Assembly (NCBI RefSeq): GCF_011386835.1
Contig: NC_088795.1
Coordinates: 66,526,001 to 66,590,000, forward strand
Direction of reading: 5' to 3'
Length of the DNA: 64,000 nt
From: Chrysemys picta bellii
Lineage: Eukaryota
Made by a program: the position numbers and the translations under genes. This document shows positions 1 through 64,000 of the stretch, piece by piece (within the stretch, counting starts at the first letter, position 1; each line of letters opens with the position of its first letter). Below the pieces are notes generated by a model. The model had not been told where the DNA came from. It ran no database searches and saw nothing but the letters and a program-made list of their open reading frames with translations.

Positions 1-14072: not shown

Positions 14073-15458
14073 AAAGATTTACATGACTTCCACCATGTTT
14101 TGAGCAATGTCATCTATACCAACACATGCAAACTTGATCTCTGAAAACATCACAAACCACAGGCTAATAATGTTCACATTAATTTGCAAACCAAAAGGTT
14201 TTAATGCGCTACTGGCAACTCTCAGTTGTTGGCTGAAGTCAAAGCAATGATGATTTAGAATATTTTATGGTTCAGGTCAAATATTTTACAAGCTTTGCTT
14301 CATGGATAGGATTTCGGAATGGGGATACTAATGTGCAAACAAGGGATAGCAAAGACCTACTGCAAATATTGCCAAACATCCCTCATTTTACAAGGGTAAA
14401 ATCTTTGGGTACATATTCCATCCATCTTTGGCACTTGAACTGTAACTTGAATGAGGATGGCTATTAATTTAACTAATTTACTAAGATTAATTTTTATGCT
14501 AAATGTTATTAATTTGAGATTTCTGTACCATTTGATTACATGGTTCATATTGAACATATCAGTATGGAAGGTTAGATAAAGGACATAGTAAGTTTAAGCT
14601 TGACATTTTCATTTTTCTGTCATTCATTTAACAGAACTGGACTTCGTTGTCACTAGATAATATTTATATATAGAAACATATTAATTGTATCTCAAAAATT
14701 ACCTGGTTGGCAATTGTGGCCTGATCCAACCTAATATATTCAGAGCATACAGAGCTACACAAGCCCTGGAAACCATTACTAACTCTCCACAGTTGGAAAA
14801 CACTTCCCAGAGCTGCTCCTTGGTAGTTAATAGAGGATCCTGGGAACACATGGAGAGCTCATACAAACAAATGTTTTAACTCCCATGCTGCATATAACCA
14901 ATTATCATGTTCTCTCCCAATTTAGGGCCTGGAGTTACAGACAGACAGACTTGACTAATAACTTTTTGCCCTTTCTAGGGGGCCTTTGACCTAGATTTTT
15001 TTCAATGTTTTACATCAATATCCAAAAGCAGATATAGATGTGTGTATACGTATGCACATTTGTAGGATGCACAAAAATGATTGGTCCTTTGAGCATTTTT
15101 CTTCTCTTTCTGAACAAGAGAAGCAAAGCTAATTGTAGCTGCTAATTGGATCCATTACTTAAATTTTCCACCTTGCAGACATGGAAGAGTCCACTTCTAA
15201 ACTAGCAATTGCAAGATTCCCTGAGGAACATTATTCTCATCAGACTGAGCTGGAGAGTAGAAAGAAGGGAAAGATAATACAATTCCTAATATAGCAAAGG
15301 CCTTGTCGAGATTAGGATTTAAGGTGTGATGTCACCATGTGTTAGCTAATGTGCTAACATATGTTTTAAAAGTCTAGTGTAGACAAGGCACATCACCTAT
15401 CAAATGCACTAAACTGTTTGAGTTACAGCCAGCCCAAGATTTAACTCTGCCTTTAACA

Positions 15459-16079
15459 CAGAGGTCAGCAAACTATGGCCCGCGGGACACATCTGGCCCG
15501 CGGGACCCTCTTGCCCGTCCCCTGAGCTCCTGGCCTGGGAGGCTAGCCCCCGGCCCCACCCCCACAACCTCAGCTCACTGTGCCGCCAGTGCAATGCTCT
15601 GGGTGGCAGGGCTGCAGAGCCACGGCCTGACCCAGAGCTCTGTGCTGTGCGGTGGTGTGGCTGGCTCCAGCCGGGCGACAGCGCTGCCTGTCCTGGTGCT
15701 CTGGGCGGCACGGCTGTAGCACCACCAGCCACCAGTGCTCCAGGCAGCGCAGTAAGGGGCAGGGAGCAGGGGGGGTTGGATGGAGGGTAGGGGAGTTTAG
15801 GGGGCAGGGGTGTGGATGGGGTGGGGTCGGGGCAGTCAGAGGGCGGGGAACAGGGGGGTTGAATGGGAGCAGGGGTCCCCGGGAGGCAGTCAGGAAGGAG
15901 GGGGGGGAGCATCTGAGGGCGGTCAGGGGGAAGGGGTGGTTGGATGGGGCCGTCAGGGGGTGAGAAGCAGGGGGGGTTGGATGGGGGCGGGGAGCCAGGC
16001 ACAGCCTTCCCTAACCAGCCCTCCATACAATTTCGGAAACCCGATGTGGCCCTCAGGCCAAAAAGTTTGTCTGCCCCTG
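15459..16079. mobile_element. Non-autonomous hAT element (621 bp) with 8-bp TSD
   Basis: Imperfect TIRs CAGAGGTCAGCAAACT / AGTTTGTCTGCCCCTG; TSD CTTTAACA at 15451-15458 and 16080-16087. Confidence 0.9.
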
Positions 16080-17035
16080 CTTTAACACATGCTAATTTGG
16101 TAGTCTACCTAGAAACCCGTTAGTTACCATGTTATCATCACACTTTAAATCCTAATCTAGATAAGGCCAAATAGGGTCCACTTACTGCATACCTTGGAAC
16201 AGCATGAGATTCTGTGGCAGCAGAAACATCTCTCTCAACATCTTAATCAAGCAACATATGATAAAATGCAGTAAAATAGCCCAACTCTATGATTTGGGGG
16301 CGGGGTGAAGCAGGACCTGTAAAATGTAGCTTTTTTCCCAACTAGCTCTATGAAACTGTTTTACTAAATTAGAACAAATAATTAAACTCCTTGCCAATGC
16401 AGAACTGCACAAGAAAGGACCGGGGGGCGGGGAGAGTGAGACCAGGGAGTAAGGTTAGTTATAATGATATCACAACAAAATAGGAAAACATATTAGACTC
16501 CTTCTCCAGGACGCCAGGCACCCCTTGTTCCAGTATTGGAAAGAGTCTCACACACAACCCCATTCAGCTTTTCTGGAACGTCCATCTTGGCTTGCTGCTG
16601 GCCACTTTATGTTCCTGCCTCTCTCCCCCTAGCATTTCTACGGATTGTGCTTTCTCTGGAAGCCCTGTGCGCCATCTCCTTGATAAGCTGGTGCAGAGAA
16701 AGAGGTGCAGTAAAGGGCCAAACGGGAAAGAACCAGGTAAAGTGCTCAGACAAAGGCAGCAGCAGAATGTGTAGCATGACAGCTCTTATCTCTTGGCAAC
16801 TGAGAGCTGCCAGGAGAACATACAATATCTGTAGATTTGTAAGTTCTTGAGTGCAGGAACTGTGATTGGCCCCAACACTGCAAAGGGATTCAGTCACACG
16901 TAACACCTACAACTTGCACTGAATCCCAAACGTCTGTTTCCAATTATTTCCATGACCTTGTCTTCACTGAAAGTTAGCTTGAGCAGAACACTCAAGTTGT
17001 TCCACTAGAGCTAGCATACCACCACATGGGCATAA

Positions 17036-17059
17036 GTGTGTGTGTGTGTGTGTGTGTGT
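17036..17059. repeat. (GT)n microsatellite
   Basis: Direct reading. Confidence 0.95.
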
Positions 17060-18203
17060 TACCACAACCCTTGGAAGGAGCAATGTTATAAACAAACAAT
17101 CACATTAACAGTTCTTAATTAAATTCATAACAACAACAAATAGGAGTGACCTAAGGGAGGGTAAAAGATTTTTCAAAGAAAGTGACAGAAATACCCGAGG
17201 TGTCTTAAGTGGCACAGCATCAAGAGAGGCTTATTTCAACTCAATGGCCTCGTACTTGTATTGCTTAGATTTTATAACAATTTGTAATCTGACAGAGATA
17301 CCGCTTTATAAGCAAAGATTGGTGCTGTAATTTTTAACTCCATATCCCTTATAACTAAAGGAAAACAAAACGTCTTGGCCCATATTAGGCATTGATTGCT
17401 TTCACATGAATATTTTAACTTGGAATGTCATTAATTATATTGACAAGCCTCACTGAAATAGATGTTAATAAAATACCCAATCAGAATATCTTTTCTTACA
17501 ATATGCAAATATTTATTTGCATGTTCAATTCTGGATATTTTTGAGTAGCTCCAGTTAAAAACAAAATATTTTAATTTCTAAGAACAATTATTTTCTCACA
17601 ATGCAGGATGCCTCTTTAATTGACTCAGTGCTAAAATATTAATTAAAGCTTTAGGAAAAAAAAGAACGGAAAGTCTTAGAGTAAAATCAGCAATGTCTGC
17701 CCGTTAGCAGAAGTCAACAACCTGGGAAATTCATCATAAGTAGTAACTATAGAGACAGGGTGTAATAGTCTCTCATTAACTTAATTTCCAATGTATAAAG
17801 TGATTTGAACAATCACTATCTTGTTAGTTCTCAGCGAATAATGAAAACTGTGCACCCATTGGTGACACAGGAGTTTAAGCATGAAAGGGAGTCAACTACA
17901 TGAATTTGCTGAGGTACCAGTTAGATTTTAACTTTAAAATCTAAAACTAGATTTGCCAATTGGATAAGTGTTACTTCCTTTTTATTGAGTCCAGGGAGCA
18001 TTAGATTACTAATAGAAATCTATGTTTCCTTCAGGTCTGCTTTCATCCTTCACAATATCTTTCAATCAGGAAAACTGGTTATTCTTAACTAATCAACCAT
18101 TTATGAATTATTCCAGAACCACATCAGTTCCTCAATCAGGTATAAACACAAGCATTGCTCTAGGCATGTACTGAACTCACCATTTCAGTCTTGCAAGCAT
18201 CAT

Positions 18204-18659
18204 GTCCAGAGAAGAGCAACAAGAATGATTAAAGGTCTTGAGAACATGACCTATGAAGGAAGGCTGAAAGAATTGGGTTTGTTTAGTTTGAAAAAGAGAA
18301 GACTGAGAGGGGACATGATAGCAGTTTTCAGGTATCTAAAAGGGTGTCATAAGGAGGAGGGAGAAAACTTGTTCACCTTAGCCTCTAAGGATAGAACAAA
18401 AAGCAATGGGTTTAAACTGCAGCAAGGGAGGACTAGGTTGGACATTAGGAAAAAGTTACTAACTGTCAGGGTGGTTAAACACTGGAATAAATTGCCTAGG
18501 GAGGTTGTGGAATCTCCATCTCTGGAGATATTTAAGAGTAGGTTAGATAAATGTCTATCAGGGATGATCTAGACAGTATTTGGTCCTGCCATGCGGGCAG
18601 GGGACTGGACTCGATGACCTCTCGAGGTCCCTTCCAGTCCTAGAATCTATGAATCTATG
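18204..18659 (+). mobile_element. Young 5'-truncated CR1 LINE
   Basis: ORF 18225-18572 is a CR1 ORF2 C-terminus ([22 protein letters not shown]...). The 3' end has the CR1 tail AATCTATGAATCTATG. Confidence 0.95.
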
Positions 18660-19671
18660 TACTGATGCTCAATAGTTATATAAAGGAATAGTGCAAATCA
18701 CTAAGATTTCGTAAAACATTTACTTATGATCATCAGTTCTTTAGTATCTAATGTATTTATCACACTTCCAGTATTTCTCCAAGAAATAAGGATGCACTTT
18801 AAGAGTGAGGTCCCTGTTATTTAAGGGTTTCATATTGAAGGGACAAGTTTACAATATCAAAACCCTTTGCTTAAAGTTATTGTTCAAATCCCTTGGGTCA
18901 ATTTGCTTGGATTTATAAAGGAACGTATGCCTAGAGCAATACTTTGGTTACCTGAAGTCTCACTAAAGTGCATGCACTCAACAAGATAACCGTCAGTTAT
19001 TTATATTAAAGAACAGAAGAAGAAATACAATCTTTGAAATGAAATCTCACTATTTCTTATCCTGTTACCCCTACAATGAAGAAAATGCCTTTCCACGCAG
19101 CTGGTTCAGGCGTCAGTCACACTTGGGATTCTGCAGTTTCTTTGTTGGTTTGTTCAACTCGTTTTGGTCCGGTGACCCTGGCCAAGGGGAGATGTTCACA
19201 GAGGTTCTGGTAACTCTTCTTAGTCCTGTGACCCTGGATGAGGCCACACAGGGATTCTGCAAGCTCTGAGGTCCTACACACTGACCTCAGTTTTATATAT
19301 CCTGATTCCAAAGCTTATTATAGAGGACCATCCTCTGACTGGAGGGGACCATCCTCTGATATGGCCATGTAGATGGTGATGTATAATAAATTCCTTCAAT
19401 GCTCTCTTTAGTCAGAGGGTTTAATTCATTTAATGTATTACACTTCAGTATTAGCCCTAGATTATCAGCTGGAATCACCTTTATAAAGCTATTTATCTTA
19501 ATTTTCTAAAGTTTACCCTGGCTAGTGCTTATAACTTTCAACATTCCTTTCCCTCCTACCGTGTGCTTACTGTGACCCTAACACCATTCCAGTGCAAAAG
19601 GGCAAGGGGTTTACTGGTATCTAGTATGAGTTTCAGCTGACTGACAAGTTGAGTGTACCCTAACACACTAA

Positions 19672-20959
19672 TGTCATAACCTATATCTAAAAGGACCTGA
19701 AGAAGAGCTCAGAGACTAGCTTTCAAGCTTATGCAATCAACAGAAGTTGGTCCAATAGAAAGATATTACCCCACCCACCTTGTCTTTCTAAAAGGTGTCA
19801 TGTAAGATATCAGTAGAAAGCTAATATCATACTGATCAGTAATATTATTATATGGAGGACAAATTCAAAATTACAAACATATTGTAAATTACATTCTTAA
19901 AGTCTGCCAGGTAGGGCTTTAGTTACCCCAGGGTAGACAAAGGAATTTAGTTCTGCCACCTTGAAGGTATTTGCAATCTACATTCAGAGACAATTGGAAT
20001 GCAATTTACACAGAAGATAAACAGGATCATCAAGCCAACAAAAGGAGGAGATAACCACCCAGTATCACAGCAGGAGGAGTCTGCAGGATACAGATCAATT
20101 TGCATTTTAGCAGACACAGCAGGGGAAGAAACTAGCATGAAAATTCCCTTTCCAGGAGCCCTTCTCACAGCTTGAATGAAGTTCACTCTTTTCAGGAGTG
20201 CCTTCAGAACACTCCATTTCAGCGGTTCACAGGACTATGAGAGAGAGAGAGAGAGACACAAAGAACCCCAAATCATCTTTCACCTAAAAAGAAAAAGAAG
20301 CTGAACTCTTTAGACTTTGTGGAAGAACCTGAAAAAGGAGCTGGTCAGCTATCTTGCTGAAAGGTAGCTTGGAATGAAGGTTGTAGCTTGTTTTGTTAAG
20401 ACTTAGCTTCTACAAAGCATTTTTTCACTTTTATTTGCTTGTAACCATTTCTAATGCTATCCTCTATACTTGAACTCAGTTCAAATTCTCTCCCCTTTGG
20501 TTAATAAACTTTTGTTTTACTTCTAATCTAAACCAACCCAGTGCTGTGTTTGATTTAAAGTGAATGTTAACTACAGTTATGCTGGCAAGCTGCTAGGTAT
20601 TGCATTTTGAAAGGAACAAAAAATCTTAATATTTCTGAATGGTCCAAGAGAGGGCTGGACATTGCAGAGCATACTAGTTGGGGAAAAAAATGGGACTGGG
20701 GGGAAGGGGTCATCTTACCAAGTGTAACCAAGGCTGGAGGAGGCCAGAATGTGGCAATGGTGTAACAAGCAGGCTGCTGGGATCAGAGTTGCTGAGTCAG
20801 CACTACTTAACCCACTGACATCCAGTGCATGCTTGTATGCTGACTGGAAGTGCCCAGACAAGGAAGCTACACCAGAAAAGCACTTTGAGGCACTTACGGT
20901 TACAGGGCAGGCAGGGACACAACCCCTCACTAGTCTGGATTGCACTCCAGAATGTGACA
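19672..20959. mobile_element. Solo LTR (TG..CA) with 4-bp TSD and a nested Penelope-type fragment
   Basis: Starts TGTCAT at 19672 and ends TGTGACA at 20959; CTAA on both sides; internal AATAAA near 20503; 3' portion resembles the other LTRs in the window. Confidence 0.75.
19695..19786. mobile_element. Short Penelope-type insertion with 9-bp TSD
   Basis: CCTGAAGAAGAGCTC...AAGCTT...AGAAGTTGGTCCAATAGAAAGATATTACC motif; TCTAAAAGG at 19686-19694 and 19787-19795. Confidence 0.7.
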
Positions 20960-21196
20960 CTAATACAATTCCTATAATTTCTCTAGTGTAACAATCACAA
21001 TCAAAGAATACACACAAAATCCCTTATAGTAGTTCTAAACACAGTGGATACAATCCATACATTCTTTGTCCAATACCTTTTTCACATCCTTCAAGTCTTA
21101 TCATATGATATGAGACATTACATGGGAGGAACAAGATATTATTCCCAAGGAGAGATAAAAATCTGTTTCCTCAGGCAAACAAATATATACATACAA

Positions 21197-21218
21197 ACAC
21201 ACACACACACACACACAC
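21197..21218. repeat. (AC)n microsatellite
   Basis: Direct reading. Confidence 0.9.
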
Positions 21219-21433
21219 CCCTCTCAAGAAGAAGCTTTTATATATCATGACATTTGACCTCAAACTTTCAGGTTTTGGGGTCAAACTATTCCTAATTGGT
21301 TTAAACCTGTGATTTGTTTTTCCATTCCTGTTTCTTAATATATAGAAAACAATAGGGTACTCTGCACAGAAAAGGAGGGAGTAACTCTTGTTTGTCACCT
21401 AGCAGGAGTTCTTCTTAGATTAAAAGATGGATA

Positions 21434-22254
21434 TGTGACAGAATAGCAATATCCTGAATGTATTTTATTGAATTAAGTTCAACATCTTTGGGGTCCATTA
21501 TATTAAAAATGCAATTATGTGCGTGTTATATGTATGTACCTTCTCTAGAAGACTGATTAATGCAAACTCTGGAAGGTTTTAGGAACTTCAAAGGACTTTT
21601 TGGAACAATACCTGTGTACTGGATTTGCTAGGAAGTACCTAGGTAATGGAAATGACCCATTTCAAATCCACCCTTTTGAAGCTAAGTCCTGGGTAGGAAA
21701 ACCCATTGTCTACTAATTACCTGCTCTCAGTAACTCTATATCAAAGACCCCTGAACTGTAAAAAGGGTGGACTAAACATGCTATGAGTGTGCTTGTTCTT
21801 AGCTGAAGCTCTAATGAACTTCTAAATCACAAGGAATCCTTTTGGGTTAGGAGGGCTGAATCTCCTGCCAGAATCCATGTTAGGGGTGGGGTGATCTCTG
21901 GTAAATGTATTAGCATGCTTCTACTCTTTTACTGTTTTTAATATGTTTTCTCTGTAGTACTTTTGCCTTAATAAATAAGGCTTGCAAGAAAGAACTGTGT
22001 AGTAACTTATAACCATTGCAATTGCACCTATTAACTCTCTGAAGACACAACAAGCAGGTATGCTTGGGCTGCCTGTCTCTGCTGGGAATAAACACAGTAA
22101 AGACAGAACTGTGCAGCCTGGAATTGCCCTGGTCAGAAGGGAGAGAGAGATGTGTCCAAGAAAGGCAACAGCTGGGGAGCTGGAAGCCTGAGAGTGGGTG
22201 CCCTAGCTGAACCACTGAGGGGAAATAGAGGTGCAGTTGCCTGGAACTGTGACA
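21434..22254. mobile_element. Solo LTR-like element (TGTGACA ... GGAACTGTGACA)
   Basis: TG..CA termini and internal AATAAA motifs. The TSD is degenerate (GGATA / GGAAG). Confidence 0.6.
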
Positions 22255-22284
22255 GGAAGTTTTATCCATAACCAAATTGTGGGA

Positions 22285-22498
22285 TTCAGAGTAGCAGCCG
22301 TGTTAGTCTGTATCCGCAAAAAGAAGAACAGGAGTACTTGTGGCACCTTAGAGACTAACAAATTTATTAGAGCATAAGCTTTCGTGGACTACAGCCCACT
22401 ATGCATCCGAAGAAGTGGTCTGTAGTCCACGAAAGCTTATGCTCTAATAAATTTGTTAGTCTCTAAGGTGCCACAAGTACTCCTGTTCTTCTTTTTGC
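22285..22498. mobile_element. Penelope-like retroelement terminal remnant forming an ~85-bp-arm inverted repeat
   Basis: Arms 22316-22400 and 22414-22498 are reverse complements with one mismatch; AAATTGTGGGA duplicated at 22274-22284 and 22499-22509. Family call is by recognition. Confidence 0.85.
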
Positions 22499-24769
22499 AA
22501 ATTGTGGGAGTCATTAGTTGGAAAATTCCTTATCAAACCTCAGAGCTTCCCTTTCCTGGGAATTATGTATTTTAACTTTAGCTTAATGTTGCCCAGATTA
22601 GATTTCCCACTTGCTGGTGTGGGATCCTCATTGTCTTTATTTCTGAGAAAAAATTAAGAGTTTGGAAGATGCATAAGAGTGATTGGTGGCAATCTTAGTT
22701 GTTTCAGATTGATACAAGGGCAGAGTAAGAGAACTGTAGTTGACACATTTTTATGTCTATACACCTTTACATTTTCATCCCCATTAAAAAATCCTGGCAT
22801 TTTCCCCTCAGAAAACACACAATTTGTTTTAGAAATGAACGGTTTTACACATTTAGTCAAAAATCACCCCTTATTAAAAACTTGAAATGGAGAGAGGCTA
22901 AATGGCTTGGTGGTTTTTCTCACACTCATATCTGACCAAATTTTCTAAGAAAAGGTGGTGGTGGGGGGGGAACAAAGCAAAAGCCTAGGAACTATGTGCC
23001 TAAGCTCAGGTCTGCTGGTACAGATAAAGAAAGAACTAACCAGAATTTCTGTGCCAAAATTCAATCCAATCCCTCCTTGAGATTTGGAAAGATACATTTT
23101 CATATGCTACAAATCTCTATGTCTGCTCCCATCTGGAAGTAACATTGTACTACAAGAAAGGCTGTACTTCATAGGGCTGGCTGGAAAACAAGAATTTTCT
23201 TTCACAAACTTTTTCAAGGTTTTGATGTTTATTTTCATTCTGTGTAAGAACAAAAACTATATCTTTCAAAAATGTTCATGAAAAAACAAGGGGGATGCCA
23301 GCCCCAGAATAGTCAAGGCATCCATCTGGCATGCAGGAAACCTGGGTTTCTCACATCAGGCAGACTAGGAACTTGAACATGAGTCTTCCACATCCCATGA
23401 TTACTACTTCCAGGTGAGTCTTGTGTGGGTGAGTCTTCCTCTCTTCTCAGACCTTTCTAGGTCTGAAAAATGCTGAGTGCTGAAACTGAAACTTATGTGG
23501 ATAGGTCTCAACAAATAGGCATTTTCTGATTTAAAAAATAGTTTTGTCCAGGAACTCCCAACCAGTTCTAATATTTTCAGTTTACCAGAAGCAGAGTTTA
23601 CCAAAGATTTGTGGAAGAACTTCTCCTCATGAAATTTCCAGCACTATTTTGCTGATTTGGATGGAATTTTATGCATGACTGGAATCACATTTGAGTAATG
23701 TAGATAAGCATCTGAAATTCTGGATAATTATTGAAAGAATCTCTTAACCTTTTGAAGTGTGAACATTTCTGAAAGTTTTCTTCAAATCACAAGAGGAGCA
23801 CATATTTCCACAATTTTCATAATGTAATACTTTCCATTGCAAATTTATTCTATATACTTTGAGAGAGTATTAATCAGCATAACTCCATTAAGAGTTTGGT
23901 TCCATTGACTTCAATGGACCTATGCAATTTACATCATCATCTGGTGACCTGGCCTTTTGTAATTTGAGACTAGTACAATAAAATAAAATTGAATGCATTT
24001 TGGGAAGCATCCTATCTATAATTCCTATTTCCAGATAGTTACAAGTTATACCTTGCTAGTTCTGTACTGCACATTCTAACAAATGTATTCAGGCTATACA
24101 AGAAAAATAGTCAGAATGCACATTGTTGTACCTAATCAAAAAATGTTTACACTTTTGTTATTGTTGCATTTCACTGAGTCTCATTTGTTCCCTGTGTGCA
24201 CATGAAAAGAAATGCTTGATCAGAAGAGAGAAAACTTACAAAGAATTTCTGTTACTAATAACTAAAAATAACAAAGAACAAAAATACTAGCCCTTCAGTA
24301 GAATTTCTCTCAAGAGGTCAAAGGGGAAGCTGACCATGCTGCTTTTCCCTGTTCTTCAGACATAAACCAAAAAACAAACCACCACCACCACAAAATGAAA
24401 TAAAACTTGAGAGCATCATGGGTTTCAGAGGACAGATAAGTTATATTCTCTGCAAGACAAACTCCTCTGTGCTGTCAAAGCAGATGGAAATTCACATTAC
24501 CTTTAGTCTCTAAGAGCCATGCACAGAGCTTCAGATGTTCTGTATTGCAAAACTCTATTGTCAAGGTTAAAGAGAGATACTGGTAGGAGGCTTCTATACT
24601 TGTCAGCTTCCCCAATTCTAGCATCTTTTATTTTTGACCCTCTACTTTTTATATTAAGAATCCACACTGAGAGATTAGTCAGTCTCCTTAACTCCCTCTA
24701 CAGGAGTACAGCAATTGGTTACTGCTGTTATCTTTAGCTATTTTCCTTAGTGAAGGATTCCTCACTCAC

Positions 24770-24869
24770 TCCTATGCATCCGAAGAAGTGGGCTGTAGTC
24801 CACGAAAGCTTATGCTCTAATAAATTTGTTAGTCTCTAAGGTGCCACAAGTACTCCTGTTCTTCCTATG
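24770..24869. mobile_element. Short Penelope-like fragment of the same family as 22285-22498, with 7-bp TSD
   Basis: Nearly identical to 22401-22490; TCCTATG at 24770-24776 and 24863-24869. Confidence 0.85.
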
Positions 24870-26384
24870 AGAAAGGTACACAGTATCAGAAGCCTATCAG
24901 ATAGGAAAGATTCATCTTCTCTTATACAAGTCCGATTAATGTTTGTACAGTGCTTTTGCAAATAGAAAGTACTATCTAAGAGCTAAATATTATCATTATT
25001 CCACAGCAAAAGGATGGCTACTGTTAAATTCTTCCATTGTAGAATTTTAAATTTCTAAACTAAACTAGCAGATATGACAGGTGCCAGAAATGTATATAGT
25101 TAAGATTGTCTAACTTTTTCTAAATTTTCTAATATTCTCACCACTATTTTCAGTTGTTTTTAACTCTGCCAAACTTTATTCATTTTCTTTGCAAGATACC
25201 TAACTCAGACTGAATTTCTTTTTTTAAAGTCTCAGGAAAAACAGTTCATCTATTTCAAAGAATGAGAATAGAGGAAATACAACCGATTCATTTAGAAGGT
25301 CTAGTTCCTTCATGGAACATGCTATTGAAATTTGACCAGGGGGTGATATTACTTGTGACACGTTCTGTGACATGTTGTACCTCAAAGTAGCACTCTGTAA
25401 CCCCCGTATTCATCATTCATACATGGTTGGATATTTCATACAAAGCATGCCTGATAAGATATCATATGAAAGGTCATGATTTGCTGAAACCCATTGTTCT
25501 GTCAAAATATGTATGTTGTTAGTGTGCATGAAGTTATGAGATTTTGCTGTATGGGTTGTTACTGAAATATGTTGTGAGTTTGGGCATTACCCAATGCTAG
25601 TTCTCCAGTGACAACAAAGGAGGTGACCAACACCCAGTCATGAACAACCATTAATCAGCAGGGGAGTTGTAAACAAGGGTTTTACAATTCTGTAAGAGAG
25701 TTGCACAAGCATCACTCAATTCTGCAGCTCAGGAAGGCTCACCAGGACGTGTTTGGGCTAGTATTTTCCAGGCACGTAGACTGAGGGTATAAAATAAGGG
25801 ACAGTAGCATCATGCAATTACCTTTCTCCTCTCCCACCTACACTGATGGCAACAAGAACTCTGGGAAGGCAGACTTGAACTAAGGAGAGTGGTCCTGGGC
25901 TTAAAGGGAAAGCCTGTATATTGAAAACTATAACCTACCTGCAAATCCACTGGGGTGAGAAAAACAGCTTGATCCAAATATTGCTTAGGCCTAATCTACA
26001 CTAGGAGGTTATGTTGAATTTAGCAGTGTTAACTCGAATTAACCCTGCACCCGTCCACACAACGAAGCTATTTAGTTCGACATAGAGGTCTCTTTAAATC
26101 GATTTCTGTACTCCTCCCCGACGAGGGGAGTAGCGCTAAATTCGACCTGGCCATGTCGAATTAGGGTAGGTGTGGATGGAATTCAAGGCTAATAGCTCCG
26201 GGAGCTATCCCACAGTGCACCACTCTGTTGACGCTCTGGACAGCAGTCCGAGCTCGGATTCTCTGACCAGCCACCAGCCACACAGGAAAAGCCCCGGGAA
26301 AATTTGAATTCCTTTTCCTGTCTGGACAGTTTGAATCTCATTTCCTGTTTGGATATCGTGGCAAGCTCAGCAGCACTGGCAACG

Positions 26385-28336
26385 ATGCAGAGCTCTCCAG
26401 CAGAGGTGACCATGCAATCGCAGAATAGAAAGAGGGCCCCAGCATGGACTGATCGGGAAGTCTTGGATCTGATCGCTGTGTGGGGCGATGAGTCCATGCT
26501 TTCGGAGCTGCGATTGAAAAAACGGAATACAAAGATCTACGAGAAGATCTCAAAAGCCATGACTGAGAGAGGATACAGCCGGGATGCAGTGCAATGCTGC
26601 GTGAAAATCAAGGAGCTGAGACAAGGGTACCAGAAGACCAAAGCATCAAACAGACGCTCCGGATTCCAGCCCCAGACATGCCGTTTCTATGAGGCACTGC
26701 ATTCCATTCTAGGTGTGGCCGCCACCACTACCCCACCACTGTCCGTGGACTCTGACGGTGGGGTATTGTCGACAGCCGCTTCCTCGGAGATGTTCGCGGA
26801 CGGGGAAGATGAGGAAGGAGATGAGGAGGACGAGGCAGTCGACAGCGCTTTCAACGCTGATTTCCCCGACAGCCAGGATCTCTTCATCACCCTCACGGAG
26901 ATCCCCTACCAACCTTCCCAAGGCGGTAACACAGACTGTGAATCAGGGGAAGGATCAGTAGGTAAGTGTTTTAAACATTTATTTTGAACAGAATAGGAAT
27001 GGTATCTTAACAATGGGTTTTTCATGATTAGTTTGCCCTAGGCGCTTTAGTTTTTAGTCCTTGCCAGTGCAGCTACTGAAAAATTCTGTCAATATGTCCG
27101 GGGATAGAGCAGAAATCCTCCTGGGACATCTCCACGAAGCTCTCCTGAAGGTATTGTGAAAGCCTTTGCATCAGATTCCTGGGGAGAGCGGCCTTATTGC
27201 GTCCTCCATGGTAGGAAACTTTTCCACGCCAGGCTAGCAGCAAGTACTCTGGGATCATTGCCTCGCAAAGCATGGCAGCATACGGCCCTGGTGTTTGCTG
27301 GCATTCATGCAGCATGCGGTCTTTCTCTGTCTCCGAAATCCTCATCAGAGTGATATCACTCATGGTAACCTGCTTTGAATTAGGGGAATGTTAGTATTGG
27401 GACTGATTGCCTGTTCCTTTACAGAACTGTAACCGGCGGTTTACAGCCACGCGGTGGAGGCGGGACAGGGGCAGCATTCCGGGGTCTTTCCCGGGGACAG
27501 CCACGAGGGGGGTGGGACAGGGGCAGAGTTCATGCTGGCCAGATTGCTGGCAGCAGGAACTGGCCAACACTAGGAGCATTGCTTGGAATGCGAAAGGAGG
27601 GCACTGCTATAAATTAAGCTTTAAGCAGCCAAAAGTCTACGTCTTACCATGTCTGCCTGCTTGCCGAATTCCGTTGCCTAGCCCTGCTTGTGTGATCTGT
27701 ACAGCAAGACCCCAGGCACTCAATGGGAAGGCCGAAAATTCGACCTTGTACTGAGTGCCCAGGTGATAGGTACTGTCCATGGTCTTGTTCACAGAGAAAG
27801 ACTATATTCACTGTTCGCAAAACTGTATCTTTGTGAGGAATTCACTCCCTTTTCCCCATCCCACAGCTGCTAGTGTCTCCCGAGCTACCCCGGCATCCCC
27901 TTCCCAGAGGCTGGCGCGGATCAGGCGATGAAAGAGAAGGACACGGGACGAGATGTTCTCAGAACTTATGGGCTGCTCCCGAGCCGAGGCGGCACAGCAG
28001 ACCCAGTGGAGGGAGAACATGTCACAATATCAGCGATCACACAGCGAACGGGAGGACAGGTGGTGGCAAGAAGACCAGCAGGCAACTCAAACACTGCTTG
28101 GACTAATGAGGGAGCAAACGGACACGCTCCGGTGCTTTGTAGATATTCTGCAGGACCGGAAGCAGGAGGACAGAGCCCCGCTGCATTCTCTCTCTAACCG
28201 CCCTCCCCCGCCACAAAGTCCCATCCCCCCCTCACCCAAAGTCCCAAGAAGGAGGGGCAGCAGGGGCCGTGAAAACAGTCACTCCACCCCTGCAGACTGC
28301 TCAAGTAACAGAAGGCTCTCATTCCCAAAGATTTGA
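26385..28336 (+). pseudogene. Harbinger Myb/SANT-like (trihelix) DNA-binding gene, 2 exons (26385-26961, 27867-28336), with premature stop
   Basis: RKRAPAWTDREVLDLIAVWG...YEKISKAMTERGYSRDAVQCCVKIKELRQGY is a Myb/SANT-like domain followed by an acidic tract. Donor AG|GTAAGT at 26961/2 and acceptor CCCATCCCACAG| at 27866/7 join in phase 1. In-frame TGA at 27929-27931; AATAAA at 28413. Confidence 0.9.
27073..27369 (-). CDS. Putative third Harbinger ORF (99 codons from the acceptor), antisense inside the Myb intron; function unknown
   Basis: Uninterrupted non-repetitive ORF ...AMIPEYLLLAWRGKVSYHGGRNKAALPRNLMQRLSQYLQESFVEMSQEDF... preceded by CTAAT...GCAG. An upstream phase-compatible exon candidate (27718-27648) ends ATG|GTAAGA. 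Confidence 0.55.
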   Translation of the reverse strand, partial: VTMSDITLMRISETEKDRMLHECQQTPGPYAAMLCEAMIPEYLLLAWRGKVSYHGGRNKAALPRNLMQRLSQYLQESFVEMSQEDFCSIPGHIDRIFQ

Positions 28337-29093
28337 TAAGTCCTTTCCTTCACTCCAAAAGCACCTCACCCAAGCCCCCATCCCAGTTTCGTCCCCTAAC
28401 TGTGTAGTTGTTAATAAAAAAATATGTTTCTGTTAATTACTGTTTCCGTCATGTTCTTTTAGAGGAGAGTGTGTTTGAAGGGGGGGAAGGGGGTTGGTAA
28501 TTGGAGAGGACAGTCACCTTTACCATGGTACAGACAAGGGGGCAGGTTCAGCAGAAGGTCATACACACATTGCAGTCACTAGGCACCCTGGTCAGTCTGG
28601 GAGGTGGTTTTCATGTTCTGTGTGTGTGGCGGGGGGGCTATGTGAGTTTGTGGCGGGGGAGCGTGGTTACAGATCTTATGCAGCGGTCCTTAGCCTGGCT
28701 GACAGAGCCACGCAATAACCGCCATCCACCGCCACAAAGTCACATAGCCCCCCCACACAGAGTCCTGAAAAGGAGGGGTGGCAGTCTCCGTTGAAACAAC
28801 CAGTCCACCACTGCGGACCGCTCTAGGAGCAGGAGCCTGTCATTCCTCCAGTTTAGAAGCATCCTTTCCATCACTACACCCGCTCCCGACCACAGTCTGC
28901 GTCCCAGTTTCAACACTTTACCATGAAATCCTGAATAAAGAAAACGGTGTTAATGAACAAAGTTTCATTTATTTTATTTTTAAAGGTGTGTTGGAAGGGG
29001 GGGAAAGGGGTTGGTAACTGGAGAGGATAGTCAACATTAACTGGGTAAAGAAACGGGGGGCAGATTCAGTTTCTGTTTAAACAAACTTAATAG

Positions 29094-30358
29094 TCAGAGG
29101 TTACCCTGCTCACTCTGGAACCTAGCTTTCAAAGCTTCCCGGATGCACAGCGCGTCCCGCTGGGCTCTTCTAATCGCCTGACTGTCTGGCTGGGCATAAT
29201 CAGCAGCCAGGCAATTTGCCTCAACCTCCCACCCCGCCATAAACATCTCCCCCTTGCTCTCACAGAGATTGTGGAGCACACAGCAAGCTGCAATAACAAT
29301 GGGGATATTGGTTTCCCTGAGATCAGAGCAAGTCAGTAAGCTTCTCCATCTGCCCTTCAGACATCCAAAAGCACACTCCACCACCATTCTGCACTTGCTC
29401 AGCCGGTAGTTGAAGAGTTCTTTTTCACTGTCCAGGGCGCCTGTATAGGGCTTCATGAGCCAGGGCATTAGCGGGTAAGCTGGGTCCCCGAGGATCACTA
29501 TAGGCATCTCCACATCCCCAACAGTTATTTTGTGGTCCGGGAAGTAAATACCTTCCTGCAGCCGTCTAAACAGACCAGAGTTCCTGAAAATGCGAGCATC
29601 ATGAACCTTGCCCGGCCATCCGACGTTGATGTTGGTAAAACGTCCCCTATGGTCCACCAGTGCTTGCAGCACTATTGAAAAGTAGCCCTTTCAGTTAATG
29701 TACTGGCTGGCCTGGTGGTCCGGTCCCAGGATAGGGATGTGAGTTCCATCTATAGCCCCACCACAGTTTGGGAATCCAAAGCCAGCAAAGCCATCTATGA
29801 TCACCTGCACGTTTCCCAGGGTCACTACCTTTGAGAGCAGTAGCTCAACAATTGTTTTGGCTACTTACATCACAGCAACCCCCACGGCAGATTTGCCCAC
29901 TCCAAAGTGATTCGCAACTGACCGGTAGCTGTCTGGCGTTGCAAGCTTCCAGAGGGCTATGGCCACTTGCTTCTGGACAGTCAGGGCTGCTCGCATCCAG
30001 GTGTCCTTGCGCTTCAGGGCAGGGGACAGCAACTCACAAAGTTCCAGGAAAGTTCCCTTACGCATCCTAAAGTTTCGCAGACACTGTGATTCATCCCAGA
30101 CCTGCAGCACTATGCGGTCCCACCAGTCCATGCTTGTTTCCCGGGCCCAGAATCACCGTTCCACAGCATCAACATGACTCATTGCCACCATGATGTTCAT
30201 GGCACGGGGTCTGTGCCCCTCTCAGACTTAATGTCCTCGCCGCGCTGCCGTAGCCTTCTCACCCGATTTCTCAGCATCTGCCTCTGAAAAAGGTGGATGA
30301 TAAGGTGCGAGGTGTTGACAACGGCCATAACTGCAGCGATGATCGCAGCAGGCTCCAT
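29094..30358 (-). pseudogene. Harbinger DDE transposase (DDE_Tnp_4/HARBI1-like), disrupted
   Basis: Read-through gives MEPAAIIAAVM...WWDRIVLQVWD...NFRMRKGTF...GFPNCGGAIDGTHIPI...KGYFS...GKVHDARIFRNS...GDPAYPL...FNYRLSKCRMVVECAFGCLKGRW...CCVLHNLC. Stops at 30153-30155, 29865-29867 and 29691-29693, plus a frame break near 30200. Confidence 0.95.
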
Positions 30359-31240
30359 GCTCGCAGTGCTGTGGCGTCCGCGCTATCAATCACCAGAAAA
30401 GTGTGCAAACTGATTGCCTGCTGGCGCTTTCACGGGGGGGAGGGGGAGGAGAGCGGGAGTGAGGGTCGAATGACAACAGTTACCCAAAACCACCCTTGAC
30501 ACATTTTTTGCCCCAGCAGGTATTGGGGGCTCGACCCAGAATTCCAATGGGCAGCGGGGACTGCGGGAACTGTGGAATAGCTGCCCACAGTGCACCGCTT
30601 CCAATGTTGATGCTTGCCCTGTTAGTGTGAACTCACAAAGTCAAATTACTGTCCTTAGTGTGGATACACATGTTCGACTTTGTAATATCGGTTCCACAAA
30701 TTCGCTTTAAGTAAAATCGAACTACTCTTGTAGTGTAGACATACCCTAATAAAGTTTAATAAAGTCTAATAAAGTTCAGGATTTAGATTGCATCCTTCTC
30801 TTTTATTTTCTTTGATATCTATCTCTGACTTTTATGCCTACTTACAGTCAGTTAAAATCTATCTTTCTGTAGTTAATAAACTTATTTTATCTTAACCAGT
30901 GAGTTTGTCTGAAGTGTTTGGGAAATCTGTTCAGGTTACAAGTCCAATTTCCTTTGATGAAGTGGTGAATTAGTTAATAAACTTTCACTGCTCAAGAGAA
31001 GGGCAAGACAGTATATTCCTGGGGTGCAAGGCTGGGGGCTTGAGAAGTTCTTTGGTTTCCTGCTGTGTATGGTTCATGAAAGTATTCATGCAATGTAGCT
31101 GGGTGTGCCTCTGCATGCTGGTGGCTGAGTGACAGCTGTGCTTGTAGGGGGGTTGCTGCTCATCACTGGCAAAGCATTGTGAAAGACAGCCCAGGTTGGA
31201 GAGTTACAGTTCCAGGTTGTACCCCGGGGGTCCAGTCACG

Positions 31241-31370
31241 GCTGGCTGCGGGGCCACTCCAGGAGCATCCAGCATGGCTGTCCCCAGGGCCAGCTGCATG
31301 GGCGGCCCTGGGGTCAGCCTCCCTGACTGCTGCAGAAGTCACGGAGGTCGTGGAAAACCATGGAAGCCTT
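31241..31370. mobile_element. GC-rich terminal fragment of a probable hAT-type non-autonomous element abutting the LTR
   Basis: Ends AAGTCACGGAGGTCGTGGAAAACCATGGAAGCCTTA; recognition only. Confidence 0.35.
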
Positions 31371-31924
31371 ACCAAGAAATGCTGTGGATGTTATAGCACC
31401 AGATACAGAAACAGAACCAGAATACTCTACAGTATGATCTCAATGTGCCTCCTACTGGCATTCTGGGAGAATGGAGGAGAAGGAGGTAGCTGCCTGACAT
31501 GATACAGAAGGGTGAAAGATGGTCAGAAGAGGGTTAGGCAAGGGGCAATAGAAACAGAAGATCACAGGTATAGACGTGGGCAGAGGATAGGGGAAGCTAG
31601 AAGAGGACTGGGCTCGGGCAATAGCAGCAGAAGTTAACAAGAGCATAAAAAGGGACAGTTGGCAGAGGAGCCATGCTAAGCTTCAATTTAATTCACCTTC
31701 AGAATTTGGGATTGAACCCAAGATCCTCAGTTTCAGCATTTCTGTATTGTTTAGCAAATAGCTGTGAAATCCACAAGCAAATCATGTGTCTCATTGCCCA
31801 TTAGTGGCTGGTCAAGAGAGAAGATAATCTACTGCTGCTACCACTTACTCCATTAGTACAGTTCTGTGTATCTGAATATTTCAACCCCTTTGAAGACCCC
31901 TGTAGGGGTCAATATGATTCCATT

Positions 31925-32095
31925 ATTGAGAGAAAGTAGGCGAGGTAATGTCTTTTATTGGATCAACTTCTGTTGATGGAAGGAACAATCTTTCAAGCTT
32001 TCACAGAACTCTTCTTCAGGTCTGTGTAACTTGAAAGCTTGTCCCTTCCACCAACAAAAGTTTTCTCTGACATCCTGAGACCAACATGGTTACAC
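31925..32095. mobile_element. Penelope-type remnant, inverted relative to 19695-19786
   Basis: GGTAATGTCTTTTATTGGATCAACTTCTG...AACTCTTCTTCAGGT is the reverse complement of the 19695-19786 motif; followed by a partial fold-back. Confidence 0.65.
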
Positions 32096-33807
32096 CATTT
32101 TATATTGTCAGTTTTTTTGCTTTTTAATGTAGGAAATCACATATCAAAACAGTGCCTCCTTCAATGCACAGGACAGATAGTGCTCAACAAATGATTCAGG
32201 ATTGTGAGTCAGGCTGCTGTTACAAGTCCCCTACTTCAATATAACACACTAAACAGCACATACATGTTCATAACTAGTCAGGGCCTACTAAATCACAAAG
32301 ACCTACTAAACCACAAGGTTTATCTTCATGAACTGGCAGAATATAGCTCCCAAATGAGATGGTCTTGAAGGTGGTAGTGATGGAATTAAGTTGCTGTGCA
32401 TTCATTGTCCTGTACTGCAACCCACATTTCTCCCTGTCATTGCCTACTTGCCCAGCCCCAGCCCAGCATCGGAACAGCTCACACACACACTAGCAGGGCA
32501 CTGGCATCCGTTTTCCCATTCAGTAGCCTGCTGAGACCCAGAGCCCATCTTCGGGAGAACTCCAGTAGCCAGGGCATATATGCCCAAATAAAGAACCAAA
32601 GAGGATCCATATGGAGCATGAGACCACAGGTGCTGCTGGGAAGAACAACTCTCCAGTAGGGAAGCCCCTTAGAGGAGCTTCAGTGAGGTACTGGATGGAG
32701 AAAGAGAAATCAAGAAATACTGTGGCAGAAATGAGGAAGTATTGATAGATTTGGGAGTAGAAGAAAGTACACAACTCGGGTTATTATTGGTGGGAAGAAA
32801 GTGTGGAAATAATGTCTCTTATCAGAGCCAAAGTATTGTAAACCAAGTAAATTTGCACACATTGCCGACTGAGGTAAAATTTACTCTAGGAAGACCTGTG
32901 TTTATATTTAGGCAGTATGTCCCTCATCGTCATCATATTATATATCTTATCTGTAACTCAGGGCCCTAACTTGCAAACCCTTCCTCACATGACTCATTCC
33001 ATTGACTTCAGTGGAACTATTTGTGGATGGGATGGGAAGTTTGGGTGTTGATGCCAGCTTCTGCATGGCACAGGAGTGGGTGGAGAATGACAAAAGGATC
33101 ATTAGATGCTTTGCAGAATAGGGATGGATTTCGGCACATCCTTAAATGCTTTTCTGAGTCATCATCTAAAGGATTACTAGTGCTGATGGGATACAGATCG
33201 GCTTGAATCCAGGGCAGTACAGTGCTCTCTAGGAGTTATTTCTGAGGAGGCAGTGTTCAAAACTCATGAAAAACTGGGAAAAGCAAATTCTGTTTCAATT
33301 TACGGGGGAAAAGGAGAAATGAAGAGTGAGCCTTATGGTCCAATTTCTGTTCAACTTTCTAAATTAATGAACAAATATGGAGAGAGAAAAACAAAGTAGT
33401 AAATGTAAACTATTTGGATTTTAGTAAGGCATTTGATACAGACTAAAATCCTGCTTTCAAAATTAATTCAAATTGCTTTGGAGGCAAACGTCCATGTGGA
33501 TTGAAAACTTGCTGAAAGTCTGTACTCATACATTTATGAGGCACTGCAGCATATTGAATTGTGGAGAGGTTTCAATTGGGGTACTATATAAATCGGAGTG
33601 AGGTCTAGTGGTTTTTTTATCATCTTCTTCAATAAACTGGATGATAGACTAAGTAGCAAGTTGATGAAAATGACATATTATAGAGAATTGGTAGGTATAG
33701 AAATACCAATGAGGACAGAAGAATTATACAAAGATCTAAAGAGATTCAAAGCATGGTCAGAAAATAATGAAATTAGGTTAAATTGGGGGGAAGGGGATTT
33801 AAATACA

Positions 33808-33997
33808 GGGCTTGTTTACATGGCACAGCCATGCACATTTAATGTAGTCCCATTTCAGACTGCACAACATCACACTAGTGAAATTTTAGTGCACGCCAGC
33901 AGGGTCTATACAGACCAGGTAGTTCACAGTACATTGGTGCACTTTAGAAGAAGTCATACCATTCTAGTGTGCATTGCTTCACCATGTAGACAAGCCC
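33808..33997. mobile_element. Harbinger-type MITE
   Basis: TIRs GGGCTTGTTTACA / TGTAGACAAGCCC resemble the ends of the large Harbinger; interior similar to 36353-36530. Confidence 0.75.
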
Positions 33998-34445
33998 ACG
34001 GTTATTAATAGGTGATACTTGAAAGCAAATTTGCATGTGCTTTCAGTGTGAATTGACAGCAAAAAAGGGTAGTGCAGTGTTGGGCTAGGTATATGGAGGT
34101 ACCATACACTGAGCCAATGTTGGAATACTCAACATGTTGCTCTTTACAGCTGCAGCTGGAAGTGTGTGTTCTGTTCTGGGCACATTACCAGAAAATTATT
34201 GACAAATTTACAAGCTAAGATGTAGATGAGCTACATATAATAGCTTCCATAAGTGAGAACTAGAAAGAAAGGTAGAACATAAGAGTCTCCAAGTATTTGA
34301 AAAAAATGTACAAACCAAGACTTCAGAAGAATTAATTAGCACATGAAGGATAAATGGGAATAATATGAAATTAATAAATGGAATATTTAGGCTCCATATA
34401 AAGAATAACTTTCTAACTGTAAGGTCTATTAGGTTGTAGAACAAC

Positions 34446-34710
34446 CAGGGCCGGCACTTCCATTTAGGTGACCTAGGCGGTCGCCTAGGACACCAGGATT
34501 TGGTGGGGCGGCATTTTGCCACCCTCGGCGGCAATTCTGCGGCGGGTCCTTCACTCGCTCCAGGACCCGCTGCCAAAGTGCCCTGAAGACCAGGAGCGCG
34601 GAAGGAACCCTCCCCCACCGCAGGACCCCCCCGCCGCAGAATTGCCGCCGCCGACGGGGAGCGCGGAAGGACCCCCGCTTAGGGAGCCAAAAACCCTGGC
34701 GCCGCTCCTG
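34446..34710. mobile_element. CpG-rich non-autonomous hAT element (265 bp) with 8-bp TSD
   Basis: TIRs CAGGGCCGGC / GCCGCTCCTG; TSD AGAACAAC at 34438-34445 and 34711-34718. Confidence 0.92.
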
Positions 34711-34974
34711 AGAACAACTTCTTTATGGAAATGGTGGGAGACACTTCCCATGACACATTTAGAACTAGACTAGACAAAACACTAGAAAATAAACAAGAAG
34801 AATCAGTACTCCCTAGAGATCATTATTAGGATATCGATTAGATGACCTGATAAGTAATTTTCCATCTCTACTGTCTGATTCCATGAAAAATCTATTTTTC
34901 AACACTGAATCTATAATTTTGAAACAATCACACTTTCACATTCTGGCCCCATTCTGACCACGTTTATACCCATG

Positions 34975-35717
34975 TGTCATAAACATACAGCTAAAGGTAG
35001 CATAAAGTCCATCTTTACCCTGTAAAGGATTAAGAAGCTCAGGTAACCTGACACCTAGCTGACACCTGACCAAAAGGACCAATAAGGGGACAAGATACTT
35101 TCAAATCTGGGGGGAAGGGGGGAGGCTTTGTTCTGTCTGTTTGCCGGAGACAGATCGAGAAGGCAAGTAATCCAACTCAATTAGAATTAGTAAGTACTAA
35201 TAAGGGAATGCGTTAGCTTACTTTTATTTTGGCTTGTGATTTCCTTGTCTAGAGGGAGGTTTATCCCTGGTTTTGTAACTTTAAGGTTTTGCCTAGAGGG
35301 GGATCCTCTATGGTATTGAGTCTTTTGTTATTCTGCAAAGTACTTACCATCCCGATTTTACAGAGGTGATTCTTTTACCTTTTCTTTAAAATTCTTCTTT
35401 TAAGAATCTGATTGATTTTTTCATTGTTTTCATTGTTCACCTGTACCAATTGGTGAGGATATTATTCTCAAGCCTGCCCAGAAAAGGGAGTGTAGGGGCT
35501 TGGGGAGATATTTGGGGAAGGTAGGGCTCCACGTGGGCCTTCCTAAATGTTTGTTTAAATCACTTGGTGGTGGCAGCATTACTAAATCCAAGATACAAGG
35601 AAGAATTTGTGCCTTGGGGAGTTTTTAACCTAAGCTGGTAGAAATAAGCTTGGGTGGTCTTCATGAAGGTCCCCACATCTGTACCCTAAAGTTCAGAGTG
35701 GGGAGGGAACCCTGACA
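34975..35717. mobile_element. Solo LTR (743 bp) with 5-bp TSD
   Basis: TGTCATAAAC ... GAACCCTGACA; CCATG at 34970-34974 and 35718-35722. Confidence 0.88.
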
Positions 35718-35953
35718 CCATGCAACCTCACATATTACAAATGAGAGAAAAATTTACTCATGAAGGTCCCCCACATCTGTACCCTAAAGTTCAGAGTGGG
35801 GAGGGAACCCTGACACCATGCAACCTCACATATTACAAATGAGAGAAAAATTTACTCATGAAGGTCCCCCACATCTGTACCCTAAAGTTCAGAGTGGGGA
35901 GGGAACCCTGACACCATGCAACCTCACATATTACAAATGAGAGAAAAATTTAC
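35661..35953. repeat. Tandem triplication of a 97-98 bp unit spanning the LTR right junction
   Basis: Units start at 35661, 35758 and 35856 and differ only by one C in a homopolymer. Confidence 0.95.
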
Positions 35954-36133
35954 CCCTGTGTATTACATACGGAAACTTTTTTGGGTTAAGCGGTTCTCAA
36001 ATGTGGGTCACAACCACATTTTAATGGGGTCGCCAGGACTGGCTTAGACTTCCTGGGGCCTGATGCTGAAACCCGAGCCCCAGTGCCCGGGGACAGAGCT
36101 GAAGCCAACATGTTACAAACTAACTGGCTATGT

Positions 36134-36352
36134 CAGGGGTTCTCAAACTGGGGGTTGGGACCCCCCAGGGGGTCGAGAGGTTAATACATGCGGGGTCACG
36201 AGCTGTCAGCCTGCGCCGCAAAACCTGCATTACCTGCAGCATTTATAATGGTGTTAAATATATAAACAAGTGTTTTTAATGTATGGGGGGGTCATACTCA
36301 GAGGCTTGCTGTGTGAAAGGGGTCACCAGTAAAAAAAGTCTGAGAACCCCTG
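36134..36352. mobile_element. hAT MITE (219 bp) with 8-bp TSD
   Basis: TIRs CAGGGGTTCTCA(A/G)ACT; TSD GGCTATGT at 36126-36133 and 36353-36360. Confidence 0.92.
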
Positions 36353-36530
36353 GGCTATGTAGACCCTGTTGGAACACACTAAATATTCTGTAGTATGTTC
36401 ATGCACACTAGGAAATTTTTAGTGCATGCCAGCAGGGTCTACACAGACCAATTAATGTAGAACACATTGGTGCCCTTTAGAATTCACACTCCGCTGGTGC
36501 ACATTATTGCACCTTGTATACAAGAACTAA
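36353..36530. mobile_element. Harbinger-type MITE remnant related to 33808-33997
   Basis: Shares TTTTAGTGCA(T/C)GCCAGCAGGGTCTA(C/T)ACAGACCA and ACATTGGTGC(C/A)CTTTAGAA. Confidence 0.7.
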
Positions 36531-38959
36531 CTCTAAAAAGGTAAAAAAAAAGATTAAAAGGCTAAATTCAGCTCTCAGTGATGCCTGTATAAATCCAGAA
36601 TAATTCCACTGATTTTAGTAAAGTTATTCCAGGTTTATGCTAGTGTAACAGAGCACCATTTGGCTCGCAAGTGCCTACACTATTTCTATCAGTCTTAGAA
36701 TGATATATTAAGCAGGTCTGTGATAACAAACAGCAATACGTCATAAAAAAAAACTATGCTAAAAAAGGAATCCTAGCTCTTAGTTATTTATCCAGTATAT
36801 AATACACTGAGACATACCTGAAGGTATTGCAAGAACCTACATTACAGAAACACTGTTATGTCATATAACCATTTGGGGCTAAATTGTGCTAAGTTAAACT
36901 AGTACAAATCAGCAATAATGCCTCTGAATTTTAAGTTCAGCTGAAGTACTTGATTTACACAATATGAAACATAACAGAATTTGCTTTTAATATCTTAGGC
37001 AGCAATTGGATATCATTTGTTATGTGCCAAACATTCACAGGGGCAATGAAAAGCAAACCAAAACACATGTTTTTAAAATAGATATTAATCCCTATCCATA
37101 GTTCTGGTTAAGATTCAAATAGTCCTCATACAGTCACCTTCTTGTCTAAAACCTACACAATTTTAGTTTCAGTCAAGTGTGGATTGTTGGTTTGCAATAA
37201 AATTTACTAGAAAGTTAGCAGAATGTCAGGCTTTACATAATCAATGAACCTTCTTAGTTATTTTACTAAAGCAGCCTTTTTTTTCAGACTAGATATTTCC
37301 TTTTTTGATTCCTGTGTGATCAGACTAGAGACTATTTGCCCCCAATCTCACAAAATGAAAAAGGATAGACTTTCTTGTAGATTATAGAAGGGAACTGAAC
37401 ATCTATTTGATCAGAACAAGAAAAATCAGTGTAATTTCTTCACTGCAGTTTCACCTACCATAAGTCTGTATTTTGCCAGGCATACCTTAACCCTGAGGAT
37501 TAATTTGAAAGCTTCATAGAGGTATCTGTGGCCTTAGGTGGAACCTTTCTTTTTCCCTCTAGCAGTGTGCTGAACTAGATGAATAGCAGCAGCACGTTAG
37601 AAGGTTCACTAATTTAGGACATTTGCAAGGCTGCATCTTGGTTTCTAGCAGATGCGGTTTCAAAAGGCATTATAAAAAAAATACTTAAGGTCCATTTTGT
37701 CTGCAAAAATCAAAAACTGAATGTTCACCCCTTGACTTGTGTCCACGGTGTGCTCACTTCTCCAATCCTGTTTTGATGTTCACTTCAGCACACTGTTTCT
37801 ACTGAATAGGTAGAAACAGGAACTATTTCCTAGAAATACTGAACATAGTGGTAGTACCAGAGGGATTAGAGTTTCCTTGCCCAAACAAACTGCAGTCTCC
37901 TTCAGCACACACTATCTCTACCCAAGAACATTATCAGAGGAGAGAGGGTGGGCGGGGGAGGGGAGAATGGGAGAAATCATAGAAACACCTACCCTTTCTG
38001 CTCTCAGAATGAAGGTTCCCATGCAACTCTCCTATTAGATAGGATACTCAGAAATGCAAACACTAATGACTCTGTCTACTTTTTTTCACTTTGGGAATGG
38101 GTTCCTGTCTTTTTTCTAGCATTAGAACATATATGTTAATAATTACATATACACTGTCAGACGCCTGTCATTAAAGAATATGCATGATTCCCAGAGATAT
38201 CAAACACCTACCAAACCAATATAATGAAACTTCATTGTTAATATAAAGAATTTTATACAACAGCAAAACAATTATCTCTTAAATAAAAGATTAGAGCAAT
38301 TTTTATTGTCTTTATTAAGGTATAACTGCTTGAAAATTGGATTTAAGCATATATTCAGTAAGGACTGCAGGATTTGGCTCTATACTAGTAGATTTATGTA
38401 AATGTCTCTTAATTTAAAAATACACGTTCTCATGGACAAAGAAGTTAACTTAAGGTGAAAAGGTTCAAGATAGGTAAAAGTTTCTAAAGGACAAAATATT
38501 TATGGACAGAATAAAAACGTGGGGAAAAACAACAGACCAATGGTTCAAGGAAAATGGAGAGAATCACAAACAGACAAAGAACGGGACAGACAGATATAGG
38601 AGGATACTGAAGCCATATAGGAGCAAAATTCAGAACAGCAAAGACAAATGGAAATACTATTAGGAAGGTTATAAAAGGGGAACAAGAGAAAAAAAAAAGA
38701 TTTAAAGCAAGATTGGTAGCAAGAGGATGACTTAAGACTTAAAAAAAAAACTGAGATGTATAGTTGCTATCCTATTCAGCCCATATGTAATAGAATAATA
38801 AGATGTTGAATGCAATAATAGTAAGAGAGAAAAGAGAAAACTCAGGATATAATATGAAAGTAACATATTAAATAATAAATGGACAATTTGAATTGACTTC
38901 ACATTAACAGCCTGATAAAATTCAACTAATAGTGTACTAAAAGAACTCTCAGAAGAATC

Positions 38960-39850
38960 AGAATCAAAGGCAATTATTTGAGAATTTGTGGAGAATGGGC
39001 AAAGGATTTTCTAATGGTAAACGCACGGCTAGATATGGTGTGTTAATCTGGCAACAAAGTGGTTAATTATCACTAAATTTATTGAATATGGATAAATTAT
39101 AATACTAATAGTTGTCACATTCCATTGACTAGCATTGGGGACAAATAGAAATACATTGTTGCAACTATGTTCTAGCTTTCATCTGTTTTAATCTGCAGAA
39201 AGTTTCCAGAAGAACAGCTTGAGAGCAGATGGAAAAAGAGCTAGCTTCTAAAATGCTTAAATGGCTGTTTTAATTTCTATCATATTTTAGAAACCTTTTC
39301 TTTAATAAAACTTAGCCATTGTGGTTATGTAAATTCCAACACACAGTTAGTCGGAGTTTTAATACAGGAGACATCATAGCTATTTTTGCAAAGGAAAATA
39401 CAGACCAGCAAGTTTAATTTCAATGAGAAGCAAATTGCTAGTATAATAAAGCAATCATTTTGTAAGCAACAAGAGGAAAATAAAGTGATTAGGTGGTAAT
39501 CTGGATTTGTCCAAAATTGCCATCAATTTGTTAGCATTTCAGTATCAAGTAGGGAAGAGGAATTGAGTGAGATCCTACAGGGATTTGTGGTGAGTGTTCA
39601 GTGTTACAGTTAAAAACTAGGCGGATAGAGTGGAAAGCACCTTAATCAAATTCACAGAGGACATTGAACAGGGACTAGCAATTTTTTTTGGTAGATACAA
39701 TAAAAATACAGTGGAGTCTTTATACAAACGATTAAATCAATAAAATGAGATACAAAACAATGCAAAGTGGGCTCCATAGTAAAGAAAAATCCAATGAACG
39801 CAAATTGAATGGAACAATGTTGTCTAGGTAGAAGTGCTATTTGGATGATA
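38960..39850 (+). mobile_element. Very old CR1/L3-like RT fragments; boundaries approximate
   Basis: Residual motifs such as GAAAGCACCTTAATCAAATTCACAGAGGACA (cf. ESTLIKFADD). Confidence 0.45.
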
Positions 39851-41348
39851 GTACATTTGTAGTAGATTTATATTGGATGATATCAATAGATAAGTGGACT
39901 AGGAATCTATTTGGTCTAGAACAAGGCTTCACATGTGTCCCTCTTTCCAAAAGTCCCTTTTATAATGTCCAAATATTTGAGACATCGTTACAGGTTTATA
40001 TTTATTTGTAAGAAACTATATCACAAAAAAGAACACAGTTTATCTGAATTTGATGTGTTTCCCAAAGCAAGCTAAGCTCATTGCACCAGAGAGAAGATAT
40101 GTTTTTCTTAAGGACAGTCTAAATTATTATTGTTATTTTTTAACTCTGCTCTGCCTGATCTGAATGTCTATTTATTATTATTTTCTTGGTGTTTGTAACA
40201 ATTATGTGACTGGTGCTTTCTGCTTCAAACAAAATAAATACATAAAAGAAAAGCAAATGTAATAGGGGATAATATAGTTGAAGAACCCCAGTCATGGACC
40301 TAGACCCACAGAAAGGTTGTCCCTGCTCCACAGAGCTTACATTCTAAGTATATCCATTAAACACCTATAGTACACGCTTGCCTTCAGGAACACAAAAATC
40401 ATGATGCTGATGCTAGTAAAGTATTTTGGCAATATATATAATTGCAAAATTAGCTGAGAAAAAAATTCAGATGTCATGGTTATTTTTTGCTGTGTGTTAT
40501 AAATCCTACTTATCAGATGGCAATTTAAATGCATACTTTACCAAAATAGCTCTCTACTTCTTGAATTCCCATGAGAATAATTTTATGAAAGGTAAAAGTC
40601 AGAAAATGTCTGTGGGATAAAGTCCCAAGAGCTAACCTGTTTACAAACTATCAGTATGAGGAGGTGAGTTCATGTTTCTAGAGCTTCAGTAATATCATCC
40701 AGCTTTTATGTTTAAACAGATGGTTTCAGGGAACAGGAATAAATCCACACTAAATACTGAAAAATATGTTTAAGAATACCTCTTCTGATACGAATAGGAA
40801 ATGACCCTTTCATCAGCTCTACATTCGCAAGAGAACTTTAAATACATCTATTTGTAAAAATGACATTTTAACACTTAACACACAATACTATACGACAATC
40901 TATGTATAGTTATTCACAGGAATAGAACATGTCCAACAAAGATTTAAAAGGCTGTTCTAAAGTTAAATCAATTGTTCCATAGCAGAACATTCTTTCCCTT
41001 CCCTAGAGCACATGATTAAACAATACTAGTAATGAGAGAGAGCCAGTATCAATATTTGCAACTTTAGTTGGTATTCCTGGCCAAAACAACCACAACCAAC
41101 CAAAATCAGAAAACAAAGCAAAACCCCCACAAACTTCAACTGGGATTTGCCAACAATAACCTTTGCTATTGTTTTTACAAAACCAAAAAGGACCACATTT
41201 ACAATTTATAAATTCTATTTGCCTGCCTATCTGCCTCTAAACAAGTTGTTGAATCATTAATGTTGACTGACATATGTTAAGAAACTGCCCTTAACTACTG
41301 TTCAGTGTATTATGTGTTCCCTTCTGTGAATGATCCATAGTGGATGGG

Positions 41349-42426
41349 TGTGACACTATACTTCAAAGCAACACCCTGGCACCCCCATATTTACCATGTT
41401 GATATAATTTTGATATGTTTTGTACAAAATATGCCTTGTGAGGTGGTATTCTAAAAGTCTTGATGTGTTGAACTTTAAATATCCTGTTGGATTGTATGCG
41501 AAGTTCTGAAGTCTTGCTGTGTGTGTGTTACTGAAATATGTTGTGAAATTGGAAACACCCACAACCAGCCTTTTACGTACAACAATGGGGCTACCAGACA
41601 GTGTTGATGGCCCATGAAGGGGAATCCACACTACTAAGGACTATCACAGGATCTGCATACAATAAAGGCTTCTCAGAGAGAGCATGTAAACAACGGAGAT
41701 AGCAAAAGATCTTCCCAGCAAGCTGGAGGACCTTAAAAGGAGGGGAAGTGACATCATTGTTTGGACTCACTTCCCCCACAACTCAAAACCTGGAAATACA
41801 TCTGGAAAATAAAGACTGAACTCGGGAGGTGGTCCCAGGCTGGAAAGGATAATCCCAGCCTGTGTATTAAGGAACAATACCACTAGGGTGAGACACTGCT
41901 TGATTCAAATCCTGTCTAGTTGATAGAACTTGGATTGTGTTTTTACTTTTATTTCTTAGATAATCAGCTTTGAGCTGTACGTTTACTAGTTATAATCACT
42001 TAAAAACTTTCTGTAGTTAATAAATCTGTTTTATATTTTACCTAAAACAGTGTGTTGCTTGGAGAATCTGCTCAGTGTAAAAAGCTGGTGCATGTCCACT
42101 TTCCTTTGTAGAAGCAGCGGACTGGGTAATAAATTTACACTGGTCAGGCTACTGACCAGGGCAAGATGGTACAGCTCCGGGGTCCTAGGCTGGGGAGCTG
42201 GGGGAATTGGCTGGAGCCTCTCTATTTTTAGTTCATGAGTAGCTAAGTGAAGCATTCATGTAACTCAGCTGGGTGTGTCCCTGCCTGTGGATGGCTGTGT
42301 AAGTGAAGGATCAGGAGAGCACTGGAGCTTGTCACAGCACCACAGTGGGAGAGGGAGCCCAGGTTGGTATGCCAGAGGACTCAGCGGTACCTCAGTTCCA
42401 AGTTGCACCCCAGGAAATCCATCACA
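41349..42426. mobile_element. Solo LTR (1078 bp) with perfect 5-bp TSD
   Basis: TGTGAC ... ATCACA; ATGGG at 41344-41348 and 42427-42431; TTAAAAGGAGGGG TATA-like site and AATAAA inside. Confidence 0.9.
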
Positions 42427-45400
42427 ATGGGTATTTTACAGCTCCCAGATATAGAAGTTGGTTCTTTAGCTCAAGCTGTAAAGGTTCATGCTTTTCATTC
42501 TAGTTCAATCCCATCATGACCAAAATAGCAGTCATCCTAAGAACATCATATCATTAGAAAGAGTATTAAAAAAATAATCATGCACTGGTATCTGAATTTC
42601 CAACAACAGGGTATTCTCATTCAGTGATACTCTGCATTCTGACTAGGAGACTGACCTCACTGCACATTTAGCAGTGGGGACCCTTGTGTGGCTTATCAGA
42701 GAAGGTGTATTGTCCCTTTTAGGGTAGCTAGAGACCCAGAGAGTTATCTAGCAGTTTTTATTCAAGTTGCATTTTATAATGATAAACTTTCTAAAGCATT
42801 TTGTAAGACAATGAGACTTTTAATTATGACAGTGTTAACTGCTCTTGGTGCAGTCTCTCTGGGGTTCCAGCAGTCTCCTAACTGGTCCCCTTCAATTCAC
42901 CTACAGTTAGACCAGTCCATAAATGCTTAATCTAAACTGAGTCTACCAGCTCTTCAGCTGTAGGACTTAGTCTTCTTTTTGTCACCTTCTTCAAAGCATG
43001 AATGGTGGCTCTTGCCCTTCCTATCCCAGGCTTTTCTGATGCACTTTTGCTCTCTGTTCTCCCTCCTTTATAGCTGGGCTTGTTTTCTTTATTGGTCACA
43101 GCTGTGGAGCATGCCTCTGTGATTGGCAGTTCTGGCAGCTGTGTGGCGGTGTGGCCAGCCTGATTGCCTGGAAACAAGGAAGAATCTCCTCTCTCTTCTG
43201 GCTACACTCAGTATAGGGTATGTAAACCTCATTTCAGTCAATATATTTTCTACTTATTTTTTCCAATATTAAGGATGCATTTTAAAATTAAGTAATTTTG
43301 TGGATATATTAGTGATGGGGGCGGGAGGGATGGTTATATTTAGCACTTAGGAACCTTGAAAGTGTCCTTCATATTGGAAATGACGATGAGTGTTTTTACC
43401 ACAGCACATCTTCCTCCCTTCTCACATCAGTACTGATTTGAGATGTTTATAATACTAAACATAATTCAATAAATGACAGTTCTGACATTTTCTTCAAGTT
43501 AACAAGGTAGCTGTTTTGGTACTGAAGCTCTGCTTTCAAGTATGCTATTCTATGAATCTGCAAGGTCTATATTTGGATGCTAATTCAGGATGAACTCTGG
43601 CTTGGGCTAACAGAAGTTGGGTTTATCATCAGCATTATCTCCCTGCGGACTAGGGACACAGGAGGATTCATGGGGGGGAATCATGACTGATATCAACAGG
43701 GGCTATGAAAGCTGCCTCCTTACTCTACTTTATGAAAATTAAATTGCAATAAAAGTTGAAAGGAAAATGAAAGGAAGGGAAACATAGGATAAGCTGCTCA
43801 GAGAGGCTTACTGAGCGGTGTCTCGGGATGGAGTAGTTACTTTATCTCAGTGTATATTTAATATTTTAGGTCTCACTGAAACATAGTATAACATCACCAG
43901 CATTTCCTAACTTGGTCCATCTGAGGTATGTGGAACAGATTTTTTTTCCCCCGTTCCAAGAAGGCCTGTGAAAATGGTATTCATTTTTAATGTTGACTGA
44001 GTTCTTCATTCAAAGATCCAGAAAGTGGCATGACTACATCTTTTAAAAAGTTATCAAAGCTCCAAATGATAGAGTCAAAAAGTAGTACAGTTCTATGGAC
44101 ACTTGTGGTACCATTCCTTACAAAAGCTACTTAGACTAGCATACTCATACCCTGCTTTGGGGACCTGGTAGTGGGAGACAAAGGACCAGCCTCATCTCTG
44201 GCATGCCAAATGATTCCGATGATACAGGTTCCTCAATCCCAAGATGGTGGAGATAAGGGTCAAGTGTCGAGTAGCTAAGTTATACTGCAAAAGCTGACCT
44301 GATTGCTAAACAAAAGAGAACTAAAAATCTAAACAAATCAAAGAAGACCTGATTCTACAGGGTGATTTGCCCCTCTTATAGAGTCTTGGCACTATCCTAA
44401 ATATTCATGTCAGTGCCTAACCTTCCATGTCCAAATCTCATTCCCTCACATACATACACGTTAGGTTACATTTACACTTTGAGTTCACATATACATGCAT
44501 ACTAATGCCAATTATCTCATTCTTGAAACCCATTACCTTTGGCCTGGACCACTACTTCCATGTTCTTGTGGTGTTCCTTGTGGTTATTGGTGTGTTCCAG
44601 AATTTTGGTAAACACATTCAGTTCTCCAAAGTCTAAAAGGATAACCATTAGGCCATATACTTATGACAGAGGTTACAGGCACTTCAGAAGTCACTTATGA
44701 ATTTAAGGATAAACAATCTCTGTTTTGATCCATTGAACAAGCTGACTAGGGAATTGGGGAGAGAGACTGTGTCATGGTTAGTGTGTTGGTTACGCCATGC
44801 TCTGCTGAGGACCACATCACTTCTTAGCTCCTATTCAATAACTTATTGAAACAAAGGGCTAGAGGACTTATCATTGAGATTCCAGAAGTCCACCTTTATT
44901 TACTGTCCACACAGTGATCCTCTTCTGTCCATTTGTGGAATACAGCATACTTGACTACAGTAGGCTTATGACATTATACCTCCACTATCAATGTTAATTC
45001 AAAAAAAAAAAAAAAAACTAATCTGCAATGCACTTTCCCTGACAGTGTAGGTTAATGTTACTTCACTGTAGTACAAGTTGGAGTTAAAATAAAGTAGTAT
45101 AAATGTACCTACTACAAAATTACAATAGTCAGATATTTGGATATACAAATAAAGATGCAGCATGTATATATTTACCTCATGTTCAAACAAAAAGTTGACA
45201 TATTTTGTTTTGCCTTCTTATTTCCTTTGTGCACCTAGGTTGAAATTCTGGCCACAGTGAAGTCAATGGCAAAGTTCCCATTAACTTTAATGTAGTCAGC
45301 ATTTCACTCCTAGTCACAGACAAGAAGCTAAAATGCACACCTATTTAATCCTACTCCAAGAGACTATGCTGAAGGGAGGGAAACACCTAATAAAAGGGAG

Positions 45401-46317
45401 GAAAAGTTCTCACCATTCAAGAACATTTATATAATAAGACGCATCAAGACTGTGCTGAACAGATCAAAATACCACAAATCAGGACTCTCCAGAACTTGGG
45501 TCTTCCATGTGCTGCTGCTACACCATCCTAGTGAAAATTTAAAAGGACTTTTGTGTTTGCAGTGTGCCGTTCCCAACCAAGGGAATATGAAGTTTGATCT
45601 TGTATTACAATAAAACATTACTTTTTGAAGTTAAAGCAATGAAAACCTCCACAAGGCAGATTCCCCACAGGTAATTCTAACCTTTACATAGCTGCTTCAT
45701 GACATAAAGTCTGCACCTTATAAATTTTACAGTGTAGAACATAAAATAACTGAAGTTTATATACTAAAATTCAATCGGAATAAAGTCTCCGAATAAGTTT
45801 AAATTGTTCAAACATAGAACTTTGATTGGATTTCTGAACAAGATTAAATGTCATTTTGCTATGAAGTCCATCTCAGCAGAAAATTGTATGAGTTCCCTGC
45901 CAAAGGATATACACAAATATATATTACATGTTAAGAGTCAGTTTTGGCCAGCAATTGTTACATAGTGAAAATAACCATGATATCCTGAGTAGTAACTCTT
46001 GATGAATGACTTTTTAATTGTGACTATAGTATACACACATATATATTATATACACACACATGCATGCACACACACAAATCTCCATGTGATAATATGGATA
46101 TAAAAATACATGTTTGCAAAGTCAAGCACTGAAAACTTAAGAAATGCCAGAGTTAAGGTTTCATCTGCAATCTTAATTCATCCCCCTTGTGAAATTACAT
46201 TATCATGTAGTATTTTTTCCACAGAACCCCTGACTTGTTTATTGTACAGGGTAGACAGTGCTTATTGAATGGGCAGTTGTTTCATCTTTCTTCATACTTG
46301 AAATGCTAATAAACAGA

Positions 46318-48480
46318 GCTATGACACATTGGGCATCACAAAGATTTGGTGGGATAATATGCATGACTGAAATACTGGTATAGAAGGGTACAGCTTGCTC
46401 AGGAAGGATAGGCAGGGGGAAAAGGGAGGATGTGTTGTCTTATATATTAAAAATGTATACACTTGGACTGAGGTTGAGATGGAAATAGGAGACAGACTTT
46501 TTGAAAGTCTCTGGGTAAGGATAAAACGGATAAAAAATAAGGGTGATGTCATGGTGGCGTCTACTATAGACCACTTAACCAAGAAGAAGATGTGGATGAG
46601 GCTTTTTTTAAACCACTAACAAAATCATTCAGAGCACAGGACTTGGTAGTGATGGGCAACTTCAACTACACAGATAACTGTTGAGAAAATAACACTTCAG
46701 GACACAGATTATCCAACAAATTCTTGAACTGTATTGGAGACATTTTTTTATTTCAGAAGGAAGAGAAAGTTACTATGGGAAAGGCTGTTCTAGATTTGAT
46801 TTTGGCAAATAGGGAGGAACTGGTTGACAATTTGAAAATCCAGGGCAGTTTGGGTGAAAGAGATCATGAAATGGATCATGATTCTAAGGAACGGTAAGAG
46901 GGAAAACAGCACAGTAATGATAGTGGATTTCAAGAAGGCAGACTTTAGCAAACTCAGGGAGTAAGATCAGGTAAGATCCAATGGGAAGTAAGTCTAAGGG
47001 GAAAAACAGTTCAAGAGAGTTTGAAAAACTTCCAAGAGACATTATTAAGGGCACCAGAGCAAACTATCCCACTGCGTAAGAAATATAGGAAATATGGCAA
47101 GAGACAACCCTCTTCAGAGATCTGAAGCTCAAAAGAGAGTATTGCAAAAAGTGGAAATTAGGTCAAATTATAAAGGATGAATACAAACAAAACACAATTA
47201 TGTAGGGATAAAATTAGAAAGGCACAAAACAAGATTAAACTAGCTACAGACAAAGAGTAACAGGAAAACGTTGTCTGAATACATTAGAAGCAAGAGGAAG
47301 ACCAAGGACAGGGTAGGCCTGTCACTCAATTAGAGGGGGGAAATAACAACAGAAAATGTGGAAATGGCAGAAGTGCTATGACTTTTTGTTTCAGTTTCTC
47401 ATAAACAAACTAGGGGAGATACTACCTATATGGAGCTATTATAAGATGGATATATAACTGGTTGGAAAACCATTCCCAAAGAGTCGTTATCAGTGGTTAA
47501 CCATCAAGCTGGAAGGGCATATTGAGTGGGATCCCACCGGGATCAGTTTTGGGTCCAGTTCTGTTCAGTATGTTCATCAATGATTTACATAATGGCATAG
47601 AGAGAACACTTATAACGTTTGTGGATGAAACCACGCTGGGAGGTTGCAAGTGCTTTGGAGGATTAAAATTCAAAATGATCTGGACAAACTGGAGAAATGG
47701 TCTGAAGTAAAAAGGATGAAATTCAATAAGGACAAATGCAAAATACTCCACTTAGGAAGGAACAATTAGTTGCACACATACAAAATAGGAAATGACTGCC
47801 TAGAAAGGAATACTGCAGAAAAGGATCTGGGGGTCATAGAGTATCACAAGCTAAATATGAGTCAACAGTGCAACACTGTTGCAAAACAAGCAAACATAAT
47901 TCTGGGATGTACCTGCAGGAAAGTTGTAAGTGAGACACAAGAACTAATTCTTCTGCTCTACTTTGCACTGATATGGCCTTAACTGGAGTAGTGTGTCCAC
48001 TGGGTGCCACATTTTAGGAAAGATGTGGATAAACTGGAGAAAATCCAGAGAAGAACAACAAAAATTATTAAAGGCCTAGAAAACATGACCTATGAGAGAA
48101 GATTGAAACAATTGGGTTTGTTTAGTCTGGAGAAGAGAAGACTGAGAGGGGACATGAACATGGCAGTTTTCAAGAACATAAAACATTGTTACAAGGAGGA
48201 GAGAGAAAAATTGGTTTTCTTAACCACTGAGGATAGGACAAGAAGCAATGTGCATAAAGTGGTTTAGGTTTGACATTTGGAAAAATTTCCTAACTGCTAG
48301 AGTGGTAAAACACTGGAATAAATAGCCTGGGGTTGTGGAATTTCCATCATTGGAGATTTTAAAGAGCAGGTTAGACAAACACTTGCCAGGGATGGTCTAG
48401 ATAATACTGAGTCCTGCCATGAGTTCAGCGGACTGGACTAAATGACCTCTTGCAGTCCTTTCCAGTTCTGTGATTCTATA
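46318..48480 (+). mobile_element. Degenerate CR1 LINE: endonuclease region, internal deletion, RT and 3' UTR
   Basis: ORF fragments RKDRQGEKGGCVVLYIK (EN), SGIPPGSVLGPVLFSMFINDL...FVDET (RT) and [11 protein letters not shown]-type C-terminus; tail TTCTGTGATTCTAT. Confidence 0.92.
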
Positions 48481-48584
48481 TCTTCATTATTTAATGTCTT
48501 TGCCTTAGAACATATTTACCACAATTCCTCCAGACTCTAAACTGAATAAAGCATTTTTTATTTTCTCACCTGCTTTTCTATGGC

Positions 48585-49040
48585 ACTCATCACTGTAGTA
48601 TCTGACTATTTCACAAACATTTATGAATTTATCTTCCCTAACCCGTAAGTGAGGTGAGAAGATGTTGTTATATCCATTTCAGAGGTGGAGGAATGAAGCA
48701 CAGACATATTAAGGCCAAAACTGTAAAAGGTATCCATAAATTTGGGTGCCCAACTTGAGATACATAGTGCCTGACATTTCAGAGTACTTAGTATTGCTAT
48801 AGTGTTTTATATATTTAAGAATAGCTTCCATTGCCTGCAGCTGAAGTTGTGACAGCTCAGTACTTCTGCAAATCAGACCCCACGATTTAGAGTCAAGCAT
48901 CCAAAAATTGCAGATACAAAGTTAGCGTCTACTTGTGAAAAGTTTTGTTTAGGTGACTTGCCTAGGATCACATAGGAATTCTGAGGCAATGACAGTTCCG
49001 CAGGGTGGGGATTTGACTGCTTTAACCATGAGACAGTACT
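48585..49040 (-). mobile_element. MIR-type SINE split by an ~240-bp insert
   Basis: ATATCCATTTCAGAGGTGGAGGAATGAAGCACAGA (to ~48706) resumes as GGTGACTTGCCTAGGATCACA at ~48952. Confidence 0.6.
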
Positions 49041-52000
49041 TTCTCTTCTTACAGTTCAATCTCGTATTCACCATGTACCTTCCAACTTCAACAAATGAGG
49101 CAAAGGTTCTACAGACAACAGCCTCATTCACATACCAACCTGATTTATTCCCTGGCATTCTATGCCTGCTTCCCATTTTCTTGCCTTCTCCCAGAACACC
49201 TCATTCTTCTCCTGTTCCCCAGTATGTCCCCTACCATCTTGTTACCCATTCCTTCCACTGACCCAATCCCCATTGTTCCCATCATCCCAAACCTGTTCTT
49301 AAACCCTACATCCATATCCACCCTCACATGCCTATGCCTGTAACCTCCAGATTGTAGTAAAAAGGAATAGGAACAATCTCTTCAGCCTATCCTTATCTCC
49401 CCTGTCTACTCACCCCACTGCACTCTAGTAAGGGTGCCCCCTCCTTCTCTTTCATTCTGGCTGGAAGCCAGCATTTCTGCTCTTAGTTCTGTTACTTCCA
49501 GAAGGAGCAATTACACAAGTCTTGCTCAGCCCTTGTAGCTCTCAGCTATAGCACACTCAATTCAGAGGGAATCATCAGATTTTTTGAAAATATCAGTCTA
49601 AAACAAGTCTCTACTAGGCATGTGCAAACAGCAAAGTTTCAGAGGGTTATACTCAACCAAATAAGGGGGAATTTTCAAAAAGATACCCAAAAAACCCAAT
49701 TCTTTTCATGCCAGGTCTACCCCTCTGCAAAATTCTAAGTCCCTACTTCAAAGCATGGAAGTGGCACAGTTTCTCAAATAATTGACTGTAAGAATTTAAC
49801 AGTCCTAAAATATGAGACCTTTAAAACCAATTTATAGGGTGTCCGGTGTTTCACTGGTTTCTATTTTCATATTATGGATTTTTTAAAGAGGAGGAAAATT
49901 TGAAAATTCTTAAAAAAAATACTAAGGTTGCACAGTTAAACACAAAGCAGTAAATTCTAGAGTTAAGGCGGTGATTATTAATTTTGCATGTACATTAAAA
50001 TGCACAAATATTATAAAGGCATCCACAATGATCTGATTATGGGCTATTTCTCAAATAAAATGAAAAATAAAGTAGTTGATTTTCAGTTTTCAGTATGTTT
50101 TTCAATTTCAATCGATCAATTAGGGCTAATAACTTGTTTTCAGTCTACTAATGCATTATAGTCCAATTTATAAAACAAAACCTTCCGTCAATTCATTATA
50201 GATATTTGGACCTTTAAACTGTTTAAAAATAATGATATTCATTAGCATATTCTCCACAGGCAAATACAGTGTAACCTTGCATAATGAACATGGAACATGG
50301 AGTAGATATTGGCAAAACATACTTTGCATATCTTACTCTTATTAGTAAGAAACATTTGTCATAAAACTGTTCTTCTAAAACAGATTTTCTGAACAAAACA
50401 ATAGCTACTGATGATTTTCTTGTATAAAGATCATGGTACTTAGCTTGTAAGGAAAGCCTGCTATTTTCTATTTTCATTTGAACATTTTCTCTTAATAATA
50501 ACTACTATTTAGTAGGATACTTAAGCCTGAATATGAATGACATCTTTATTCCACTTGTCTAAAAAACTATTTGAAACCATAAAAGACCTTCCATTTTATT
50601 TAAGATATCTCAAAATAAGGAGAAAATTCTTCCTTGGGAAGCTGTTTTGCCATCAGATTGACTCTGTACATTCAATGCTGAATTGAACAAAAATACACTG
50701 CTTCTGAAAACAGGGCTCTTCACATTAAATATTGTAAGAACTGAATTTGTTTTGTATGCTAATAATTCTGCCAGTGGAATCATTATGTAAAATATAAATT
50801 CTAGTAAAAACAATGTAAAAAAAAAATCAATGTGAATGACACTAATTTGTTCATATTTTCTATTACCAAATACTCCCTTCACAGCACTGTTTCATTTCAC
50901 ATGCTGTGGAAATTTATTGTCTCAACAATTACACCTTATCTGGCCTGTCTGCATCATCTTTTTCTCATTCAGTCTAGCCAAGATATCAACTACATTCATT
51001 TGCTTTCTGATTCTAACAACATCAAATCCAAGCTTCCTGTTCCCACTTTCATGGTTCTAATTATTCTAGTCCCCATCTACATCAGTTTCAACAAAACTCT
51101 TAAGTATAGGTTAAGTATAGGTATAGATTAAGTATAGGTTTCACTGACTTCTTGAGCTTAAGTGTTTTGCTGAATAGGGACGATTTAAGCAGAGGCTTAA
51201 ATTCTTTTCCTTCCATTTCTCTGTCTCCCACTTTTGGCTTCACATGCTGTCTTCTAGGTAGGCTCTCTTTTATCACCAGGTGCACTCCATCCCACTCCCA
51301 TTTTTAAATTCCTCCTTAAAAGCCATTGCTACCTGGAATCTTTCCCAACTACTACTTCTCACCAATAATTCATCACACCCTCTCTTTCCTTAATTTTGTC
51401 TAAATTAGATTGTTTGAGTTCCTTGGAGCAGGGCATGTGCCTTACTCTATAAATTGCAGTGTACATTTACTGAGCTATAATGATTTTCATAGCAGAGAAC
51501 GAGAATCATTTCCAATATGTAGATTCCATATCTGACCACTTATGCACTAAATAAAACTTGTGCTCAAATGTTTTGTGTTATAGGATAAGTGGAGCAACAC
51601 ACTTAGGCTTTTCTCTTTAACCTAAAGGCTTAAATTTACATCTAGCTAAGGTTCTCTGTGAAACAAGTTTGCTGATTTCAGCTTTGTCCCTAAATCCTAT
51701 TTCTAAAATAAAACAAAATAAAATGCTTGACCAGGAGGTAGGAATGACTGCAAAATCAAGTGATCTAACCTGCACAGAATTAGCTGAGCTACAAATTTGA
51801 GTACCACCTATTCCCGAAAGTTTTGGCTAGTGCTATTGATCTCTCACTTATATGACTGCAATTTTTTTCCAAATTATAAAAACAAACAAACAAAACAAAC
51901 AGCCATCTGTATCTGACCACACAAATTGAATAACATTCACCAAAGGTATAACTCACTTCATGTACTGCATAGAGCATTCCCCAATGTGAAGTCTTTATAA

Positions 52001-52221
52001 AATATTTCTGAACCCATATAAGTTAAGGAAATAATTTACTGTAATGGGAAGACAGATTTTTCTCTAAGCATCATCTAGTTATATTTCTCATGGTCAGAAA
52101 TAGCTAGTGTTTTATATAATATTTTCTCAATAAGGTTGCTCTAAAAACTGGTCTGTTTTATAAGAAATATTTAAATTGACAGATATATGTACAATACAAA
52201 TACTTTTGATACTTGTGGCAA

Positions 52222-53618
52222 TCAAGGGGGGGTCCTGGACGATTAGAAAAAGGCAAATATAGTGCCTATCTTTAACAAAGGGAAGGAGGAGAATCCAGGG
52301 AACTACTGACCAGTCAGCCTCATCTCAGTCACTGGAAAAATCATGGAGGAATCCATTTTGAAGCACTTGAAGGAGAGGAAGGTGATTAGGAAGTCAACAT
52401 GGATTCACCAAGGGCAAGTCATGCCTGACAAACCTGATTTTCTTCTATGATGAGATAACTGGCTCTGTGGATATGGGGAAAGTGGTGGACCTGATATATC
52501 TTGACTTTAGCAAAGCTTTTGATATGGTCTCCCACAGTATTCTTCCCAGCAAGTTAAAAAGGTATGGATTGGATGAATAAACTATAAGGTGGATAGAAAG
52601 CTGGCTAGATCGTCAGACTCAACGGGTAGTGATCAATGTCACAATGTCTAGTTGGCAGCCAGTATCAAGTGGAGTGCCCCAAGGATCAGTCATGGGGCCG
52701 GTTTTGTTTAACATCATCTTCATTAATGATCTGGATGTGGGATGGATTGCACCCTCCGCAAGTTCATGGATGACACTAAACTAGGGTGAGAAGTAGATAC
52801 GCTGGAGGGTATGGACAGGGTCCAGAGTGACCTAGAGAAATTGGAGGATTGGGCCAAAAGAAATCTGATGAGGTTCAACAAGGACAACACTTAGGATGGA
52901 AGAATCCCATGAACTGCTACAGGCTGGGGACCGAATGGCTAAGTGGCAGTTCTGCAGAAAAGGACCTCAGGATTACAGTGGATGAGAAGCTGGATATGAG
53001 TCAACAGTGTGCCCTTGTTGCCAAGAAGGCTAACAGCATATTGGGCTGCATTAGTAGGAGCATTGCCAGCAGATCGAGGGAAGTGATTATTCCCCTTTAT
53101 TAAGCACTGGTGAGGTCACATCTGGAGTATTGCATCCAGAAAGGATGTGGACAAATCGGAGAGAGCCCAGCAGAGGGCCACAAAAATGATTAGGGGTTGG
53201 GGCACATGACTTACGAGGAGAGGCTGAAGGAACTGGGCTTATTTTGTCTGCAGAAGAGAAGAGTGAGGGGGTATTTGATAGCAGCCTTCAACTATCGGAA
53301 GGCGGGATCCAAAGAGGATGGAGCTAGGCTGTTCTCAGTAGTGGCAGATGAGAGAAGAAGTAATGGTCTCAAGTTGCAGTGGGGTAGGTCTAGGTTGGAT
53401 ATTAGGAAAACTGTTTCACTAGGAGGATGGTGAAGCACTGCAATGGGTTACCTAGGGAGGTGGTGGAATCTCCACCCTTAGACGTTTTTAAGGCCCGGCT
53501 TGACAAAGCCCTGGCTGGAATTATTTAGTTGCGGTTGTCCTGCTTTGAGCAGGGGGTTGGACTAGATGACCTCCTGAGGTCCCTTCCAACCCTAATCTTT
53601 TGTTATTCTGTGATTTTA
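52222..53618 (+). mobile_element. 5'-truncated CR1 LINE, RT region, degenerate
   Basis: DNA encoding [31 protein letters not shown] and [30 protein letters not shown]; tail ATTCTGTGATTTTATG. Confidence 0.93.
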
Positions 53619-54729
53619 TGGAAAAGTTTATTTCCCCAATTAAATACTTCATTTAATTTTCCAGTAATCTTTTTCTTCTTGGATCTCATATTCAATAGTC
53701 CTCCCCCTCCTGTCTCATACATAATAAATTCTTCTCCTAGACAAATTTAATAATCCTTGGCCACCTCCCTCTCAGATGATCTATAAACTTTTTTCCTTGT
53801 AAATCACAAGTTTTAAATAAAAACTACAGTGAAACTGTTCTTGTATATTTAAGTAAAACATGTTAATAATCATAACCATATATCATCAATTAACATTTCC
53901 AGAGATAGATTCAGTGCAAAATTGCAACTCTTCCTTGAAGAGCCTCGCATGGTTATCATCTAAGGTTTCCCATCCCACAGTTATTTACTTACTGTGTCTC
54001 AAATGTTTACATGAGTCTCATTTGCAATTCTGCCTTCTGTGAAAGTATGCATATGTTGAAGATTTCTCCTAAAATATAATTCTTCTCAATTAAGATAAAA
54101 TGTGACATAGCTTTGTCCTTTAAATTAAAGAAGACTTTCTGGTATTGACACACCATTTAATGTCTATTCTATACACCTGCTCATGAGTGAATGTAGCAGC
54201 TCTGCAGAATCTGATTTCTCTTCTGTGCTGTGTGTGGCAGTACAGATACCTGCTACAAGATAGTAAAGGGGACCCTTAAGCCTCATTACTACATCGCACA
54301 GCTGCACAAATTGGGCTATACTCTGGTCCAAAGATGGTAAGTGGTCCTAGACATTCATAAATAATTTTGCTTAGTGACTCTCCATCAATTTTAGTTCCAA
54401 AAATAACTCTTGCAAAACTCAGAACATAAATATTTAACAGAAATAAATAGTTTGTTGAAGAAAATAAATATATGGAAGTCATTTCATCATAGTTATGTTA
54501 ATGATGTATTTTTCATAGGTGTTTAATGCTCCTTGGGATTAATAATTGTTAACCTTCTCCTAGAGTTAGTTCCCTAAGCCAGGCCAGTCCTTCCTCACCA
54601 AAAAACAGTGAAAGACCTCCTGCACCAATATAATGTATACTCAGTGGTTAGGGCACTCATCTGAAATTTGGGAGACCTGATTTCAAATTTTTACTGTGCC
54701 TGATTTAGAGCAGTGAATTGAACTGAGCT

Positions 54730-54897
54730 CTCCCATTCTCAAACTAGGGCCGCCACTTGTTCCAGGAAAGCCCCTGGTGGGCTGGGCCAGTTTGTTTACC
54801 TGCTGCGTCCGCAGGTTTGGCCGATTGTGGCTCCCACTGGCCGCAGTTCGCCACACCAGGCCAATGGGGGCTGCAGGAAGCGGTTTGAGAACCACTG
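54730..54897. mobile_element. Short non-autonomous hAT element
   Basis: Ends (TTCTCAAACT ... GGTTTGAGAACCACTG); GC-rich interior GTTTACCTGCTGCGTCCGCAGG...GGCCAATGGGGGCTGC. Confidence 0.7.
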
Positions 54898-56208
54898 TCT
54901 TAGAATACTAACCTAACCACCAGGCTAACCACCAGGCTATTTGTTATTCTGAGGTTAATGTTTCTCAATCTCTCCTATTAAAGTAGTTCCACTTTGTATT
55001 AAAGAACTAACTATTCATTGTGCCATAGAAAGACAGCAAGAGAGATTGACTTTAGAGTCCAGTAGTGAAGGCACTCTCCTGGGTTATGGGAGATTCAGGT
55101 TAAAGTCCCTATTCCCATAAATGTTTAATGATAGTGTATCACCAGAACATTTTGTTGTGTGTATGTTGTTACTTATAATATTAGGACTATAATAGTACAC
55201 TTTAGGGAGCTATTCCAGTTTGAAACAATGCTGAGATTAACATTTTCACACAGTTCATCAATGATCTTTGCAAAATACTTTCTGTGAAGAACCGTAGGAG
55301 TTTCTAAGTAGTATTTTTCCAACTTGTTTTAGGCGATCTTGTGTTAAGAGTTCTGAATGGTCTAACAATTAGCACTTTTTAATCTAATCTGTCAAAATGA
55401 TACTCCTTTATGCTGAAAAACGACAAGATGCTTAGAGCTCTGGAAGCTTCTTAATTGTTGTGTTGTGTTCTGTTTATTTTTAAATGGTTCTATAGAAGAT
55501 GCAGCATATTTGTACAAGAAATGCATACTATTTGTACAATGTTAAGATTCTAATATCCTTCTTGTTCATGGCGTGGGCCATGTTAGTGTTTTATGAAGTC
55601 ATATTGGAGAACTGAAAATATATGCACAATATATACTTGCAATGGATCCTTATCTTTTGGAGCTAATATGATTAAGTCCTTGTCTGAGCTTTTTTATGTA
55701 ATCTTAAAATTACCATCTTTACCAATTTGTATCTCATCATCTTGGAGCTACAAAAAGAGAACACATAGATCAAGAATGCCTGGTTCACTTCCCTCTTATA
55801 GAGGTAAACCTGATCAAATGTCTTAAAGAATTTCCTCCCTCACGCATCACTAATCCCTCTCCAAAGACTCTGTTTTCAGTCTCTCCTTCCCCCTACTGGT
55901 CAATACTGTCAGAGTCCTAGGATGATGAAGGAACTAATACCCTTTTCTTTCTATAATATCTAAGACAGCATTAATGGACTGTAAACAGATTGCCTATCTT
56001 ATCTCAAATTTGCCCGATCTAATTCAGGCTTTTCTCAAATGACTATTTACCCACTACTTCAAAAGCACAAAATTTCAACTAATTCACTAACAGAATACTT
56101 AGGGATCTCATCTCTTGTGCCCCAAAAGAGTTAAAACTGCTTGGAAAATTGAACTCGATCCATTAGGATACAGTTTGGCAGGACATAGTAAATCTCCCCC
56201 AGGAAAAC

Positions 56209-56211
56209 AGT

Positions 56212-56248
<37 letters not shown>

Positions 56249-56250
56249 TG
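56209..56250. repeat. Compound (GT)n(GA)n microsatellite
   Basis: Direct reading. Confidence 0.95.
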
Positions 56251-57649
56251 TGAGTGCAAGAGGGTGCATTTTTGGTTAACTATCTGAAACATAGAGCTAC
56301 ACAGCAATCACAATCCTAAGCATCCCATGCCTTAGCTTATAGTGTATAAATAAAATGTATATTTGCACTACAATCTATTTTCTAGTGCACTACAATAGAA
56401 AAGCAATTTGAACAGTAGAATATAAGCAGAACTGTTAAGTGACACTAATGTATTTGACAGCCCTGTCACACCTGCTGGCAAGCCTCGCATACAAGACAAA
56501 GAGAGAGAGACAGAAACTATCTCCACAAAATACTCTTTGGCCTACAGGAAAATGCATTGCTCTAGGAGCCAGGCTAGCACAGGCCCTGGTCTCACGTCTT
56601 CTACTGATGGCATATACCTGTCCTAAGTGGCAGCAACCACTGAAAATAAGTTAAGTAAGTATCTTGAGAGCACAATGTCAGAATGTCGCTTCAGGCAGAG
56701 CCTTGAACAAACCTACCTCTCTAATATGACAGACCTGACTCTAATCCACTCAGCCACACACTTTCAGACAAAAATGTACAAATCTGTGTGTTTAGCTATT
56801 CTGTCTGTAACCATTAACCCACATTCTGCTCTCAAAGCTGGGAGTAGAACCCCAAGAATCCTGATAGCCAACATTCTGTTATTCACAAATAGCTGTACAA
56901 CCCACAACAAAATGTATGTTGTGTCTCCATTTAGGAGCTGGTCCAGAGAGGCAATAAAAGCTACCAGTTACTGCTTCAGCTCATATGGAATGGCATATAC
57001 TTTATATCTAAAAGGCCTCGGTTCAATTCTGCTGACCACCAATGCAGAAAAAAATAATGTTATATCATTAAAGAAAGTATTATAGAACTTGTGCACAAGT
57101 GGGCAGAACATGAATATTGGTATTTTCCAACTTTTAAGAGCTTGATTTTGCAACCGGAACAATCTTAGCCGAGGCGGAGAGAGAGAGAGAGAGAATAAAC
57201 TACTTCTTAAATTAGCTTGAGGAGCTGAGAATAATTGTAATGGATTTTATACTTGTTAAAATGATTTTATATTCCAAAACACCCTGTTAGAAGTGAATAA
57301 GTATTATGGTAACATTTATTTTTTACTGTTGCATTTTATTGTTTGTATTTTGGTTAATGGAGTTGTCCCTTGACAATACAGCACTTTATTATGAAGTATG
57401 TTTGCAAAAGACAGAACAATATGTGGCCAATGTTTGCCCATGTGTCCAGAGAATGCTGAAGTAAACTTTAAAAAGTTGCAATTTGATTTAATAAACATTT
57501 TTTTAAATAAATCTCACTCTCAAAAAGTATAACAGTAGCACATATTTGAGGATTACACACCTTTGGGCATTATTAATGAGCTAGCTCACTAGTCTGTATC
57601 TAGCACATCTTAGCAAAAATCAAAACTTGCTCCCAATCATTAGTTGTTT

Positions 57650-57780
57650 GCAGGCCCTCAGATGAGATGAATTTGGTGGGTCTTAGTACTGGTTCCCAAA
57701 TCACAATCTCACCACCATGCTTTGCACTAACTGAGAAACTCAACAGGCTAAGAAATGCATTGGCCACTGAGACCACCTGT
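57650..57780 (+). mobile_element. Probable LF-SINE relic
   Basis: GGCC..TGAGATGAATTTGGTGGGTCTTAGTACTGGTTCC...TGCACTAACTG...CTCAACAGGCTAAG...GGCCACTGAGAC is collinear with my recollection of the LF-SINE body. Not database-verified. Confidence 0.5.
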
Positions 57781-58432
57781 GTTATCCTTAGAAGTTGCCT
57801 CATATGAAAGTTAAGAGATACTGGCAGGGCAGTATGATTGGGAAGCTTGCCATGCTGCTGCCCTGTAGAAAAAATAGAGGGCTGCGCTCACCAGGGCTGT
57901 CAAGCTCATGCCTTTCACCAGCTATAAATCCACAAATTTTTATTTTAAAATGAAGTGTATTGTTATGTGAAAATAAGATGATTAAATACTTTGCCTAAAG
58001 TATCAGTTTCTGAATTTGGTGTGTGTTTCTCATTCCAATTAACTCTACAAAATAGTTAACAGACTACATCAGGTTGTGCCCTGCGTGCTTGTGAAAGTTA
58101 CCAAGTGATAACTATACGACAAACAAGCTACAGAAGTGGCCAGGGTAGCACATACACCTTCATGTTATGCCTAAATACTATTCCGCAGGAATTGCTTTTA
58201 TGACCTCTCCATTTAGACTGACAACAAAGGTGCCGGAGGTGTTGGTGTTGATGTAGTCACCTATTCAATGAAAATGGGAGCAAGATCATTAAACTTGCTT
58301 CAAATTGTTTCAAGTCAGACAGGTATTGAATGATAACTTTCAATGAATACAGATCTCAGATGGATTCAGTCTGATGGCTTAGAATAAAGGTTATATGGGC
58401 TTGATCCAATGTCCACTGGAGTCAATAGAAAG

Positions 58433-58555
58433 TAGGGTGACCAGATGTCCTATTTTATAGGGAGTGTCCTGATTTTTGGGTCTTTTTCTTATATAGGCTC
58501 CTACTACCCCCCACTCCCTGTCCTGATTTTTCACACTTGCTGTCTGGTCATCCTA
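58433..58555. mobile_element. hAT (Blackjack-type ends) MITE with 8-bp TSD
   Basis: TIRs TAGGGTGACCAGA / TCTGGTCATCCTA; TSD ATAGAAAG at 58425-58432 and 58556-58563. Confidence 0.9.
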
Positions 58556-60066
58556 ATAGAAAGACTCCCATTGACTTAAATGGCTTCTGTATTAAGCCCT
58601 AAATCACATTACCAAACCTCATGCAGTCCCTCATGTCAGTACCACCCTAACAGTTTGGCTAAACTGGTCCTAACGTTTTTCTTTCCCTGGCTTTGTTAAT
58701 ATATGATTTTACCAGAAAGGAAAATATTTTAGTACTATAAACCATAACCTAAAGTTCTTGTGCTAGGTGAGAGGTTTGAATGTGTGTAGATGAAACAATA
58801 TTTTTAAAACAGAAACACAAAAAACAAACCAGTGACAAAATAGGTATGCGGGATTGTTTAAAGTTATAGTTTTCCCATTCTGAATTAAAGCGATGGTTTG
58901 GGATATGTTAGGCTGACTCAATTGCTGTGACATGATTCAGCTGTCATAACAGGATGGGATGTATCTGAGAAATGATACTGCATGTCAGTTGAGGAAATTG
59001 AAAACAGTGCAATTGATGGGTTTTTTACCTTTAAGAGGTTTCTACTCTATTAAAAAAGGAAATGGTGCAATTGCCTGAAAACGGAGTTTAAAATGCTATT
59101 AAATGCTTGTACTTTGAAACATAGCCCAAAGCTATTTGATGGCCCTTTATGCATCTTATCAGCATGCTGAAGACAATTCAAATATCCAAAAGACTCAGGA
59201 GTGTTACCTGGAGAAGATTGACCTTTTTCTTAGCAAAGATGGTGACCAGGTATTTAAGGAACATTTCTTTGCATATGAGTTTGAACTGGTCATTTAAAGT
59301 TCATGTTGAAGAAAAAAGCTTGTCTTATGTTAAGTCTTGATTTTAGACTCACTCATCAGCTGCATTTTTCCCCCTTCTAAATATCTTTTTAATGCTAACT
59401 TTCTCTATCTAGCTCCAAGTCTCCTTTGAAAAAAATAAAATTTATGAATGGTTTCTAATCTGAAAAAATCCCAAAACTTCTAGGCAACAAGTTCTAGTCT
59501 CAGTCCCTTGTAGTTTTATGTTCCCAACTATCTTCTAATCTAGTTTAATAGGCTTAACTTCCTGTATAATACTGAGTATTATCTAACTACTGTGACTTCC
59601 TTCTGATATTGTTGTTCCTAGACTTGTGAGGATTTTTTCCCTCTGTATATATGCATACTGAGTATATATCTAGATGGTCTCCCCCCACTTTTATTGACAA
59701 CCCATCAGTCAGACAAGAAATTTCAGTGTCTGTGGGTCCAAAAAAGTTCTCTCCTTGGCTGACAGATCTCTTATGGAGAGCTTTATGGGAAAAGCAAGGA
59801 AACCACTATGCTGAAGGTGTCTTCCCCAAACCTCACACAACTTGAGATTATATGATTGAGAAAACCTGAATTACAGAATCTACGGTAATTATAAGTGGTG
59901 GAGGGACTTTCTAGCCTCCATTTCTCTCCAGCAGTTAGAAACAAGAGAAAAACACCACTCCCCTATGGGTCCATAATTTCATACACACATACATAAGATA
60001 ATGCTGGTTTCAGACTGGTTGGCTGGTTTTGGGCTCACCAGGACCTGTGCCTTTCCCCTTCTTGGC

Positions 60067-60239
60067 NNNNNNNNNNNNNNNNNNNNNNNNNNNNNNNNNN
60101 NNNNNNNNNNNNNNNNNNNNNNNNNNNNNNNNNNNNNNNNNNNNNNNNNNNNNNNNNNNNNNNNNNNNNNNNNNNNNNNNNNNNNNNNNNNNNNNNNNNN
60201 NNNNNNNNNNNNNNNNNNNNNNNNNNNNNNNNNNNNNNN
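60067..60239. other. Assembly gap (173 N)
   Basis: Run of N. Confidence 1.
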
Positions 60240-60449
60240 TTTAAGACCCCAGAGCAATCTATGATAAAGAGGGTAGCATGGGAGCCTGCAACCACATTCA
60301 ACTTCCTTGTGATGCATTTTTGGAGAGCAGGAAATGCAAGTTGGTGAGTATATGGGTTGGTCCCTACCATAGCAACTTCTTGATAGCATGGCCTGCTGAC
60401 CAATCAGCAGCTGCAACATTACAATGCTTGTGTGGTCTAAAATGTCGGC

Positions 60450-61317
60450 AGACATGCTCATGTGGATAAAGACCTTAAAATAGATAGAAAACTTGAGCCT
60501 ATGTGGAGATTGAGGGAGTTTTGTGTAGTATTTTTTGTAAATATCATATGGCCCCCCAGGTTATCTGTTTGATATTATCCTACCTTACTGCCAGGAGTTA
60601 AACAGGAAGCAAACAGCAAATGAAACAATGGCACAGACAAAACACTTGGGATAAACAACTTCAAAAGGAGTTAAGAAAACAATGGAAGGGCCACCAATTG
60701 GGAAGACGCTATCTGCTTGGCTCTCACCAGGCTGGCACAGTTTACTTCCTAAGGTTGAAAGTCTGGGATCAAAGGAGATCCTTAACCTTAAAGATGCTGG
60801 CTTCAGGAAGTAGGAGAGGCTGCCCGGGGAGTCAGGCAGTGCTGACAGACATACTGGGAGACAAGGACAGCATGCTGCAAGCAGGACAGTCTGCTTCTGC
60901 AAGCCAGAGATGGAAATGAGCTGCACATACCTGAGCTATGGATAGAGAGTGTAAGCTTGGGTAAGAAAATATGTGTAGGACTCTTCTTTGTGTTAACCCA
61001 TTTCCTAGATTCAGAGATCCTTCTGGGAATTAAATGCTACTTTGTTTTGAAGATGCTGCTTTTGAGTCACTTTAATCAGCTGCTGCCCAGAGAAAAAGTT
61101 CTTACAGTTATCTCTCTTGCATTAAGATGGTTGGGAAGCGTGTGTATGTAAGGGGGAAGGAGCAGTGCAGTGCAGAGACCCAGTCTAGGAGTGGCTGGAC
61201 TACGTGGTTCCACCAATAGTGAGGTGAGGTGAGTGAGGCAGGTCTGTCAGCCAAGGGATGCACTCAAGAGGGACTAAAAGGGTTCTGCAAAGCACAGCTT
61301 GCCCAGTAACTGTGACA
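60450..61317. mobile_element. LTR-like repeat ending GTAACTGTGACA; left boundary uncertain
   Basis: The terminus resembles that of the LTR at 21434-22254. Confidence 0.4.
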
Positions 61318-61720
61318 ACCTTTTTCAAAAATATTAACATGTTAGCCAATTCTGGTATAAAATTAAAGCCAAGAACTGATAATATTTTAATCTAAGTTAC
61401 TCATTCTCCACCAGACTCAACAAAATCAGTATTGAACATAAAACCAGGTATATATATTTTTTAAGATGAACAGATTAACTCAGTGGTACTGTATATTCTT
61501 CATAACACAAACTAATTGGTTAAGCAAATGTTCTAAATATATTAGATTACTATGCAGAAACCATTCCCCTTGTTATGCTCAGTATATTTAGTTGGAATAT
61601 TTTGGCATAGGTATAGGACAGTTACAAAGTATTATGTTTTAGTATTAATGCTTGCTTGTAAATGTTGGTTCTATAGTTCAGACTAAATGCCTTAATCAAA
61701 TTGCTTGGGCATATTTTCAG

Positions 61721-63366
61721 AGATTCATAGATTCTAGGACTGGAAGGGACCTTGAGAGGTCATTGAGTCAAGTCCCCTGCCCGCATGGCAGGACCAAATA
61801 CTGTCTAGACCATCCCTGATAGACATTTATCTAGCCTACTCTTAAATATCTTCAGAGATGGAGATTCCACAACCTCCCTAGGCAATTTATTCCAGTGTTT
61901 AACCATCCTGACAGTTAGGAACTTTTTCCTAATGTCCAACCTAGACCTCCCTTGCTGCAGTTTAAGCCCATTGCTTCTTGTTCTATCCTTCGAGGCTAAG
62001 GTGAACAAGTTTTCTCCCTCCTCCTTATGACACCCTTTTAGATACCTGAAAACTGCTATCATGTCCCCTCTCAGTCTTCTTTTTTCCAAACTAAACAAAC
62101 CCAATTCTGTCAGCCTTCCTTCATAGGTCATGTTCTCAAGACCTTTAATCATTCTTGTTGCTCTTCTCTGGACCCTCTCCAATTTCTCCACATCTTTCTT
62201 GAAATGTGGTGGCCAGAACTGGACACAATACTCCAGCTGAGGCCTAACCAGAGCAGAGTAGAGCGGAAGAATGACTTCTCGTGTCTTACTCACAACACAC
62301 CTGTTAATACATCCCAGAATCATGTTTGCTTTTTTTGCAACAGCATCACACTGTTGACTCATATTTAGTTTGTGGTCCACTATAACCCCTAGATCCCTTT
62401 CTACCGTACTCCTTCCTAGACAGTCTCTTCCCATTCTGTATGTGTGAAACTGATTTTTTCTTCCTAAGTGGAGCACTTTGCATTTGTCTTTGTTAAATTT
62501 CATCCTGTTTAACTCAGACCATTTCTCCAATTTGTCCAGATCATTTTGAATTATGACCCTGTCCTCCAAAGCAGTTGCAATCCCTCCCAGTTTGGTATCA
62601 TCCGCAAACTTAATAAGCGTACTTTCTATGCCAATATCTAAGTCGTTAATGAAGATACTGAACAGAGCCGGTCCCAAAACAGACCCCTGCGGAACCCCAC
62701 TTGTTATGCCTTTCCAGCAGGATTGGGAACCATTAACAACAACTCTCTGAGTACGGTTATCCAGCCAGTTATGCACCCACCTTATAGTAGCCCCATCTAA
62801 ATTGTATTTGCTTGTTATTGTATAAGAATATCATGCGAGACCATATCAAATGCCTTACTAAAGTCTAGGTATACCACATCCACAGCTTCTCCCTTATCCA
62901 CAAGACTCGTTATCCCATCAAAGAAAGCTATCCGATTGGTTTGACACGATTTGTTCTTTACAAACCCATGCTGGCTATTCCCTATCACCTTACCACCTTG
63001 CAAGTGTTTGCAGATGACTTCCTTAATTACTTGCTACATTATCTTCCTTGGCACAGAAGTTAAACTAACTGGTCTGTAGTTTCCTGGGTTGTTTTTATTT
63101 CCCTTTTTATAGATGGGCACTATATTTGCCCTTTTTCAGTCTTCTGGAATCTCTCCCGTCTCCCATGATTTTCCAAAGATAATAGCTAGAGACTCAGATA
63201 CCTCCTCTATTAGCTCCTTGAGTATTCTAGGATGCATTTCATCAGGCCCTGGTGACTTGCAGGCATCTAACTTTTCTAAGTGATTTTTAACTTGTTCTTT
63301 TTTTTATTTTATCTGCTAAACCTACCCCCTTCCCATTAGCATTCACTATGTTAGGCATTCCTTCAG
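61721..63366 (-). mobile_element. Young 5'-truncated CR1 LINE with a long open RT segment
   Basis: The 323-aa ORF 62776-61805 has [11 protein letters not shown] and KFADDTKL RT motifs; upstream ORF 63003-62815 has YLDFSKAFD; tail GAATCTATGAATCT on the minus strand. Confidence 0.97.
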
Positions 63367-63844
63367 ACTATGTTAGGCATTCCTTTGTTTCTGAATGTAA
63401 CTGAAGTGGCCTGTTCATGACATTTACATTGTACCCTTTAGCTACTTACATTATAGAATTTACCAAAAATCATGAATAATTCTGTTCAAACCAGGCTAAT
63501 ATAAGTATTTTATTTCAAAGCTATTGTTTTATAAATTCATAAATCTGTGTAGACATGTGAAGTGTTGACTTCAGAAAGTGGTGTCAGGAACTATTCTGGT
63601 GGTCAGGATAGGGAGACTGACACACTGCTCAAATTTCATAATGCCTGATCACTGAATGGAAAAACAGAACACTTTACATTCTGTAGAGTCCACTGAAATC
63701 TACTCATGGGCACAAGAACCAGACTGCAAATTAAGCAATACTACCATCAGGTTAACAGAGATTCCTTTCTCACAACCTTGCTATGTTTTCAAAACTGCTA
63801 AGTACATACTCCAGGATGGTTTGCAGGTTAATTAAGGTAATGAT

Positions 63845-63970
63845 AATAATACTTAGCACTTTGCAAACATTATCTAATTAACCATCATTAGCCCTGCAAG
63901 GTAGGTATTATCCTCATTTCAGATATACATAAATTGAACCAGAGGCAAAGTAAATTGTCTATTGCCACAA
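63845..63970 (-). mobile_element. Degenerate MIR-type SINE
   Basis: AATAATACTTAGCACTT...GGTAGGTATTATCCTCATTTCAGAT resembles the reverse-complement MIR. Confidence 0.55.
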
Positions 63971-64000
63971 ATAAAGTCAGTATTGATGTCCAGACAAGAA

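Follow-up and report, generated by a model that had tools for sequence, protein, structure and literature searches.

A turtle Harbinger family probably encodes a third gene, composed of two exons, nested in the intron of the Myb/SANT-like gene, maintained by selection and specifying a single BEN-fold domain of ca. 99 amino acids, which likely acts as a DNA-binding accessory factor or autoregulator. This view is drawn from a 64-kb stretch of Chrysemys picta bellii DNA (hereafter the window) and from related copies of the element it contains. The initial annotation of the window had proposed that the transposase strand bears a third protein-coding unit, spliced and antisense within the Myb intron, and a splice junction that is conserved between copies supports that proposal. 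The signals described below show a predicted gene of two exons that runs in the direction of the transposase and lies within the Myb gene's intron, antisense to Myb. Harbinger elements have been described with two protein-coding ORFs (PMC9392472), and no more are mentioned in PMC9179366. A full-text literature search for Harbinger with BEN or with a third ORF returned nothing relevant, and in GenBank the peptide occurs only in hypothetical proteins or as the tail of chimeric isoforms. As no paper was found, the nested BEN gene of Harbinger is taken to be undescribed in the searchable literature.

Organization of the element

The features of the element are listed in Table 1. Its membership in PIF/Harbinger follows from Pfam, which identified both a DDE_Tnp_4 transposase and a Myb/SANT-like second gene. 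The terminal inverted repeats, located at 25995-26022 and 30712-30739, both hold TCTACACTA and are 71% complementary. The trinucleotides flanking the element differ, TTA (25985-25987) on one side versus TAA (30747-30749) on the other, the expectation for PIF/Harbinger being a 3-bp TWA duplication. No second copy of the element was found in the 64-kb window.

In this copy neither the transposase nor the Myb gene is intact, while the signals of the third gene all are. Comparison with the predicted proteins P0007 and P0060 showed that the transposase has lost part of its N-terminal acidic region by deletion and is interrupted by stops and frameshifts. Exon 1 of the Myb gene ends in phase 1 at the donor G|GTAAGT, and the 905-nt intron that follows was confirmed as first annotated. 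On its opposite strand this intron accommodates the third gene's coding sequence and intron, as it does in copies L001, L004, L005 and L009.

Table 1. Features of the PIF/Harbinger copy, in window coordinates
Feature	Position	Strand	Remarks
PIF/Harbinger copy, decayed, single	25988..30746	.	Ends are the limits of homology with Malaclemys copy L001
Myb/SANT-like gene exon 1 (Myb_DNA-bind_4)	26382..26961	+	PF13837, E=2.2e-21 on 26382-26960
AATAAA, likely third-gene poly(A) signal	26978..26983	-	90 nt past the stop codon
Myb gene intron, 905 nt	26962..27866	+	Splice phases compatible in the window and in L001
Third gene exon 2, coding part	27073..27369	-	98 codons + TAG (27075-27073); phase 0; BEN-fold domain
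Third gene intron, 278 nt	27370..27647	-	GTAAGA...TTCAAAGCAG
Third gene exon 1 (5' UTR + start codon)	27648..27860	-	Extent given as the block alignable between copies
Myb gene exon 2	27867..28336	+	In-frame TGA 27929-27931 in the window copy
Tandem duplicate of Myb 3' exon/UTR, diverged	28716..29069	+	71% identical to 28195-28551
Transposase gene remnant (DDE_Tnp_4)	29094..30358	-	PF13359, E=7.7e-29 on 29097-29672

Gene order was compared in the turtle copies L001, L004, L005 (two copies), L006 and L009, which span several subfamilies. Wherever the sequence of a copy suffices, the BEN ORF is found on the transposase strand, upstream of the antisense Myb exon 1. The full order, transposase, antisense Myb exon 2, BEN ORF and antisense Myb exon 1, is identical in L001 and L004; in L005, L006 and L009 the order is transposase, BEN ORF and antisense Myb exon 1, where those parts were detected.

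The tandem duplicate of the Myb 3' end is missing from L001, and it bears on another segment, 28930-28755 on the minus strand, that had been put forward as a further exon of the third gene. That segment lies wholly inside the duplicate. Its reading, FHGKVLKLGRRLW..., is obtained in frame 2 from 28928, and the only ORF there is one of 58 aa at 28916-28740; reverse-complementing its presumed acceptor, TTTTCTTTATTCAG, gives the AATAAA region of the Myb duplicate. The segment was rejected as part of the third gene, being the antisense of a copy-specific duplicate with a reversed poly(A) signal in place of an acceptor.

Predicted structure and splice signals of the third gene

Exon 2 is open as first reported, reading VTMSDITLMRISE...RIFQ* directly after ...caaagcag|. 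The start codon, ATG at 27650-27648 in the context gcagacATGg, abuts the donor GTAAGA, and the predicted spliced product in the window is 99 aa long; without splicing, reading from this ATG would meet a stop after 9 codons. The alignable block at 27650-27860 partly reflects the Myb acceptor. The middle of the intron is G-rich and cannot be aligned between copies. With the likely poly(A) signal where it stands, the predicted cleavage site and 3' end of the mRNA would coincide with the border between exon 1 and the intron of the Myb gene.

The upstream segment of the minus strand (27718-27648) had been taken for an exon with one TAG in this copy. Its reading, PGVLLYRSHKQG*ATEFGKQADM, and its donor, ATG|GTAAGA at 27648/27647, stand as described, although the frame starts at 27716 and not at 27718, from which frame 1 yields a different peptide. 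A coding role for the segment was rejected: it holds a TAG, and conservation is seen only at the terminal ATG and the donor, so that coding is limited to the final ATG. Because coding starts only there, the TAG falls in the 5' UTR and is not a defect. The junction linking the two segments, with the donor after the ATG ending at 27648, the acceptor before 27369 and phase 0, is the one conserved across copies.

In seven of the eight copies surveyed, a conserved YAG| acceptor is preceded by ATG|GTRAG at a distance of 128-445 nt, in phase 0. The context of the start codon and donor is gcag(a/c)cATG|GTAAG in the window, L001, L004 and L005b, ccaaaATG|GTGAGT in L006 and L009, and agccATG|GTGAGT in L010, which shares the splice structure. 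In the eighth copy, L002, the acceptor is retained, but ATG|TT stands at the candidate donor. Among the copies with the splice structure the predicted products are 98-105 aa long. In five copies (L004, L006, L009, L010 and L002) exon 2 lacks an initial ATG, and a spliced start codon is therefore needed. A poly(A) signal, AATAAA or ATTAAA, lies 32-90 nt past the stop in all six copies checked (window, L001, L004, L005b, L006 and L009), and 32-63 nt past it in those other than the window. In the Alligator copy, which is too decayed to show it, the ATG|GT exon was not seen.

The splicing proposed here is based on sequence conservation and on gene predictions by other groups (EMP39024.1 and Gnomon isoforms). 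EMP39024.1, a GenBank entry from Chelonia mydas, is exactly the ATG|GT two-exon model, with a 437-nt span for 101 aa, and adjoins a Myb_DNA-bind_4 gene on the opposite strand. The Logan contigs L002, L003 and L010 are colinear with genomic DNA and retain the intron, and have no bearing on splicing.

Conservation and selection

The window contains 16 ATG-initiated ORFs of at least 96 aa, so that a 96-aa ORF taken alone is within chance. It is the conservation between copies, and not the length of the ORF, that lies beyond chance. A phmmer search of 1.84e9 representative proteins gave 58 hits, 27 of them at E<=1e-10. The genera represented are Chrysemys, Malaclemys, Trachemys, Mauremys, Chelonia, Alligator and Gekko, and Danio contributes distant matches. 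The gecko homologue had no Harbinger genes nearby. Nucleotide identity between copies is 77-82% in the BEN ORF versus 50-60% in the flanks and adjacent intron. The BEN frame has no stops in four copies, versus 7-19 in the other five frames, and differences are in excess at third positions (30/53). Judging by this pattern, exon 2 is a real coding exon.

Selection was estimated pairwise by NG86 with bootstrap intervals. For the BEN ORF, dN/dS was 0.18 between the window and L001 (95% interval 0.08-0.35), 0.20 between the window and L005b and 0.31 between the window and L004, the bootstrap 95% intervals of the last two also lying below 1, and 0.19-0.39 for deeper subfamily pairs, with dS up to 2.5. 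The values between subfamilies (0.18-0.39, at dS of 0.6-2.5) are thus not near 1, the value that the initial annotation had named as telling against a coding segment. As a positive control, the transposase and Myb genes gave 0.19-0.20 between the window and L001. By these estimates, purifying selection on the third gene equalled that acting on transposase and Myb during diversification of the family. Within a subfamily, L006 versus L009 gave 0.81, with an interval that includes 1, as would be expected of neutral decay after insertion.

The product as a divergent BEN-fold domain

The protein encoded by the third gene was modelled with AlphaFold2 from a 31-sequence alignment, with a pLDDT of 96.1 and a pTM of 0.87. 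The model has five helices and a short hairpin, in the order H-H-H-hairpin-H-H. In a Foldseek comparison with the PDB the first 12 matches were all BEN domains (BEND3, BANP, NACC1 and BEND6), with TM scores of 0.52-0.68, the best being BEN4 of BEND3 (TM 0.68, probability 1.00). In BFVD, annotated BEN proteins made up four of the five best matches, namely those of squirrelpox and molluscum contagiosum (MC036R) and two bracovirus proteins. Across the best BEN matches in PDB and BFVD the TM scores were 0.52-0.72, and the model and the structure libraries together assign the protein to the BEN fold.

Of the HMM and structure searches run on this peptide, it was the latter that yielded the assignment. 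A Pfam scan of the window protein (96-aa ORF) gave no hit, and relatives missed the curated threshold of PF10523, scoring 12.6-20.8 bits versus a cut-off of 23.2 over profile positions ~20-75. Pfam BEN was the top sub-threshold hit in four of ten distant relatives and was present in a fifth, over the same region of the profile. No BEN chain was matched when the family profile was compared with PDB sequences, and neither P0049 nor the family alignment, used as queries in word-indexed protein searches, led to further Pfam-labelled relatives. On the basis of the predicted fold and of weak bridging hits, the protein is best described as a divergent BEN-fold domain and not as a Pfam-level member.

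The pI of the protein ranges from 5.0 to 9.3 among copies; its net charge is not clearly basic and gives no obvious support for DNA binding. In a search for repeated motifs, AATTCGA(C) was found at three sites in the left subterminal region and at one in exon 1 of the third gene. It was set aside as a weak lead to a binding site, the exon 1 site being unconserved in other copies, and the same search found no conserved binding motif in the element.

Predicted fusions with transposase and host exons

The acceptor of the BEN exon is also used in other predicted transcripts. Several predicted proteins fuse N-terminal transposase sequence to it, namely P0060/P0009 (Malaclemys LOC128825970), P0007, P0012 and P0020 (Chelonia) and P0045 (Alligator). 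Their donors vary by model, falling after ..IVLQ, ..DIMV, ..LQKQ or ..DIDE, and are unconserved, reading CAG|GTCTGG and GTG|GCAATG in the window. A transposase-BEN fusion would be a possible minor product.

Predicted isoforms of host genes end in the same way, via the equivalents of 27370/27369, in phase 0 and joined as ..Q|VTM... They comprise RAB3C X3 and TEDC1 X5 in Chrysemys, CDK6 X2 in Malaclemys, PFKFB4 in Trachemys and Chrysemys, and a GlyT1-like protein in Mauremys. In L001, gene prediction joined an exon located 1.2 kb outside the element to the BEN acceptor across the whole transposase gene. With its strong phase-0 acceptor and its poly(A) signal, the BEN exon appears in these predictions to behave as a gene trap, and copies of the element residing in host introns would give rise to host-BEN fusion isoforms.

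Alternative explanations

The initial annotation had left open whether the third product came from an independent gene or from alternative splicing that extends the transposase transcript. The data favour the first option, a separate gene that has a start codon of its own, because copies keep the ATG|GT exon, whereas the donors of the transposase fusions differ between models. The BEN exon could instead serve chiefly to end transposase transcripts, as an alternative 3' terminal exon, yielding a transposase N-terminal piece joined to BEN, for example a truncated regulator. The exon does lie on the transposase strand, downstream of the transposase, and the predicted fusion proteins listed above use its acceptor; all such models, however, are predictions, their donors lack conservation, L004 is an internal-deletion copy, and the ATG|GT exon is kept in seven of the eight copies surveyed. 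This explanation, which is compatible with the preferred one, is considered improbable as the main account of the exon.

DNA transposons capture host fragments, and the BEN ORF might be a passenger of this kind, a fragment of a host BEN-like gene taken up by one Harbinger lineage and of no function for the element. Distant relatives of the domain do occur in host-like proteins (Danio LOC541387 and a Gekko KDM4B-like model). Yet purifying selection between subfamilies equals that on transposase and Myb at a dS of 0.6-2.5, and the subfamilies have retained the start codon, the donor and acceptor and the poly(A) signal, making a mere passenger very unlikely. Capture may be how the third gene originated, but not with neutral carriage since. 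That the frame is open by chance, or conserved only because the Myb intron is constrained, could be argued from the number of ORFs of similar length in the window and from the conserved splicing elements that introns can hold. Such a reading was refuted by the 58 database homologues, the confident and recognisable fold, the frame-specific excess of third-position differences, with only the BEN frame free of stops, and the dN/dS values, and hardly any credence is left to it.

Proposed role and relation to known systems

Under the preferred explanation of an independent third gene, exon 1 would supply the 5' UTR and the ATG, and an intron of 131-445 nt would be removed in phase 0. BEN domains bind DNA in a sequence-specific manner (PMC11601247, PMC3510454), and by extension the protein most likely would bind the element's own DNA, or a host site. 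Alongside the Myb-like protein, it may act as an accessory factor or cofactor, or as an autoregulator, of transposition. Repression or the organisation of chromatin is the usual role of BEN domains. The nested antisense position of the gene could, in addition, couple its transcription to the expression of Myb or add transcriptional interference. A stronger version, in which Harbinger transposition in reptiles requires the BEN-solo protein as a third component, one that binds element DNA sequence-specifically and recruits or restrains the transposase-Myb complex, and whose phase-0 terminal exon has also grafted BEN domains onto host genes, is speculative and rather unlikely; if true, it would give some vertebrate C-terminal BEN-domain proteins a transposon origin.

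Canonical animal PIF/Harbinger elements such as Harbinger3_DR share with the turtle element the DDE_Tnp_4 transposase and the Myb_DNA-bind_4 partner on the opposite strand, and possibly also the terminal inverted repeats and TWA-like flanks. They have two genes, to which the turtle element would add a third, conserved one inside the Myb intron. The fold is common to the turtle protein, to BEN-solo factors (Drosophila Insensitive/Elba and vertebrate BEND5/6) and to viral BEN proteins; by comparison with these, the turtle protein is below the Pfam threshold, is a bare domain of ~99 aa, is encoded by a DNA transposon and is a putative DNA binder. Accessory or regulatory products of DNA transposons include mudrB of MuDR, TnpA of En/Spm and the repressor isoforms of the P element. 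Like them, the third gene would provide an extra element-encoded product besides the transposase, expected to modulate transposition; the proteins are unrelated, however, and the turtle product would have a nested antisense gene of its own, an origin by alternative splicing of the transposase being less supported. Both Harbinger genes have repeatedly been domesticated, as in HARBI1, NAIF1 and the MSANTD genes. The joining of the BEN acceptor to host exons in phase 0 is shared with host-captured transposon exons, in exonisation and in gene-trap-like terminal exons, whereas the turtle host-BEN chimeras, unlike domesticated fusion genes, are predicted isoforms only.

A third conserved gene would change the parts list for reconstructing and interpreting reptile Harbingers, which have been treated as two-gene transposons, and would bring together the DNA-binding BEN fold and a transposon of the cut-and-paste type. 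Host proteins could acquire a BEN domain by a concrete route, through a terminal exon that combines a poly(A) signal with a strong acceptor. The BEN exon also accounts for the odd predicted isoforms of turtle RAB3C, CDK6, TEDC1 and PFKFB4, and for several turtle 'hypothetical proteins'.

Coding state of the Harbinger copy and its relatives

The three genes of the PIF/Harbinger copy in the window differ in their state of preservation. The Myb gene carries an in-frame TGA (27929-27931), and the transposase gene (30358-29094) contains frameshifts and stops and has lost its acidic N-terminal stretch. In the third gene, by contrast, which encodes a BEN-fold product, the start codon, the two splice sites, the open reading frame and the poly(A) signal are all intact. 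The intron of this gene varies from 131 to 445 nt among copies, and in the window includes a G-rich stretch (27420-27620) that is not alignable between copies.

The Myb 3' exon/UTR of the window copy is present as a tandem pair with an inverted fragment between the two units (see table). The Malaclemys copy L001 lacks this tandem duplication, which is therefore specific to the window copy or its subfamily. A second Malaclemys element, L004, is an internal-deletion derivative that has lost the DDE domain and retains the 5' part of the transposase, the Myb exons and the BEN exon (exon 2 of the third gene). It is annotated by NCBI as LOC128825970, with predicted isoforms joining the transposase N-terminus to BEN.

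Positions of the additional features
Feature	Location	Remarks
Myb 3' exon/UTR, tandem duplicate pair	window 28195-28551 and 28716-29069	71% identity
Inverted fragment	window 28631-28669	39 nt
AATTCGA(C) motif	window 26034, 26139, 26156, 27737, 30465	
ORFs with common motif	window 61805-62776 (-), 18225-18572 (+), 9667-10053 (+)	
N run	window 60067-60239	173 N
L004 internal-deletion derivative	L004 7963-10468	Malaclemys CM051176.1

Association of the BEN exon with host genes

In turtle RefSeq models, the BEN exon terminates predicted isoforms of RAB3C, CDK6, TEDC1, a GlyT1-like gene and PFKFB4 (proteins P0004, P0005, P0006, P0010 and P0033/P0071), all joined through a common acceptor; the PFKFB4-BEN isoform is predicted in two species. 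A homologue of the exon with a good acceptor adjoins a KDM4B-like gene in Gekko kuhli (L008 13568-13855, CM122937.1). No transposase or Myb sequence was found within 7 kb of this homologue, possibly a copy that has been domesticated or orphaned.

Other sequence features

The AATTCGA(C) motif is repeated in the left subterminal region, and a single internal site lies in the third gene's exon 1. Neither L001 nor L004 conserves this internal site, so the lead to a candidate protein-binding site is weak. Elsewhere in the window, three ORFs share a motif of 27 residues (not shown) and presumably resemble the 3' parts of CR1-type LINE reverse-transcriptase genes.
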